The notes: generated by a model from the letters alone, not told the origin. 64,000 nt of DNA from Deltaproteobacteria bacterium (GCA_033763315.1 JANRKS010000007.1:128001-192000); one strand, 5' to 3'. Shown: positions 1 to 64,000, numbered from the stretch's first letter. Made by a program: numbers and translations.

Positions 1-1862
1 GCCATGGCGAACAGATCAGCCGCGCCCTGCAACGCCGTATCGCGCGCCGAGACGGGGTTAAGGAAATTGAATACGAGATCGTCCACCTTCTTCGTGGAAA
101 CGCCCTTGCGCGTGCCATGCAAGGCACCATCGTACGAGAGCATGGCCATGGGCACGGCGGCGCCACCTGCGGCCACACCCGTGGCGAAATCTTGCGCCCA
201 TGTGTTGCGGCCCGTGAGGTAACTGCCGCCGGTGCCGTGCGCGTAAACAACCACGGGCCAGCCCGCCGCGGGTTTCTCTCCCTTAGGAACCGTTAAAGAG
301 AAACATACGTCTTCCGTCGTTTGAACCTTTGCCAGGCCCGAAACGGCGTCGTACTCGATGGCGCCACCTTGTTCAGGTGTTTCATACGGCCGCACGCCTG
401 CTTGGAACACGGGCAACGTTACCAAGCCCTGGTATTCGTCGAACGCTGCGTTCGCTGGGGCCGCAAGGCAACCACGTTGTTTGTCGGCACCAACCACGCC
501 GTCATCGCACGGAGAGATCGCTTCGCCGCATTTGACGATCGACTTGACGGCCAGGTTGGGCACGGGCGCCGCTTCCACAGCTTTTTGCAACGCCACCATC
601 GCGGCTTCTGATTTTTGTACGGTGAAAACCGTGCCACCCACAAGCGGCGTGCCCGCCAAACCGCTTTTGGGGTCGGCGATAAAATCGCGCAACGGCTTGT
701 AGCGGGTGTAGGCCTGCGCAAGCTCAGGATCCGCCGGCGGCGTGGCCGCCAACAGCGCCGCGAAATCAGCGTCTGGTGCAAAAGGCTGGTTGTCTTTGTC
801 GGCCAACGGGCCCTTGATGATCACCGCGTAGGTTGCGCCGGCTTCCAAACGCCCGCTGATCCGCAGCGCCATGTAGCGCGGGCAAATGTAACGGCTGCCG
901 GTGTTGGTGCCCGCTCCCCCCGTGGTGGCATTCCAACCAAAGCCAAGCGGCGTGCCGAAGGCGGGTGATCCGGGTGTCACGTTGAACACCCCCATGACGC
1001 CGGACGCACCCAACTGTGTGGTGTTTGGCCAACGGGAGAAGCGAAAGAACACGGTGCCATTGGGCGAGGCACCATCAATGTCGGCTTCGATGGCTTTGAT
1101 GTATCGATCCACCGGATCGATAGGAATGAGCCCCACGCCAGGACGCGGGAAATTCTTCATGCTGAGCTTGCCGTCTTTGAAGCGCGCGTCGTTCGGAAAC
1201 GGCAAGGCGAAGAAATCATCGCTGGCTGGATCCGCCGCGCGCGGCAGCTTGAACTTGATGCGTGCCGTGGCCTCTTCCGCCACGTCACACTTGGCACCCG
1301 TCCATGGCTTGAGCGCCAGCGGGGTGCTGCACACATTGGCGATGCAGAAAAGACCTGAAAAACAGCCACCCGGGCCCGTGCATGCGGCACCAATGTCGCC
1401 CGCGCCCGCCATGCGGCAGGAACCTTGGAGCCCATCGAGCACGCAGGCAAAGCCTGTGGCGCAATCGCCTTCGTTTGCACACGTGGCACCGTCACCGCCC
1501 CTGTTCATCGCGCGCGGCGTGCATGCCGTTTGTGGCAAGCCTTGCGCCGACGCCCCAAGCGCGCAGAAGTAATCAGGCAGACACTCGGCGGAAACGGTGC
1601 AGATGGCGCCAGGGCCCGAGGTGCCTTTGGGTTGGCACGTGGCCGTGGTGGGGGCGCACGTGAGGCCAAAGCGGCACTGGGTCTCCGCGGTGCAAGCGGC
1701 GCCCACGCCAAATCCGGCAGGAACGCCGTTGTTGCCGGTACCCGCTGAGCCGCCCGTGCCCATGCCCGAGCGATCGGCGTCCTCACTTTTGATGAAAAAA
1801 CACGCTGGGCTCACGAGAACCGCAGCCAACACTGCAACCACACCTAGGCGCTTATCCGACAT
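1..1862 (-). CDS. Cys-rich lipoprotein with C-terminal alpha/beta-hydrolase-like region (partial, runs off left edge; not in ORF track)
   Basis: Manual translation from ATG at 1862: MSDKRLGVVAVLAAVLVSPAC (lipobox-like), Gly linker, Cys-rich repeats (GAACTAETQC, GATCANEGDC), FFALPFPND motif, WPVVVYAHGTGG and HGTR...FNFLNP, typical of myxobacterial lipase-like lipoproteins. No stop before base 1. Confidence 0.8.
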   Translation of the reverse strand, partial: MSDKRLGVVAVLAAVLVSPACFFIKSEDADRSGMGTGGSAGTGNNGVPAGFGVGAACTAETQCRFGLTCAPTTATCQPKGTSGPGAICTVSAECLPDYFCALGASAQGLPQTACTPRAMNRGGDGATCANEGDCATGFACVLDGLQGSCRMAGAGDIGAACTGPGGCFSGLFCIANVCSTPLALKPWTGAKCDVAEEATARIKFKLPRAADPASDDFFALPFPNDARFKDGKLSMKNFPRPGVGLIPIDPVDRYIKAIEADIDGASPNGTVFFRFSRWPNTTQLGASGVMGVFNVTPGSPAFGTPLGFGWNATTGGAGTNTGSRYICPRYMALRISGRLEAGATYAVIIKGPLADKDNQPFAPDADFAALLAATPPADPELAQAYTRYKPLRDFIADPKSGLAGTPLVGGTVFTVQKSEAAMVALQKAVEAAPVPNLAVKSIVKCGEAISPCDDGVVGADKQRGCLAAPANAAFDEYQGLVTLPVFQAGVRPYETPEQGGAIEYDAVSGLAKVQTTEDVCFSLTVPKGEKPAAGWPVVVYAHGTGGSYLTGRNTWAQDFATGVAAGGAAVPMAMLSYDGALHGTRKGVSTKKVDDLVFNFLNPVSARDTALQGAADLFAM

Positions 1863-1992
1863 TTTTACCCTCGTTCCTTCGCACGGTCAGGGTACACCAA
1901 CTGGGGCAAAGCCGTAACGAAGACATCCGCCCCGCAACATCAGAACAACGGCACTGGTGCCTGCATGTGTTCTGGGTGGATAATCGGAAAGT

Positions 1993-3354
1993 ATGCCGAA
2001 AACGTCTGAAAACAACGTCCTTGATGAATTGCGCCAGGATCCCACCAACAAGGTGAAGGTGGCGATCACGGACATCGACGGCGTCTTGCGCGGCAAGTAT
2101 CTGCACAAGGACAAATTCTTCGGTGCCACTGAAGGCGGCTTCGGCTTTTGCAACGTCATCTTCGGGTGGGACGCCAACGACGTTTGCTACGACAACGTGA
2201 GCTTTACCGGCTGGCATACCGGTTACCCTGACGCTTTGGCCCGCCCTGATCTCAGCACCTTCCGCCGCGTGCCGTGGGACAACCACGTTCCGTTTTTTTT
2301 GGCCGACTTTGAAGACGCGCAAGGCGCGCCGTTGGCGATTTGCCCGCGCAAGCTGCTGCGGCAAGTGATCGAGCGGACGAAGGCGGCTGGATTCGAAGCC
2401 AAAACCGGCATGGAGTTTGAGTGGTTTAACTTCATTGAGACGCCGCAAAGCTGGAAAGACAAACACTTCACGAACCCGCAACCGATCACACCCGGAATGT
2501 TCGGCTATTCGCTGCTGCGCACCAGCCGCAACCTGCCGTTCTTCAACGCCCTGATGGACGAGATGCAAGCCTTTCGCATTCCCATCGAAGGGCTTCACAC
2601 CGAAACAGGCCCCGGCGTGTTGGAAGCCGCGATCCTTTACTCGGATGCGCTTGAATCTGCGGATCGCGCGGCGTTGTTTAAAACGGGCGCCAAAGAGATT
2701 GCCGCGCGGTTTGGGATCATGCCCACGTTCATGGCCAAATGGAACACCAAGCTGCCGGGCTCAAGTGGGCACCTGCACCAAAGCTTGTGGTCAGCTGGCA
2801 AGAACGCCTTTTACGACGCGCAAGCGCCGCATACCATGAGCGCCACGTACCAAAGCTATCTGGCCGGCATCCTAAAGTGCTTGCCCGAGATCTTGCCGAT
2901 GTTCGCGCCCACAGTGAACAGCTACAAACGTTTGGTGGATGGATACTGGGCACCCACGCGGGTGTCTTGGGGGGTCGACAACCGCACGGTTGCGTGTCGG
3001 GTGATCCCGGGCAGCGAAAAATCCACGCGACTTGAACTGCGTGTGCCTGGCGCCGACGTCAATCCTTACCTCTCTATCGCTGCGGCCTTGGCGGCAGGCC
3101 TATACGGCATCCAAAATCAGCTGCCGTTGACGCTGCCGCCCCTGACGGGCAGCGCGTATATGGCCGAACACGCTGAACGGTTGCCGCGAACCTTGCAGGA
3201 GGCCACGGCGCGCATGCGCGATTCTAAGATTGCACGCGAGCTGTTCGGGGCTGCTTTCGTTGATCACTTCGTGGCCACGCGAGACTGGGAGTGGCGACAA
3301 GCTCAAGAGGCTGTGACATCGTGGGAATTGGAGCGGTATTTCGAAATCGTCTGA
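1993..3354 (+). CDS. Glutamine synthetase-like gamma-glutamyl-amine ligase (PuuA/GlnA4-like)
   Basis: DIDGVLRGK, EFEWF, HTETGPG, MAK...GSSGHLHQS, NSYKRL, WGVDNRT, RLELRVPGADVNPY motifs. Confidence 0.9.
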   Translation: MPKTSENNVLDELRQDPTNKVKVAITDIDGVLRGKYLHKDKFFGATEGGFGFCNVIFGWDANDVCYDNVSFTGWHTGYPDALARPDLSTFRRVPWDNHVPFFLADFEDAQGAPLAICPRKLLRQVIERTKAAGFEAKTGMEFEWFNFIETPQSWKDKHFTNPQPITPGMFGYSLLRTSRNLPFFNALMDEMQAFRIPIEGLHTETGPGVLEAAILYSDALESADRAALFKTGAKEIAARFGIMPTFMAKWNTKLPGSSGHLHQSLWSAGKNAFYDAQAPHTMSATYQSYLAGILKCLPEILPMFAPTVNSYKRLVDGYWAPTRVSWGVDNRTVACRVIPGSEKSTRLELRVPGADVNPYLSIAAALAAGLYGIQNQLPLTLPPLTGSAYMAEHAERLPRTLQEATARMRDSKIARELFGAAFVDHFVATRDWEWRQAQEAVTSWELERYFEIV

Positions 3355-3381
3355 CGACGGCCGTGCGTAAAGGATCCACAC

Positions 3382-4518
3382 ATGAACAGGTTTTCTTTTC
3401 CCACTGACATTCAATTCGGCAACGGCGTGCGTGCGCGCGTCGGCGCACGCCTGCAGGCAGAGTCTGTGCGGCGGCCGCTCGTTGTCACCGACAAGGGCTT
3501 GGCCACCTTGCCGGCCGTGTTGGACCTGCAAAACGCACTGCGGAACGAAGGGCTGGCCACGGAGGTGTTCGCGGGCGTGTGGGGCAACCCGGTTAAGTCG
3601 CAGGTCTTGGCGGGCGTGGCGGCGTTTCGCGCCCACGCGGCTGACGGCATCGTGGGTATTGGCGGGGGCGCGGCGCTTGATGTGGCAAAAGCCATCGCGC
3701 TGATGGTGAATCACCCTGGTGATCTCTTCGACTACGAAGACGATTTGCCCGGTGCGCGGCCATTCGATCAACCCATTCCGTTCTGGGTGGCCGTGCCCAC
3801 CACGGCCGGCACCGGCAGCGAAGTGGGCCGCAGCGCCGTGATCTCGGATGATGAAACGCACGTCAAGAAGATCATTTTCTCGCCGCGTTTGCTCGCCAAA
3901 GCCGTGTTTGCGGATCCTGAGCTAACGGTGGGCCTGCCCGCGCACATCACGGCCGCCACAGGTCTCGACGCGTTAACTCACAACATCGAAGCGTTCTTGG
4001 CTAAGGCGTTTCACCCGATCTGCGATGGCATCGCGCTTGAGGGCCTGCGCCTGGGCGCGATGCACTTGAAGCAAGCGGTGAAGGTGCCCACGGATCTCGA
4101 GGCACGCGCGGGCATGATGATGTCTTCGATGATGGGTGCGATCGCGTTTCAGAAGGGATTGGGCCTTGTGCACTCCTGCGCACACGCTTTGGGAACTGTG
4201 TGCAACATGCACCACGGCTTGGCCAATGGCGTGATGATCGATCACGCGCTTGTGCACAACGTGGGCGTGGCCACCGATAAGTTCGTGCGGATGGCGCAAA
4301 CCGTGGGCATCAAGAATCCGGGACCAGAGGCGTTCATCGGTTGGCTGGAGACTTTGAAAGCCGACGTGGGCATACCAGCCACGCTGACGGCCGCGGGTGT
4401 GGCGCCTGCCGCGCTGCAAACTTTGGTGGATGTGGCTGTGGCAGACGCCTGCCATCCCAACAACCCACGCCCCTGCACGCGGGAAGATTTCCAACACATA
4501 CTGGAGGCGGCATTCTGA
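3382..4518 (+). CDS. Iron-containing alcohol dehydrogenase
   Basis: VVTDKG, GGGAALDVAK, PTTAGTGSE, DALTH, HSCAH, HHGLAN metal-binding motifs. Confidence 0.92.
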   Translation: MNRFSFPTDIQFGNGVRARVGARLQAESVRRPLVVTDKGLATLPAVLDLQNALRNEGLATEVFAGVWGNPVKSQVLAGVAAFRAHAADGIVGIGGGAALDVAKAIALMVNHPGDLFDYEDDLPGARPFDQPIPFWVAVPTTAGTGSEVGRSAVISDDETHVKKIIFSPRLLAKAVFADPELTVGLPAHITAATGLDALTHNIEAFLAKAFHPICDGIALEGLRLGAMHLKQAVKVPTDLEARAGMMMSSMMGAIAFQKGLGLVHSCAHALGTVCNMHHGLANGVMIDHALVHNVGVATDKFVRMAQTVGIKNPGPEAFIGWLETLKADVGIPATLTAAGVAPAALQTLVDVAVADACHPNNPRPCTREDFQHILEAAF

Positions 4519-5309
4519 TGGCTCCGCTACGAATCGGACTTTCGGCAAATCTCATCCACGCCGATCCCCAGCGCCCTTTGTTCAAAGGCAAGACGCTGAA
4601 GTTCGTGGAACAGCAACTGTCGCATTGGATCATGACCGAGGGAGCGCTCGCGTACATGGTCCCGTTGCCTCCCAGCGACGGCCAACTGGCGCTTGAAGCT
4701 TACGTGCAGGACCTGGACGCGCTTGTGCTTCAAGGTGGCGCCGACGTCTCTCCGGCAAGTTACGGTGAATTGCCGATGCGCCCTGAGTGGTCAGGCGATC
4801 AAGTGCGCGATGAGTATGAGATGGCTTTGATTCGGATGTTTCTGCAAGTCGGCAAACCCGTGCTGGGTGTGTGCCGCGGTTTGCAAATCCTAAACGTGGC
4901 CATGGGCGGCTCGCTTTATCAGGACATCAACACGCAGCTTGAGGGTTCGCGGGTGCATCGCGACTGGGAGATCTACGATCAGAACTTCCACAACATCCGC
5001 ATCGTTCGCCCATCCCATCTGGCCAAGCTTTATCCAACGACGGCGATTGGCCGCGTATGTTCCGTACACCACCAAGCCATCAAAGCTTTGGGCAAGGGGT
5101 TGGTGGTGGAAGCCAGCTCTGTGGAAGACAACGTTGTGGAAGCGGTGCGCCTGACAGGACCCACGTGGGTTTACGGCGTGCAATGGCATCCCGAGTGGCA
5201 CGACGTGAACGACACATCTTTGATGGACAGCCGACCGCTGCTGCGTGACTTCCTCGCGGCTGCGGCGCAACGAAAAGCCGCAAGAGCGGGGACGAAGGCT
5301 CACACATGA
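4518..5309 (+). CDS. Gamma-glutamyl-gamma-aminobutyrate hydrolase family (peptidase C26, PuuD-like)
   Basis: GGADV, LGVCRGLQ, SVHHQ, GVQWHPE triad motifs; ATG at 4518 overlaps the upstream TGA. Confidence 0.9.
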   Translation: MAPLRIGLSANLIHADPQRPLFKGKTLKFVEQQLSHWIMTEGALAYMVPLPPSDGQLALEAYVQDLDALVLQGGADVSPASYGELPMRPEWSGDQVRDEYEMALIRMFLQVGKPVLGVCRGLQILNVAMGGSLYQDINTQLEGSRVHRDWEIYDQNFHNIRIVRPSHLAKLYPTTAIGRVCSVHHQAIKALGKGLVVEASSVEDNVVEAVRLTGPTWVYGVQWHPEWHDVNDTSLMDSRPLLRDFLAAAAQRKAARAGTKAHT

Positions 5310-6682
5310 CAACAGCCGCGCTGCAAGTGTGGAACCCATCCACGGGACAAGTTGTGCAGACGCTTGAGGCGGACACGCCGGAATCCGTGCAGCACAAAGT
5401 GGCCGCCGTCAAAGCGGGCAGCGCTGCGTGGGCCTCCACGCCTGTGTTCGAGCGATGCGAAACCCTCGCGCGGTTTCGACACTTGGTGGTCCAAAACGCC
5501 GACGAGTTGGCACACACCACCACGCTTGAAACGGGCAAGCCCATCTCGCAGGCGCGCAACGAAGTGAAAGCGTTCGATGCGCGCTTGGCGTTCTTTCTGG
5601 AGCACGCGGCCGCGGAACTGCAAGCGCGCGAGGTTCATCAAGAAGCGGGGCTGCACGAACGAATCACGTGGGAGCCATTGGGGGTGGTGGCGAACATCTC
5701 GGCCTGGAATTACCCCTATTTTGTGGGTGGCAACGTTTTTGTCCCCGCCCTGCTTACAGGCAACGCCGTGGTGTACAAACCCTCGGAGTTTGCGGCCAAC
5801 ACCGGCCGAAAGCTTGTGGACCTTTTGTGGCAAGCCGGTGTGCCCAAGGACGCGTTGGCACTGGTTATCGGCGGTGGCGCCGCGGGATCGGCTCTGTTGG
5901 AGTCCCCGATCAATGCCGTGTTTTTTACGGGCTCCTACGCCACAGGCGTGCGGGTGGCGGCGCAGGCGGCGACTCACCTTTTGAAGGTGCAATTGGAGCT
6001 GGGTGGCAAAGATCCGATCTATGTCATGGAGGACGCCAACGTGGCGAGCGCCGCCGAAGCCACGGCCGACGGCGCCTTTTACAACGCAGGCCAAAGCTGC
6101 TGCGCGGTTGAGCGCTTATATGTGCACGAACGCATCTATGACGCCTTTGTTGAGCACTTCGTGAAAACCGTGGATGGCTTCGTGGTGGGCGATCCCATGG
6201 ATCCCAAGACGTACATCGGGCCGCTGACGCGTGCCGCGCAGCTTGACGTTCTCGAAGCGCAGGTGGCGGATGCGCTGGCGCATGGTGCACGCGTGCTGCG
6301 CGGGGGGCAGCGGCTGCAACGGCCGGGGTTCTATTTTGCGCCCACAGTGGTGGCGGACGCCAACCACCAGATGCAGCTGATGCGCGAAGAGAGCTTCGGC
6401 CCTGTCATAGGCATTCAGAAAGTGAGCTCCGACGACGAAGCGGCCGCACTTATGAAAGACACGCCGTATGGCTTGACCGCCGGCGTTTACGGCCAAGACC
6501 AAGGTCGCGCGATGAAGCTGCTCGGGCAGATGAACACCGGCTCGGTTTACTTTAACTGCTGCGACCGCGTGAGCCCCCGGCTGCCTTGGTCAGGGCGGGG
6601 GCACTCAGGCCTTGGCACAACGTTATCCACGCTCGGCATCGCCGCATTCTTGCAGCCGAAAGCGTGGCACCTTCGCGGCTAG
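5306..6682 (+). CDS. NAD(P)-dependent aldehyde dehydrogenase
   Basis: AWNYP, KPSE, FTGS, LELGGKDP, NAGQSCC, EESFGP; ATGA overlap with the upstream gene. Confidence 0.95.
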   Translation: MTTAALQVWNPSTGQVVQTLEADTPESVQHKVAAVKAGSAAWASTPVFERCETLARFRHLVVQNADELAHTTTLETGKPISQARNEVKAFDARLAFFLEHAAAELQAREVHQEAGLHERITWEPLGVVANISAWNYPYFVGGNVFVPALLTGNAVVYKPSEFAANTGRKLVDLLWQAGVPKDALALVIGGGAAGSALLESPINAVFFTGSYATGVRVAAQAATHLLKVQLELGGKDPIYVMEDANVASAAEATADGAFYNAGQSCCAVERLYVHERIYDAFVEHFVKTVDGFVVGDPMDPKTYIGPLTRAAQLDVLEAQVADALAHGARVLRGGQRLQRPGFYFAPTVVADANHQMQLMREESFGPVIGIQKVSSDDEAAALMKDTPYGLTAGVYGQDQGRAMKLLGQMNTGSVYFNCCDRVSPRLPWSGRGHSGLGTTLSTLGIAAFLQPKAWHLRG

Positions 6683-6939
6683 CTGCCTATCAACAAAAGC
6701 TTGGGCTCATTGCGAACGGCGCGGCGAACTTCGATCAACGTCTCGTCGATGGGTGCTGGGTCGGTGGTGGAGATCATGGAACTCATAGCGTCCGGTAACT
6801 TATCGCGTCGCTCTAGGCGACTTCACGGTGACAGGAATTGAGCGTGCCAGTTGATGTGGACCGGGCCTTGAAGAATTCAGCGGTTCGAAGGAAACCATCC
6901 GTTGGATCGCGAAGGTTGCGAGTGATTTGTGAACGCACC

Positions 6940-7761
6940 TTAAAACAGCCCAAGCTGCTTCTCGAAGGGGATGGGCAGGACGCCGATGATGACCCATGGG
7001 TTTACTGCCACTTGGTGCCACTGCTGGGTGGTTCCGAGAAAGAGATGCAAATCCTTCTTTAGGAACTCGTCCATGTACTTCTGCCGGACCTTTGCTATCG
7101 CCTTCGACTCATCGCCATTTGCCAATTGCAGGCAGTTCCGGTAGAGCGCACCGATCTCCCAGTCGAGGATCTGCTGCTCGCTCTTCTTGCCGGCGGCGTC
7201 TTCAAACCTGTACGAAAATTTGTATGGCAGCTTCGGGATCACCCTAAAAGTTTCTCGCCAGGCGTTGTCCTCGAATAGCTCATGCTGTCGTGAGGCCTCG
7301 CGCATCTCCTTGACCTTGTTGATATCCCACTCTCGTTCGTCCTCTTCGACCACGAACTCCAAGATGCGGGAGGGCTTAAATACGGCGAGCGAGATTTGGT
7401 TCGCCTTCGCACCCGCGATCAGCTCCTCGAGGTTATCGTAGACGCGCGCCTTCTTCAGAAGGATCTCGCGACGCTCGCGCCAATTGTCGCCCGTGCTCAT
7501 CTTGCCGACGGGCACCAGCTCGCGCTGATCCATGGGGCGAAAAGTCTCCGGGCGGATGTCCACCGTGTTGCGTTGGAGCCGGCACTCGACCCAGTCGTAC
7601 TTACTGTACTGCTGCGTCTCATCGAGCCGTCGGAACGGGACCGGATAGATGCGCACCCAGCTCCCGTCCTCGCGGACACCGGCGGTACACACCGTCTCGC
7701 CATACTTCCGAGACAGCGTGGGGTACGTCTTGACGGTGATGAGAACTCGCTGCCTCTCCAT
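6940..7761 (-). CDS. Conserved hypothetical protein (VKTYP...ETVCTAG...W.RIYP; probably OB-fold/DuOB-like), partner of DUF488
   Basis: 273-aa ORF from MERQRVLITVKTYP with a G-rich RBS; directly downstream of the DUF488 gene; DWEIGALY and LFLGT motifs. Confidence 0.75.
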   Translation of the reverse strand: MERQRVLITVKTYPTLSRKYGETVCTAGVREDGSWVRIYPVPFRRLDETQQYSKYDWVECRLQRNTVDIRPETFRPMDQRELVPVGKMSTGDNWRERREILLKKARVYDNLEELIAGAKANQISLAVFKPSRILEFVVEEDEREWDINKVKEMREASRQHELFEDNAWRETFRVIPKLPYKFSYRFEDAAGKKSEQQILDWEIGALYRNCLQLANGDESKAIAKVRQKYMDEFLKKDLHLFLGTTQQWHQVAVNPWVIIGVLPIPFEKQLGLF

Positions 7762-7781
7762 CGTGCCCCCCCCCAACATTC

Positions 7782-8672
7782 TCAAAAGTGCTTGGCAGTG
7801 AGGTCCTCGCTGGCCTTGCCCGCGAGAGCTTCGGCGACACAATGGCGATGGCACTGGTTCGGCTGGTGCTCGTAGCAGGTCAGAGTTACGCGCTCGCCTG
7901 CATCAATCCAGTCCTCGATCTTCTTCAGCGCAGCCGCCTGCTTCGGAAGCCAGGTGCTCTCGTAGTGGGCAAAGAGCGCGTCGTAGTCGGCCTGCGTGTC
8001 GAGTGATTGCCGCTGCTCAGACGCGATACCGAGCTCGGGCAGGTGCTCATAGCGAATGCCGACGCCCTCGCACCCGCGCGCGAGCGTGTTCTTCGAGAAG
8101 CCGTACTTCCGGCTTATGGGGTTTCGGCGTACGTCGCAGAGGAGCGTGACGCCGTGCTTGAGTAAGATGTTTAGGTAGCTTTCAAGCGTGTGGCCCTCGT
8201 AGCCGATGGTGCTCAGCGCAGGGCCAGTCGCTTTGGCGCGGACCGCGTTAATGCGGGCAAGCGTGGCGGCGTCACCTTTGAGGACACGCTCGGCGATCTC
8301 GCTGCGTGTCGCGAAAAACGGGAAGCGCCGATACGTATCGGCGACCAGTGCATCCCCGTGCAGACCGCGATGCCGCTTCGCAAATGCCGCGAGCTGCATG
8401 TCCGTCGTGCGGGCGATGATTTTCCGCCCCTCGGCAGTGATCTGCCAGCCGTCCAAATCCTCCAGCAGCCCGCGCTCGATTAGCTTGCGACGATCTGCGT
8501 AGGACGTGAACGAGAACGCGCCGAACTTATACGGGACGAAATCGTAGGGCGCCTCTGCCGTAGGCGCCTCCTGACAGTAGAGGAATAGCAGCTTTTGGAA
8601 GTCGAGCATGCCTGACGTGCCGCCCAGCGCATCCAGAAGCTGCAATAGCTGGCGCTGCCGCGAGAACAGCAT
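7782..8672 (-). CDS. DUF488 family protein with N-terminal winged-helix-like domain
   Basis: TIGYEG, LCDVRRNPISRKYGFSK, YEHLPELGI, LTCYE...CHR motifs; N-terminal FQKLLFL...YDFVPYKFGAFS domain. Confidence 0.88.
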   Translation of the reverse strand: MLFSRQRQLLQLLDALGGTSGMLDFQKLLFLYCQEAPTAEAPYDFVPYKFGAFSFTSYADRRKLIERGLLEDLDGWQITAEGRKIIARTTDMQLAAFAKRHRGLHGDALVADTYRRFPFFATRSEIAERVLKGDAATLARINAVRAKATGPALSTIGYEGHTLESYLNILLKHGVTLLCDVRRNPISRKYGFSKNTLARGCEGVGIRYEHLPELGIASEQRQSLDTQADYDALFAHYESTWLPKQAAALKKIEDWIDAGERVTLTCYEHQPNQCHRHCVAEALAGKASEDLTAKHF

Positions 8673-8930
8673 CGGCGACGTCGAACGGGTGGATGTGTGG
8701 GAGGTGCAATTCATCCGGTTTGCTCTGGGCTTTGTCGCGGCACAGCCACGATTGGCTGCGGGAAAACTAATAAGGTTTGGTTAGTTAGACAAGTTTTCTC
8801 TGCCGGTGGCTTGCAATCTGCATTGTTTCGTAAGGGGACGCGAGGACAGCGGGTTCCGAGCGTGCCGCCGCCAAGACGTGCGGCCCTGACAGTAAGCCCG
8901 AGTGCGGGCGGCCTCACGGTCATTCAGTAG

Positions 8931-9317
8931 GTGACCATCATCGTTGACGACGAGACCTTGGGCGAAGACGCCCCGTTGCTCGCGCAGCCGCTTGCTGCCG
9001 CCACCGCTGGCCTGACCCAAGCCGGGCCTGCACAACGGCGCGCGCCCCTGCCCTTGGCCTTATCTGCCAACGACTTGCCCAAAGCGATGGGTCACCTGTG
9101 CGCCAAGCATTTGAGCTTTAACCGCACGCAGCCACCCGTATGGCGGCTCGATTGGTGTAACTAACTTCCCCCGAAACGGTTCCCCCGATGGCCCTTGTCC
9201 GCCCCACGAAAATCACCCTCAGCTCCCTCTTTGACCGACCAATCCGCCCAGCTTCTCACGCGCCTTGCCGCCTCTCCCTTTGCTCCGCCCCGCCAAAACA
9301 CCTTTGATTTACCTATC
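8931..9317 (+). mobile_element. Decayed IS91/ISCR-like (rolling-circle) element remnant with oriIS-like end
   Basis: Peptide DETLGEDAPLLAQPLAAATAG..GPA.R...LCAKHLSFN resembles the central part of IS91-family transposases; ends in CTTTGA-N4-CCTAT at 9302-9316. Confidence 0.5.
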
Positions 9318-11231
9318 GGCGTGCACCGGCAACTTCACCGACGGCGGAATCTGTAGAGTCTTGACGCCGCGGCCCCAGCAAATTGTCTCGCCCGAAGGCC
9401 GTTTTCCACACTCACTATCGGCGCCCATCCAAAAGGCTGTAAAGAGCCCTTTTTCCGGGTACGGCTGAGTTCCGTCATACTCGAAAAGATACGAGCGCGT
9501 GACGGCCCAGCCTCTTTCGTCCGCCTTTGTGAGAGCCCCACCGAAGTAGCGCCCATCGCTAGCGAAGTTGACCAGCTCTTGGCCTGGCTCGCTTTCCTCC
9601 TTATCTCCCTTTCGGTTCATACAAATCATTCGCTTGTTGGCCGTCAAGCCGCACACGAAGTCAGCGCCACAAAGAATGTCGACGAAAGTGCCGGGAGGAA
9701 CCTTGGGGGTGTCGCCCCAACAAACGATGTGACCGTCTTCCGCCAAAGCGCAGGCATGGACGTGTCGTTGGCTGTTGGCCAGCAATTCGTCTGTTTGTGA
9801 AATCCAACGACCGCCACCGCAAAGCTTCGTGTATCTTGCCGCAGGCACCTGTTCTTTGGCCCAATCGTGGCCTCGAACTTCAATGTGGCCATCAGGCATC
9901 AGCGACAGCGTCGCCAAGGGAGCTGGGTAGGCGGCCTTGGCGCCGGCCACAACAGACGCTTGCGTCCAACCATCAACGGTAAAGCATTCAGGTTTTCCAT
10001 CAACGGTGTCTCCGCACACGCCTTGTTCATGCACGTAGAGGTTGGAGAATCGCAAATCAGGAACGCGAAAAGGTGGAAAGGGTCTTTCTTGTCCACCACG
10101 CATGCAAGTGGCTCGGCCGTCCTTGAGCACCACGCACAGATTCGTCGCACTGCCCGCCATAGTCGCTACGTCGGGGTAGAATCCCGGCCCATCGCCCTGT
10201 ACCGTGTGCACCCAGCACACAAGTGGGAAAGGTGCCTTTGAGGCGCTCGCTTCAACACCACAGCGAAGCGAGCTTTCGGCATGGCGATTTTCCGTGGGCG
10301 GGGTAGCTTGACCACGATCGTTGTAGCCCCAGCAGGCAACACGATCATCAGCTGCGATCGCACAAGTGTGTAAGGCTCCTGCCTGCACGTTCTTCCACTT
10401 GCCAGGAACCGCGACCGATTGGCCACACTCCCACTCAAGCTCTTTGCAAGGCGCCGTCGTTTTGCCGGCGCCCCAGCACGTCAGTTCGCCATCCATCGTG
10501 ACGCCACAGGAATGATACCGGCCCGCTGTCACTTGTTTGAATTTGCCACGTGGCGGTTTACTTTGACCATGGCTGTTGGATCCGCCGCAGTGAACGGTTG
10601 AAGAAGCATCGAGAGCGCAAACGTGGTGACCGCCAACCGCTACCTGTGTGAACTTGCCTTCGAGTGCCTGGACCCGCTCACAATACATCGTGCCGTCGGA
10701 GCGGATTGCACACGCGCCGAACTCGCCGCCTGCGATTGATATGAAGGGGCCTTTGATGGACTCGTCCTCTCCGACTGAACTGCTGATGTTTCCGTCGTCC
10801 TCAAGTATCCAGTCGTTCCTATTGTGATTTCCAGCAGGGACCTCTACCCAGTCCTTTACGGCGCGTGTTTTGATACGACCGAAGACTATGGAACCTGCGT
10901 GATCTGGTTCCGAGAGAAAGGAACTGCGTTGCTCGGTTATCAGCACCGGGCCTTCGTCGATGCATGACAATTTTTTTAGCATGATGACTGGTGCCTCGAC
11001 GAAATCAGGCATACCCCAAACCACCGCGCTTCCGTCCTTGCGCAAGCCGCAGCTGACGTGTTGGCCAGCCGACAGCTGAGTCAATTGAATGCCAAAAGTC
11101 ACACCAGTCACTCCGGTGCCCGCAGGCACTGACGTGGAGGCTTGCCCTGTTCCTTGACGAAGGTTGGGTTGCAGCGGCTTATTTCTGCAACCCGTGACAA
11201 GGCAGATTACAACCAGCAAAAAAACTCTCAA
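9309..11231 (-). CDS. RCC1/BLIP-II repeat lipoprotein, candidate immunity protein
   Basis: Lipobox LVTGC after a TTG start; repeats VAVGGHHVCAL, VTAGRYHSCG..DG.LTCWG, VQAGALHTCAI...VACWGYNDRGQ. Confidence 0.85.
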   Translation of the reverse strand: MRVFLLVVICLVTGCRNKPLQPNLRQGTGQASTSVPAGTGVTGVTFGIQLTQLSAGQHVSCGLRKDGSAVVWGMPDFVEAPVIMLKKLSCIDEGPVLITEQRSSFLSEPDHAGSIVFGRIKTRAVKDWVEVPAGNHNRNDWILEDDGNISSSVGEDESIKGPFISIAGGEFGACAIRSDGTMYCERVQALEGKFTQVAVGGHHVCALDASSTVHCGGSNSHGQSKPPRGKFKQVTAGRYHSCGVTMDGELTCWGAGKTTAPCKELEWECGQSVAVPGKWKNVQAGALHTCAIAADDRVACWGYNDRGQATPPTENRHAESSLRCGVEASASKAPFPLVCWVHTVQGDGPGFYPDVATMAGSATNLCVVLKDGRATCMRGGQERPFPPFRVPDLRFSNLYVHEQGVCGDTVDGKPECFTVDGWTQASVVAGAKAAYPAPLATLSLMPDGHIEVRGHDWAKEQVPAARYTKLCGGGRWISQTDELLANSQRHVHACALAEDGHIVCWGDTPKVPPGTFVDILCGADFVCGLTANKRMICMNRKGDKEESEPGQELVNFASDGRYFGGALTKADERGWAVTRSYLFEYDGTQPYPEKGLFTAFWMGADSECGKRPSGETICWGRGVKTLQIPPSVKLPVHADR

Positions 11232-11250
11232 TGGATTTTAAACCTCATGC

Positions 11251-13770
11251 TCAAACGCTCAGGAATTTTTCGTTGAATGATCGTTTCACGATTACTTTTC
11301 CATCACCGTAGACGTCCAAGTTGAGAGTTGAACTGATCGTGGCCCACGACCCGGCAGGGGCGCGGTGGGGCCCCTCTAACTTCACGTATTCACCCTTCGC
11401 AAGGCGAACGGACCCATCCGGAGGAAGCTTGAGCCAGCTGGCACCCGTGCTACTGGATATCGAGAAACTCCCCGTCCACATCATTGCGGTTGGAGGCATA
11501 CGAGCGCCTTTGTACTCGATGCCGACGTAAACGTCTTTTTCGCTTCCGTCCCCCGCGAAGGCCACCTTGGCCACGAACGTACCAAACAAAATCTCATGCA
11601 ATGCTTGCTCCTGCGCAGAAGCATCTGCCCTCAGCAACATTAACGGTTTACCGCCGGACCAATCGGGCACTTCGTCATCGTTGCCATCGCCCCATGGGGT
11701 GTGCCTGAGGAATACCTTTACATCATCGTAGTGGGCCGCGACCCGAGTCCCGACCTCCTTAACGGCCAAGCTTGCCAACACGAAGAGGATGCCGACGCCA
11801 GTGCCGCTTAAGACGGCACCCCCTGCAATGCCGAGCATCGCTCCTGCAGCACCAACTGCAGACGCGGCGACAGCGCCGTTGTTGCGTTTCGCAAAGCCGT
11901 CCTTGATGTTGAGCACGCAATCGACACTATCGAGCAACAACGCCACGGGAGTGAGCTTCGCTCCCTTAAAGATCCCCCGGCTCCAAGTGATTTCCGGAAG
12001 ACGGTACTTCCCGACCATGGAGGACAGACTTCCGTAGAAGCCAACGGCTCCGTAGAGGGCCGTCCACGCTTCGCGACCTTCCCGTTTTTCCCAAAATGTG
12101 TCGACGTTTACGATCAGGTTCGCGAGCTGGCCCGCAAGGCTCAACGTATCGAGGTTCGCGTCACGCAGTTTTGCCAGCGGTGACTTGGGATCGGAACTTG
12201 CAGTCGTGATTCTGCTTTTGAACGCCGTCCAGCGACGTTGGTCTTTCGCCCGGACCACTGGAAGTGCAATCTGCATCCAGGCCCCCCACACCTTCTTCGC
12301 CTTACCGGCCGGCGTGGTTATCGCATCGAGGCGGGCCTTTAGTAAGTCGGCGAGTCCTTCGTCCTTGTGTGGCGTCAAGCGCGGCAACAGGCGCAGCAGA
12401 TAATCGTCAGTACCCCCTATCCCCCGAGTGTCTAAAAGGCAAGCCATGGCCACGGCCTCAAGGTGATCTATGCGTTCTTCATCACCAAGATGGTCGTCGA
12501 AAAGTCCCGCGAAAGCGTTGCCGAACCCTCCCATGGGCGGCCCGGGGGGCAAAGAGATTTTTGACGCGGGCGAAGACGCGAGCTCCTTCATGGTGCAGTC
12601 AGATACGATATACGTGTCAGCTTGCGGCCAGGCTGCTTCCACAAAAAGGTTGTTGCCAAGCGACGGCAACGAGAACGGCAACTTGCACTGCCGTTGTGGC
12701 ACGCCGATCCAACGAACAACGGCCGTACCCGCGAACTCTAAAGCCGCGCGCAGTCTTCGCGACTTGGCCTCCTTGGACAGAAAATAATATGAGAGCCCGT
12801 TGCCATCAATCGGGCGCGCGTCGGTCGAGGTGCGGGCGATCTGGCCGAGCGAAACAAGTTCCTCGAGGTCTTGATCGCCTTGCACCAGAGCGCGCACATG
12901 GCAGGCCACTCGATATTGGGCGTCGGTCGCCAGGCGACTTGTCTCGGCAAGCCAATCTTGATTAAGGCGCTGAAAAATCTGCGCGCGCAGTATCGCTTCG
13001 TCCAGCGGATCAAATAGATGCACTCTGAAAATCTGCGAAATTCCCGCAGGTGAATTTATATCCAGCGGCACGAAACGTTTTTCAGACTTCGGGGAGGCTG
13101 TGTCGGTTGTGAAGGGGTCCCACAGGGGCACGAGCCGATTTGTGACAGCCGCGATTGCCTTCTTGGCGTCACTGCCGAATCCTTCCCTGAGATCTTGCCG
13201 CACTTTCTGGGGCAGCGGAAACGGCGCCAACATGAAGAAGTAGCAGTCGTGCATTGCACATTGATTTTGTGTGCACGACAATGCGCTCAAAGCCAACCTC
13301 GTCTCTTTGGGCCCCGTTGGCACTCCCTGGGCATCGCAGTGCTGAAATGACCCGTTCTCGAAATGCAGTTCATGCTCCAGCACCAAACCTTCGCGCAGGT
13401 TGTTCTTGGCCTTGAACACGTAAACGCGCTTGTTGTTGATCGGTTGGCTCGCCTCACGATCAAACGTGCGCATGAAAACGCGAACTTGATTTTCGGCATG
13501 CCACTCGCATTCCATTCCGCGGTAAACCCCACCCATCAAACGCATGTTTGGCGAGAGCCGCTGGCCATGGTCGTCGGTGCCCTCTTGTACTCCAAAGAAA
13601 CGATAGATGGTGGCAACTCGTGGACCGTCGTCGCCCCTGACCAGGTATTGCCGGCTCCACGGGTTCCATTGCAGATCATACAAACGATCTATCTGCCGAA
13701 ATGTGACCACCACGTTCACGATCGCTGACTGAATGCCTCGCTTATCCGCGGGTTGTTGAGCGTCAGTCAT
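11251..13770 (-). CDS. Large putative toxin/effector (VasX/MIX-effector-like architecture)
   Basis: ~839 aa, no signal peptide; central V.LFDP motif; C-terminal Gly/Ala hydrophobic hairpin followed by FLRHTPWG; ATGA-coupled to the upstream gene. Confidence 0.55.
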   Translation of the reverse strand: MTDAQQPADKRGIQSAIVNVVVTFRQIDRLYDLQWNPWSRQYLVRGDDGPRVATIYRFFGVQEGTDDHGQRLSPNMRLMGGVYRGMECEWHAENQVRVFMRTFDREASQPINNKRVYVFKAKNNLREGLVLEHELHFENGSFQHCDAQGVPTGPKETRLALSALSCTQNQCAMHDCYFFMLAPFPLPQKVRQDLREGFGSDAKKAIAAVTNRLVPLWDPFTTDTASPKSEKRFVPLDINSPAGISQIFRVHLFDPLDEAILRAQIFQRLNQDWLAETSRLATDAQYRVACHVRALVQGDQDLEELVSLGQIARTSTDARPIDGNGLSYYFLSKEAKSRRLRAALEFAGTAVVRWIGVPQRQCKLPFSLPSLGNNLFVEAAWPQADTYIVSDCTMKELASSPASKISLPPGPPMGGFGNAFAGLFDDHLGDEERIDHLEAVAMACLLDTRGIGGTDDYLLRLLPRLTPHKDEGLADLLKARLDAITTPAGKAKKVWGAWMQIALPVVRAKDQRRWTAFKSRITTASSDPKSPLAKLRDANLDTLSLAGQLANLIVNVDTFWEKREGREAWTALYGAVGFYGSLSSMVGKYRLPEITWSRGIFKGAKLTPVALLLDSVDCVLNIKDGFAKRNNGAVAASAVGAAGAMLGIAGGAVLSGTGVGILFVLASLAVKEVGTRVAAHYDDVKVFLRHTPWGDGNDDEVPDWSGGKPLMLLRADASAQEQALHEILFGTFVAKVAFAGDGSEKDVYVGIEYKGARMPPTAMMWTGSFSISSSTGASWLKLPPDGSVRLAKGEYVKLEGPHRAPAGSWATISSTLNLDVYGDGKVIVKRSFNEKFLSV

Positions 13771-15215
13771 AGCACCGGACCCGTCGTGTCGATCCAACCC
13801 ACAGCATCATCTATCGCAGCAAGGCCCTGTTCCCCCTCAGCGACGTGGTGCCGATCGAACTCTTCTGTACGCGGTTGATCGACAATCTCAATAAACGTGC
13901 GTCCAAGGAAGACCTGGCTTTGGCGACCGCAGCCGTCGATCCTCTCTAAATCGTAAACTGCGTCTAAGAGAAGCTCGTCAAACTCAAGTTGCAAGAGATC
14001 GTCGCCCGGCACCAAGTCATCCTTTGGCGTGCGCTTCTTTTGATAACGTCCATCGGTGCTGCGCAACACGTATTGCGGATGTTCCATGTCATCCAGCGGC
14101 TCGTGAGTCGCGAACGCGATCGTCATCACGGGTGGATAGACGCAGTAAAGGTTTTGCTGGTTCACCAAGCCGGTTACGGGGGGGCCGCCCGCCACCACAA
14201 TGAGCCGATCGTGCCCGTCTTTTCGGTCCGATGGTTCGCCCTTCCCTTGGGTTCCGGGCCCCTGTTTGCCTTTGCGATCAGGTAGCTGCGGAAATTCAAT
14301 CATTACAGGTCCCTGTTTGGATACCGGTTCCATTCGGAGAAAGCCCGCCGAATCCAATGTGCCACTAAGCGCGGCGCCATCGCTGTCCTTGCCGCTCACG
14401 GAACAGTCCGAAATCGGGCGGCCATGCGGATCGCAGACTTTGATTTCCACCCAACCTTTTTCAAGTTGCTTACGTTCGTCAACCCATTTTTTGAGTTGAG
14501 CCGGCGTCATGGCCTGTTCGGCGGATGCGCCTTCGACCGATGGCGCACGAACTTTCTGCAGAAGGAACAGCGCATTGCCGGTTGGATGCTGCGATGGATG
14601 CGAGATGGCGCTTTCAAGGCGGGTCCACGTTGTTTTATCCAGGGCAGCATTCTTAGATCGCGCCAAGGCGCCAAGGATTTCGTGCGCTTGTTGTGGCCGC
14701 ATGGCTTCAAAGTCGCCACTTCGAATGGCCTCGGCGTATATCTCACTCATCACAAGTCTGTAAGTTCTGCCAGAAAACAAGAAGGGGTTGCCAAACGCAC
14801 TCCAAAACCGTCGGGCCGCCGAATACAGCACGTCGCTGCCAGACCCTTGCTCGCCACCAGTTAGCAGCTGACTTGGTAGAACCAGCATTCGGCGGTCAAG
14901 GATGCCTTCCATTACCCAGTCTATGGCCGCGTCGAAGTTTCCCACCTCTATGCCCGGTCCCAGATGAGCCTCAGCGAATTCGGAGACCTTCCACGGATCG
15001 AGCCGATACTCGTCATACTGTTCGCGCACGATCTGGGCTGCCAACACCGGCTCCCAGGCGTGACGTTGCACTCCATCGGGCACTTGATACCAACAGGCGA
15101 CGGCGAGCCGTCTGTCGAACGCATCAAAAAATAGGTACTTGGCGGACGGCATGACTCGGGCAGTCTGATCCACGAAGGGCGCTGCGGCAATCGATATGGA
15201 CTCGCATCTAGACAT
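13767..15215 (-). CDS. Hypothetical protein with transthyretin/carboxypeptidase-regulatory-like domain (T6SS-associated adaptor-like)
   Basis: WVEIKVCDPHGRPI...DG..LSGTLDSAG......GPV.IEFP motif; start at 15215 or 15152 (the track's longer extension overlaps the divergent gene). Confidence 0.6.
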   Translation of the reverse strand: MSRCESISIAAAPFVDQTARVMPSAKYLFFDAFDRRLAVACWYQVPDGVQRHAWEPVLAAQIVREQYDEYRLDPWKVSEFAEAHLGPGIEVGNFDAAIDWVMEGILDRRMLVLPSQLLTGGEQGSGSDVLYSAARRFWSAFGNPFLFSGRTYRLVMSEIYAEAIRSGDFEAMRPQQAHEILGALARSKNAALDKTTWTRLESAISHPSQHPTGNALFLLQKVRAPSVEGASAEQAMTPAQLKKWVDERKQLEKGWVEIKVCDPHGRPISDCSVSGKDSDGAALSGTLDSAGFLRMEPVSKQGPVMIEFPQLPDRKGKQGPGTQGKGEPSDRKDGHDRLIVVAGGPPVTGLVNQQNLYCVYPPVMTIAFATHEPLDDMEHPQYVLRSTDGRYQKKRTPKDDLVPGDDLLQLEFDELLLDAVYDLERIDGCGRQSQVFLGRTFIEIVDQPRTEEFDRHHVAEGEQGLAAIDDAVGWIDTTGPVL

Positions 15216-15275
15216 GTTGTGGCGACGTTGGTAGCCTCGGCGCAGCTTGTTCGAATGTTTGCGAGGAAATTGAGA

Positions 15276-17348
15276 ATGCTGAAGCCTAGCCTTTTGTTCG
15301 GTGCGTTGTTCGCGATAGCCGTGCTCACATTTGGGGCCTGTTCCAAAGAGTCGGAGACACGCCCTTGCAATCCCGGCACTGTGTTTCTGCAATTCGTGTG
15401 TTCTAAGGCGTTGGGCGAGGTCAACGCCACCGCGGAACTTGAAGGCTTGGCGGGTCAAAGGTCGTCGAAGTCCTTCAACTTCAACTGCCCGGGTACCTAT
15501 AGCCTGGAGGTTAAAGTCACAGGCTACGAAACCGGCGGCAAGATCAATGCCTTGGTCAACGCGACCGCTGGCGACGGGATTTTGCTCAAGGACAAATCGG
15601 TCGAGATACCGTTGCAAGATGGGTGCACTAGATTTGATCTGGAACTGGATGCCTCCGACGCACTAGACGCGGCGGTGGTGATGAACAGTGAAGATGGCGG
15701 CACTTTGACGGGCAACGATGGGGCCGCGACAACTGATGCCGATTCCACCTCAATGGGAGTCGCCCGGGGCGGATCCTGTGCGCGCGACGAACAATGCATT
15801 GATGGTCATTGCGTCGACGGCGTCTGCTGCGACACAGCTTGCGATGGCGTGTGCATGGCCTGCACCAACGAAAAGACCGGCAGCCAAACGGGCCAATGTT
15901 CGGCGACAAAATCAGGCGTGAAGCACAGCAAGTGCGTTGCCACTGAGCCAACGTCGTGCGGCACCGACGGCGCGTGTAACGGCGCCGGGAAGTGCAGTTT
16001 CTGGGACAGCACGAATGAATGCTCAGCGGCCACATGCAGCAGTGGCGACTACGTGCCAGCCCGAAAGTGCAACGGCGCGGGTGCCTGCCAGGCAGCGGCA
16101 CCCAGCAAGTGTGGTGAATACGCTTGCACAGGCGAGGGATGCAAAACCAATTGCAGCGTTGCAGGCGATTGCTCTGCGGGTGTGCAATGTATCGGCGGGA
16201 AATGCGGAGGCAAGCGCGCCTTAGGCGACGCTTGTTCCACCAACAGCGAGTGCACAAGCCCGGGATATTGCGTGGACGGAGTTTGTTGCGGCGCAAAGTG
16301 TGACGGCAAATGCGAAGCCTGCAGTGCGACGCTGACGGGCGGTAACAATGGAGAGTGTCTGCCGGTGCCTGCAGCCAAAGGCAATCAAGCCGATTGCTCG
16401 GTTCAATCGGCCGCAAGCTGTGGGATGACTGGGCGTTGCGATGGTGCCCGGAAGTGCGAGCTGCACGCCGCTGGGACGGAATGCGTAGGGCAAACGTGCT
16501 CGGGCGCAGGATACGCTCCCGCTCGTAAGTGTGACGGGGCCGGGAGTTGTCTCCCCGTTAGCGTGATGAGTTGTGGAACCCACATCTGCGCCGCAGGAAA
16601 CTGCAAGAATCCTTGCGCGTCTGACAATGACTGCATCTCTGGTAACTTCTGCAGCAACGGGACCTGTACGGCCAAGCGTGACAATGGGGCTTCCTGCAAC
16701 GGAGGCGGTAACCAATGTGCGAGCGGCATTTGCTCGAGTTCAGTGTGTTGCAACTCAGCATGCAGCGGAAGCTGTAACAGTTGCAAGTCAGGAACCTGTT
16801 CGAATGTCTGTCAGAATGTGACAGTCGGCCTGAACAACAACATCAGCGGGCACCTGCATACTGCTTACGGCGCAGTCTCGAAGCGCGAAATTTTCCAAGT
16901 GGGCGACACCGAACTGCAAATTGATGGCTACAGCATCGCTTACTTTAGCTTCGATGTGTCCTCCATCCCATTCGGGTACACAGCGACGGCGGCAACACTC
17001 TCGTTCATAGTCTCTGACTGTAATATGAACGCCTTCGCGCTCGGGAATATGACGGTTGAACCTCTGGATTACGGAACGACTTTTGAGCCGGCAGATGCGT
17101 TGATCGCAGCAACGGCGACTGGAAAAGTGGTGGCGAGGTCAGAAAGCGACGTCGGCACTATCTCAATCGATGTTCTCGATTGGGTGAACAAAGACTTAAC
17201 GGCCCGCCACTCGAACCTCAGTCAGTACAGAATTCGATTTGCGACGACGCAGAATAACGACGGTCGCAATACTTCTTGCGCGATACCGAATTCCACGTTC
17301 ATTGCCCCAGTGGTTCCTTCTCTTTCCATGTCTGTAAGACAGCCGTAA
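15276..17348 (+). CDS. Cys-rich repeat surface lipoprotein with C-terminal beta-sandwich (DNRLRE-like) domain
   Basis: GAGGAA RBS, lipobox TFGAC; tandem repeats containing CVDGVCC...CDG.C.AC; C-terminal YFSFDVSSIP...TAATL motif. Confidence 0.82.
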   Translation: MLKPSLLFGALFAIAVLTFGACSKESETRPCNPGTVFLQFVCSKALGEVNATAELEGLAGQRSSKSFNFNCPGTYSLEVKVTGYETGGKINALVNATAGDGILLKDKSVEIPLQDGCTRFDLELDASDALDAAVVMNSEDGGTLTGNDGAATTDADSTSMGVARGGSCARDEQCIDGHCVDGVCCDTACDGVCMACTNEKTGSQTGQCSATKSGVKHSKCVATEPTSCGTDGACNGAGKCSFWDSTNECSAATCSSGDYVPARKCNGAGACQAAAPSKCGEYACTGEGCKTNCSVAGDCSAGVQCIGGKCGGKRALGDACSTNSECTSPGYCVDGVCCGAKCDGKCEACSATLTGGNNGECLPVPAAKGNQADCSVQSAASCGMTGRCDGARKCELHAAGTECVGQTCSGAGYAPARKCDGAGSCLPVSVMSCGTHICAAGNCKNPCASDNDCISGNFCSNGTCTAKRDNGASCNGGGNQCASGICSSSVCCNSACSGSCNSCKSGTCSNVCQNVTVGLNNNISGHLHTAYGAVSKREIFQVGDTELQIDGYSIAYFSFDVSSIPFGYTATAATLSFIVSDCNMNAFALGNMTVEPLDYGTTFEPADALIAATATGKVVARSESDVGTISIDVLDWVNKDLTARHSNLSQYRIRFATTQNNDGRNTSCAIPNSTFIAPVVPSLSMSVRQP

Positions 17349-17602
17349 GGCGCGCTTTAGGACAAGGTACTATCGCGCCTAGGGGGTTCCGCGGGTTACA
17401 ACGCTGCAGCGGCACAGCCACGAGCTTGGCCTCCCCAGTTGCTGGACACGCAGGGCGCGGCTGGAGCAGATGGCAGGGCGCCCAATCGAACCTAACTTAC
17501 GGCGCGTTACCTCGAACGTGACACAAAATTCGGCGCAACGGACTGACCCGAGAGGCCTCGGCGCGCGCGATCGACAACATGGACACGGTGCATCCTCGGA
17601 AC

Positions 17603-18817
17603 CTAGCTACCGCAAGTGATCGGGCGGAAGACCCAGCGCAGCTGGTCGCCGATCCACAATGCCCACGTTTGGTCGCTGTGGCCGAAGGAAGTAATTAGAA
17701 GTTGATGATCAATGCTCTTGGTAGTCATCGCGTTATGTACTTCCTTATTGACGTCGAGCCACGTGGCGGCACACTGAGACTTGTCGATATCGCCGCCCGG
17801 CTCGGTTCCAGAGCAGCCGGCCGCTATGCGGTCGGGGATTGATCCATAGATATCGCACTTGCCAACCGACATGGAGAACCGCACGCCCTTGGCGGCCGAA
17901 CCCTTGATCATGGTGGCGTAGCCATCGTTCGAATTGCCGGCCTTCGGCATAAAGCACACGTAGCTGCCACTGCCCGTGATGGCGTTGGCCACAACGGTGG
18001 GGTTATCCCAAACCACGTCGAACACCACGGCACCCGAGGTGCTCTGCCCGGCGATCACATGCCATTTCGCATCCATCGACACCTTGGGGTACTTGGCTTT
18101 CACGGCCGACAAGGCTGATGAAAAAGTGTTTTTCGCCGTGGCACCAGCCCCCGGGTCATTAATGTTCGTTCCCGAGAACACCAGAATCAGCGGCGGGATC
18201 TCCTTGGTGTTGATCAGGTTATCCAGCAACGTCTGCCATTTGTAGTCGCCGCTTGTGGGGTTCGCGAAGTTGCCGAACACCACGCCGAAGGCCACTTTGC
18301 CGTCAGCCGCAGCCGCGTATTGGCTGGGCACGTAGTAGGGAGAGCCGATGTCGTTTTTGATCTCGCCCTTCGGAGCAGTGCTGGGCGACTTGGCGGGATC
18401 GTTTTTCTGCTCCGCCATCTTGAGGCTTTCGGAGTCGTACTGCCCGCTCCACGTCATGGGTCGCAACGTCTTGGACGTGCACCATTTCGGCGCGTCGCCC
18501 GAGACAACCACCATGCCGCCGGTGCCTGGCGCACCACCGCCCATGCCGCCCGTGCCACCGCCGCCCGCGCCGGCTTGCGATCCACCGCTGGCGCTGCCAC
18601 CGCTGCCGTTGCCACCCATGGCCGAGGACGAGCCACCTTTGCCGCCCATGGTGCTGCTGCCGCCGCCGTCGCCGCCTGATTCCTCGCCACCAGCGCCGCC
18701 GCCGGCTTCGCCGCCGCCGCCATCGCCGTTGCTGCCACCACCACCACAGGCCCACGCAACGATGGCGAGCCCCGCTACAAACGATGTTTTGCTCAAGATA
18801 AGGCGACGGAACTTCAT
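17603..18817 (-). CDS. Esterase-family (alpha/beta hydrolase) lipoprotein with Gly-rich linker
   Basis: AGGAG RBS, lipobox AWAC, ~80-aa Gly/Ser linker, LDNLI..KEIPP, IAGQSTSG nucleophile elbow, C-terminal GH. Confidence 0.8.
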   Translation of the reverse strand: MKFRRLILSKTSFVAGLAIVAWACGGGGSNGDGGGGEAGGGAGGEESGGDGGGSSTMGGKGGSSSAMGGNGSGGSASGGSQAGAGGGGTGGMGGGAPGTGGMVVVSGDAPKWCTSKTLRPMTWSGQYDSESLKMAEQKNDPAKSPSTAPKGEIKNDIGSPYYVPSQYAAAADGKVAFGVVFGNFANPTSGDYKWQTLLDNLINTKEIPPLILVFSGTNINDPGAGATAKNTFSSALSAVKAKYPKVSMDAKWHVIAGQSTSGAVVFDVVWDNPTVVANAITGSGSYVCFMPKAGNSNDGYATMIKGSAAKGVRFSMSVGKCDIYGSIPDRIAAGCSGTEPGGDIDKSQCAATWLDVNKEVHNAMTTKSIDHQLLITSFGHSDQTWALWIGDQLRWVFRPITCGS

Positions 18818-18991
18818 ATCGGTTCTCCTAAGTCGAGGCGCATCAAGAGACGCGGCAAAGTCCAAAAAACGGTTCCCAACTATACCTAAGACTTCGCTTG
18901 GGGTTGTAAAGCTTGTGCGCAAAATGCGGCAATCACGCCAAAAACACGCACTTAGATGCGCCCGGCGTGATCCGCAAGACATAACCAATCG

Positions 18992-21052
18992 TCAGATGTC
19001 GGCGTGCGCCATCACGAACTTGTTGTTCTGGTCATGGATAACCTTGAAGGTGCCCCGCGCCTCCGTTGGCAGCAGGCTCACCAAACGGCTTTGCCGCGCG
19101 CGTTCGAAGATAAAGAACACGCGACGGCCCCGGTGGCGATCGAGCCACGTTTGTAGATCTTGATCGGCGTTTCCGGTGTCGAACACGGCGCGATCTTCTT
19201 TGGGCCCTTCGTAGATTTCGTTCTTCGTATAAAACGTTTCGCCACGCCAATACATCATGTAGGCCACCAAGCGCTCTTCGGGCGAACGGCGCGTGGCGTA
19301 GTAAGCGCCGATCGGATCTTTTTGCGTCCAATAGGGCGTGACGCCTTTCATATAGACGTCGAGCAGAAAGTACGTGAACAACACCGAGGACAGACACAGC
19401 AATGCCAAGCCCGCTGTCTGCACACGCCGCCAACACAACAGCAGGGCCGCCACGGCGAACGTCGCGCAAAACACGGCAATAGGCGTCGTGAAGTTCAACT
19501 GCGAGGGCCACGGACGGCCCACGGGGCTGTGGACGTAATCGTAATTAAACAGCCACAAAAACAGCTCGGCGTTGTGAGGCGCTTTCGTCAGATCATACGT
19601 CACCAGCGCCAACAGCGGTAAGCCCACAAGCACCGTCAAGCGCATGGTACGCACGTCCTTGCGCCGAAGCACATCGTCCAGGAAGCAGCCAACCACGATG
19701 GCAAGTCCGGGCAGCGCGGGCAGCACATAGTGGTGGAACTTCGTCATCGATAAGGAAACAACGCCATAAGCCGCCACGAACCAGATCGCGCCCAACAGAT
19801 AAACGCCTTGGCGGCGTTGAGCAACAGGTGTTGTCTCGGGAGAGCGGCGCCCCACGAGCGCAGCCAACGCCGCCGGTGCAAGCACCAACCACGGCAATAG
19901 CGCGTATCCCAGTTGCAGCAAGAAATACTCGAACGTGCCGCGATCGCCGTGGCGTCCCAGCACCATGCGACGCCAGTGGTTGTCGCCGAACAATTCGTTC
20001 CAAAACTCCCAGCCGTGCCGAATGATCATGGCGTGGTGCCAAGGCGCCGCCACCAACACCACGGCCAAGATGGAAACCAGGATTGCGGGCAGCAGTTGTG
20101 CACGGCGCAAGCGTTTCCAATTCCACGTGAAGGCCAGATACGCCACGAACACGATGATGGGCAAACCAAGGCCGGCCAGCCCTTTCGCCAAGACCGCCAA
20201 GCCACACAACATCGCGGCCAGATAAAAATAAAGTGGCGCCTTGTAACGCGCGCGTGCGGCCAGGAACAAGAACATCAATGAACCCACGTAGTAGGGGATC
20301 ATCGCGACGGCGCCGTAGACCATCAAGCGCTTGCCACCCCACAACGCCAAACGGAACTTGAGCTGCACCGAATCAACCCACAGTTGAGGCAGGACAAGCA
20401 GCAAGAACACACCAACCGTGATGTAAAACAGGCGGTGCGCTGGATACGTGAGCATGCCCTGGCCACGCCGCGGCAGCATTTCGTCTTGGTCATCGAACAA
20501 TGCCAACGCAGCCAGGCTCAACGCGAGCACCATCGGGCCAACGAATGGCATATCCGTCATCGCTTGCCGCGCGATCAATGAGAACATCGGCGAGGTGGCG
20601 AGCACCAAAGTGGAAAGCACAGCGGCACGACGGTTCACGAACCGCGAGACCACGAGATAAACGCCCACCAGCGCCATCGCGGCTGCGAACGCCATCGGTA
20701 CGCGCATCGCCCATTCGGCGCGCGTGCCAAGCGCCATCTCTGACGGGGCACCGCCTCGCAAACCTATACCGGCCACGTGCATCGCCAAGCTCAAGATCCA
20801 GAACGTCAGCACCGGCTTTGACCAGAACACGTCGGGATCGCGCGGGGAGCCTGGCCACCACAGCGAGATGAAGTCGCTTCGGTAAGTCATCTGGCGCGCC
20901 ACCTCGCCGTAGTGGGTTTCCCACGGATCCCAAAGGCCGTAGCTGCCTGCGAACGGCACGTAGAGCAGCAGGGCAAAGGCAATGACCGCCATCACCATTT
21001 GGCGATCGGAGAAGCGATCGAGCCACCCTTGTTTCGCGAGATCGGTGGTCAT
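18992..21052 (-). CDS. ArnT/PMT-like (GT39/GT83) membrane glycosyltransferase
   Basis: LWDPWETHYGEVARQM, SKPVL, RQAMTDM, LAKG, TKFHHY; many TM helices. Confidence 0.88.
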   Translation of the reverse strand: MTTDLAKQGWLDRFSDRQMVMAVIAFALLLYVPFAGSYGLWDPWETHYGEVARQMTYRSDFISLWWPGSPRDPDVFWSKPVLTFWILSLAMHVAGIGLRGGAPSEMALGTRAEWAMRVPMAFAAAMALVGVYLVVSRFVNRRAAVLSTLVLATSPMFSLIARQAMTDMPFVGPMVLALSLAALALFDDQDEMLPRRGQGMLTYPAHRLFYITVGVFLLLVLPQLWVDSVQLKFRLALWGGKRLMVYGAVAMIPYYVGSLMFLFLAARARYKAPLYFYLAAMLCGLAVLAKGLAGLGLPIIVFVAYLAFTWNWKRLRRAQLLPAILVSILAVVLVAAPWHHAMIIRHGWEFWNELFGDNHWRRMVLGRHGDRGTFEYFLLQLGYALLPWLVLAPAALAALVGRRSPETTPVAQRRQGVYLLGAIWFVAAYGVVSLSMTKFHHYVLPALPGLAIVVGCFLDDVLRRKDVRTMRLTVLVGLPLLALVTYDLTKAPHNAELFLWLFNYDYVHSPVGRPWPSQLNFTTPIAVFCATFAVAALLLCWRRVQTAGLALLCLSSVLFTYFLLDVYMKGVTPYWTQKDPIGAYYATRRSPEERLVAYMMYWRGETFYTKNEIYEGPKEDRAVFDTGNADQDLQTWLDRHRGRRVFFIFERARQSRLVSLLPTEARGTFKVIHDQNNKFVMAHADI

Positions 21053-21577
21053 GGGCGGGTTGGCTTGGGCGAGGTGTAACTCACGGGGAGCAACGTTTAC
21101 CACCACCGCGGCTTCGCTTAAAGCCCCAACGCAGCGCGCTTTTGACGCCCGCTTCGAAAAGAACGACGCCCGGAGCACCGGCGTTCGCCGACGATCCGTT
21201 CACCGCTTTGCGCGTGCCCGCAGACACGGCGCCTTGAGACGGAAGCTCACCCACCGGCGACACCGCAAACCAACACTTCGCCCTTGCACCTTGGGTGCCG
21301 CCGGCCACACTCCTGCCCGCCCCCCACAACCATCCCTGTGTGACGGCAGCTCAAACCACCACCCCAGCACCACCAACTTCATGTGGGCCGCCCCCCGCAT
21401 CACCGACCCGCCGGCGCCCTTCCCCTGCACCCCTGCACCAGGCCCGCGCCCCCCGCCCGACCGACACCACCCGATACACCTAACCCCTGCACCGGCTGCC
21501 GTGCGCCCCGCCCGCCTCGGGCGAAGACATTCGTCAGGCGACGTAACGTTCTTTAGACATTTTTCACAATTTTCGTC

Positions 21578-22807
21578 ATGGCTTCGTTTCCCACGGCTCC
21601 CGTTCTGACACTGCGCAAGGCTTTGGGCCGCGCGTTGGCCCAAGGTCACCCGTGGGTCTACCGGCAAGCCTTGGCCAGCCCCCCCCGTTTGCCGTCAGGA
21701 TCCTTGGTGATGCTCACCGAAGCGCAGAACGCGGCGCCTTTGGCCTGGGGCTTTTGGGACGCCGAATCCACCATCGCCGTGCGTGTGCTTGGTATGGGGC
21801 CGGTGATGGCCGCCCCCCAGCTGGGCCCCGAGATCAAAGCGCGTCTTGAGCATGCGCTGGCGCGACGGTTGGATCGGTTGGCGCCCGAACGAACGAATGC
21901 GTTTCGTTGGGTGCATGGTGAGGCCGATGCGCTGCCGGGCATCCACGTCGACGTGTATGGCCACCACGCCACCATTCGGTACGACGGCGCGGGTGCGCAC
22001 GCGTTTTATGGCGAACAGTTGGCGTTGCCCGAGCTGCTCGTCACGGCCGGGCAAGCCGTGCCGATCTCCGCCGTGGTGGCGCGCCGAAGGCGTGGGCAGC
22101 CTGAACTCACCGGCGCCACGGCCGAGCCTTTCGTGGTTCGCGAAAATGGTTTGCAATTCATGGTGGATCTTGTGCACGGGCAAAAAGGCGGCCTGTTTTT
22201 AGATCAGCGCGAAAACCGCGCGCGTTTGGCCGATCTGTGTGCAGGCAAGCGCGTCTTAAACTTGTTCGGATACACAGGTGCGTTCTCCGTTTACGCCGCC
22301 GCGGCGGGCGCGGCGTGGACCGACACGGTGGATGTCGCCGCACCTGCGATGGCGGCGGCACGCAAGAACTTTGAGCTCAACGGGCTGGCCTTAGATTGTG
22401 CAGGCTTTCACGCTGAAGACGCGTTCGCCTTCTTGGAACGAGCGATCAATGCCAAGGAAACGTGGGACGTGGTGATCACCGATCCGCCGAGTTTTGCCCC
22501 CAACGAAAAGTCACTGGACACGGCGCTCGCGGCTTACCGACGGCTTCACGCGCTGGCATGCAAAGTGGTGGCGCCCGGTGGCTTGTTGGCCGCAGCGTCG
22601 TGTTCAAGCCACGTAAATCGCAAGCTGTTCTTAGACACCGTCACGAACGGCGCCGGGGCCGCCGCCAAGCGCTTCGAGCTCGAGTTCTTTGCAGGCGCAG
22701 GCTTCGACCATCCGGTGATCGCCGGTTTCCCTGAAGGCGACTATCTCAAATTTGCGTTAGGCCGCGTGGTTGACGCGAGCCGCTCCACACAGATGCCAAG
22801 GCTCTAA
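21578..22807 (+). CDS. rlmI: RlmI/RlmK-family SAM-dependent rRNA methyltransferase
   Basis: GHPWVY PUA domain, HGEADALPG, GQKGGLFLDQRENR, VLNLFGYTG, DPPSF, SCS, YLK. Confidence 0.82.
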   Translation: MASFPTAPVLTLRKALGRALAQGHPWVYRQALASPPRLPSGSLVMLTEAQNAAPLAWGFWDAESTIAVRVLGMGPVMAAPQLGPEIKARLEHALARRLDRLAPERTNAFRWVHGEADALPGIHVDVYGHHATIRYDGAGAHAFYGEQLALPELLVTAGQAVPISAVVARRRRGQPELTGATAEPFVVRENGLQFMVDLVHGQKGGLFLDQRENRARLADLCAGKRVLNLFGYTGAFSVYAAAAGAAWTDTVDVAAPAMAAARKNFELNGLALDCAGFHAEDAFAFLERAINAKETWDVVITDPPSFAPNEKSLDTALAAYRRLHALACKVVAPGGLLAAASCSSHVNRKLFLDTVTNGAGAAAKRFELEFFAGAGFDHPVIAGFPEGDYLKFALGRVVDASRSTQMPRL

Positions 22808-22811
22808 AACA

Positions 22812-23801
22812 ATGGCCACCCCACAGAAAATAAACACCATCCCCGCTGTGGCGGGCGAAACGTTGGCGGCTGCCTTGCGTGCGGTGTTGACCGATCACAG
22901 CTGGTCGCAAGTCAAGCAGATGTGCACCAGCGGCAAAGTGAAAGTGGATGACGGCCTCTGCTTGGATCCTGCCTACCGCTTGCAAGGCACTGAGGCGATC
23001 TCGCTGCAAATGAACGCGCCTCGGCGCGATCGCAACAAGCCCGCTGCCGAAATCCTGTTCGAAGATCAACACTTGGTGGTGATCAATAAGCCTGAAGACG
23101 TTTCGACGGTGCCTTGGGATAAAAAGGAAAGCGGCACGGCGCTCGATCTCATTCGCGAAGCGTGGCGGTTGCAAAAGCGCGCTGCCACGCAAACGCCGCT
23201 GCTGGTCGTTCATCGGTTGGACAAAGACACATCCGGTGTTTTGGTGTTTGCCAAATCGAAGTTGAGTGAGCGCGGGTTGCACCAGGTGTTCAAAAGCCAC
23301 GAGGCGGAACGCGAATATGTGGCGGTGGCCCACGGCACAGTCAGGCGACGCACGTTTTCATCGTCGTTGGTGGAGGATCGCGGCGATGGGCTGCGTGGCA
23401 GCACGCGCTTCGAGGACCAAGGGCGGCACGCCATCACGCACGTATTGGCAAGCCACGTCAATGCCTTGCGACCGGGGCTCACCACAGGACGCGCCGATGG
23501 CGGCACCATCAGCCGTTGCCGCGTGAAGCTTGAAACGGGGCGCACCCACCAAATTCGCATCCACTTCGCTGAAGCCGGTCACCCGTTGGTGGGTGAAACC
23601 GTTTACGTGCGCGACTTTCGTCGCGATGGCTACGAGATCTTGCCCGCCGATCGGCTGCTGTTGCACGCCGAAACGTTGGCGTTCGCGCACCCGATCACGA
23701 ACCGCCCCTTGGCCTTTTCCGCGCGGCCACCTGCGTCTTACGAAGCCTTGTGGCGGAACTTGACGGGCAAAGATTTCGCGCCCGATTCACCGTCGCTTTA
23801 A
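22812..23801 (+). CDS. RluA/RluD-family pseudouridine synthase with S4-like N-terminus
   Basis: INKP, VHRLDKDTSG, LETGRTHQIR, GHPLVG, LLHA...HP. Confidence 0.92.
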   Translation: MATPQKINTIPAVAGETLAAALRAVLTDHSWSQVKQMCTSGKVKVDDGLCLDPAYRLQGTEAISLQMNAPRRDRNKPAAEILFEDQHLVVINKPEDVSTVPWDKKESGTALDLIREAWRLQKRAATQTPLLVVHRLDKDTSGVLVFAKSKLSERGLHQVFKSHEAEREYVAVAHGTVRRRTFSSSLVEDRGDGLRGSTRFEDQGRHAITHVLASHVNALRPGLTTGRADGGTISRCRVKLETGRTHQIRIHFAEAGHPLVGETVYVRDFRRDGYEILPADRLLLHAETLAFAHPITNRPLAFSARPPASYEALWRNLTGKDFAPDSPSL

Positions 23802-23824
23802 CGCTTGTGATAGCTTGCGGGCCC

Positions 23825-25174
23825 ATGCCCGGCACATCTGTTCTTGATCGAGCACGTCTGAAAGCCTACAAGCGGTTGGTTCCGCTGGTGTTTATCTCGT
23901 ACGTCGTTGCGTATGTTGATCGCTCCAACGTGTCCATCGCCAAGTTGACGATGGAGCAGGATCTCCCGGGCTTTGACAACCACGTGTTTGGGTTCGGAGC
24001 GGGGGTGTTCTTCCTGGGCTACTTCTTGCTGGAAATTCCGGGCAGCTTACTCGTCGAGAAGTGGAGCGCGCGCAAGTGGATCAGCCGCATTATGGTGACG
24101 TGGGGCTTGTTGGCGGCGTGCACGGCGCTGGTCAAAACGCCAAACCAGTTTTACATCGTGCGGTTCTTATTGGGCTTGGCGGAAGCGGGGTTCTTTCCGG
24201 GCGTGATCGTGTATCTGACCCACTGGTTCACAAGCCGCGATCGTGCGCGCGCGCTGGCTTATTTCTTTGCGGCGGCTTCGATCGCCCAGATCACAAGCCC
24301 TAAGCTCTCCAACCTGCTGATGAAGATCGGCACGTCCGAAACCATCAACGGTGTTTTGGTGACGCACCCCATGATCTGGGGCCTCAAAGGCTGGCAGTGG
24401 GTCTACATCGCTTGGGGCATTCCCTCGGTGGTGTTGGGTGTGGTCTTGCTGTTCATGTTGACCGATCGGCCGCGGGAGGCGAAGTGGCTGACAAAGGAAG
24501 AGCAAGAAGCCTTAGAGCTTGCGCTTGAGGAAGAGCGCGCCGCGCGCCCCGCGCACATGCACCACATGAGCGTGTGGAAGGCGCTCACCAACCCGCGGGT
24601 GCTGATGTTGGCCGCCGTTTACTTTTGTTCAACCACAGCAAACTATGGTGTTGAATTTTTCATGCCCACGATCTTGCAAGCGTGGTACGGCATGAACCGC
24701 GGCACCGTCACGTCGTTGATCATCATTCCGCAAACGGTGTTGCTGTTCGTGCAACTGTTTGTGGGCTGGAACTCTGACCGCACGCGCGAGCGATGGTGGC
24801 ACACGGCAACACCGATTCTCGTGGGTGGCGCCGCCATGGCGTTGGCGCCGTGGTCCGGAGGCCAACTGTGGTTTACGATGCTGTTGCTCACGCTTGGCAT
24901 GTCGGGCTTTCGTGGCCACATGCCGGCGTTCTGGTCGCTGCCTTCGCTGTTTTTGACGGAAGCCGCCGCCGCCGGCAGCATTGGTCTCATTAACTCGGTG
25001 GGCAACCTGGGTGGCTTCTTAGGGCCGTACGTGATGGGAACCGTGCAAACGAAAACCGGCTCGTTCGCTGGCGGTATTTACTTTCTTTGCTTCTGCGCGG
25101 GCACGGCGGGCGTGATCATGTTGATCATGCGACACCTGCACCGGCGCGATCTGGCACGCGCCCGTGCAAGTTGA
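23825..25174 (+). CDS. MFS transporter, anion:cation symporter family (TtuB-like)
   Basis: YVDRSN, FFLGYFLLEIP, RFLLGLAEAGFFPG, INSVGNLGGFLGP. Confidence 0.92.
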   Translation: MPGTSVLDRARLKAYKRLVPLVFISYVVAYVDRSNVSIAKLTMEQDLPGFDNHVFGFGAGVFFLGYFLLEIPGSLLVEKWSARKWISRIMVTWGLLAACTALVKTPNQFYIVRFLLGLAEAGFFPGVIVYLTHWFTSRDRARALAYFFAAASIAQITSPKLSNLLMKIGTSETINGVLVTHPMIWGLKGWQWVYIAWGIPSVVLGVVLLFMLTDRPREAKWLTKEEQEALELALEEERAARPAHMHHMSVWKALTNPRVLMLAAVYFCSTTANYGVEFFMPTILQAWYGMNRGTVTSLIIIPQTVLLFVQLFVGWNSDRTRERWWHTATPILVGGAAMALAPWSGGQLWFTMLLLTLGMSGFRGHMPAFWSLPSLFLTEAAAAGSIGLINSVGNLGGFLGPYVMGTVQTKTGSFAGGIYFLCFCAGTAGVIMLIMRHLHRRDLARARAS

Positions 25175-25187
25175 TTGCGAGGGCTCG

Positions 25188-27659
25188 CTAGATCATCGGT
25201 GGATCCATCTCGCGCTCATGATGGCGATGTCTTGCAATCGCCTCCACGAACGTTGGCAAGGCCTTGTCTGCGGCCACGTCTCGCCCCAGCAGCAGGCCTG
25301 GGTCAGGGTTGCCGGAAGGCAAAGTGGCGGGAACACCCGCGGCTTGCACCAAATCACAACCAGCACCCAACGCCAGGATGGGTTTGGCGTGGCGGTACTG
25401 GTCCTTGATGAATTCAAGCGCGTGCCCTACGCGGCCCAGCAACGTGCTGGCCGCTTTGCCATCGGGCACCACAAGCGCGTCGAACAACACGCTGGGCATG
25501 GTTTCGAATGTCACCTCCACCTGCAGCGAACCGCCTTCTTCCGTTGTGACCGAGCCAAGGCGCGGCCCCACGTAACGCGGCACTGCGCCTTGTTCAGTCA
25601 GCGCGGCGTGGATGGATGTCACGGTGTCACCGCGGATGCCATCGGCGACCATGATGGCCACCCGTCTCGTCGCGATGCCGGTCTGGCCAGGCGAGGTGTA
25701 AAGCGACAAGGCAGGTGAAGCTTGCACTTCAGACTTCACCGGGCGCTTTAACACCTTCGGCATGGGGGCAGGCAACGCCATACCGAGGCCGGCGGCCACA
25801 CTCTTGCCAAGGTTTGCATCTACGTTGAGCAGCATCGACACAACGCGCTCGCGCACGGCAGGCGTTTGCACCTTGGTGAGCTCGAAGCGGAACGCACGAA
25901 TGATGTGAGCTTTCTCGACGGCAGATTGGCTGTTGTAGAACAACGTGGCTTGGCTGTAGTGGTCAGCGAAGCGCTCTGGTTTGCCGCGCACCTTATCGTC
26001 ATCAATGGGCTCGCGGAACGAGGTGAAGCCCATCTTGCCTGCTTGGAAAGGGCAACCACCGCCGAGCGAGTTTGGCTCGTACGCCACGCGCCCGCGGTTG
26101 ATCGCCTGCCGGTGCATGCCATCGCGGTTGTTGTTGTGCACCTGCCGCACGGACGCGTTGATGGGGATCTCATGAAAGTTGGGCCCGCCCAAACGCGAGA
26201 TCTGCGTGTCTTGGTACGAATGAATGCGGCCGGCAAGCAAAGGATCGTTCGAGAAATCGATGCCGGGCACCACGTGGGCGGCACAGAACGCCACTTGTTC
26301 GGTTTCGGCGAAAAAATTGTCGGGGTTGCGGTTGAGCACCATCTTGCCCACCGGCGTAAGCGGCACAAGTTCCTCCGGCACCAGCTTGGTGGCGTCGAGC
26401 ACGTCGAAACTGAACGACTCCGCTTGCGCCTCTGAGAACATCTGAAAGCTCAGCTCGAACTCCGGGTAGGCGCCGGCTTCGATGGCTTCCCACAAGTCAC
26501 GGCGGTGAAAGTCGGGATCGGCGCCGCAGATCTTCACGGCTTCATCCCAATCGAGCGAATGGGTGCCCGCCAGAGGCCGCCAGTGAAATTTCACGAAGGT
26601 GGCTTTGCCGTTGGCGTCGATGAGACGGAAGGTATGAACGCCGAACCCATCCATCATGCGATAGCTGCGGGGTATCGCGCGGTCCGACATGGCCCACAAC
26701 AACATGTGCGTGGACTCCGGCATCAACGAGACAAAATCCCAGAACGTATCGTGCGCTGTGGCGGCCTGGGGCATGGCGAAGTGCGGCTCTGGCTTCGCGG
26801 CGTGGACCAAGTCCGGGAACTTCATGGCGTCTTGAATGAAGAACACGGGAATGTTGTTGCCCACCAAATCCCAGTTGCCCTCGTCCGTATAGAATTTCAC
26901 GGCAAAACCACGCACGTCACGGACGGTGTCAGCCGAACCACGTTCGCCAACGACGGTGGAAAATCGCGCGAACACCGGCGTTCGCTTGCCGGCTTCCGCA
27001 AAGATGGAAGCGCGAGTAACCGAGGCCATCGACTTGTAACATTCGAAATAACCATGGGCCGCTGAGCCCCGCGCGTGCACAACACGTTCAGGAATGCGCT
27101 CGTGATCAAACTGCGTGATCTTCTCGCGCAAGATAAAATCTTCAAGTAAGGCAGGACCGCGCAAGCCCGCCTTGAGAGAGTTTTGGTTGTCAGCGACGGG
27201 AACGCCTTGATTGGTCGTTAATATTTGATCGGTGGAATCCGTGCGCACACGATCAAGCGGCAGATTGCCGGGATTGAAACTGAGGGTCACGTCGCCCGAA
27301 CCCACCTTGGTAGAGGACGTCTCTTCGGTGAGCGTGCTGCCCAACACGCGTGGGTGAGGCGCCTTGGCTGTGGCACCCGTTTGGGGATCGTTCGAGGCTT
27401 TGCCGTGCTCGCCCGCCTTGTTTGGATTGAACGGCATGGCAGCGGCGAGTTCATTCACGCCTTGCATTTTCTCCAGGTACGCATCGCCCGCGGCTTGGCC
27501 AGCATCGCTGCGTGCGGGTCCACTAACCGTTGCCCGCGCGCTGGTCGCTGCCGCCGCCGCTTTGCCACTCGTGTTTTGCGGTGGCCGCTTGGTTGACGTC
27601 TTCGTCGCTGCCGCTGCCTTTGTTGCCACCTTCTTGCTCGCCATTTTCTTCGTCGCCAT
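25188..27659 (-). CDS. katE: Catalase HPII (large-subunit heme catalase)
   Basis: [34 protein letters not shown] heme ligand, C-terminal DJ-1-like domain. Confidence 0.96.
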
Positions 27660-27838
27660 CTTTGCTCCCGTGAACCGTCACCAACTGCCAACAGACGTTG
27701 GCGTGCGGTACCACAGCAAACGACGGGCCAGCGAAAGGCTAACTCTGAATTGTGCGCATGGCGGGCACGCGTTACGCGGATTGCCGCGACACCGATGTCA
27801 CGTTACGCGTGGGCCCCAGGGCTCCCCGCTAAGAACGA

Positions 27839-29677
27839 TCAAAGTCTCAGCGGCGCGAGCGGTCCGTCGCTTGCGCATAAGGCGTCCACACGCGCCAAGA
27901 CGCGCGGATCTTCAATGAGTGGCGGCGCGTGGTGTGGTTTGACACGTGCATCGATGACGACGCTGCCTGTGCAGCCCCAGTGTTTATCGGCAACGAACGC
28001 CCCAATGCCGCTGACGTCCACGGCGGGGTTTGAGCGCGTGAAGGTGGCCCATAGGAAGTTGTGCATCGTCTTGCTGACAAACGCGCTGTCATCCACCAGC
28101 AACACGAGTGCAAAGCGGTTGATCGGCGCCTGATCGGTGAAGGCGTTGCAAAACAGCTCGCGGACGCGGGCCGCGTCTTCAGGGAACGTGCATGCAGGAG
28201 CCGAGATGGCCAGCACACCCGGCATGCATACGCGCGGATCGTGAAAGCCTGCGGGCAACGCAAGATCCGCGGGCACTTCGGTTGCCAGACCGCGGATGGG
28301 CGACCCGGCGGCGGCGATGATCAGCTTCGAGCCTTGGTTGAGGCCCGTGCCCGAATAATCGAGCGTGTCGATCGTGGTGCGCGTTTGAAAGTGCAGATCG
28401 CGCCGCGGATCGAAGCGGCACAAAACATGCGAAAAGAACGCGGCCAATTCATGCAAAGCCGGCGGCTTGTCGTTGTCGTCCACGATTAAGAGATATTTGG
28501 CCAGCGACAATTGTCCCTGGCCCAAGATCGCGTTGGCCTGCGTGAGCAGCTCCTGCGGCTCGGTCCGTTTGGCGTAAGGCGCGTAGCGTTCGCTGCCCAC
28601 GGCCAACAGCAACGGATGCACACCCGCGGCGTCAACCGCATGCACGCCTTTGACCCCTGGCAACACCGTGGGGATAAGTGGACCCGTGAGCTCATGAATG
28701 AGTTCACCAAACACGGTGTCTTCCTGCGGTGGCCGGCCCACCACAGTGAACGGCCAGATCGCGTTGGTGCGGTGGTAGACTCGATGCACGCGCAGCACGG
28801 GAAAATCGTGGGTCATGCTGTAGTAACCCAAGTGATCGCCGAACGGCCCCTCGGGCTTGCGAACATTTGGCTCGATCTCGCCCACGATGCAGAAATCAGC
28901 CTCGGCGTGCGCGAAGATCGAGCCTTTCTGCGGCGCCATCCTCACGCGACGGCGGTTCAAAGCGCCTGCGAATGAAAGTTCCGACATGCCCTCAGGCAGC
29001 GGCATCACCGCGGCCACCGTCATGGCTGGTGGGCCCCCGACAAAAATGCACGCCTTGAGGTTCTGCCCCGCCGCCATCGCTGCGCTGTGATGCACACCGA
29101 TGCCGCGATGGATCTGGTAGTGCAGGCCCACCTCTTTGTTGCTCTCGTAGTTATTGCCACCAAGCTGCACCCGGTACATACCCAGGTTGCTGTGAGCGAG
29201 GCCCGGACGCGTTGGATCTTCGGTGAACACTTGTGGCAGCGTGATGAAAGGTCCGCCGTCTTGTGGCCAGCTCACCAATTGCGGCAGCTCGGTCACGCTC
29301 ACCTGGTTGGCAAACACGGGGCCGCCATCCACCTTCTTGGGCAACAGCGACAGCGCCGAGAAGGGCACGCCCGCATAGCGGAAAGGCCGGCGCCAAAACG
29401 CGCCTGGATCCACTTTAAGTTCAACCAAGCGCCGCACGGGTGGAAGTGCGTCGCGAAAAATGTAGCGCGCGCGTTCGATTGTGCCGAACAGGTTGCTCAC
29501 CATGGGAAAGCGGCAGCCTTTGACACGCGGGAAGTAAAGCGCCGGACCGCTGGCCCGATAGACGCGGCGCTGGATCTCCGCCATCTCCAAATGAGGATCA
29601 ATCTCGTGCTCCACGCGGAACAGCTGCCCCGTGCGGGACAGATCTTCTACGCAGGCCGAAAGTGAAGCGTAACCCAT
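27839..29677 (-). CDS. UbiD family decarboxylase
   Basis: NLFGT, GGPFITLP, NLGMYR, EGPFGDHLGYY, VVGRPPQED. Confidence 0.92.
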   Translation of the reverse strand: MGYASLSACVEDLSRTGQLFRVEHEIDPHLEMAEIQRRVYRASGPALYFPRVKGCRFPMVSNLFGTIERARYIFRDALPPVRRLVELKVDPGAFWRRPFRYAGVPFSALSLLPKKVDGGPVFANQVSVTELPQLVSWPQDGGPFITLPQVFTEDPTRPGLAHSNLGMYRVQLGGNNYESNKEVGLHYQIHRGIGVHHSAAMAAGQNLKACIFVGGPPAMTVAAVMPLPEGMSELSFAGALNRRRVRMAPQKGSIFAHAEADFCIVGEIEPNVRKPEGPFGDHLGYYSMTHDFPVLRVHRVYHRTNAIWPFTVVGRPPQEDTVFGELIHELTGPLIPTVLPGVKGVHAVDAAGVHPLLLAVGSERYAPYAKRTEPQELLTQANAILGQGQLSLAKYLLIVDDNDKPPALHELAAFFSHVLCRFDPRRDLHFQTRTTIDTLDYSGTGLNQGSKLIIAAAGSPIRGLATEVPADLALPAGFHDPRVCMPGVLAISAPACTFPEDAARVRELFCNAFTDQAPINRFALVLLVDDSAFVSKTMHNFLWATFTRSNPAVDVSGIGAFVADKHWGCTGSVVIDARVKPHHAPPLIEDPRVLARVDALCASDGPLAPLRL

Positions 29678-29710
29678 AGCTGTGAGCGCGAAGTTTGATG
29701 CGCGTGCGGC

Positions 29711-31921
29711 TTACGTCGCTTCAAACCACAGCACGCCCAACGGCGGCAACGTGATCTCCGCCGAACAAGGGAAGCCATGGTGAGGCACGTTTTGCGCCAC
29801 CACACCCCCGGCGTTACCCACGTTGCTGCCGCCCCATACGGCCGCGTCGGTGTTCATGACTTCACGGTAGTTGCCGCCGCGAGGCAAGCCCAAGCGGTAT
29901 CCGAAGCGAGGCACGGGAGCGAAGTTGCCCACGCACACCAGCAGCCGATCGGTTGTGGTGGATTTGCGCACGAACGCGATCACGTTGTCATCGGCCGAAT
30001 GCGAATCGATCCATTGAAATCCTTCGGGACCAAAATCACTGTCCCACAACGCGGGTTCAGCGCGATAGGCACGGTTCAGATCAGCCACCAGCCATTGCAG
30101 GCCTTTGTGATCGTCGCCGTACAACACGTGCCAGTCCAAACTTTGGTTGTGCTTCCACTCTTGCCATTGGCCAATCTCTTGGCCCATGAACAGCAGCTTC
30201 TTGCCTGGGTGGGCCCACATATAGCCGTAAAGCGCGCGAAGGTTGGCGAACTTTTGCCACCGGTCGCCCGGCATTTTGTCGAGCATCGAGCCTTTGCCAT
30301 GCACAACTTCGTCGTGCGAAAACGGCAGCACAAAGTTTTCGCTCCAGGCGTAGACCAAACCAAACGTGAGATCGTTGTGATGGTAACGACGGTAGACCGA
30401 ATCTTTCGAGAAATACGAAAGCGTGTCGTGCATCCAGCCCATGTTCCACTTGAAACCGAAACCCAAGCCGCCGAGGTAACTTGGGCGGCTGACGCCCGGC
30501 CACGCCGTTGATTCTTCGGCCACCATCAACACGCCCGGATGATCACGGTGGATCACTTCGTTGAGTTCGCGCAGGAAACCCACGGCTTCCAAGTTCTCGC
30601 GACCGCCGTATTGGTTCGGCACCCACTCGCCTTCTTTGCGGCTGTAGTCGAGGTAAAGCATCGACGCCACCGCGTCCACGCGCAAGCCATCGATGTGGAA
30701 CCGATCAAAGAAGGAAATGGCGCTTGCGATCAAAAAGTTGCGCACTTCGCGGCGGCCGAAATTGAATACGAACGTGCCCCAGTCAGGGTGCTCGCCTTGG
30801 CGTGCATCTAAGTGTTCGAACAAAGCCGTTCCATCGAAGCGGCCCAAGGCAAATTCGTCTTTGGGAAAATGAGCGGGCACCCAATCCACCAGCACGCCGA
30901 AGCCGCGTTGGTGCAAGTAATCCACGAAAAACTTGAAATCATCGGGCGTGCCGAAGCGGCACGTGGGCGCAAAATACCCCGTGACTTGATACCCCCACGA
31001 ACCGTCGAAGGGGTGCTCGAACACAGGCAAAAGTTCAACGTGGGTAAAGCCCATCTGGCCAAGGTAATCGGCCACCTGCGGGGCCAAGTCGCGGTAGTTC
31101 AACACACGATTGTCATCGCCGCGGCGCCACGAGCCCAGGTGCATTTCGTAAATTGAAAGCGGCGCCTTCCACGGATTGGCCGCGGAGCGTTTGGCCATCC
31201 AGGCATCGTCACCGAACGCATACGACGACTTCCATACCACCGAAGCGTTGTGAGGTGGGTGATCGGCGTATTGAGCATAGGGATCGGCCTTGAGCACGAT
31301 GCCGCCGCCCGCTTTGCGAATCTCGAATTTATAGTGCGTCCCCACGCCCACGTCGGGAACGAACAATTCCCAAATGCCTGAGCCGCCCAAGAGGCGCATC
31401 GGGTGAATGCGCCCATCCCAACCGTTGAAGTCGGCCACCACACTTACGCCGCGCGCGTTTGGCGCCCACACAGTGAAGGCCACGCCCCATTGTTCACCCA
31501 AACGCACAACATGCGCGCCCATCTTGTCGTAGATGCGCTCATGGCGGCCTTCGCCGATGAGGTGCAGATCCAATTCGCCGAGCGTGGGCAAAAAGCAGTA
31601 GGGATCGGTTTGTTCGTGGCTTGAGCCGTCGCGGTAGCGCAGACGTAAGCGGTAACCAAACACCTCGGTGCGGCCTGGCACCTCAGCTGCAAACAAGCCC
31701 GCGTCGTGCACTTTCCGCAATGGAACCACGCCCAGGCCATCGGCAACCACGCTCACTTCCAGCGCGTGCGGTTGAAACACCCGGACCACGACGCCCGTTG
31801 GCGTCACATGCGCCCCCAACAAACTGTGCGGGTCGTGATGCTCGAGCGACAAAAAGCGATCAAGTTCAGCGGCTGAAATACCAGCAATCAACTTATCAGC
31901 AGAGGCGAGCGCGGTGGTCAT
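29711..31921 (-). CDS. glgB: 1,4-alpha-glucan branching enzyme
   Basis: VWAPNA, YEMHLGSW, WGYQ, DWVPAHF, GLRVDAVASM, AEESTAW, SHDEVVHGK. Confidence 0.97.
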   Translation of the reverse strand: MTTALASADKLIAGISAAELDRFLSLEHHDPHSLLGAHVTPTGVVVRVFQPHALEVSVVADGLGVVPLRKVHDAGLFAAEVPGRTEVFGYRLRLRYRDGSSHEQTDPYCFLPTLGELDLHLIGEGRHERIYDKMGAHVVRLGEQWGVAFTVWAPNARGVSVVADFNGWDGRIHPMRLLGGSGIWELFVPDVGVGTHYKFEIRKAGGGIVLKADPYAQYADHPPHNASVVWKSSYAFGDDAWMAKRSAANPWKAPLSIYEMHLGSWRRGDDNRVLNYRDLAPQVADYLGQMGFTHVELLPVFEHPFDGSWGYQVTGYFAPTCRFGTPDDFKFFVDYLHQRGFGVLVDWVPAHFPKDEFALGRFDGTALFEHLDARQGEHPDWGTFVFNFGRREVRNFLIASAISFFDRFHIDGLRVDAVASMLYLDYSRKEGEWVPNQYGGRENLEAVGFLRELNEVIHRDHPGVLMVAEESTAWPGVSRPSYLGGLGFGFKWNMGWMHDTLSYFSKDSVYRRYHHNDLTFGLVYAWSENFVLPFSHDEVVHGKGSMLDKMPGDRWQKFANLRALYGYMWAHPGKKLLFMGQEIGQWQEWKHNQSLDWHVLYGDDHKGLQWLVADLNRAYRAEPALWDSDFGPEGFQWIDSHSADDNVIAFVRKSTTTDRLLVCVGNFAPVPRFGYRLGLPRGGNYREVMNTDAAVWGGSNVGNAGGVVAQNVPHHGFPCSAEITLPPLGVLWFEAT

Positions 31922-31983
31922 GATCGAAGTCCTGAAAGAGGGAGCCACAGGAAGAGTATCAGGCAGAGGCAACCCGCGGCCGT

Positions 31984-34404
31984 TTAACTGGGCTGTTTCA
32001 CGCCCACGGCCCTGGCCAACGTCGATAAAGCTGGCATCCAGTCAGGGTGGGAGCGGAAACCAAGGTAAACCAACTCTTGTGCACGCCCCAGATTGGGCTT
32101 GAGACCCAAGGCGTCGCTCAACTGCGCCAGTGACGTGGCGGCAGCGAAGCGCTCTTGTGACGGATCGGCCAGCGCGCCCGAAACCACGTCGGCCAGCGTG
32201 CGGCCAAACAAACGGCCGGCTTTGCTAGTGTCGATCTTGTAGCCGCGGCGTTTGACTTCGGCGGCGATTTGCAGCGCGCGTTCATACGCCTGCGGATCGA
32301 AGCTGCCATGCGCGCGCCGAATTTCTTCCTCGAAGCGCTTGCCCAGCGTGAACTCCGCGGCGCGCACCAACTCCTCGGGCAATTCTAAGCCTGCCTCTTG
32401 CAACATATCCAAGATGCGTTGATTGCTCTCAAACATCGCCACATACTGCTGCGAAAACCGCGTGACGATGTTGCCATACACAAGTTCTGAGATGCGATGT
32501 TGGCCCTCTTCCAAGATCGTCTCAAGGCCGAAATCCTCGGGGCCCATGGATTCCTGAATCAAGCGCAACAAACGCGGCAGCGTGGCGGTGCGATACGCGC
32601 TCCAGATCTTCTGGGTGTTGTTGGTGAATGCCTGACCGCCTGGGTAAGGTTGGCACACGCAGTAAAAGTCCACGCCGCCCATGTGCACGGCCGCGAAGCC
32701 CCAATCTGTGAGCCGCCCTGAGGGAATGTCTTCAAGCTCCAAACGCCCCGTGGCCAGCGTGAGACGGCCGTGGCGGTTCTTCTGAAACGAAGTGCGGCAA
32801 TAGCGATAACCCGCCACACTGCCTTCGCCGGGTTCGTCCTCCACCAAGCTCATGATGCCCAAGTGTGCAGCCACTCGATGCATCGACACACGCAGCGGCT
32901 CCACCCACTTGCGGTAAATCTCGGCGCCGTTGCCGTGCTCAGGCACGTTGCTCTTGGCCTCGGCCAACTTCTTCATGAAAGCCTCACGGGGGCTTTCGAT
33001 GCCCAACGCATCCATGTGATCGAACACCCGCTCGGCGTACTTCATGATCTGCACGGTCTCGATGCCCGATAGATCTGCGAAGAACCAGCCACAGCTTGTG
33101 TACATCAACATGGCGTTGCGCTGCATCTCCAGCAGCGACAACGCGCGTTCACGTTCGCGTGTCGTAAGCACACGCGCCTGATGCTGTTGCAGCCACGCTT
33201 CACGCGAGCGGCTGCGATCGAGAACCAACTCGATATAATCGTTGCGCGCTTGCCATGGATCCGTAAACAGCTCGCGGCCTTCGGTGTCGAAGCGTTCGGC
33301 AGCGGCGTCGCGCAAAATGTCCAACGCCTGCCGCAACGGTTGGCGCCACGCCTGGTTCCAGCCCTGTTGTGCGCCTGTATTGCAGCCACAATCGCGATAC
33401 CAGCGGCCCACGCCGTGCGCGCAACTCCACGCCGTGCCCTCACCGTTCGGCCCCGGCTTGATCATCGCCTCCATCGTCGGCGGGTTCTTCTCGATAAACG
33501 CACCATAGTTGGTGACCTCGAAGCCCTGGGCTTGCGCTTGGTGCACAAGCGCGTGCGCCAAGGCAAGTTCCGCAAACTTGGTGTGGTGGCCATAACTTTC
33601 GCCATCCGTGGCGATGTGAACCAACTTGGTCTCTGCGTTTGCGCCCATCGACAAGCGCGTGATCAGCGCTTGGCTTGAAGCCAGCGCACCCTCGAACGCA
33701 ATCGATCGCGACTTGGGCCCGTCATAGAAAAACAACGCAATCGATCGTCCAGATCCGTCTTTGTGAAAGTAGCGGTAGGGCATGGAAGGATCCACGCTGC
33801 CGTCGCCCACGTAGCGCCACGAATGCTGAGAAGATTTGCCGTCGTCGGCCAAGGGACGCACCTGCTCGGCTTGGTGCGGAGACAAAATCACGTAGACCAT
33901 GCCCTCGTCAATCAATGTGCCCAGCGTCTCATCGTTGCAGGCCGTTTCAGGCAACCACAACGATTCAGGCTTGCGGCCAAAGCGGTGCACGAAATCAGCG
34001 ATGCCCCAGCGCACCTGGGTGATCCTGTCTCGCTCGTTGCACAAAGGCAGAATCGTGTGGTTGTAACCTTGCGCGATGGCGCTCCCGTGGCCCCACCGCT
34101 GGGCGCTTTGGCGGTCGGCTTCAAGCACCCGCAAATACGTGGCCGGGTGCCGCGTCTGCAACCACGACAGCAGCGTCGGCCCGAAGTTGAAGCTCAAAAA
34201 TGAGTAGTTGTTGACGATCTTTTCGATGTACCCAAAATCGCCCACCACCCGGGCGAAGGCGTTCGGCCGATAACATTCGTGGTAAATGCGCTCGTTCCAG
34301 TCATGTTCTGGATAGGCGCTGGGCTCTCTGTCAACGTTGCCCGTCCACGGGTTTTCCCGAGGCGGTTGGTAAAAATGGCCGTGAATCACAAGCGCAGTCG
34401 ACAT
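31984..34404 (-). CDS. GH57 glycoside hydrolase with DUF3536
   Basis: HGHFYQPPRENPW, SFNFGPTL, WLPETA, ATDGESYGHH, WSCAHGVGRW, MYTSCGWFF. Confidence 0.93.
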   Translation of the reverse strand: MSTALVIHGHFYQPPRENPWTGNVDREPSAYPEHDWNERIYHECYRPNAFARVVGDFGYIEKIVNNYSFLSFNFGPTLLSWLQTRHPATYLRVLEADRQSAQRWGHGSAIAQGYNHTILPLCNERDRITQVRWGIADFVHRFGRKPESLWLPETACNDETLGTLIDEGMVYVILSPHQAEQVRPLADDGKSSQHSWRYVGDGSVDPSMPYRYFHKDGSGRSIALFFYDGPKSRSIAFEGALASSQALITRLSMGANAETKLVHIATDGESYGHHTKFAELALAHALVHQAQAQGFEVTNYGAFIEKNPPTMEAMIKPGPNGEGTAWSCAHGVGRWYRDCGCNTGAQQGWNQAWRQPLRQALDILRDAAAERFDTEGRELFTDPWQARNDYIELVLDRSRSREAWLQQHQARVLTTRERERALSLLEMQRNAMLMYTSCGWFFADLSGIETVQIMKYAERVFDHMDALGIESPREAFMKKLAEAKSNVPEHGNGAEIYRKWVEPLRVSMHRVAAHLGIMSLVEDEPGEGSVAGYRYCRTSFQKNRHGRLTLATGRLELEDIPSGRLTDWGFAAVHMGGVDFYCVCQPYPGGQAFTNNTQKIWSAYRTATLPRLLRLIQESMGPEDFGLETILEEGQHRISELVYGNIVTRFSQQYVAMFESNQRILDMLQEAGLELPEELVRAAEFTLGKRFEEEIRRAHGSFDPQAYERALQIAAEVKRRGYKIDTSKAGRLFGRTLADVVSGALADPSQERFAAATSLAQLSDALGLKPNLGRAQELVYLGFRSHPDWMPALSTLARAVGVKQPS

Positions 34405-34501
34405 TGGGGCGAGATTACCCCACGCGTGAACACTCGCCTACCCACGCGCCGCGAAAACACGCGAATTCACGCGCAATGTTTCGCCTTCACGGCAGTCAAA
34501 C

Positions 34502-34538
34502 CTTGACAGACACAGACCCAGGGTAAAAGGATGTCAAG
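34502..34538. promoter_or_regulatory. Inverted repeat CTTGACA-N23-TGTCAAG upstream of TetR (possible -35 box or operator)
   Basis: Perfect 7-bp inverted repeat containing TTGACA in the divergent GH57/TetR intergenic region. Confidence 0.4.
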
Positions 34539-34543
34539 TTACA

Positions 34544-35224
34544 GTGTCAGGAGCCCACGAATTGTCAGCCGACGATAAAACCGAGAATTTGGGGCGACGC
34601 GAACGGCGCAAGCAACAAACACGGCGTGCGCTGCTTGACGCGGCCATGGAATTGTTCGCCGATCGGGGCCTTTACGCAACCCGCCTTGAGGACATCACCG
34701 AGCGGGCCGACCTGGGCAAAGGCGCCTTCTACAACTACTTCGAGTCGAAGGACGCGCTGATTGCGGAGCTCATTTCCGAGGGCGTCCAGCGCGTTTCCGA
34801 CAACCTCGAAAACATTGACCGCAGCGGCACTTTCAAAGAGCGCGTGGCCTTCGTGGCACAAGAACACGAACGCTTCTTTGACGAGCACCCCGAACAAATC
34901 GTTTTGTTCCACCAGGCGCGCGGCCTTCTGAAGGTGAAGTCGCAAGGGACAAGCCGCTTGCGCAACGCCTTCGCGAGCTATTTACTGATGATTGGCGCGG
35001 CTTTGTGGGGTCCCGAGTGCGTGGAGTTGGCCGGCGAGGTGGAAGAGCGCCGGCTGGACACCGCCACCGCACTGGTGGGTGCCATCGCCGGTTATCGTTC
35101 GTTCCGCATGGCTGTGGGGGCCCCGGTTAAAGCCGAGACCATCGTGGGCATGTTGACGTCCGGCTTGCCCGACGACGCGTCTGTGGGCTCTATCGTGTCG
35201 GTGAACGCGAAAAGGCCCGCCTAG
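34544..35224 (+). CDS. TetR/AcrR family regulator
   Basis: RRERRK..TR..LLDAA..LF...G...T.LEDITERADLGKGAFYNYFESK. Confidence 0.93.
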   Translation: MSGAHELSADDKTENLGRRERRKQQTRRALLDAAMELFADRGLYATRLEDITERADLGKGAFYNYFESKDALIAELISEGVQRVSDNLENIDRSGTFKERVAFVAQEHERFFDEHPEQIVLFHQARGLLKVKSQGTSRLRNAFASYLLMIGAALWGPECVELAGEVEERRLDTATALVGAIAGYRSFRMAVGAPVKAETIVGMLTSGLPDDASVGSIVSVNAKRPA

Positions 35225-35275
35225 GCAGACCCGACTAGAGACACAGCGCGGGCCCTGGCGTTAGGCTGCAGGCCC

Positions 35276-36103
35276 ATGAACGACGTTTCGTCTGTGTTTC
35301 CATTCGCGGGGGCCCTTGCCGCCAAAGTTGGGTTGGTCACCGGCGCATCGGGCGGCATCGGCCGCGCCTTGGCGCTGGGCTTGGCCCGTGCCGGTGCCGA
35401 CGTGGGCGTTCACACGTTCGATGACGTACCGGGCGGCGAGGAAACGGTGGCGCAAATCCAGGCGCTGGGCCGCAAGGCGTGGCTTGTCAAGGCCGACATC
35501 CGCAACGTGACCGAGATCAACGCCATGATTGAAGCCGTGCATTCACACGGCGGGCGATTGGACGTGCTGGTGAACAACGCCGGCATCACGGGTTGGAACG
35601 CCGCTTTGGATGTGACGGAAGCTTTGTGGGATCAAGTGATCGACACGAACTTGAAAGGCACGTTTTTTTGCACCACGGCGGCCGCTCGCAAAATGCGGCA
35701 AACAGGCGGCGGTTCCATCATCAACGTTTCTACGGTTGTGGCGCTCACGGTTATGCAAAACCTCACCGTGTATGCGGCAAGCAAAGCCGGCATTCAGTCG
35801 CTCACGCGGCAACTGGCGGTGGAGTTGGCGCCCTTTGGTGTGCGGGTAAACGCCATTGCGCCGGGGCCCACCCTGGTGCCACGGACGTTGGCCGACGATC
35901 CTGATTACGCCGCCAACTGGAGCCAAGTGATGCCGCTTGGGCGCGTGGCTGTTCCCGAAGATATGGTGGGCGCCGTGTTGTTCTTCGCCACGCAAGCCAG
36001 TGGCCTTGTGACGGGGCAATTGATCGCGATCGACGGTGGCATGACACTGCCCGGCCGCGTGCCGCAAGAAAGTTTGGATCGCGGTTTGGCCCGCAACAGT
36101 TGA
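35276..36103 (+). CDS. Short-chain dehydrogenase/reductase
   Basis: TGASGGIG, NNAG, YAASK, VNAIAPG. Confidence 0.95.
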   Translation: MNDVSSVFPFAGALAAKVGLVTGASGGIGRALALGLARAGADVGVHTFDDVPGGEETVAQIQALGRKAWLVKADIRNVTEINAMIEAVHSHGGRLDVLVNNAGITGWNAALDVTEALWDQVIDTNLKGTFFCTTAAARKMRQTGGGSIINVSTVVALTVMQNLTVYAASKAGIQSLTRQLAVELAPFGVRVNAIAPGPTLVPRTLADDPDYAANWSQVMPLGRVAVPEDMVGAVLFFATQASGLVTGQLIAIDGGMTLPGRVPQESLDRGLARNS

Positions 36104-36110
36104 TCCGCCG

Positions 36111-36617
36111 TTAGTGCCCGCGTGCGAACAGCGCCGGTTCAGCCACGGGCTCAAGCGTGAGGCCCAAGCGCTGCGCCAACGCCTTCGCGTCGAACGCCTC
36201 GTTGTCCCGCTCTTCATCGCTGGCGCCGTGACGGCGCAGGAATTCAACCACAGTGCTGCTGGGCAGTGACACGATGACCGCTTGCCATAACACGGAGCTG
36301 CCTGCGAAATCGCGTGCGTTCACATCGGCGCCATAGGTGACCAGAAGGTACGCGAGCGACAAGTGCCGCTGACGGGCGGCGTGGTGCAAGGGCGTGCAGC
36401 CCGATTGGTCGCGCGCGTTCACGTCGGCCCCAGCATCGAGCAACAGCCGCACGGCATCGCAATCGGCGCCATCGACGGCCAAGTGAAGCGGGGTGCGGTG
36501 ATCTTCGTCGCGGGCTTCGGTGCTGGTGCCCCGGGATAGCAGCTTTGTCATCCAAGCCAGATCGCTAAAGGCGGTGGCGTCGAGCAGTTGTTGTTCCGGC
36601 GGGTACGGATGATCCAT
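36111..36617 (-). CDS. Ankyrin repeat protein
   Basis: TPLHLA...LLDAGADVNARD, TPLHHAA...GADVNARD. Confidence 0.88.
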   Translation of the reverse strand: MDHPYPPEQQLLDATAFSDLAWMTKLLSRGTSTEARDEDHRTPLHLAVDGADCDAVRLLLDAGADVNARDQSGCTPLHHAARQRHLSLAYLLVTYGADVNARDFAGSSVLWQAVIVSLPSSTVVEFLRRHGASDEERDNEAFDAKALAQRLGLTLEPVAEPALFARGH

Positions 36618-36675
36618 TCGTCTTCGTTTGTGCCCTCGGGTGCCGATCGGGTCAAGAAAGTGATCAACGTCGTTA

Positions 36676-37878
36676 TCAAGCACGACGACTGGCTTTGGCG
36701 GCACGGTATGCACGCAGCGGCATCAGCGACGCCCCCACCGCCGTAAGCGTGCCCATCACCATCATCGCCGCCGTGGGCGACATGGTTTGCGGGTTTGCGA
36801 AACTTATGAGCCCAAGCACGGGTCCGACGACGTAACCCACGCCCACCAGCGCCTCGAACTTGCCACCCGCGTCCACTTGGGCTTGGCCCACGGACATGCT
36901 GTAGTAAAGGGAGGTGTAGTAAAGCACGCCCATGCCGCAACCGAACGCGGCCAGACCACAGACACACAGCCAGGCCCACGAAGCCACCAAAGCAACAGCG
37001 CTGCCCGCGAACAAGGCGACGGCACCAAACAGCAACGGCGGCCAGCGGCCGTGCCAAAATGAACTGCGCCACAAAACAATCAATGTCATAAACCGCGCCA
37101 CCATCCACGTCGCAGCCCATACGGGCGCCATCGTGGTGCTCATGCCGAGATCGCGCAACGCCGAAGGCAAAACGGGCGATAGGGCAGAGCAGATGATGTA
37201 TGAACACGGCAGCAGCCATGTGGTGGCACGCGCCAAATGAGGATACTCACGACCAACCGCCTCTTGCGACGAAGCTTCGTCGTGATGCGCGGGTTGTGGT
37301 GCAAAGCCGGCGACGATCAAACCAGACACAAGGTTGAACACAGCGCATAGGCCCAGCGTCGCAAGCACGTTCCACCGCGCCACCAAAGGCATCAGCAGCA
37401 GCGGCACGGCCACACTCGATGTCCACGTCAAGTTGTAGCGCCCCATGGCCTGTCGCATGGCGGCCCCGTGGCGGCCCGCGGTGAGATAGCTTTCCATCAT
37501 CGGCCACACCAACGCCGAGGTGACGCTGCCACCCAAGGCAGCGATCCAAAGCGCCGGCTCCCACATGGCAGCGAACAACAAGGGTACGCAGGCAAACGCG
37601 CCCCACGTCCACAAGGCACCGATCATCACCGCGCGCACCGAAGCCCAACGCGAGAGCTTTCGCGTCACAGGCCCCGACGCCAAAGCGCCGCCGATGTAGG
37701 CTACGCCCATCACGGAAGCCAACGCCAAGTTGCGCGCTGAAGAGAACGCAAAGGCACGTGCCGTGACGAAAAAGATAGCGCTCCAAAACGCACCGCCGCT
37801 GACCGAAGCCAAGAATGTGGCCGGCAGAAGTTTAGAAAGGGACGTCGGCCTCGAATTGGGCGGCGGCAAAGTGCTCAC
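36676..37878 (-). CDS. MFS-type membrane transporter
   Basis: ~12 hydrophobic segments in a two-halves arrangement. Confidence 0.8.
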   Translation of the reverse strand: MSTLPPPNSRPTSLSKLLPATFLASVSGGAFWSAIFFVTARAFAFSSARNLALASVMGVAYIGGALASGPVTRKLSRWASVRAVMIGALWTWGAFACVPLLFAAMWEPALWIAALGGSVTSALVWPMMESYLTAGRHGAAMRQAMGRYNLTWTSSVAVPLLLMPLVARWNVLATLGLCAVFNLVSGLIVAGFAPQPAHHDEASSQEAVGREYPHLARATTWLLPCSYIICSALSPVLPSALRDLGMSTTMAPVWAATWMVARFMTLIVLWRSSFWHGRWPPLLFGAVALFAGSAVALVASWAWLCVCGLAAFGCGMGVLYYTSLYYSMSVGQAQVDAGGKFEALVGVGYVVGPVLGLISFANPQTMSPTAAMMVMGTLTAVGASLMPLRAYRAAKASRRA

Positions 37879-38045
37879 AAATTCCTTTTACTGTAAAACG
37901 AATCCGCCACGTCGGCGTTCGCGTCAACATATTGCACGCGTGCCTCGTTGCCCTGGCCCGCAGCAGGAACTGCCATCGCACGGGATGAGCGAACGATCGT
38001 TCGCTTTATGGCAAGCGTCCGGTGAATGTGTTAGCTGTGAGCTTG

Positions 38046-38270
38046 ATGCGTAGCCTGACACATGGGTTGGTGCTGGGTTTGCTGACCCTTGCAGGTGGCA
38101 GTGCCTGCGCCTTGAGGCAGCCTCCCCCGGTTTCGCCGGCCCGGCATCTGTGCCTCACCGACTGCGCGCGCGGCAAGGATCGGTGCTTGGTAGAGGCCCC
38201 CACGGCCTCGGCTATTTTCGCCTGCGACGAACGCGCCAGCGCCTGCGTCGCAAGCTGCCCTCACCCGTGA
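38046..38270 (+). CDS. Small Cys-rich lipoprotein
   Basis: Signal peptide ending GSAC; CX3CX6C...CX6CX3C pattern. Confidence 0.6.
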   Translation: MRSLTHGLVLGLLTLAGGSACALRQPPPVSPARHLCLTDCARGKDRCLVEAPTASAIFACDERASACVASCPHP

Positions 38271-38278
38271 GTGTGAAC

Positions 38279-38977
38279 ATGTCGCATCCTGACTCCCTGC
38301 CAGCGGCAGCCATCGCGGCGTCTTTGCTTTTGATTGCCAGCTGCGTTCCAGCCGCCTACACCATTCCGAGACCCGACCAGCCTCACGCCATCGTGAAGAT
38401 GAGGCGGGTTTATCATGGTGCATCTGGCGAAACCCTCAGCGAGACAGCAGGGATCGATGGCCATCCGTTGTTTGCGCAGGCGAGGCCGAGCTCGCAGGCT
38501 GCGCCTGATACGGCGGTGATGCGTGTTCACCCTGTGGCGGCCGACTGGCAGTGGTCGTCGGTGTTCTGGCATGTGGAAATGCGCTGGGTCCAGGAGGCCT
38601 ACACCGTCTATACCTCGAGGCTTGTCTCCGAAACCAACTATCGCTCTGAATCCTATAGTTGCGGTAGTTACTCAAGTCGGGGCTACGCTTCGAGCACATG
38701 CTACCGATCTGTGCCGTACACAACGATGGTCACGAAGCAAGTGCCTGAAACCCACTATCGCACCGTCCAGCGCCCCGTCTCTGTGACGGATGCAGACTGC
38801 CCTAGAGCGTTTTCATTTCACCCCACCGTGAATGCGGTCTATCTGCTCGAATACAGCTACATGGGGCCAGGCGTGTGCTCAATCGCGTGCCTTATCCAGA
38901 GCTCAGACAGCGTGGGGGAAGCTCAAAACCACCCATGCTCTCCCGCCGAGTTCGGACCGCCTCGACGCCGCCATTAG
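38279..38977 (+). CDS. Hypothetical lipoprotein
   Basis: Lipobox IASC; Tyr/Thr-rich extended segment (VPYTTMVTKQVPETHYRTV). Confidence 0.65.
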   Translation: MSHPDSLPAAAIAASLLLIASCVPAAYTIPRPDQPHAIVKMRRVYHGASGETLSETAGIDGHPLFAQARPSSQAAPDTAVMRVHPVAADWQWSSVFWHVEMRWVQEAYTVYTSRLVSETNYRSESYSCGSYSSRGYASSTCYRSVPYTTMVTKQVPETHYRTVQRPVSVTDADCPRAFSFHPTVNAVYLLEYSYMGPGVCSIACLIQSSDSVGEAQNHPCSPAEFGPPRRRH

Positions 38978-39077
38978 CCGATTGTATTTTGCAAACTCCA
39001 CTCGCTACGAATGCCGCAAGCGGCTTGAGCACCGGCGTTAGGGGAATCCCCAGTAAACTCACGAGCCGCCGCTGAGT

Positions 39078-40454
39078 TCACAGGTCCTTTCGCACGGTAA
39101 ACGAATCCGCCACCGCAGCGTTGCCGTCAACATACTGAACACGCACTTCGTTGTCATCGAACGTCAGCACAAGCGAGCCCAAGGTGGCAAACGAGACGGC
39201 CATCGCGGGATGGTTGAGCCCCATGAAGCGGCGACCAAGTTCTCCCGACGCGCCCGCCACCACATACACGGTGCCGCCGCGGGGGCGCGCCGCTTTGTAA
39301 AAAACAACGTTGTTGCCGCCGGTTGCCAATTGGTAGGCGTCTGAATAGGTGCCCGAAGCGCCGTAAAATCCTGCCAACAGATTCGACCGCTCATAATTGT
39401 GGCTGTGTCCCGATAACACCAAATCCACGCCGCCCGCTTCAAGCAACGGCACGATGTTGGTGCGCATTTCGATCATGGTGCGTTCGTGATCTGAATCATG
39501 CGTGCCGCGCGTGTAAGGCGGGTGGTGAAAGAACGCCACCTTCCATGTTGCGTGCGACGCTTGCAGATCTTGCACAAGCCAGCGCGCCATCGCGCCGTTG
39601 GCGCTTCGATCCGTCGCGTATGAATCCAAACACACAAAATGCACAGGTCCATGGTCAAACGCATAAAATGCTTCAGTGCCTGAAGGCACGCCCCCCGCCT
39701 CGCCATCGGTGGGCAACGTGAACACGTCGAAATACGCCGCGTGCCCCGGCGATTGAGATTGATCGTGATTTCCACGCGTGGGCCACAGCGACAAGCGCGC
39801 GATCAGATCCGCATACGTCTCGAACACGGCGGCCTGAAACTCAAGATCAGTGCCGGTGTTGTAGGCGTTGTCGCCCAACATCAGCCACACGTCCGGAAGC
39901 TGGTTGGCTACAAACCGCAGATAGGCGTCGCGCACGCTTCGGGCGCCAGGAGACGCGGTGCCGGCGTCGCCCAAAGCCCACACGCGGACCACAGAGCTTG
40001 CATTCGGCTCGGGCGCTGTATGAAACACCCATGGATTGGGCGCCCCGCTCACTTGCCCCGTTTGGGCGCCCAAACTGTATTCATAGGCTGTGCCTGGGTG
40101 AAGATGTCGCAACGTCACTTCATGTTCGGTGGTGGCCTGGGCAACAACTTCACTGTGCGTCGCCGTGGCGCCGGCGTCGGCATCCCCCACGCCAACCGCC
40201 GTAAAGTGAACGCCACTCTCGGTGGGCACGTCGGTGCGCCAACGCACGACAGCGCTGTGGCTGGTCACGCTTTGCAGGTATGGCCCACGCACCACCCGCG
40301 GCCCCGTATCGTTTTGCGCCCGCGAAGGCGGCTCGGTGACCTGCCAGCGCGCTGAACGCAGGTCGTTCACCAGCCAAAGCGTGGCGACCGCTGCCACAGC
40401 GGCCACCGCGACCAGCGCCAGAACCCTGCGCGCCCCCCGCGACAGACGAATCAC
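39078..40454 (-). CDS. Purple acid phosphatase-type metallophosphoesterase with FN3-like domain
   Basis: RGPYLQ, GDAG, LGDNAY, GNHD, HHPPY, SGHSHNYER. Confidence 0.9.
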   Translation of the reverse strand: MIRLSRGARRVLALVAVAAVAAVATLWLVNDLRSARWQVTEPPSRAQNDTGPRVVRGPYLQSVTSHSAVVRWRTDVPTESGVHFTAVGVGDADAGATATHSEVVAQATTEHEVTLRHLHPGTAYEYSLGAQTGQVSGAPNPWVFHTAPEPNASSVVRVWALGDAGTASPGARSVRDAYLRFVANQLPDVWLMLGDNAYNTGTDLEFQAAVFETYADLIARLSLWPTRGNHDQSQSPGHAAYFDVFTLPTDGEAGGVPSGTEAFYAFDHGPVHFVCLDSYATDRSANGAMARWLVQDLQASHATWKVAFFHHPPYTRGTHDSDHERTMIEMRTNIVPLLEAGGVDLVLSGHSHNYERSNLLAGFYGASGTYSDAYQLATGGNNVVFYKAARPRGGTVYVVAGASGELGRRFMGLNHPAMAVSFATLGSLVLTFDDNEVRVQYVDGNAAVADSFTVRKDL

Positions 40455-40713
40455 GCAATCACGTTCTCGCGCTCACTTGTGGCGACCCTTTGCATTCGGA
40501 CATGGTACATGGGCACAGCACCAGGTCGCCAGCCCTGCATCATGGCGGCGAACGGGATTCGCTGATAGGAGGATAAGAAGCGTTGCCAGGGGAGGCTTCG
40601 AGCTGGCTTGGCAAGGTCGAGCCACTTTCGAGTCAGGTGTGACCGATTCAGACGCGGGCGACGAACCCTGGCTGCCCTCGCAGTCATCCAAGGATTTGTC
40701 ATAAAAGCACCGC

Positions 40714-41280
40714 ATGTCGCAGCCCAACGAGACCCGTAACCCTTGGACCACGAGATCGATCGAAACACGTTACGAAAACCCGTGGATTCGAGTCGACCAC
40801 CACGACGTCCTCACGCCTGCTGGCACCGTGGGCATGTATGGCGTGGTCAATTTCAAGAACGTGGCGGTCGGCGTGGTGCCGATGGATGCAAACGGCAACA
40901 CGTGGCTCGTGGGACAGTACCGATACCCCCTGGGCCGCTATAGCTGGGAGATCTGTGAAGGCGGGGGGCCCATAGGCGCAGACGTTTTGGAATCCGCCAA
41001 ACGCGAGCTGCACGAAGAGCTGGGCATGCAAGCCGCCCGCTGGGACAAGCTATTTGAGATGGATCTCTCTAATTCGGTCACCAACGAACGCGCCGTGGTG
41101 TTTGTGGCGCGCGAGCTGACGATGGGCACGGCGCATCCGGAAGAAACCGAAGAGTTGGCGGTGCGCAAAATTCACCTCGCTCAACTTTACGAAGAGGTGT
41201 GTGCGGGCAAACACCGCGACAGCATGACTGTGGCGGCGGTGCTGCGTTTGCGGCTGATGCACCTGGAAGGAACCCTTTAA
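40714..41280 (+). CDS. NUDIX hydrolase (ADP-ribose pyrophosphatase-like)
   Basis: GQYRYP, WEICEGG, AKRELHEELG Nudix box. Confidence 0.92.
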   Translation: MSQPNETRNPWTTRSIETRYENPWIRVDHHDVLTPAGTVGMYGVVNFKNVAVGVVPMDANGNTWLVGQYRYPLGRYSWEICEGGGPIGADVLESAKRELHEELGMQAARWDKLFEMDLSNSVTNERAVVFVARELTMGTAHPEETEELAVRKIHLAQLYEEVCAGKHRDSMTVAAVLRLRLMHLEGTL

Positions 41281-41286
41281 CGCCTT

Positions 41287-44200
41287 ATGAAAAGCCCTGT
41301 AGATCGCGCGATTTTGGTGCAAGGCGCCCGCCAGAACAACCTCAAGAACATTTCTGTTCGCATTCCGATCGGGGCCGTCACCGCCGTGACAGGCGTGGCC
41401 GGCGCCGGCAAATCGTCGCTCGCGTTCGACATTCTTTATGCCGAGGGCCACCGGCGCTATGTAGAAACGTTCAGCGCGTACGCACGGCAGTTCCTGGAGC
41501 GATTGGATCGCCCCAAAGCCGAACGCGTGGTGGGCGTATTGCCTGCTGTGGCGATTGACCGCACGGCGCCTGTGCGCACGTCACGCTCCACGGTGGGCAC
41601 AATGACGTCGATCGCGGACTACCTGCGGGCGCTCTACGCGCGCGCCGCCGTTTTGCGCTGTGATGTATGTGGCAAGCCTGTGCAGCGGGCAAGTGCGGAT
41701 GGCATTGCCACGCACTTGTTGTCGACCGCCGCCGGTCGCACGGCCTTGCTGACGTTCGTTGTCCCAAGTGGCAAGCTCAAGCCCAAGCTGATTCGTGAAG
41801 CGTTCGCGCGCAATGGCTTTTCCCGCGTGTGGGAAGACAACAACGTCGTCAAACTCGATGACGCCAAGCTCGCGCCTGCGGATGGGCAGCTTGTGGTGGT
41901 GCTTGATCGCGTGCGGCTGCCCTCCCCCGCCCAGCAAACGGATGACGATCGCAAGCGCTTGGGCGATTCCATCGAAGCGTCTTTGCGCTGGGGCCGCGGC
42001 GACATGGCCGTGCGCTTTGAAGGCGACAACAACGTGCAATCGTTTAGCGAAAGCTTGCGTTGTTGCGGCGTCACGTATGCCGATCCAACGCCCGCCACCT
42101 TCTCGTTCAACAACCCCGTGGGCGCTTGCATCACGTGCAAAGGCTTTGGGCGGACGATGGCAATCGATCCCAACCTTGTGGTGCCCGATCCGCGCCTTTC
42201 GATCAAAGAGGGCTGCATCAAACCGATGCAGTCGCCTTCCTATAAGGAATGCCAAGACGATCTTGAACGCTTCTGCAAACGCGCCGGCATCGATATGACG
42301 GTGCCCTGGGCCAAGCTGCCGGCGGCCTCGCAGAAGCGCGTGTGGCAGGGCGAGCCAGGGGCGCTCACCAATTGGAAGAAGCATTGGTATGGCGTCGATG
42401 GCTTCTTCGCGTGGCTTGAAGGGCGCAGCTACAAGATGCACGTGCGGGTGCTGCTCTCGCGCTACAGGCACTATCTGCCGTGCACGGCCTGCGGCGGCGC
42501 ACGCTTGCAGCCAGAGGCGTTGCGCTTTTCCATCGAAGGGCAAACGCTGCCGCAACTCGAGGCCGCCACAATCGCGAATGTGGATGCGTTTTTTGCCAGC
42601 TGGAAGAATCGCCCGCAGGACGCCGCCACAGCCTTGGTGCTGCAAGAGCTGACCTGCCGCTTGCGCTTCCTTGTGGACGTGGGGTTGGGATACCTCACAC
42701 TTGGCCGCCAATCGCGCACGCTCTCGGGCGGTGAAGCACAACGCGTGGGTTTGGCCACCGCGCTCGGCAGCGCTTTGACCAGCACACTTTATGTTTTGGA
42801 CGAACCATCGGTGGGTTTGCACGCGCGCGATGCAGACCGCTTGGTTGGCGTACTTGCGCGGCTGGCGGAAAAAGACAACGCCGTGGTGGTGGTGGAACAC
42901 GATCCGGTGCTGATTCGATCGGCCGACCACGTGATCGATTTGGGCCCCGGCCCTGGCCCCGAAGGCGGCGAAGTGATCTATGAAGGGCCCGTGCAAGGCT
43001 TGTTGGGCCACCCGCGCTCGCAAACAGCGCCCTACTTGCAGGGCCACGCGATGCGGCCGCAGCGTCAGCCGCGCACGCTCGACTTTAAACACGCCATCGC
43101 GATTGAGGGCGCCACCGAAAACAACTTGCAGAACGTGTCTGTGAAGGTGCCGCTTGGCGGCCTTGTGTGCGTCACGGGCGTCAGCGGCTCAGGCAAATCG
43201 ACCTTGGTGGATCAAGTGCTTTACCGCAACTTGCGACGACATCTCGGGCAACCCGAATCGGAATTGGGCGCCTGTGCTGGGTTGCAAGTGTTCTTGCCGC
43301 CAGGCAAGGCATTGCAAGACGTAGTGTTCGTGGATCAAACGCCGCTTGGCAGCAGTGGGCGCGTCAACGCCGCAACATACCTGGGTGTGTTGGATCCAAT
43401 CCGCAAGGTGTTCGCGAGTACCCAGGCGGCGAAGGACGCAGACGTAAGTGCGTCGGCCTTCTCGTTTAATTCGGCCGTGGGCGCGTGCCCTTTGTGTGGC
43501 GGCGCCGGCTTTGAAAAGATCGAATTGCAATTCCTGCCCGACGCGCACGTGCGCTGCCCTGCGTGTGATGGCAAACGGTTTCGTCCAGAAACGTTGGCGA
43601 TTAAATACGAAGGTTACGACATTGCTGAAGTGTTAAACCTTTCGGCATTGGAAGTCAGCGCGCTGTTCAAACATAACAAGCCGCTGGTGCGTGGCTTGGC
43701 ACCGCTCATCGATTTGGGCCTTGGCTACTTGCCGTTGTCGCAAGCGGCGCCGTCGCTTTCAGGCGGCGAATCGCAGCGGTTGAAGCTGGCCGCCTATCTG
43801 GCGGGTGCCACCACGGCCAAGCCGACGCTTTACATTCTTGATGAGCCGACCACAGGCCTTCACCCCGCCGACGTGGCGAAGCTGCTGCAAACGTTGGACC
43901 GTTTGGTGGCGGCGGGGCACAGCGTGGTGGTGGTTGAACACAATCTTCAAGTGGCTTGGGCGGCGGATTGGTTGATCGATCTTGGCCCTGAAGGAGGGGA
44001 TCAGGGTGGGCGCATCATTGCGCAAGGCACGCCGGAGGCTTTGAGCCAAACCAGCAGCGCCACAGGCGTGGCCCTGGCGCAGGCTGTACGCAAACAATCC
44101 AACACTGTGGCGCGCGCAAGCGAGGCGGCCGCAAAGTATGTGGTGTTCGAGCGGCCGATCGAAATCGAGGGCGCACGCGAGCACAATCTGAAGAACGTGG

Positions 44201-46725
44201 CGGCGACGTTTCCGCGCAACAGATTCATCGCCGTCACGGGCGCCTCCGGTTCGGGCAAATCCACGTTGGCGTTCGATGTACTTTACGCCGAGGGCCAACG
44301 GCGGTTCTTGGACTGTCTTTCCACATATGTGCGCCAGTTTGTGCGGCCTTTGGCACGGCCCGATGTGGATCGCGTCGAAGGTGTGCCACCCACCGTGGCG
44401 CTTGAACAAAAGCTGACACAAGGCTCGTCACTCTCCACCGTGGGCACAGCGTCCGAGGTATACCACTACCTGCGTTTGGTCTACGCGTGGTTGGGCACGC
44501 CCCATTGCCCCAAGTGTGGTCTGGCCGGCGAAGGCGTGGATGCCAAGGCCCTGGTGGGTCGCATCACGTCGCAGCACGAGGGCCGCGCCATCACGTTGCT
44601 GGCGCCGCTTATCCGCAAACGTAAAGGCGCGCACACCGAAGCGATGGCGGCCACCGTGAACCTGGGCGTCGCACAACTGCGCGTGGACGGCACCGTCCAT
44701 ATGGCCAAAGCGTTGCCCAAGCTCGATCGCTACCAAGTGCATGATGTGGAGGCGGTGGCTGCATCCATGACAGCCAAAGACTGGAAAGGCGACGGCGAGG
44801 CCACGCTCAAAGCGGCCGTGACGCGCGCCCTCGAACTGGGCGGCGGCCACATCATCGTGGCCAGCGGCGGTCTGGATCACCACTATTCAACGTTGCGCTC
44901 ATGCCCGAACTGCGGCTCGGGCCTGCCTGTTCCCGATCCGCGTTTGTTCACGTGGAGCCAGAAGTTCGGCGCGTGCCCCACGTGTGAAGGCAGGGGCACA
45001 ACGGAGCCGCATGACGAAGACGTTGATGAAAACAGCGAAACCTTCGTCGGCCGCGCCGAAACAGAGCCGTGCGTCGCGTGTGACGGCAGCCGCTTGGGTC
45101 CGGCCGCGCGATCCGTGCGGATCGCCAACGAACATATTGGCCAGGTGGCGGCGCGTTCGGTGCGTGCGTTGCAAACGTGGGTGAAGGACACTTTACGCGC
45201 CAACCTGCGTATTCCCGTCGAATTGCAAGAGGCTGTGTTGCCCGAGATCGAACGCCGTCTGCAAGTGCTGGATCAACTGGGCCTCGGGTACCTAACACTG
45301 TCGCGCGGGGCTCACACGCTTTCAACAGGCGAAGCGCAGCGCGTACGGATCGTGGCGCAACTGGCTTCGAACCTGCGCGGCGTGTGTTACGTCTTAGATG
45401 AACCAACGGTGGGTTTGCACCCGCGCGACGCCGCAGCGCTAACTGACGCTCTTTTGGAGCTACGCGATCGGGGCAACACTGTTGTTGTGGTGGAACACGA
45501 TGAAGCCGTGATTCGCCGTGCGGATCACATCATTGATTTAGGGCCGGGCGCTGGCCGGCATGGCGGGCACATTGTTGTGGCGGGCAGCCCGGCCACCGTG
45601 GCGGCAAACACGCGGTCCATCACGGGCGCGTGGCTACGCGGCCATGGCAACGTGCCACCACCTCCGCGCCGGTCACTGACCGATGGGCCGCGCCTCGCCT
45701 TGCGCGGAGCGAACTTGCACAACCTTTCCAATGTGAACGTCGATGTGCCGGTGGGCCGTTTGGTGTGCGTCACGGGCGTCAGCGGCTCGGGTAAATCAAC
45801 GCTCGTGCGGCGGGTGTTGTTCTCGGCCGTCAAAGCCAAGCTGCAACGCAAGAAATTGCCTGCGTGCGCATCGGGCCTCACAGGCACAGAGCACGTGGAT
45901 CGCGCACTTGTTGTGGATGAAGCGCCCATTGGCCGCACTCCACGGTCAGTGCCGGCCACCTACGTGGACATCCTGACACCGATTCGTTCGCTGTTTGCCG
46001 AAACACCCGACGCACGCGCCCGCGGTTTCAAAGCCAACCGCTTTTCGTTCAACGTCAAAGGCGGACGCTGCGAAAAGTGCGAAGGCCAAGGCCGTTTGAA
46101 AGTGAGCATGGCGCTGTTGCCCGACGTCTACATTCCGTGCGCCACGTGCAATGGCGCGCGTTTTAATCCCGATACGTTAGCGGTGCGCTACAAAGGCAAA
46201 ACGATCGCCGACGTGTTGGCGATGTCGGTGGAAGACGCGGTGGTGTTCTTCGAGAGCGCGCGTGCCATCGCGAATCCCTTGGCGTTCCTCAACGACATTG
46301 GCCTCGGCTACCTGCAGCTGGGTCAGCCCAGCCCCACGCTTTCGGGCGGAGAAGCGCAACGAATCAAGCTGGCGGCGGAACTTTCATTCTCCGGCCAAGG
46401 TCGGTCGTTGTTCGTGTTGGATGAACCCACCACAGGACTTCACATGGCCGATGTGGCAAAGCTCATCGCGGCTTTGCAAAAGCTTGTGGATCGCGGCGAC
46501 ACCGTGGTTGTGATTGAACACAACGTGGATGTGATCCGTGCCGCGGATTGCCTTATCGACATGGGCCCCGAAGGCGGCGTCGAGGGCGGCCAGGTTGTGG
46601 CGTGGGGAACCCCCGAAGAGGTGGCGGCGTGTCCGGCTTCACGAACCGCAGCTTTCCTTGGCCTTCACCCGCGGGTGGCACCAAAGAAGACAGCACGAAC
46701 AATGAAGCCACGCACCCTGCAGTGA
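41287..46725 (+). CDS. uvrA: Excinuclease ABC subunit A, tandem-duplicated double-length form
   Basis: Four Walker A motifs (GVAGAGKS, GVSGSGKS, GASGSGKS, GVSGSGKS), four LS(G/T)GE/LDEP signatures, multiple CxxC zinc fingers; 1812 aa. Confidence 0.93.
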   Translation: MKSPVDRAILVQGARQNNLKNISVRIPIGAVTAVTGVAGAGKSSLAFDILYAEGHRRYVETFSAYARQFLERLDRPKAERVVGVLPAVAIDRTAPVRTSRSTVGTMTSIADYLRALYARAAVLRCDVCGKPVQRASADGIATHLLSTAAGRTALLTFVVPSGKLKPKLIREAFARNGFSRVWEDNNVVKLDDAKLAPADGQLVVVLDRVRLPSPAQQTDDDRKRLGDSIEASLRWGRGDMAVRFEGDNNVQSFSESLRCCGVTYADPTPATFSFNNPVGACITCKGFGRTMAIDPNLVVPDPRLSIKEGCIKPMQSPSYKECQDDLERFCKRAGIDMTVPWAKLPAASQKRVWQGEPGALTNWKKHWYGVDGFFAWLEGRSYKMHVRVLLSRYRHYLPCTACGGARLQPEALRFSIEGQTLPQLEAATIANVDAFFASWKNRPQDAATALVLQELTCRLRFLVDVGLGYLTLGRQSRTLSGGEAQRVGLATALGSALTSTLYVLDEPSVGLHARDADRLVGVLARLAEKDNAVVVVEHDPVLIRSADHVIDLGPGPGPEGGEVIYEGPVQGLLGHPRSQTAPYLQGHAMRPQRQPRTLDFKHAIAIEGATENNLQNVSVKVPLGGLVCVTGVSGSGKSTLVDQVLYRNLRRHLGQPESELGACAGLQVFLPPGKALQDVVFVDQTPLGSSGRVNAATYLGVLDPIRKVFASTQAAKDADVSASAFSFNSAVGACPLCGGAGFEKIELQFLPDAHVRCPACDGKRFRPETLAIKYEGYDIAEVLNLSALEVSALFKHNKPLVRGLAPLIDLGLGYLPLSQAAPSLSGGESQRLKLAAYLAGATTAKPTLYILDEPTTGLHPADVAKLLQTLDRLVAAGHSVVVVEHNLQVAWAADWLIDLGPEGGDQGGRIIAQGTPEALSQTSSATGVALAQAVRKQSNTVARASEAAAKYVVFERPIEIEGAREHNLKNVAATFPRNRFIAVTGASGSGKSTLAFDVLYAEGQRRFLDCLSTYVRQFVRPLARPDVDRVEGVPPTVALEQKLTQGSSLSTVGTASEVYHYLRLVYAWLGTPHCPKCGLAGEGVDAKALVGRITSQHEGRAITLLAPLIRKRKGAHTEAMAATVNLGVAQLRVDGTVHMAKALPKLDRYQVHDVEAVAASMTAKDWKGDGEATLKAAVTRALELGGGHIIVASGGLDHHYSTLRSCPNCGSGLPVPDPRLFTWSQKFGACPTCEGRGTTEPHDEDVDENSETFVGRAETEPCVACDGSRLGPAARSVRIANEHIGQVAARSVRALQTWVKDTLRANLRIPVELQEAVLPEIERRLQVLDQLGLGYLTLSRGAHTLSTGEAQRVRIVAQLASNLRGVCYVLDEPTVGLHPRDAAALTDALLELRDRGNTVVVVEHDEAVIRRADHIIDLGPGAGRHGGHIVVAGSPATVAANTRSITGAWLRGHGNVPPPPRRSLTDGPRLALRGANLHNLSNVNVDVPVGRLVCVTGVSGSGKSTLVRRVLFSAVKAKLQRKKLPACASGLTGTEHVDRALVVDEAPIGRTPRSVPATYVDILTPIRSLFAETPDARARGFKANRFSFNVKGGRCEKCEGQGRLKVSMALLPDVYIPCATCNGARFNPDTLAVRYKGKTIADVLAMSVEDAVVFFESARAIANPLAFLNDIGLGYLQLGQPSPTLSGGEAQRIKLAAELSFSGQGRSLFVLDEPTTGLHMADVAKLIAALQKLVDRGDTVVVIEHNVDVIRAADCLIDMGPEGGVEGGQVVAWGTPEEVAACPASRTAAFLGLHPRVAPKKTARTMKPRTLQ

Positions 46726-46776
46726 TCTATCCCCTCGAAGGCGCGTTTGATCACGTGTTCGACTCGGCAGGGTGAA

Positions 46777-47214
46777 ATGAAATTCCCCCCCAAGACCGAC
46801 GGCACCAACTAAAAACGTGTGCATCGCGCGCCCAGATCGCTGAGGTTCAAAACCTGCGCCGTTCACTCGTTCCGATTTACGAGCGACGCGCGCCAGAATC
46901 AACGCTGCTGGAAGGGGATACTGGAGCTCCTTGGAGAAAACGTCTTCGCGCCTACATTGGCGACAGCGCGGGCGCCGCCAAGCGACGAAGCCGACTGGTA
47001 GCAGGGTGTGTTGGCGGAGAGTCAATGGTGGCGAAGCAGGGCCGGCGATGGCCAAGGGATACGTCTGTCCCGTGGACTAAAATAGGCGCAGAATCCTTGT
47101 TTTCTCTGGGTGGAACGAAGTTTACGGAAGGGACGTTATCGGTCCCTTGAAGCGCTTTGCCTCAATGGTTGCCCTCATGACGCAGGCGCAAATGCAGCTT
47201 TGAAACGCCTATGC
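46777..47214 (+). mobile_element. Decayed IS91/ISCR-like transposase remnant with oriIS-like end
   Basis: Fragments ..DGT.., AVHSFRF and ILELLG....PTLATARAPP resemble the C-terminus of IS91-family transposases; CTTTGA-N4-CCTAT at 47198-47212. Confidence 0.6.
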
Positions 47215-47375
47215 TCTTCATCGTCCTTTTCGCGTGGGTCAGATGCAGCTTGAGTCCCCGAGCTCTCATCTTCGTTCTTTTTCTTTCGCGACACATGCCA
47301 GGTTCGCGCGTCAAGTTGGCAACGGTTCAGGAATGAAAGGGCAAGGGAGCCCTCCGTAGACACAAGGAAAAGAAC

Positions 47376-48500
47376 ATGCACAGTAGATCAATTGCCAGAT
47401 TCTTATGCGGAGCGGCTTCGATTTCGATGCTCGGAAGTTTCTCCTTTCAAGCACAAGCTCGAACAGTGCAAGGCGTTGATCGCGACGGTGATGGACGAGC
47501 AGACGTGGCCGTTTACCGTCCATTAAACGCTCGATGGTTTGTCACGATATCAAACGGCGGTGAGAGCAACGAAGTATTTGGAAACAAAGGAGATATCGCT
47601 GTGCCAGGTGACTATGACGGTGACGGCAGAACAGACCTCGCGGTCTTCCATCCTTCGAATGGCTTCTGGTTCATCAATCACTCGTCGGGCATTGCACCGA
47701 AAGCCAAACAATGGGGGCTATCCGGGGATGTGCCAGTGCCAGCGGACTACGACGGCGATGGCAAGACGGATCTTGCGGTCTATCGTCCGTCTTCCGGCTA
47801 CTGGTACCTGATCAATTCAAGGAGTGGTCTAAGCGAATCACGTGGTTGGGGGCTTTCAGACGACGTACCACTTCCTGGCGACTACAATGGAGACGGACGT
47901 TTTGACTTTGCTGTGTACAGACCATCACTGGCTCAATGGCACATCCTGCTCAATGGAAGCGCACAGACGATCTTTTCAATATGGGGAGATGCTGGCGATG
48001 TTCCGGTGGTCGCAGATTTCGACGGCGATTGGGTAACTGATACGGCCATCTATCGCCCAAGGGATGGGTACTTCCATATCAAGCTTGCAAGCGGACTGCG
48101 CCAATACCGATTCGTTGGAGCAAACCAAATACCCATCGTCGGCGACTATGATGGCGACGGCAAGGCTGACCCCGCTGTTTGGAACACGCAAACCAGCCTC
48201 TTCACGATCAGCCTGATGGCAACGAACGTGATGAAGACGGAAGTCCTAGGGTTTAATGACTTCACGGAGTACGGCCGAGATGTCCCGCTTGTTTCCACTC
48301 TCTATGCTCAGCAAAGCGTTCCGAGGATCGCTTTAGCGCAAGGGACTTGGTGTTGTGCGTCCTGTAGCCCGGATGGCAAGACTTGCGGACTATGCCAGGT
48401 AAAGCCTGGTACAGGATTGTGTCCAACTGGGACCAAAACAAAAACCGGAGACTGCGAGTCGACGGATGATGGAGACTTTTTAGACCTGACTTGTAGATGA
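47376..48500 (+). CDS. Secreted FG-GAP/VCBS repeat beta-propeller protein with Cys-rich tail
   Basis: Signal peptide ending AQA; six (G/A)DYDGDG..D.AVYRP-type repeats; 8-Cys C-terminus. Confidence 0.88.
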   Translation: MHSRSIARFLCGAASISMLGSFSFQAQARTVQGVDRDGDGRADVAVYRPLNARWFVTISNGGESNEVFGNKGDIAVPGDYDGDGRTDLAVFHPSNGFWFINHSSGIAPKAKQWGLSGDVPVPADYDGDGKTDLAVYRPSSGYWYLINSRSGLSESRGWGLSDDVPLPGDYNGDGRFDFAVYRPSLAQWHILLNGSAQTIFSIWGDAGDVPVVADFDGDWVTDTAIYRPRDGYFHIKLASGLRQYRFVGANQIPIVGDYDGDGKADPAVWNTQTSLFTISLMATNVMKTEVLGFNDFTEYGRDVPLVSTLYAQQSVPRIALAQGTWCCASCSPDGKTCGLCQVKPGTGLCPTGTKTKTGDCESTDDGDFLDLTCR

Positions 48501-48715
48501 TCAACAATTCTCATCTGCCACAGAAATGTGGCTCAAGGTCGCTGCGACGATCTCTGCATGGGTCGCGCATCCCCCCTCAGAAACTGCAGTCGAGGTGTGG
48601 CCATTGACGGCCTGTCTCTCCTGACAAAAACAAGTGCGGCGGCAGTTTGTGCTGCGCATGGTTCTTAGCTCGTTTCTCACCACATTCAGAAGTTCTCAGA
48701 TCAAAGGTATCTCAT

Positions 48716-50683
48716 ATGAAGAAGACTCAATGGATTTTCACTATCCTTCTGATGGGGATTCCCTTCACTTTTACCTCGCTGGGAATCGACAAACCTACGG
48801 TAGCAGCAGAGCCGGCTGCTGCAGAACCTGCAGGTCCCTTTGAAAAAGCCTGGGCTGTCCTCACGAAACTCAAATCAGACCTCGATCCATGGATCGATGC
48901 GGCCAGCTATGCCAAAAAGTTGATTGAAAAGTTTTACGGGGTACCAACAGAAATCGAGCTAGCTCGAGATGAAATCATTGCCGAGATAAAGAACACCCAG
49001 ATTACACGGCTGGAAGGAACGATAATCGGAATGCTCAATAACTTCGCCGATGTTGTCCGTGATCCCAATAACATGCACAACAGCTTTCAGCTTAATCTCA
49101 TCAAATCTCAAGCAGATCTGGTGCTCGGCGAAATGCAATCGTTGATAGAAAGACGTGATTCGGTTTCTGTGAAAGAGCTTGCCGTCGCGAGCAATCTCGC
49201 CACAGCCGTTGGCGCTGCGGCCCGAAAGCTTCTTGGTATGGAGTCCGCGATTTCTCCCCTTCTCCAGCGACAGATGGATATGAACTATTCGGTTGTAGGT
49301 GTTGATTCTTACTATGTGAATAGGTCCGCAGTGCGAGACTCTGCGGGCTCCAGCTTGCTGTGGTCCGTGATCGATACGCCAGCGTTTTACTGTGATAGCA
49401 CGGAGGCACGGGCTGAACTTGCTAACAAGCGCATTATAACCCTACACTCCCCGCCAGGCGGAACGATCGCGAATGCCGTTTATTGCAAGCACAAGGATGG
49501 AAAGTGCTTCGCGTATTACAAGGACCCAAGTCCGATCGCAAATGGCCTTGCGGAGGGAGTGGGAAGTCCCAAAACAACATTTCCAATATGCTGGAAAGAA
49601 ACGCACTCGCGAGCATTGAGAGCCTTCGATGATAATCCGACGGTCAAGGCCATCAAAAAGGCGATGCAGCAATCATATTTTTCAGGATACAGGCCATCGG
49701 CGATATCAGGACCCTTCATCATTAGCGGATGTCTGTCAAAGGCGGCAAATTCAATTCTGGACTTCGACGGTGATTGCACGAGCGATCTCGCTGTTTACCG
49801 CCCAGGGTACACTAGTTCCTTCGAAGTTCTTCTGAGTCGGACAGCGAGCTTCAATTCCACCTCAATGCCTCTCGGTGGCTACAACGACCTTCCTGTCCCA
49901 GGGGACTACGATGGTGATGGAAAATCAGACGCCGCCGCTTATAGGATCGCAGACGGTCTGTGGTCGATAGCCCCTAGCTCCGGCGCTGCGCCGTACTCGC
50001 GGGCATGGGGGCTAGAAGGAGACACACCCGTTCCTGCTGACTACGATGGTGACGGAATGACCGACATCGCGGTCTACCGGCCTAGCAATGGCCATTGGTA
50101 TGTTTGGCCGAGTGGTGGTGGCGATAGATATGCGGTGCCATGGGGGCTGAGCACGGACATTCCAGTCCCCGGCGACTACGATGGCGACGCGAAAGCAGAT
50201 TTCACGATTTGGCGCCCAGGGGATGGCAATTGGCACGTGCGTCCTACATCAGGAGCGGCGCCATACGCAGTTCAGTGGGGGCTCCAAGGTGATCATCCAA
50301 TCCCACGAGATTTTGATGGCGACGGACGACTTGACTTTGCTGTTCGCAGGGACGGTCAATATGGCGTTTACGTAATGCCAAGTAACGGAGGAAGCAGATA
50401 CTTCGTGGCGTTTGGGAACCCAGACGACATTGCCGTTCCGGCTGACTTTGATGGCGATGGGAAGGCGGACCAGGCCGTTTGGCAAAGAGCCAAAGCATTT
50501 TGGTGGTACAAAAGGAGCACGGGAGGGGATCGAGTCCCCTACGACTCTAATTGGGGGCGCTCACCGCCTCCAAATTGGGAGCCCGTGAATCCGACTATCG
50601 GTCGACAATGGGGAACGAACCGAGATTTCCCCCTTGGTTCGCAGCTTCACGGAAACTTCTCCTGGGCCGGCGTATTTAGGTAG
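48716..50683 (+). CDS. Secreted protein with N-terminal helical domain and C-terminal FG-GAP/VCBS repeats
   Basis: Signal-like N-terminus MKKTQWIFTILL; six DFDGD/DYDGD repeats with WG...D.PVP. Confidence 0.86.
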   Translation: MKKTQWIFTILLMGIPFTFTSLGIDKPTVAAEPAAAEPAGPFEKAWAVLTKLKSDLDPWIDAASYAKKLIEKFYGVPTEIELARDEIIAEIKNTQITRLEGTIIGMLNNFADVVRDPNNMHNSFQLNLIKSQADLVLGEMQSLIERRDSVSVKELAVASNLATAVGAAARKLLGMESAISPLLQRQMDMNYSVVGVDSYYVNRSAVRDSAGSSLLWSVIDTPAFYCDSTEARAELANKRIITLHSPPGGTIANAVYCKHKDGKCFAYYKDPSPIANGLAEGVGSPKTTFPICWKETHSRALRAFDDNPTVKAIKKAMQQSYFSGYRPSAISGPFIISGCLSKAANSILDFDGDCTSDLAVYRPGYTSSFEVLLSRTASFNSTSMPLGGYNDLPVPGDYDGDGKSDAAAYRIADGLWSIAPSSGAAPYSRAWGLEGDTPVPADYDGDGMTDIAVYRPSNGHWYVWPSGGGDRYAVPWGLSTDIPVPGDYDGDAKADFTIWRPGDGNWHVRPTSGAAPYAVQWGLQGDHPIPRDFDGDGRLDFAVRRDGQYGVYVMPSNGGSRYFVAFGNPDDIAVPADFDGDGKADQAVWQRAKAFWWYKRSTGGDRVPYDSNWGRSPPPNWEPVNPTIGRQWGTNRDFPLGSQLHGNFSWAGVFR

Positions 50684-50765
50684 AACGTCGCCGACACCGT
50701 TGTGATTTGCTGTTGGTCGCCATTTGAAACCTACTCGGGGCCTCCATGTCAGGGGCCGATCTTTC

Positions 50766-51537
50766 GTAAGCGTTCAGGCCCCCGAAAAAGTTGTCAAAAT
50801 CGAATGCCTGACGATTTGCTAAGAAAGGGGATCGACAGCAGATCGCAAACGTGATCTACCTTGGTCGTTGGACGACAAGGCAAAGATCGCAGAGCTCACG
50901 GCGCAGCTGCTGGCCAAAGACGTAGTGATCGAGGAGCTGCGGCAGGAGATCGTTGAGCTCAAGGGTGTGGTGGCTGAGTTGAGGGCGCTGGTGGCCGATT
51001 TGACCGAGAGGCTTGGCCAGAACTCTCGCAATTCACACAAGCCGTCGTCAAGCGATGGCCCCGGCGCCACCAGGAATTCGGGCAAGCCTAAACACGGCTC
51101 CGATCGGAAGCGCGGTGGCCAAAAGGGCCACCGCGGCCGCCATCGTGAGCTGCTGCCCGCAGATCAGGTCGACGCTGTAGTGGATGTGTTCCCATCGCAT
51201 TGCGAGGGGTGCGCGGTGCGCGGAGCCGCTGCCACCGATTCCTGACATGCAAGCCGCACGCAGGTGACCGAGGTGCCACCAATAAAGCCTCACACGACTG
51301 AATATCGCCAGCATGCGGTGACATGCCCATGTTGCGCGCACTCCACGCGCGCCACGGGCGCCGGCATCATTCCAAGATCCCCGTTTGGCCCGCGTTTAAT
51401 GGCCCTGGTGGCCTTGCTTAGCGGCGTGTACCATCTGAGCCGCCGTCGCACAGTGCAGGCGCTGCACGACATCCTAGGCGTGCGCATTTCGTTGGGCGCC
51501 GTCAGCGCTGTTGAAGCACGTGTTAGTGATGCGGTTA
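50766..51537 (+). mobile_element. Truncated IS66-family element (single-ORF type) with nonsense-disrupted transposase
   Basis: Left end GTAAGCGTTCAG at 50766; coiled coil + QNSRNSHKPSSSD + RGGQKGH + CxxC zinc finger + FGPRL..LS.R; in-frame TGA at 51243-51245; DDE domain missing. Confidence 0.88.
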
Positions 51538-51690
51538 AGCATAGAGCGTGTCCCAATGCGACGTTAGGAACGCATCGACAGCAACGGCATCCTGCGCTTC
51601 GACATGATCAACGGCTTGGGCGAAACCGTGTACAGCTTGCAACTGGCTCCGCCATAATTTCGGTGGGTAGAGCTGCGGACAGGGGTTCAT
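51535..51690 (-). pseudogene. 51-aa ORF translationally coupled to the MNIO partner gene, probably truncated at the IS66 junction
   Basis: ATG at 51690 overlaps the TGA of 51687..52028; MNPCPQLYPPKLWRSQLQAVHGFAQAVDHVEAQDAVAVDAFLTSHWDTLYA*; stop falls where IS66 similarity ends. Confidence 0.5.
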
Positions 51691-52028
51691 GCCGTGACGA
51701 ACTCCCACGCGTGGAACAGCTTGGCTTCCTCCTTCGGCGAGAACGCCAAGAGCGGCGAGGCTTCGTGGTACGCGCTAAATCGAGCCGCGGCGCTGTTCGG
51801 ATCGAGCTGCCAATCCGCGCGATACTCTTTGCTGCCGCGGAGTAAACGCTCGAAGCGCAGTCGCGCCACAAGTAGTGCACTCATGCGCAACCCATCTGTG
51901 TTTATGGCGGCCAAAGCCGCGCGTAGCGGATGCTGGTCGTCCAACGCCTTGATCGCCGATGCAAGCGCGCCCTGCGGATCGCGCGCTCTCAGCACATGTA
52001 CAAGGATGTTTTCGTAGTCATCCATCAT
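51687..52028 (-). CDS. Small helical protein, candidate MNIO partner
   Basis: 113 aa, 12 bp downstream of the DUF692 gene with a GAAGGAAG-like RBS; DGLR..ALLV..LRFERL motif. Confidence 0.7.
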   Translation of the reverse strand: MMDDYENILVHVLRARDPQGALASAIKALDDQHPLRAALAAINTDGLRMSALLVARLRFERLLRGSKEYRADWQLDPNSAAARFSAYHEASPLLAFSPKEEAKLFHAWEFVTA

Positions 52029-52040
52029 AGATGGCTTCCT

Positions 52041-52928
52041 TCATGCCGCTTGCTTCACCACACACGATCGCAGGCGCCGCATTTCTTCTCGAAGCAGGCC
52101 CACGTCAGAGTCCGCGATGGTGCCCTCCATGCGTTCCAAAACGATCGCGCGCAAATGCGAGCATCGAGGCAATGCGACGTCGAGCAAACGCCACACCTCA
52201 GGCGGAATAGGGCCATCGTGGCCATCCAAACGCAGGCTGCGGCCGCCAGGCAGCCAACGTGGATCAGAATCAGTGCCGCCGGCCATATGGATTTCGATCA
52301 CTTGGTCAAGCGGCAGTGCTGCAAGGTACTCCTCTGCATCAAACCCAAGATTGCTGGCCATCGCGAACACATTCGCCAAATCCAACAACAGCCGCCGACT
52401 TGGGTTCTGCAGAACGCTGCGAATGAATGCCGGCTCATCCAACGGGTTGCCGCACACAAAATGCGATGCTGGGTTTTCGATGCCCACCACGGGCACAACT
52501 GTACTCATCTCATCAAGGCGCAAGCGAACGCATTCCGCTGCTTCCGCCGTCATAGGCAACGGCAACGGAAGCGCCGTATTCTGGCCTGCAGGCGCCGTAA
52601 TGCCCAGATGATCTGTGTACCAAAGAAACTGGAACAGGGCCTGATCACGGGCCATTGCAGCTCTCCACTGTGCGCGGCGATACACCTCCGCAGCGCTGCC
52701 ACCTCCGCCAACCGAATAGCCAACACCGTGGGCAAGAAACCTCTGCCCACTGCGCCTTCCCATGCTTAAGAACAAGGCATGATAGTCGTTCGTATGCAGT
52801 CGCCCTTCTACTTGCTGCCACAACGTTTCGGGTGCCACTTCAAAGATATCGGGCTCTTCTTCGAGGAAGGCCCCCAAGATGTCTAGCGTCGCTTCATCGG
52901 GTGGCAACACGAAGCCTACCGGGATCAT
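52041..52928 (-). CDS. DUF692 family multinuclear non-heme iron oxidative enzyme (MNIO)
   Basis: FEVAPE, HGVGYSVG, WYTDHLG, IENP, LLLDLAN, EIHMAG, DGHD, IVLER iron-ligand motifs. Confidence 0.92.
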   Translation of the reverse strand: MIPVGFVLPPDEATLDILGAFLEEEPDIFEVAPETLWQQVEGRLHTNDYHALFLSMGRRSGQRFLAHGVGYSVGGGGSAAEVYRRAQWRAAMARDQALFQFLWYTDHLGITAPAGQNTALPLPLPMTAEAAECVRLRLDEMSTVVPVVGIENPASHFVCGNPLDEPAFIRSVLQNPSRRLLLDLANVFAMASNLGFDAEEYLAALPLDQVIEIHMAGGTDSDPRWLPGGRSLRLDGHDGPIPPEVWRLLDVALPRCSHLRAIVLERMEGTIADSDVGLLREEMRRLRSCVVKQAA

Positions 52929-53737
52929 TGGTGTCCCTCCGGCTCGAGTCTTACGTTGAACGGAGCCAGCGGCCGGCCTGCGAAGAGCACGTTGTTATCT
53001 GCTGTGAAAACCAAACTTTCGGCTGAGCCCGTTTGCACAACACAACCGGCTTGATCAATAACCTCCACATTTCCGCTGGCATCAAGGCGGACGATGTTAT
53101 TGCCTTGCATGTGCAGGCCTACCCAAGCCGTAAGCTGTCGCGCCCGCTCGGAGGATGGTTCCTGCACCGGCTGAACCTCGCTGCTCACCGGCAAAGCAGG
53201 TTCTGCTTTCGAAAGCTCGACGAGAGCGAACGCAACATCCGCATTCTCAGGCAGCGCTGCCCATGCGCTCCGCATTAGCATCTGGGGCCCCTCAAGCTGA
53301 ACCGCATTGCCGAACCCCAGCGGCATCACGTGGCTGGCTGATAGTGCTTTCGCGAGTTCGGTCAACACCGCCGGCTGCGCGTCAACGAGGATGGCGTCGC
53401 TGCGAACGTCTTGGTCAATGACGAACCGCTGCAATGACAAAGCGGCCTCCTCTGCAGACGACGACGGTGCGTGCCAGGATGCTTTCCACACAACGCCACC
53501 TTGACCCCACAGGCGCTCGCGTTTTCCGTTAATCCTTGTTTCCACGGTGTCTTCGATCGGATCAAATTCCACCAGTAACCCCGACGTCACGGGCATCTGG
53601 TTTACCCATAAGGCTTCAGCTTTCCGCGTGGCCTCGTCCACGAGCACGTAGCTCGAGCCATGCATGGCAGCGTCGCCGCACCCAACGTGCAAAAGCAGCG
53701 CTGCGATCACCGGCAGGCAAACAATGTTCCTATTCAT
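52925..53737 (-). CDS. Hypothetical lipoprotein in the MNIO operon
   Basis: Hydrophobic signal ending HVGC; overlaps both neighbours (8 bp and 4 bp). Confidence 0.72.
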   Translation of the reverse strand: MNRNIVCLPVIAALLLHVGCGDAAMHGSSYVLVDEATRKAEALWVNQMPVTSGLLVEFDPIEDTVETRINGKRERLWGQGGVVWKASWHAPSSSAEEAALSLQRFVIDQDVRSDAILVDAQPAVLTELAKALSASHVMPLGFGNAVQLEGPQMLMRSAWAALPENADVAFALVELSKAEPALPVSSEVQPVQEPSSERARQLTAWVGLHMQGNNIVRLDASGNVEVIDQAGCVVQTGSAESLVFTADNNVLFAGRPLAPFNVRLEPEGHQ

Positions 53738-54767
53738 TCGTTCCCCTTTCGTCCTGGGAGTCAAATGTTAAGAAATCGAGGATGCGCCGGCTGCGGGCTG
53801 GCACGTGGCCCATGCCGCAGGCGAACCCAAACATCGAATCATCCTTTTCACCAGGCAGCCATTCGATGTCCAAGCCACACCCGTTTGCTTGAGCCCAACG
53901 GCTTCCCGCAATACGGCGGTGGCAGAGCGCCATGCGCGAGGCCTCCGCCACGAGATGCGTCAGCCTGCCGCGTTCACTGCCCTGCGCGGCATAACTTTGT
54001 GCAAGCAGCGACGCGGCTGCCGCTAGAACCACATCGGCAAGCTGTGGGTTGGTTGCAACTTCGTTGGCTGTGATCGCCTGCGCCTTGAGAAACGTGTTCG
54101 CTCCGTTGTGGGTGCCCAGCTTGTTTCTTGCCTGATCCGCGCGCACCAGAAGCGCATCTTTGGATGGAGTCAAGCCTTTGTTCAGCAACTCTGTCAGTAA
54201 GCGAATTCGCAAAGAGATGAGCTCATCTTGTTTACGCTCCCGACGTGCGAATGCCGGGGCCCAGTCCTTCTCTGAACTATCACCTTCCAGCTCCACATCG
54301 TATGGGTCTGGTAAGGTGACATCAAGGTTTGTGGTGCGGGCAGGCAAGGCTTCAGTTTCGATGAGCACCATCAACGGATCGTTCGACGATGGCGGTGTTT
54401 GTGGTGCCAATCTGTTGATCGCGAACATCGGAGCACAAACAACCTCGCACAAACCGAGCAAGGCCAACGCTTCATCCCCGCCGTGGTTCAGCAACTCGCC
54501 GAACGCGTGAGCGCGCCCCCAATCGTGTTCTTTCGCAACGAAAACCAGCAGCGGCTTTCCCACTGCGGCTGCGCGTGCAAAGGCGGCTGAAAGAAGCTGG
54601 TCCCAACGCAGTGCTTGCATAAATGCCCGCGCTGGCTTTGCCTTGCCGCCAGGGCAGGCCTCATCAGCAAACGCTGCTCGAATCCAAATCGGAATCGCCA
54701 GCGCCGCCGCCGACTTAACAAACGCGCGGCGTGCAGCATGCCTTCCAAGTCGCTCCCTAGCCTTCAT
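53730..54767 (-). CDS. Tat-exported protein with thioredoxin-like N-terminal region and C-terminal GCG...ACGMGH motif
   Basis: GGAGG RBS; ARRAFVK twin-arginine motif, AFA cleavage site; FARAAAVGKPLLVFV; RWAQANGCG...FACGMGHVP. Confidence 0.78.
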   Translation of the reverse strand: MKARERLGRHAARRAFVKSAAALAIPIWIRAAFADEACPGGKAKPARAFMQALRWDQLLSAAFARAAAVGKPLLVFVAKEHDWGRAHAFGELLNHGGDEALALLGLCEVVCAPMFAINRLAPQTPPSSNDPLMVLIETEALPARTTNLDVTLPDPYDVELEGDSSEKDWAPAFARRERKQDELISLRIRLLTELLNKGLTPSKDALLVRADQARNKLGTHNGANTFLKAQAITANEVATNPQLADVVLAAAASLLAQSYAAQGSERGRLTHLVAEASRMALCHRRIAGSRWAQANGCGLDIEWLPGEKDDSMFGFACGMGHVPARSRRILDFLTFDSQDERGTNE

Positions 54768-54794
54768 AGTGACCTCCGGTGAACGGGCCTACAA

Positions 54795-54832
54795 TAGTGA
54801 AGAGACAACCGTTCGACCCTTCGGTTTCACTA
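54795..54832 (-). promoter_or_regulatory. Putative ECF-sigma promoter (GAAACC-N16-GTCT) within a TAGTGAA/TTCACTA inverted repeat
   Basis: Minus-strand GAAACC at 54828-54823 and GTCT at 54806-54803, ~35 bp upstream of the operon start. Confidence 0.35.
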
Positions 54833-55366
54833 GAAGGTCAAAATATGAGGAGCTACGATGGGCCTTTAATCGCTGGTGGCGGCCTCGTCAGTGGCAGTGC
54901 TGTTCGCACGCGATGGATATGGAGGGGTGCTGGAGGCACGGCGCCGGCAGGGTGAAATGAAATCCGTCCCAAGACCGACGGTATCAATTGAAACGAGTGC
55001 ATCGCGCGCCCAGGTCGGCGACGTTCAGAACCCGCGCCGTTCGATCGGCGCAACTGAAGCTCGCCAAACCTTGCCACCCGGCCTTGCTTTGGCCCGAGCC
55101 CTCTGATCGCATGACGTACACCGAACTTCTATGGACATGCTGTTTCTGGTGCCTCTCTCGACCAGGAACTCGTCTTCGCCGCAGCGCAAGCAATCCTCAA
55201 GCTCATGATGTTGCTCCAGCTGCTCCCCAAGGGCTCGCCAGGGCGCGATGCCGGCACGAAGCGATCTTTGACGTCCCACGGGGATCGCGCCGATCCCATT
55301 TTGGGCTTGTAAGTGCGGCAATTGGGCCGTGCGCTTGTAGGCATGGCCAATGCAATGAAAAGCAGC

Positions 55367-56029
55367 ATGAAACGCATCGAAGCTCTTTTAATCGCCCTGT
55401 TATCATTCCCCTTGGTGGCTGCGGACGGCGGAGGCGGTTGCGGCGAGCATCAACCTGGAAATGGCGACTCAAGGACGTGGACCACCGGTGTGCTTCCGCA
55501 GGCGGAAGGCACGCCGCAACCAATGTCAGCACCGTGGCTCAGTGGACCCAATTGCTGGAAGGATTTAGTGGCTGCGGCTCAAGCTTGTCTGCGCACCCCG
55601 CAGGCCTTCGGCGCTTTTGATGAGCGTCGCCAAACATGCAGTCTTTCTGGCGGTGGTCGACTGGAATTGGCAGGGCCGATCTCGACGCCCGCCGAGGATT
55701 CTAGAATCTATGTCGCGACCGATTGGCGCCTGTGGGGACCGCACGGGCGTGTATGTGTCACGGGAAAGCTATTGGCGGCCAATCGTTCGGTGGTAGACGT
55801 CGAGGGAAAGTCCGCGTTGTTTGAAAGTTCCACACTGACGGCGTACGGTGTGACGTGCCCGGACGGACGTACGTTCCGAAATGACATCGACGGAGTGGAT
55901 CCCACTTTCGGCGCGTTGTGGCTTGCTGGAAGGGCACCAGGGGTGGTGTTCGAGTGCAAAGGCAAGACCTGTACGATGAGTCTAAAGGGCGGCGCGGCAG
56001 GGGATACGCCCATCGCCTCGTGCCAATGA
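55367..56029 (+). CDS. Secreted Cys-containing hypothetical protein, possible lipoprotein
   Basis: Signal MKRIEALLIALLSFPLVAADGGGGC; several Cys. Confidence 0.7.
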   Translation: MKRIEALLIALLSFPLVAADGGGGCGEHQPGNGDSRTWTTGVLPQAEGTPQPMSAPWLSGPNCWKDLVAAAQACLRTPQAFGAFDERRQTCSLSGGGRLELAGPISTPAEDSRIYVATDWRLWGPHGRVCVTGKLLAANRSVVDVEGKSALFESSTLTAYGVTCPDGRTFRNDIDGVDPTFGALWLAGRAPGVVFECKGKTCTMSLKGGAAGDTPIASCQ

Positions 56030-56280
56030 GGGGCGGCCCCGGCCGCTTGTTGCGGGTCTTGCATCATTTGATTGTTGCGGTGGTTGCAGGCGCGACGGAG
56101 ATGGACTGCGCATCACAACTGCCAAATGGGCCACGAGCGTCGCATTTGCCAATCTGCCAAGCATGATTCGCCATTGATGATAGCAGCGCGACGCAGGCGT
56201 ATTTTTTGTGCTCACTATCTGGTCAGAACTGACTAGGCAAACGCACGGGCTTAGCAACGGCCCCTGCTAACATTATTTGG

Positions 56281-57348
56281 GTGCCACACGCAGTTCCCCG
56301 CGCACTTGTTCACTTCCACATATACCTTGCGTTCTTGGTTGCTTGCTCGTCAGGACCCAACGAACAAAGCGAGGATCATCCAATAGACGACGCGTCCGAC
56401 GACAACGGCGGGTCGATGGCTTCAGCCGGGGGCGCGGCCGGCCCACGGAACAGCGCTGGGGTTTCGGGGCAAGAGGGTGGAGACGGTGGGCACGCTGCAA
56501 GTGGTGGCGCTGCTGGTGCCAGTGGGATCATCGGAACGGGCGGCAACCCAGGCTCAGGGGGAGCAACCGCCAACACGGGCGGCCTGGCCGGGGGCTCAAC
56601 ACAAGCCCCCTGGCTAACGTTGCCGGCGCGAAGCGTGGGTTGTGGAAAGGCTGCCAAGGGCACCGGATCCTATGTGCGCCAAGATATGCAAGTCGCGGCT
56701 AAGGCCCGGGCAAACTTTCTTTGGCTTCCCTTAAATTACGACCCCACCAAAGCGCATGAGCTTCTAATTTCACTACATGGGACGGGCGGCGTGGCGCCGG
56801 GCGATGGCAAAGGGATCGAAACTGCGGCGGGCAACGAAGCCATCATCATGACACCGCAAGGTATTGATGGGATGTGGCAGCTGGGCGCTGACGGAGAAGA
56901 CGTTGCGTTCTTTGATGCAATGTATGCTTTTGCAACCGAGAACTTCTGCGTGAATCAGCAGCGTGTGTTTGTTACAGGCTTTAGCCTGGGTGCAGCGATG
57001 TCGAATTTGTTGGGCTGTGTTCGCGGCGACAAAATTCGCGGCATTGGTCCCCTTGCGGGATGGCAACCTGCACGACAAACGGATTGCCGTGGGCGGCCCG
57101 CCGCATGGTTTGCGCATGGAACGTCGGATGGCGCCGTTCCCATCGTTCAAGGAACGCGTTCCCTCGGTTTGCAGATGGTCCGCAACGGATGTGAAGCGGC
57201 CACCGCGCCAACGCCGCCGTCGCCTTGTGTTGCTCAACAGGGCTGCGATACGGGATCACCTGTTGTGTGGTGTGAAATTCCCGGAGATCACGGCACCCCT
57301 ATTGAATGGTCGGTGCCCGCGCTGTGGAAATTTTTCGCCGCCCTATAG
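56281..57348 (+). CDS. PHB-depolymerase/feruloyl-esterase-like (LpqP/CE1) lipoprotein
   Basis: Lipobox LVAC, Gly linker, SVGCG, LHGTGG, VTGFSLG, HGTSD, GDH...WKFF. Confidence 0.86.
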   Translation: MPHAVPRALVHFHIYLAFLVACSSGPNEQSEDHPIDDASDDNGGSMASAGGAAGPRNSAGVSGQEGGDGGHAASGGAAGASGIIGTGGNPGSGGATANTGGLAGGSTQAPWLTLPARSVGCGKAAKGTGSYVRQDMQVAAKARANFLWLPLNYDPTKAHELLISLHGTGGVAPGDGKGIETAAGNEAIIMTPQGIDGMWQLGADGEDVAFFDAMYAFATENFCVNQQRVFVTGFSLGAAMSNLLGCVRGDKIRGIGPLAGWQPARQTDCRGRPAAWFAHGTSDGAVPIVQGTRSLGLQMVRNGCEAATAPTPPSPCVAQQGCDTGSPVVWCEIPGDHGTPIEWSVPALWKFFAAL

Positions 57349-57932
57349 CGATCCATGCGGAAGCGACGCTATGTTGAAGGTTTTCGTTTCAGAGCAAACC
57401 ACCTGCCCGTCCTTATGGAGCTTCACCGTGGTGCCATCGTGGCGATCAAGGCGAGCAACCAAAGTGCAAAGGTGTTGCGCTGCATGAGGAAACCGCAGTG
57501 TTGGGCGTAGGTCGCTTCGCCATAGTGAAGTGGCCGCCGATCATGGGCTGCGTCCACCGCAGCCTCGTACTCATCCACGATTTGTGCGGTTCGCGCGAGG
57601 GTGCATGTGATCAGCAACGCACGCCCGCCTTAGGCGGTGACCACCACAGTGAAGCCCTTTCGGCAGCGGGGCCAGGCACTTATTTCGTTGGCTCCCCCGA
57701 CTTTCGTGCCGAGTTGCGCCGCAGGTTCGCCGGGATCCGCAACCTTCCTATGTCGTGACAGGCAACGCTGCCGTGCCTGGCACCAGGTTGTTTCAACTTG
57801 GCAAGCCTTGGGAACATCAGGGGAAGATCCAAAAACGTCTCCGTTCTTGTCGCTGTGGTCAAAAGCGCCGAATCGCGCCGCATGTGATTAGGCAGCGTGG
57901 TTGCGGCACCGGTCGGAACGGAAGGAGACAAC

Positions 57933-60293
57933 ATGGTACTTGCGAGGTTGAAGGCTTTAGCGAAGGTTGTTTCGCTGGCGGCGTTGCTATCCCCCATAGG
58001 TTGCGGGGACCAGCCGAGGCAAACGCCCGGCCAACCCGGCGAAACAGCTGCGTTGGCGTTGGCTCTGACGTTGCCGGACGGCAGCGACATTGCAAACGTG
58101 CAATACAATATTGTGGGTGGGCTTTTGCCATCGCCCATTTCAAACACGATTCCTGTGCCACAATCGAACTCGAAGATCACCGCCCTTGTTTCGGTGCCTG
58201 CAGGGAGCAACTACCTTTTGGCTCTGTTCGCGCGGTCAAACACTGGAACGACGTGTGAAGCGGAGGCAAATTTCAACATCGTCGCGGGCCAAACCACCAA
58301 CGTGGGTGTGGTGCTGGCGTGCCACGAAGGCCCTCGAAATGGAACGCTGGTGATCAACGGGCAACTTGATCAATGTCCTGTTATCTCGTCGTTGTCGGCG
58401 CAACCCATCTCAGCCGCTGTTGGTGAAAATGTATTCTTGAATTCAACTGCCTCAGACGCTGATGGCGATGCGTTGACGTACGCGTGGACGGCCATCGGTG
58501 GCACCCTTGCCAACCCAAGCGCCGCCGACACAACATTCACCTGCACATCGGCTGGAATGGCACAAGTTGCACTTACCGTCAGCGACGGCCGTCCCGCTTG
58601 CAACAAGCGTGAATCGTTTGCGATTGATTGTGTTTCAGGGGGCGTGGCCATCACAGCGCCTTCTTTTGCAGTGCTGTCCTCAGGCGTAACAGCCGCAGAA
58701 GCTGCGTTGCTAAAGGCGGCATTCAACTTGCCAGACCTCGCGGTAGACCAAAATGGCGTAGCGCGCTTTGCTGATGAAAACACATTCCTAGCTGTTCCAA
58801 CTCAGCCGTTCGCACAGTTGCCGACCAACGATCCACCCAACGAAGAAGGGCAACCGCCCCTGTATGAAGCCTTCAATTTTGAAGAAATCAAGAAGATCCA
58901 AGTGATCGAGCCGAGAGCCGCTGAGCAACTTGCAGCCAGGGCGCTGCTTTCATCTGACCTTTTGCCAGCAGGCGCGTTTCCGGTGTCGCAGCACACTCGG
59001 TTTGAAGCTGTTAGCAAAGACGGCGTGGTCTTGACAAGCCAGCCTATCGACACATCTGTCTCCTACGGATTCTTGTTGGGGAACTACAGCTTGGAAGGCC
59101 CAGGCGCGAAGATCCGCGTGGCATACGACGGCAGCGGAAAAGTCACGCAGTTCATCTTCTCGTCACGCAAACTTGCTCCTGGCCCTGAGGTTGCTGTTCT
59201 CAACAACGCTGACGCCGCAAAACGCTGTCTGGCATGGACAACACAACCGGGTACGGGAGAAGGCCGCGTGGCCAAAGCTTCGTTGGCCTATTTTGCGCCA
59301 CCACTTTCCGAGAAGGTTCAACAAATTGAGCCCAGTTTTCGGTGCGAGATTCGCGAGCGCAATGGTGCGGTTGGCCAGGTGTACTTCGTGCCGGCAAGCG
59401 TTTCCGCACGACCGCCTGTTTTCAATTTGCCGCAAGACCCGCGGCTGGGCGGCCCTAGCATGATGCCTACGCCAGCCGCGGCACGTCCCGTGGCCACGCG
59501 CGCCTTCGATCTTGCAAAAGATCAACCAAACAGGAGCCTTCTGTTTAGCCAGGCCACAACACCGTCGCCATCGCTCTCGGTCAGCAGGATTGATGTGGGT
59601 AGCGAAGGCACGGGCGTGTGCTCGGGCTTGCCGAACACCGTGGCGAACGTCCAAGGCTTTAATGCACGAATGGGGCTCGCCGGCGTGCCCACGCAGTTCA
59701 CATGGTTTGACAACAACGCATGGGAGGACGATTGGAAAGACCCATCGAAGGGCGGCAACGATTCAACGTGGGTCGACGATGTCGACATGACGTACTGGCA
59801 AGGCCACGGATGGCCCGATGGCTTCTCGTTTAGTGGCTGCAGCTCAAATGACGACAGCAGCTTGACGTACAACGACGCTGTTTGGGGCAACAAGGATGCC
59901 GAATGGATGTCGCTGTTCACATGCTTGGTGTTGAACACCGGCACTCCCGGCAACTACTGGTACCAGCGGTGGGGCCGCGCCTTCCACGGCTTGCACCAAA
60001 TCAACAGCTTCGAAACCGTGTCGTACCATAGCTCGCAACATGGCCAGATCTACGCTGGTTATCTGACTGGTGTTCCTTGGTTCTGGTGGATCAATCCAAT
60101 GAAGGTTCGTGTTGCTTGGGCGCAGGCGTCTATTGACGACCAACCCGCCTCGGTGATTTGGGCAACCATGGGACCCATCAGCAACGGCTCGTGGATGAAC
60201 TTCAACGACCACTTCTGGGGCAAAGGTGCGGTTGGGCCTGACATTCCCGCGAATCAGATCGCCGGGTACTGGCGAATCTTCGGCGGCTCGTAG
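57933..60293 (+). CDS. Lipoprotein with PKD/Ig-like domain and C-terminal DUF6345-like domain
   Basis: GGAGA RBS, lipobox PIGC; ASDADGDALTYAW Ig-like domain; NAWEDDWKD...DDVDMTYWQGHG...WGNKDAEW. Confidence 0.82.
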   Translation: MVLARLKALAKVVSLAALLSPIGCGDQPRQTPGQPGETAALALALTLPDGSDIANVQYNIVGGLLPSPISNTIPVPQSNSKITALVSVPAGSNYLLALFARSNTGTTCEAEANFNIVAGQTTNVGVVLACHEGPRNGTLVINGQLDQCPVISSLSAQPISAAVGENVFLNSTASDADGDALTYAWTAIGGTLANPSAADTTFTCTSAGMAQVALTVSDGRPACNKRESFAIDCVSGGVAITAPSFAVLSSGVTAAEAALLKAAFNLPDLAVDQNGVARFADENTFLAVPTQPFAQLPTNDPPNEEGQPPLYEAFNFEEIKKIQVIEPRAAEQLAARALLSSDLLPAGAFPVSQHTRFEAVSKDGVVLTSQPIDTSVSYGFLLGNYSLEGPGAKIRVAYDGSGKVTQFIFSSRKLAPGPEVAVLNNADAAKRCLAWTTQPGTGEGRVAKASLAYFAPPLSEKVQQIEPSFRCEIRERNGAVGQVYFVPASVSARPPVFNLPQDPRLGGPSMMPTPAAARPVATRAFDLAKDQPNRSLLFSQATTPSPSLSVSRIDVGSEGTGVCSGLPNTVANVQGFNARMGLAGVPTQFTWFDNNAWEDDWKDPSKGGNDSTWVDDVDMTYWQGHGWPDGFSFSGCSSNDDSSLTYNDAVWGNKDAEWMSLFTCLVLNTGTPGNYWYQRWGRAFHGLHQINSFETVSYHSSQHGQIYAGYLTGVPWFWWINPMKVRVAWAQASIDDQPASVIWATMGPISNGSWMNFNDHFWGKGAVGPDIPANQIAGYWRIFGGS

Positions 60294-60300
60294 TCAATCT

Positions 60301-60332
60301 AAGGGGCTCGGCATTTTGCTGGGCCCTTTTTT
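60301..60332 (+). terminator. Rho-independent terminator
   Basis: AAGGGGCTCGGCA-ttt-TGCTGGGCCCTTTTTT hairpin plus T-tract 8 bp after the stop. Confidence 0.75.
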
Positions 60333-60361
60333 GCGCGTCGCCATCGGCAAACGCCGCGGCT

Positions 60362-60560
60362 GTGCTCCGCCACAACGTAAGCGAACAAATAGATCTGCGA
60401 GAGGTGTTGGCGAATGCCCTTCACACCAATGAACTTCTGCGCCTGTTTGCGGTTGTTCTCTTAGGGCTAGCGATTGGGCGATTTTCTGTGCGCGGCGTGC
60501 GCTTGGGTGTCGCGAGTGTGGGTGCGCTCGTCACCGTGGTTTGCTCGGGGTGGTATTGGG
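60362..60560 (+). pseudogene. N-terminal fragment of an AspT/YidE-type transporter
   Basis: NELLRLFAVVLLGLAIGRFSVRGVRLGVA resembles the first helices of YidE/AspT proteins, then degenerates. Confidence 0.5.
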
Positions 60561-61095
60561 ATTGGCGCCGAAGTCGTTTGTGCGAAGGCTCGCACATGGC
60601 CCTGCGGCAAGCCTGCATCCTCCGTTCACTGCCTGTGCCCGTACTGCGCCAAAGCGCGCGCGGGGCTAAGCGCGTGAGCCCAGCCGGGCGATAGCAGCAG
60701 AAGCGCTACCCATGCGTGCGTGATCAACGCCGGCGCTCATGCCGCAGTTTATCGCAGGGAAGGTGCAGGGGCGTAAGGTGTTGGCGGACGGGGGCACAGC
60801 AAACGCAAAGCGCACGCCGTTGCCTTCGCGCTTCCATTGGTGAGCCTACAGTCCCGCGCACTGTATTGTGGTCGGGTTTCCTGCTGTTTTTGGTGGCTTA
60901 TGATCTTGGACGGAAAGAGCATGTATGCGTGGCTGCTGGCATTCATGCCCAGAAACCATCGCGACAAGATGGCAACCACCGTCGATGAGGTTTCTGCTTA
61001 TCGGCCCGCTGAATCCAACCGTTGCCGCCACAGACGATTGTGGACCTTGCCATTGGACGTTGTGACGACGCGACGAACTGAGGTAGGCTGCGGGC

Positions 61096-62022
61096 ATGCG
61101 GGCAAGAACTCTGGTGTTTTTCTGGCCGTTGCTCCTGGCCTTGGCTTGCGAGAATGAGGGTGACCGACGACGTCCAGCCGTGGACGCGAGCGGCGCTGAC
61201 GAAGGCGGCGTGAGGCTCGACGGCTCCAACCCTTTTGTGGGTGGTGACGCGCAAGGCGCTGCTGCAGACGTAGCGCCCGGGGCCGGAGGCGCCGCCGTGG
61301 GCTCTAGTGGCGGCAGTGGCGGGGCCGGTGGTCGCGATCCCAATCTTCTCGGTGTCCGCATCGTGCACGCATCCACGAAGTACATCAACGACGCTCTCGA
61401 TTTTTGCGTTCAGATGGGCAATGGCGAACCCATCGGTCCGTACTTGGAGCAGGCAGGCGTGATCGGCGGAGTACCCTTTGGCAGCGTGAGTGCTGTCCGT
61501 TACGTACCTCGAGGCGCCAACCTCGTCATGCGCGCCGTACGTGCCAGCGGTACCGATTGCACCGGACCCTTGGGCTATCCTAGCCTGACTGGCCTTGGCA
61601 CCTATGACGAAGTTGATGTGGTGTTGTTGCTGAGCGACGCGGTGATCTCGAAAGGCCTTCAAGCCTTTCCAGCGGCTACGGCAAGCAAGGATACGCTTGC
61701 CTTCTACGACCTCCTGAACGACGTTGGCGCCGCGCCGAACCGCACGGCTTCGTTTGTACCAAGCGCAGGGCCAGCTGTTCCGTTTGTATACGGAATGCCC
61801 ATCACTGCTCTTGATGCGGCACAAAGCGGCCGAGTGGTGGTGACGTCGCCCGTATTGAGCCAACCTATCGAGCGTACCTACAAGCCCGCAAGCAATGGGC
61901 GCACGCTTATAATGCTCCTGGGGGCAACAAACGATGCGGCCGGCTGGAAGTTGGTTGTATGCGATTATGACGCTCCGGCCGTCGGCGGTGTTCTCAATTG
62001 CAGTGAAACGGTTCGTCGCTGA
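61096..62022 (+). CDS. Hypothetical lipoprotein (beta-sandwich, DUF4397-like)
   Basis: Lipobox ALAC, Gly linker, VRIVHAS...LDFC motif. Confidence 0.72.
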   Translation: MRARTLVFFWPLLLALACENEGDRRRPAVDASGADEGGVRLDGSNPFVGGDAQGAAADVAPGAGGAAVGSSGGSGGAGGRDPNLLGVRIVHASTKYINDALDFCVQMGNGEPIGPYLEQAGVIGGVPFGSVSAVRYVPRGANLVMRAVRASGTDCTGPLGYPSLTGLGTYDEVDVVLLLSDAVISKGLQAFPAATASKDTLAFYDLLNDVGAAPNRTASFVPSAGPAVPFVYGMPITALDAAQSGRVVVTSPVLSQPIERTYKPASNGRTLIMLLGATNDAAGWKLVVCDYDAPAVGGVLNCSETVRR

Positions 62023-62523
62023 TCGGTCCATCAGCAGGTCGTGACACAGTCGGTGGCTACTCCGCGAGCTGCCTCATGTTAAGCGCGCCGGGCGGCAGGG
62101 GGTCGTTTAACGCCGCTTGAGTTTCGGTTCAGCACAAACGTAGGAACACTAAACCCAAAAACCGGTGTGGTCACCGACATGGGCCAAGCCGTGGCCACGC
62201 GAGGCCACCGAAGCCGGCAGCGACGAAGCCATCGACACCGCCCTGAGCGAAAGCAGGTGGATATCAGTGCTCTCGGAACGGCCGACAAACCCTGCGGCAC
62301 CCGCATCGGCTCGCACGCTTGTGAAGCTTCCAAGCGTTCCAACCTAAATCCGATTTCCCTCGAGATTGTGCGACAGGACGACCGGAGCTCCGTCAGGGAC
62401 GGTGACACACATGGAAATGGCAGCCACACAAGCGGAGCGGCCACCTGCTCAAGCCACAGGCAGTTCGCAACGACGCCGCTCTTGCGTCTGACGTGGACCG
62501 GATCGTGAAGAAGGAGGAGAACT

Positions 62524-64000
62524 GTGAAGATTGAACCAATCATGCGAAAGAGTCGGTCGACTCGTTCGAGTTTGGCGACCACCCTGTGCGCAGCAACAAT
62601 GCTTACGGCCGCATGCCAGGGGCTCGAAGAGCCTGGCTACGAGGTAGCCTCCACCCAGGCGGTCACCTTCAGCGGACAGGACGAGCCGCTGCTCCCGACG
62701 GAGGGATTCGCGGCCTTCATCGATTGGCGGATGCAAGACACGTTCGTCGATTGGGACGGCGATGGACTGCCTGATCTCACGCGAGACTGGAACGGGGACG
62801 GCGTCATGGAAGAGTCGCCCCATCCCTCGCTGTTGACCGCCCGCGAGTGGACGGTCTGGCTGGACGGTTGCAAATCCGCTTCGACCACGGGGTACGTCAC
62901 CAGTTACCAATGGACGATCGAACTCCCCTCGGGGACCAAGGTGGTCAACAGCAAGCTTTGCGACACCGCAGTATCCTTGCCGGAAGGCCAATTCAAAACG
63001 ACGCTCGTATTGACGAACCAGCGAGGCGAGACCACGAGCACGTCTCGTTCTATCAAAGTCAGAAACTACCTGATTGTCGCCATGGGCGATTCTGTGTCGT
63101 CGGGCGAGGGCAACCCGGATCGACCGATCAGGCTCTTGCGCGGCCAAGATGGGTCACACAAGAACGCGCCTCCTAAATGGGCGGATCGGCAGTGCCACCG
63201 TTCCTCGTGGGCGGGCGCGGCGCAGGCAGCCGCGATGCTCGAGAGATCAGATCCGCGCAGCAGCGTTACGTTCCTTGGTCTTGGCTGCTCTGGGGCGAGC
63301 ATCTACGAGGGACTTATCGGCGAGTATGCAGGGCAAGAGAGGGTGTCGTCCTATCAAGAACACTGTGATCACCGGGGTGCCCACTGTACCACGACTCCGG
63401 TTTACTTCCCGTCGAAGCGGTCCCAGATTCGCGCGGCCGCGGCGACCGTCTGCGGCCCCGCCGGATGCTTGAATGCTCCGCGAAGGATTGATGCGGTGCT
63501 GTTGAATGTGGGCGCGAACGATGTTGCCTTTGGTGACGTCGTCAGGGAGTGCGCTGTGCCGTACGACACGTGGCCTCTTGGCAAAGACTGCGACAGGAAC
63601 GACGACCTCAAAGCGAAGGTCTCTCGTGGGCTGAGCCTTCTGCCGGATAGCTACCGGCAGCTCGATGTCACGATCCGATCGATGCTGAACCCGCGCGCAA
63701 TCCTGATCGCTGAGTACTTCGACCCGACCCAGACCACAAACGGCAACTGCCAGTCAATGGTGTTCAACGACGCTGTCGAGATCACGTACGACCGAACCGT
63801 CGATCCGATTCTGCCGTACACATTCGTGTGGCCAAACGTTACGGCCGCCGCGACGGCATTGAAGTGGATCACGAATCAAGATGACGGTCGCATCGATTTC
63901 AATGAAATCGCATGGGCGCGCGACAACGTCGTCAAGCCGCTGAACGACGTCATTCGAAACGCAGCTTCTGCCAACGGCTGGACTCACGTGGGAGGCATCG
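62524..64000 (+). CDS. SGNH/GDSL hydrolase lipoprotein with PKD-like domain (partial; not in ORF track)
   Basis: AGGAGGAG RBS then GTG at 62524; lipobox TAAC; IVAMGDSVSSGEG, CHRS, GCSGA, VGAND motifs; open to the right edge. Confidence 0.88.
   Translation, partial: MKIEPIMRKSRSTRSSLATTLCAATMLTAACQGLEEPGYEVASTQAVTFSGQDEPLLPTEGFAAFIDWRMQDTFVDWDGDGLPDLTRDWNGDGVMEESPHPSLLTAREWTVWLDGCKSASTTGYVTSYQWTIELPSGTKVVNSKLCDTAVSLPEGQFKTTLVLTNQRGETTSTSRSIKVRNYLIVAMGDSVSSGEGNPDRPIRLLRGQDGSHKNAPPKWADRQCHRSSWAGAAQAAAMLERSDPRSSVTFLGLGCSGASIYEGLIGEYAGQERVSSYQEHCDHRGAHCTTTPVYFPSKRSQIRAAAATVCGPAGCLNAPRRIDAVLLNVGANDVAFGDVVRECAVPYDTWPLGKDCDRNDDLKAKVSRGLSLLPDSYRQLDVTIRSMLNPRAILIAEYFDPTQTTNGNCQSMVFNDAVEITYDRTVDPILPYTFVWPNVTAAATALKWITNQDDGRIDFNEIAWARDNVVKPLNDVIRNAASANGWTHVGGI

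Follow-up and report, generated by a model that had tools for sequence, protein, structure and literature searches.

A distinct MNIO clade linked to a CGMG-containing twin-arginine-signal protein, its putative full-size substrate

Two papers already put forward the idea that MNIOs modify proteins (PMC12452194, PMC13056109). In the mel cluster of a Melainabacteria MAG, MelH and the separately encoded MelHc modify MelA1, a 34-kDa secreted protein that has a signal-peptidase-I (Sec-type) signal, a CPACGMG end and repeats for which the paper's term is 'tetracopeptide' (presumably tetratricopeptide) (PMC13056109). This CPACGMG motif is the target of ChrH, DybH and MelH; the cysteine of its CG pair is oxidised and essential, and the other cysteine serves only to close a macrocycle in the last step (PMC13056109; 10.64898/2026.10.27.762324). 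The defining product of these three enzymes shows a change of -4 Da and contains a hydantoin and a macrocycle. In the bufferin and oxazolin systems (BufABC, HvfABC) the signals are of the Sec type, the Cys motifs are repeated, the partners are DUF2063-RRE proteins of ~260 aa and the chemistry is that of thiooxazoles (PMC12452194, PMC13056109).

We analysed a window of 64,000 nt from a Deltaproteobacteria bacterium (GCA_033763315.1 JANRKS010000007.1:128001-192000), with coordinates counted from its first letter. The five co-oriented, overlapping or abutting ORFs described in the first-pass annotation are all present on the minus strand, at 51535-54767 (Table 1). The gene junctions are compatible with a single operon: the lipoprotein gene overlaps both its neighbours, with its ATG on the final codons of the first gene and its stop on the ATG of the MNIO gene, and the 113-aa gene starts 12 nt past the MNIO stop, with AGGAAG ahead of its start. 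The conserved core begins with the gene for a twin-arginine-signal protein of ~300 aa, in one to six tandem copies, and continues with the gene for a distinct MNIO clade and that for a helical protein of ~110 aa. This three-gene module makes up a large family that has no name; a system related to it first appeared in print in 2026.

Table 1. Features of the locus, in window coordinates
Feature	Position	Strand	Details
Putative MNIO substrate, Tat-signal protein, 345 aa	53730..54767	-	ORF
Twin-arginine signal peptide, residues 1-34	54666..54767	-	RRAFVK, h-region with IPIWIR, AFA cleavage-like site
Predicted modification region, residues 288-332	53772..53906	-	GSRWAQANGC(297)G ... FAC(317)GMGHVPARSRRILDF
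Lipoprotein-like gene, 279 aa from TTG	52925-53764	-	ORF
Lipoprotein-like gene, database form, 270 aa from ATG at 53737	52925..53737	-	lipobox-like LHVGC
MNIO (DUF692) of distinct clade, 295 aa	52041..52928	-	Pfam PF05114 MbnB_TglH_ChrH, E 2.9e-35
All-helical MNIO partner, 113 aa	51687..52028	-	downstream of MNIO in 25/25 loci
57-aa ORF from GTG, 51 aa from first ATG	51535..51708	-	overlaps 113-aa gene end, against IS66 remnant
IS66-family transposase remnant, flank	50868..51545	+	DUF6444 E 2.4e-15

Two of the five ORFs fell away on comparison. The lipoprotein had been proposed as an envelope anchor or partner, a role that the comparison does not support. Among 5.8 billion proteins it is represented by no more than 3 clusters, two of them at 57% identity; tblastn gave no match in 30 homologous loci, and it has no similarity to the lipoprotein encoded beside another module (G028). 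Its gene is a lineage-specific local insertion, outside the conserved module and the mechanism. The smallest ORF, counted earlier as an operon member of 51 aa, has no homologue in any locus and no family match. Given its place between the 113-aa gene and the IS66 remnant, it probably does not represent a gene. The remnant itself, in which the NF033517 (transpos_IS66) match spans only positions 48-138 of 387, adjoins the 3' end of the module and is flank, outside the system.

The 345-aa protein begins with MKARERLGRHAARRAFVKS...AAFA, followed by DE. Its thioredoxin-like domain, which lacks CxxC, is accompanied by a helical domain and, at the C-terminus, a Cys loop. Neither Pfam nor NCBIfam profiles matched it, and its family comprises 976 representatives at 50% identity. 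The N-terminus bears the signature of a Tat substrate (an S/T-R-R-x-F-L-K-like motif, a moderately hydrophobic h-region and an A-x-A site), and R13, R14 and P26 are kept in at least 90% of the rows of alignment A1. Among 200 family members, RR falls within the first 45 residues in 197, an xPxWL motif occurs in 145, mostly 16-17 residues past RR, and an AFA-like site in 150. TatC is encoded in the same genome (203 bits).

The entire protein is predicted to be folded (AF2; pLDDT 86.2, pTM 0.83). In the model, residues 73-148 form the beta-alpha-beta-alpha-beta-beta-alpha core of thioredoxin, and residues ~51-200 match the thioredoxin-fold proteins 3fk8, 1vrs_D and 2ju5 at Z 7.4 to 5.7. The best structural match was 3fk8_A (Z 7.4, rmsd 3.0, 114 aligned), and the thioredoxin-type fold was found in all of the top 20 matches, at Z values under the tool's caution line of 8. 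Protein-atlas matches (scores 0.79-0.82) also indicate a thioredoxin-like fold and serve as a lead only. Residues ~51-200 share this fold with periplasmic proteins of the Thioredoxin_7, DsbD-C and DsbH-like types, but differ from them at the usual thioredoxin site, the WCxxC position. No CxxC motif was found after the first strand of the domain; the family consensus there is WxRGxAFGELLNHG, which places W-x-R-G-x at the CxxC position, and the classical redox site is therefore absent. C111, in the same domain, is invariant in a 32-row alignment.

The loop near the C-terminus has the layout GCG...x14-20...CGMG(H), and W291, C297, E302, C317, G318, M319, G320, R328 and L330 are invariant in the exported-protein alignment. 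CGxG occurs inside the last 60 residues of 197/200 members and reads CGMG in 186; His follows CGMG in 121 of the 197. The motif lies a median of 18 residues from the C-terminus (range 15-41), and the closest upstream Cys is mostly 14-20 residues off. AF2 places the CGMG region within the folded domain, where residues 311-320, flanked by confident strands, have pLDDT 64. CGMG corresponds to the half of the CPACGMG motif that reacts in ChrH, DybH and MelH substrates; the CPxCGxG end of those substrates was not found in this family, in which CGMG is non-terminal and has no CPxC.

The MNIO matches PF05114 at 122.2 bits (curated cut-off 25), and its PDB sequence matches are 3bww_A (88.5 bits) and TglH 8hci_D (83.7 bits). 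On the NCBIfam models it scores 99.5 bits for BufB, 98.8 for HvfB and 97.0 for ChrH, far under the equivalog cut-offs of 310 (NF050167), 360 and 600 bits (NF050165), respectively; two fused MNIOs of the clade score 105.5 and 111 bits on the ChrH model. As the ChrH score is no better than those for BufB and HvfB, the chemistry could differ. Mean column identity in the clade alignment (A3) is 63%, and among the best 120 homologues listed, all at 466 bits or more, the only names were DUF692/UPF0276 or hypothetical. The iron-ligand motifs are intact, as had been claimed: nine His/Asp/Glu/Asn columns (H67, H107, E151, D183, N186, H214, D235, H237 and E265) do not vary across 25 clade members, and they correspond in order and spacing to the DybH iron ligands H65, H102, D179, H210, D228 and H230 (10.64898/2026.10.27.762324). 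At position 185, where 90% or more of the clade members have His, the window enzyme has Ala.

The gene for the helical protein is cut by a contig end in one of the 25 loci and fused to the MNIO in 3. The AF2 model of the 113-aa protein has pLDDT 96.8, and its top three folds among 48,161 PDB representatives were MbnC (7dz9_C, Z 6.1), the DUF2063 protein NGO1945 (3dee_A, Z 4.8) and TglI (8hci_C, Z 4.8), all short of the Z of 8 below which the tool advises caution. The matched parts are the N-terminal helical domains of these proteins; unlike them, the partner has no RRE or C-terminal domain, and no sequence similarity to them was detected. Sequence matches were likewise absent to DUF2063, to the ChrH model and to the C-terminal extensions of neighbouring MNIOs, and PF09836 was not found at E up to 0.1, with 1 of 24 members reaching E 0.16. 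In kind the protein is like a C-terminal domain that has been split off, or like partners of 'PME-type 2'. Modelling of the MNIO with the partner and the C-terminal tail, as suggested at the outset, weakly supports a complex of the three: with residues 283-345 the median score was 0.60 and the best control 0.01. Of 80 solved complexes, 58 reach the mark set for this score, as do 2 of 110 mismatches; passing scores of 0.60 or less included only 7 of the 80 solved complexes and both passing mismatches. The runs agreed in at least 64% of contacts, and the chain of residues 283-345 had pLDDT of at least 49.

Thirty loci in species-representative genomes were found via the exported protein. The MNIO and helical genes lie immediately downstream of it in 25; of the other five, four are cut short by a contig edge and the fifth is a degraded copy with a frameshift. 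Conversely, 401 genomes of the phylum contained 13 MNIOs of the clade (12 full-length matches of at least 268 bits and one truncated match), all 13 with the exported-protein gene directly upstream, versus none of six neighbouring-clade MNIOs (143-159 bits). Co-occurrence of the clade with the CGMG-motif protein was therefore positive both ways. No Cys-rich short precursor was found at the window locus, where the first-pass annotation had seen none, or in 44 homologous clusters; in the flanks and gaps of these clusters no small Cys ORF was common to more than two loci, and the pairs that shared one were all close relatives. The exported-protein gene stands in 1-6 tandem copies ahead of a single MNIO, a multiplication reminiscent of that of precursor genes. 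The phylum's next-closest MNIOs are ChrH-like on the NCBIfam models (149-325 bits), and at 4 of 6 there are upstream ORFs that end in CGMG or CGRG. Among 120 neighbouring ORFs the commonest family accounts for only 4.

The two-way linkage, the tandem copies, the lack of a short precursor and the CGMG motif lend comparative support to the original proposal, in which the MNIO has the full-size Tat-signal protein as its target. From the sequence record we put at about 0.65 the probability that the MNIO and its 113-aa partner modify the 345-aa protein in the cytoplasm before Tat export. What we observed is the gene linkage, the motifs, the folds and the size of the family; substrate status and the following site, chemistry, order of events and export route we infer. 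The 295-aa MNIO and the helical partner would together form the active, cytoplasmic enzyme, which would bind the flexible near-C-terminal loop of the newly made 345-aa protein and oxidise Cys317 of CGMG. By the example of ChrH, DybH and MelH, the Cys317 thiol would most likely become a thioaldehyde, the Gly and Met amides would rearrange to a hydantoin, and a second thiol would trap the electrophilic intermediate. In the GCG turn, 14-20 residues upstream, Cys297 would supply that thiol, and the loop would thereby be stapled. The folded, modified protein would then leave by the Tat pathway, giving outside the cytoplasm a thioredoxin-fold protein with a protein-derived group and possible functions in metal or redox handling.

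A more elaborate and rather doubtful form of this reading joins the staple to the fold and the export route. A hydantoin/thioaminal staple would link Cys317 to Cys297 or to the invariant Cys111 inside the folded thioredoxin-like protein. The thiol capturing the electrophile would be positioned by the fold, and cytoplasmic folding would therefore be required, which would explain the use of Tat, alone among known MNIO substrates. The end of the signal peptide, WPxWLRxAFA, is unusually conserved and may be a docking site for the 113-aa partner, which would then be both enzyme subunit and Tat proofreading chaperone, delaying export until the protein is modified.

Bufferin- or oxazolin-type chemistry on the same substrate is an unlikely alternative. 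Cys297 and/or Cys317 would become a 5-thiooxazole (or oxazolone-thioamide), and the modified Cys, Met319 and His321 would form the copper site of an exported copper-buffering protein. The near-equal BufB, HvfB and ChrH scores suit this proposal, as do the Gly after both cysteines (compare the EGKCG motif), the frequent His after CGMG, and one related module of about 44 that lies in a cytochrome oxidase neighbourhood, between COX3 and SCO1/SenC genes. Most signal-peptide MNIO products have been linked to copper (PMC12452194), and the bufferins and oxazolins share with our module exported Cys-containing substrates, some of them long, an MNIO with a helical partner, and a possible metal role (PMC12452194, PMC13056109). 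However, neither the Sec signal and repeated Cys motifs of those systems nor their DUF2063-RRE partner of ~250-260 aa was found at the window module, no copper-related family was found among the 25 most frequent in the 120 neighbouring ORFs, the nearest other MNIOs are ChrH-like rather than BufB-like, and the exact tetrapeptide CGMG is a ChrH-family signature (PMC13056109). The same genome carries a separate canonical bufferin/oxazolin-type system (L003).

We consider it quite improbable that the Tat protein is left unmodified. On this view the exported thioredoxin-fold protein would hold a metal or cofactor through its three conserved cysteines, and the MNIO and partner would target something else or serve the protein differently, for example in cofactor assembly. 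In its favour, Tat substrates often carry cofactors, the protein is predicted to be folded throughout with its Cys motifs inside the fold, and C111 is as invariant as the loop cysteines. This proposal must be set against the tandem multiplication of the exported-protein gene before one enzyme, the identity of the protein's motif with the portion that reacts in a proven MNIO substrate motif, and the lack of another conserved candidate substrate in or around the 44 clusters; the characterised MNIOs named in the cited papers all act on peptides or proteins. That the window copy is a horizontally acquired, decaying and non-working relic, as the adjoining IS66 remnant, the direct repeats of ~90 nt (79-84% identity) on both sides of an 8.2-kb segment, the presence of the family in only 2 of 41 related genomes and 0 of 2 of the same genus, the foreign lipoprotein gene and Ala185 might suggest, is very improbable, as the four genes all have open frames of full length by comparison with their families, every invariant column of three alignments is kept, and the start/stop overlaps and ribosome-binding-like sites are intact.

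With modification of the full-size protein as the preferred reading, the closest described systems compare as follows. The module shares with mel an MNIO with a small separate helical protein, needed for activity in mel, and a CGMG-containing target in place of a short precursor (PMC13056109); its MNIO lies far below the cut-off of the mel/ChrH subfamily. With ChrA/ChrH (chryseobasin) and DybA/DybH it shares CGMG and the MNIO iron-ligand pattern. A helical part also follows the MNIO in 25 of 25 loci, fused to it in 3, and may correspond to the helical domain that comes behind the TIM barrel in ChrH and DybH. The helical bundle of ChrH and DybH is about 7.8 kDa and fused, whereas the 113-aa protein is usually separate, and a comparison at the sequence level detected no similarity between the helical part and the ChrH bundle; ChrA and DybA are peptides of 6-8 kDa, in contrast to the full-size protein of this family (PMC13056109; 10.64898/2026.10.27.762324). 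The exported protein thus differs from the substrates of ChrH, DybH and MelH, MelA1 included (PMC13056109), in its twin-arginine signal, its thioredoxin fold, its internal CGMG motif and its distant second Cys.

Five ORFs lie in one orientation on the minus strand of the window between 51535 and 54767. The first four have the tight spacing of a single operon: the second and third genes each begin within the end of the gene before, and the gene for the 113-aa protein begins 12 nt past the stop of the DUF692 enzyme (MNIO) gene, preceded by a ribosome-binding-like AGGAAG. The fifth, a 57-aa ORF, matched no family in Pfam or NCBIfam and had no homologue in any related locus. For these reasons, and because of its position against an IS66 remnant, it was treated as non-coding. 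The window genes are intact, yet the MNIO carries Ala where at least 90% of its clade has His. A search for sequencing runs containing the stretch listed none of RNA, and two of DNA that share 0.09 and 0.05 of the sampled words.

Features of the module, its surroundings and the related loci discussed in the text
Feature	Position	Strand	Length	Remarks
Exported protein	53730-54767	-	345 aa	N-terminus RRAFVK ... AFA/DE
Signal-peptide end	residues ~20-34 (54666-54710)	-		WPxWLRxAFA
Beta-alpha-beta-alpha-beta-beta unit	residues 73-148			AlphaFold2 model of exported protein
Helical domain	residues 169-282			AlphaFold2 model of exported protein
Three short C-terminal strands	residues 289-294, 299-301, 328-332			AlphaFold2 model of exported protein
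Lipoprotein-like ORF	52925-53737	-	270-279 aa	
MNIO	52041-52928	-	295 aa	PF05114, E 2.9e-35
Helper ORF	51687-52028	-	113 aa	
57-aa ORF	51535-51708	-	57 aa	Abuts truncated IS66 transposase on opposite strand
IS66 remnant	50868-51545	+		Truncated; DUF6444 and IS66 model positions 48-138 of 387
Two FG-GAP repeat genes	47598-50475			
Direct repeats	46781-46869 and 54960-55047			Flank 8.2-kb segment with FG-GAP genes, IS66 remnant and MNIO module
Frameshifted fragment of exported-protein gene	L035:7841-8591			Planctomycetota genome; no MNIO after it, then an unrelated gene
Module beside copper-related genes	L005 (G028:C308) 1-6365			Flanked by genes for cytochrome c oxidase subunit III (PF00510) and SCO1/SenC (PF02630)
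Second MNIO system of the window's genome	L003:1056-1382, ~1500-2367, 2294-3175			G000 contig C8, ~155.0-157.2 kb
ORF upstream of ChrH-like MNIO	L051:981-1463			Other Myxococcota genome
ORF upstream of ChrH-like MNIO	L052:926-1330			Other Myxococcota genome
ORF upstream of ChrH-like MNIO	L053:2340-2981	-		Other Myxococcota genome
ORFs upstream of ChrH-like MNIO	L054:874-1203 and 1207-1452			Other Myxococcota genome; both with lipoprotein-like N-termini

The conserved unit comprises three genes, not five: the exported protein, the MNIO and the 113-aa helper. No Pfam or NCBIfam model matches the 345-aa exported protein. Its family numbered 67 clusters in a word-indexed search and 976 representatives at 50% identity in an exhaustive profile search (509 at E <=1e-30), and both this family and the MNIO clade are common in Planctomycetota and Myxococcota. 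The first-pass annotation had singled out the association of the MNIO clade with the CGMG-motif protein as a point to check, and it held in both directions. When loci were scanned with the exported protein, taking one genome per species, 30 distinct loci were obtained from Polyangia/Myxococcota, Planctomycetota, one Acidobacteria MAG and one Pseudomonadota MAG. In 25 of these, one or more family genes are followed directly by an MNIO (43-56% identity to that of the window) after which comes a gene homologous to that of the 113-aa protein. Four loci stop at a contig edge within or just past the family genes, and in one of them (L020) the opening residues of an MNIO-like frame can be made out. 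The remaining locus (L035) holds only a frameshifted fragment, which appears to be a decayed copy. In the reverse direction, an MNIO-clade profile was run against 401 genomes of the window's phylum and gave 12 full-length matches of at least 268 bits and one truncated by its contig. All 13 have a family gene directly upstream, and the helical gene lies downstream in each of the 12 with downstream sequence; six further matches at 143-159 bits have neither.

Family genes occur in one to six tandem copies ahead of a single MNIO gene (four at locus L016, six at L021). The gap between the last copy and the MNIO gene is typically 8-30 nt, so there is no room for a short precursor. The lack of a short Cys-containing precursor, remarked on earlier from the window alone, was corroborated by a small-ORF search in the flanks and internal gaps of 44 clusters: no Cys-containing small ORF was common to more than two loci, and the sharing pairs were all closely related. 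A pass of this search without composition correction linked everything through spurious Arg/Pro/Ala-rich frames and was discarded. When the Pfam families of 120 ORFs neighbouring 27 of the loci were counted, no recurrent neighbour emerged, the commonest being protein kinase (4 of 120). The ORFs in this tally were called by a crude GC3-based method that possibly missed or mis-stranded genes, and it excluded four very long ORFs as well as locus L007, which nearly duplicates L006.

The lipoprotein had been proposed as an envelope anchor or partner of the system, and this was not borne out. It belongs to three clusters, its own included, in 5.8 billion proteins, and it had no match in any of the homologous loci. 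The lipoprotein that precedes the module in genome G028 is not similar to it, and metagenome scans with the window's lipoprotein and with the closest homologue (P0002) found no relative. Judged by its position the gene would be co-transcribed in the window, but nothing connects its product to the system.

The module was likely acquired by transfer. The exported-protein family was detected in 2 of 41 related genomes and in neither of the two same-genus genomes searched. The 8.2-kb segment that holds the module also contains lower-GC FG-GAP genes and the IS66 remnant, and is bracketed by direct repeats of ~90-105 nt with 79-84% identity. Each repeat copy lies upstream of a plus-strand gene, so the pair may represent a 5' region common to both genes and not the scar of an insertion; no tRNA was found near them. 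The two FG-GAP genes have a GC content of 0.50-0.53, compared with ~0.60 in the surroundings, and carry a 135-nt periodic DNA repeat encoding PxPGDYDGDGKxD units (9 copies).

All His, Asp, Glu and Asn columns that an MNIO iron site should have are retained in the clade, and their order is that of the DybH ligands (preprint 10.64898/2026.10.27.762324). The window MNIO scored about equally against the models of BufB (99.5 bits), HvfB (98.8 bits) and ChrH (97.0 bits), all far under the cut-off, and its best 120 database relatives (at least 466 bits), all of them members of the clade, carry generic names only.

The 113-aa protein was modelled as seven helices with a pLDDT of 96.8. When the model was compared with 48,161 PDB representatives, the best three matches were precisely the MNIO partners of solved structure, three in number: MbnC (7dz9_C; Z 6.1, rmsd 3.1, 79 aligned), followed by NGO1945 (3dee_A) and TglI (8hci_C), both at Z 4.8, with a second MbnC at rank 7. 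Such a ranking is hard to obtain by chance, though the Z values are low. None of the sequence comparisons revealed the relation. A profile of the family had no meaningful match among PDB sequences, the best being a transcriptional regulator at E 0.07. When its 24 members were searched in NCBIfam and Pfam with E allowed up to 10, only scattered single matches appeared, including DUF2063 in one member (E 0.16), and an hhalign comparison with the C-terminal extensions of three ChrH-like MNIOs from neighbouring clades had a probability of 0.05%. The protein is without an RRE domain and resembles the short 'PME-type 2' partners described in PMC12452194. In 3 of the 25 loci the domain is joined to the C-terminus of the MNIO.

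The exported protein begins with a putative twin-arginine (Tat) signal. Among 200 members examined, 197 have twin arginines, 145 have an xPxWL motif after them, mostly 16-17 residues downstream, and 150 have an AFA-like site; TatC is encoded in the window's genome. Signal-peptide h-regions normally vary freely, and here the WPxWLRxAFA segment is unusually conserved across phyla, with Pro26 kept by 90% or more of the 32 members aligned. It may therefore have a further role, for instance in helper docking. An AlphaFold2 model built from a 32-row alignment had a pLDDT of 86.2 and a pTM of 0.83. Foldseek found no match in the PDB at E <=0.001 for this model or that of the 113-aa protein. In an exhaustive structural comparison, the top 20 matches of the exported protein were all thioredoxin-fold, the best being 3fk8_A (rmsd 3.0, 114 aligned, model residues 51-200) at a Z of 7.4; these Z values lie below the caution line of the comparison tool. 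A protein atlas agreed with this fold at scores of 0.79-0.82, which serve as a lead only. The position that we take to be the usual CxxC site of thioredoxin-fold proteins reads WxRGx in this family.

Three cysteines are invariant: C111, C297 in a GCG turn that links two strands, and C317 of CGMG. A CGxG motif lies within the last 60 residues of 197 of the 200 members (CGMG in 186), followed by a median of 18 residues, and the closest Cys before it mostly lies 14-20 residues upstream. Residues 311-320 have the lowest confidence of the C-terminal region (pLDDT 64) and are flanked by confident segments, which is compatible with an enzyme-accessible loop. A complex of the MNIO, the 113-aa partner and residues 283-345 was predicted with a median score of 0.60 (best control 0.01). 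Of 80 solved complexes, 58 reach the mark, as do 2 of 110 mismatches; only 7 of these 80 solved complexes, and both of the passing mismatches, do so with a score of 0.60 or below. The runs share at least 64% of contacts, and the chain of residues 283-345 has a pLDDT of at least 49. The model weakly suggests that the C-terminal loop may be bound by the MNIO and helper.

We propose that the C-terminal loop of the newly made protein would first be bound by the MNIO-helper complex. Judging from the identity of the motif, Cys317 would then be oxidised and the C-G-M-G backbone rearranged. A second thiol, most simply Cys297, would trap the intermediate to give a stapled loop, and the signal suggests that the folded product would exit through Tat. 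Bufferin-like chemistry could operate instead. Of ~44 modules one (L005), whose MNIO and helical domain form a single 472-aa protein, has COX3 on one side and SCO1/SenC on the other; no other neighbourhood related to copper was seen, and this one is at most a hint at copper. The window's genome also encodes a second, canonical MNIO system (L003), made up of a 108-aa precursor that has a signal peptide and repeats of EKGSCKGKDGCKGKDGCKGKDGKK, an MNIO that matches PF05114 at 364.6 bits, and a DUF2063 protein of 293 aa. That system looks oxazolin/bufferin-like, though its repeat is not EGKCG.

The principle that MNIOs modify secreted proteins is already in print (2025-2026). In the literature searched, which covered PMC13056109 apart from its supplementary lists, we found nothing that connects MNIOs with either Tat or the thioredoxin fold, and no name for the exported-protein family. 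Word searches met neither Tat nor twin-arginine in PMC12452194 and PMC13056109, nor thioredoxin in the latter. PMC13056109 mentions small ChrH-network clusters from Myxococcota and Planctomycetota, and its supplementary lists may include the window's MNIO clade. If our reading of Cys317 modification followed by Tat export is true, it would be the first case joining RiPP-style maturation with Tat export, and would give a function to two large families, an exported protein without a Pfam or NCBIfam model and an MNIO clade named only 'DUF692'.

Outside this clade, the closest MNIOs of the phylum resemble ChrH, scoring 149-325 bits against its model, and in four of six the upstream ORF ends in ...CGMG or ...CGRG with a single Cys, unlike the CPxCGxG described for the ChrH subfamily. 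According to PMC13056109, ChrH-family MNIOs act on CPxCGxG, mostly CPACGMG, and have a C-terminal helical bundle of ~7.8 kDa that is a separate protein in Cyanobacteria; MelH with MelHc causes a loss of 4 Da at the C-terminal CPACGMG of the 34-kDa, signal-peptide-bearing MelA1. In DybH chemistry the CG cysteine is essential and oxidised first, the Gly and Met amides finish in a hydantoin, and the other Cys only closes the macrocycle in the last step, glutathione being captured when it is missing (10.64898/2026.10.27.762324). If true, our reading would take ChrH/DybH-type Cys rearrangement beyond peptide tails and into a loop within a folded ~30 kDa protein, and the module would be a natural test of the DybH mechanism: whether a distant thiol placed by the fold can trap the proposed episulfide intermediate.
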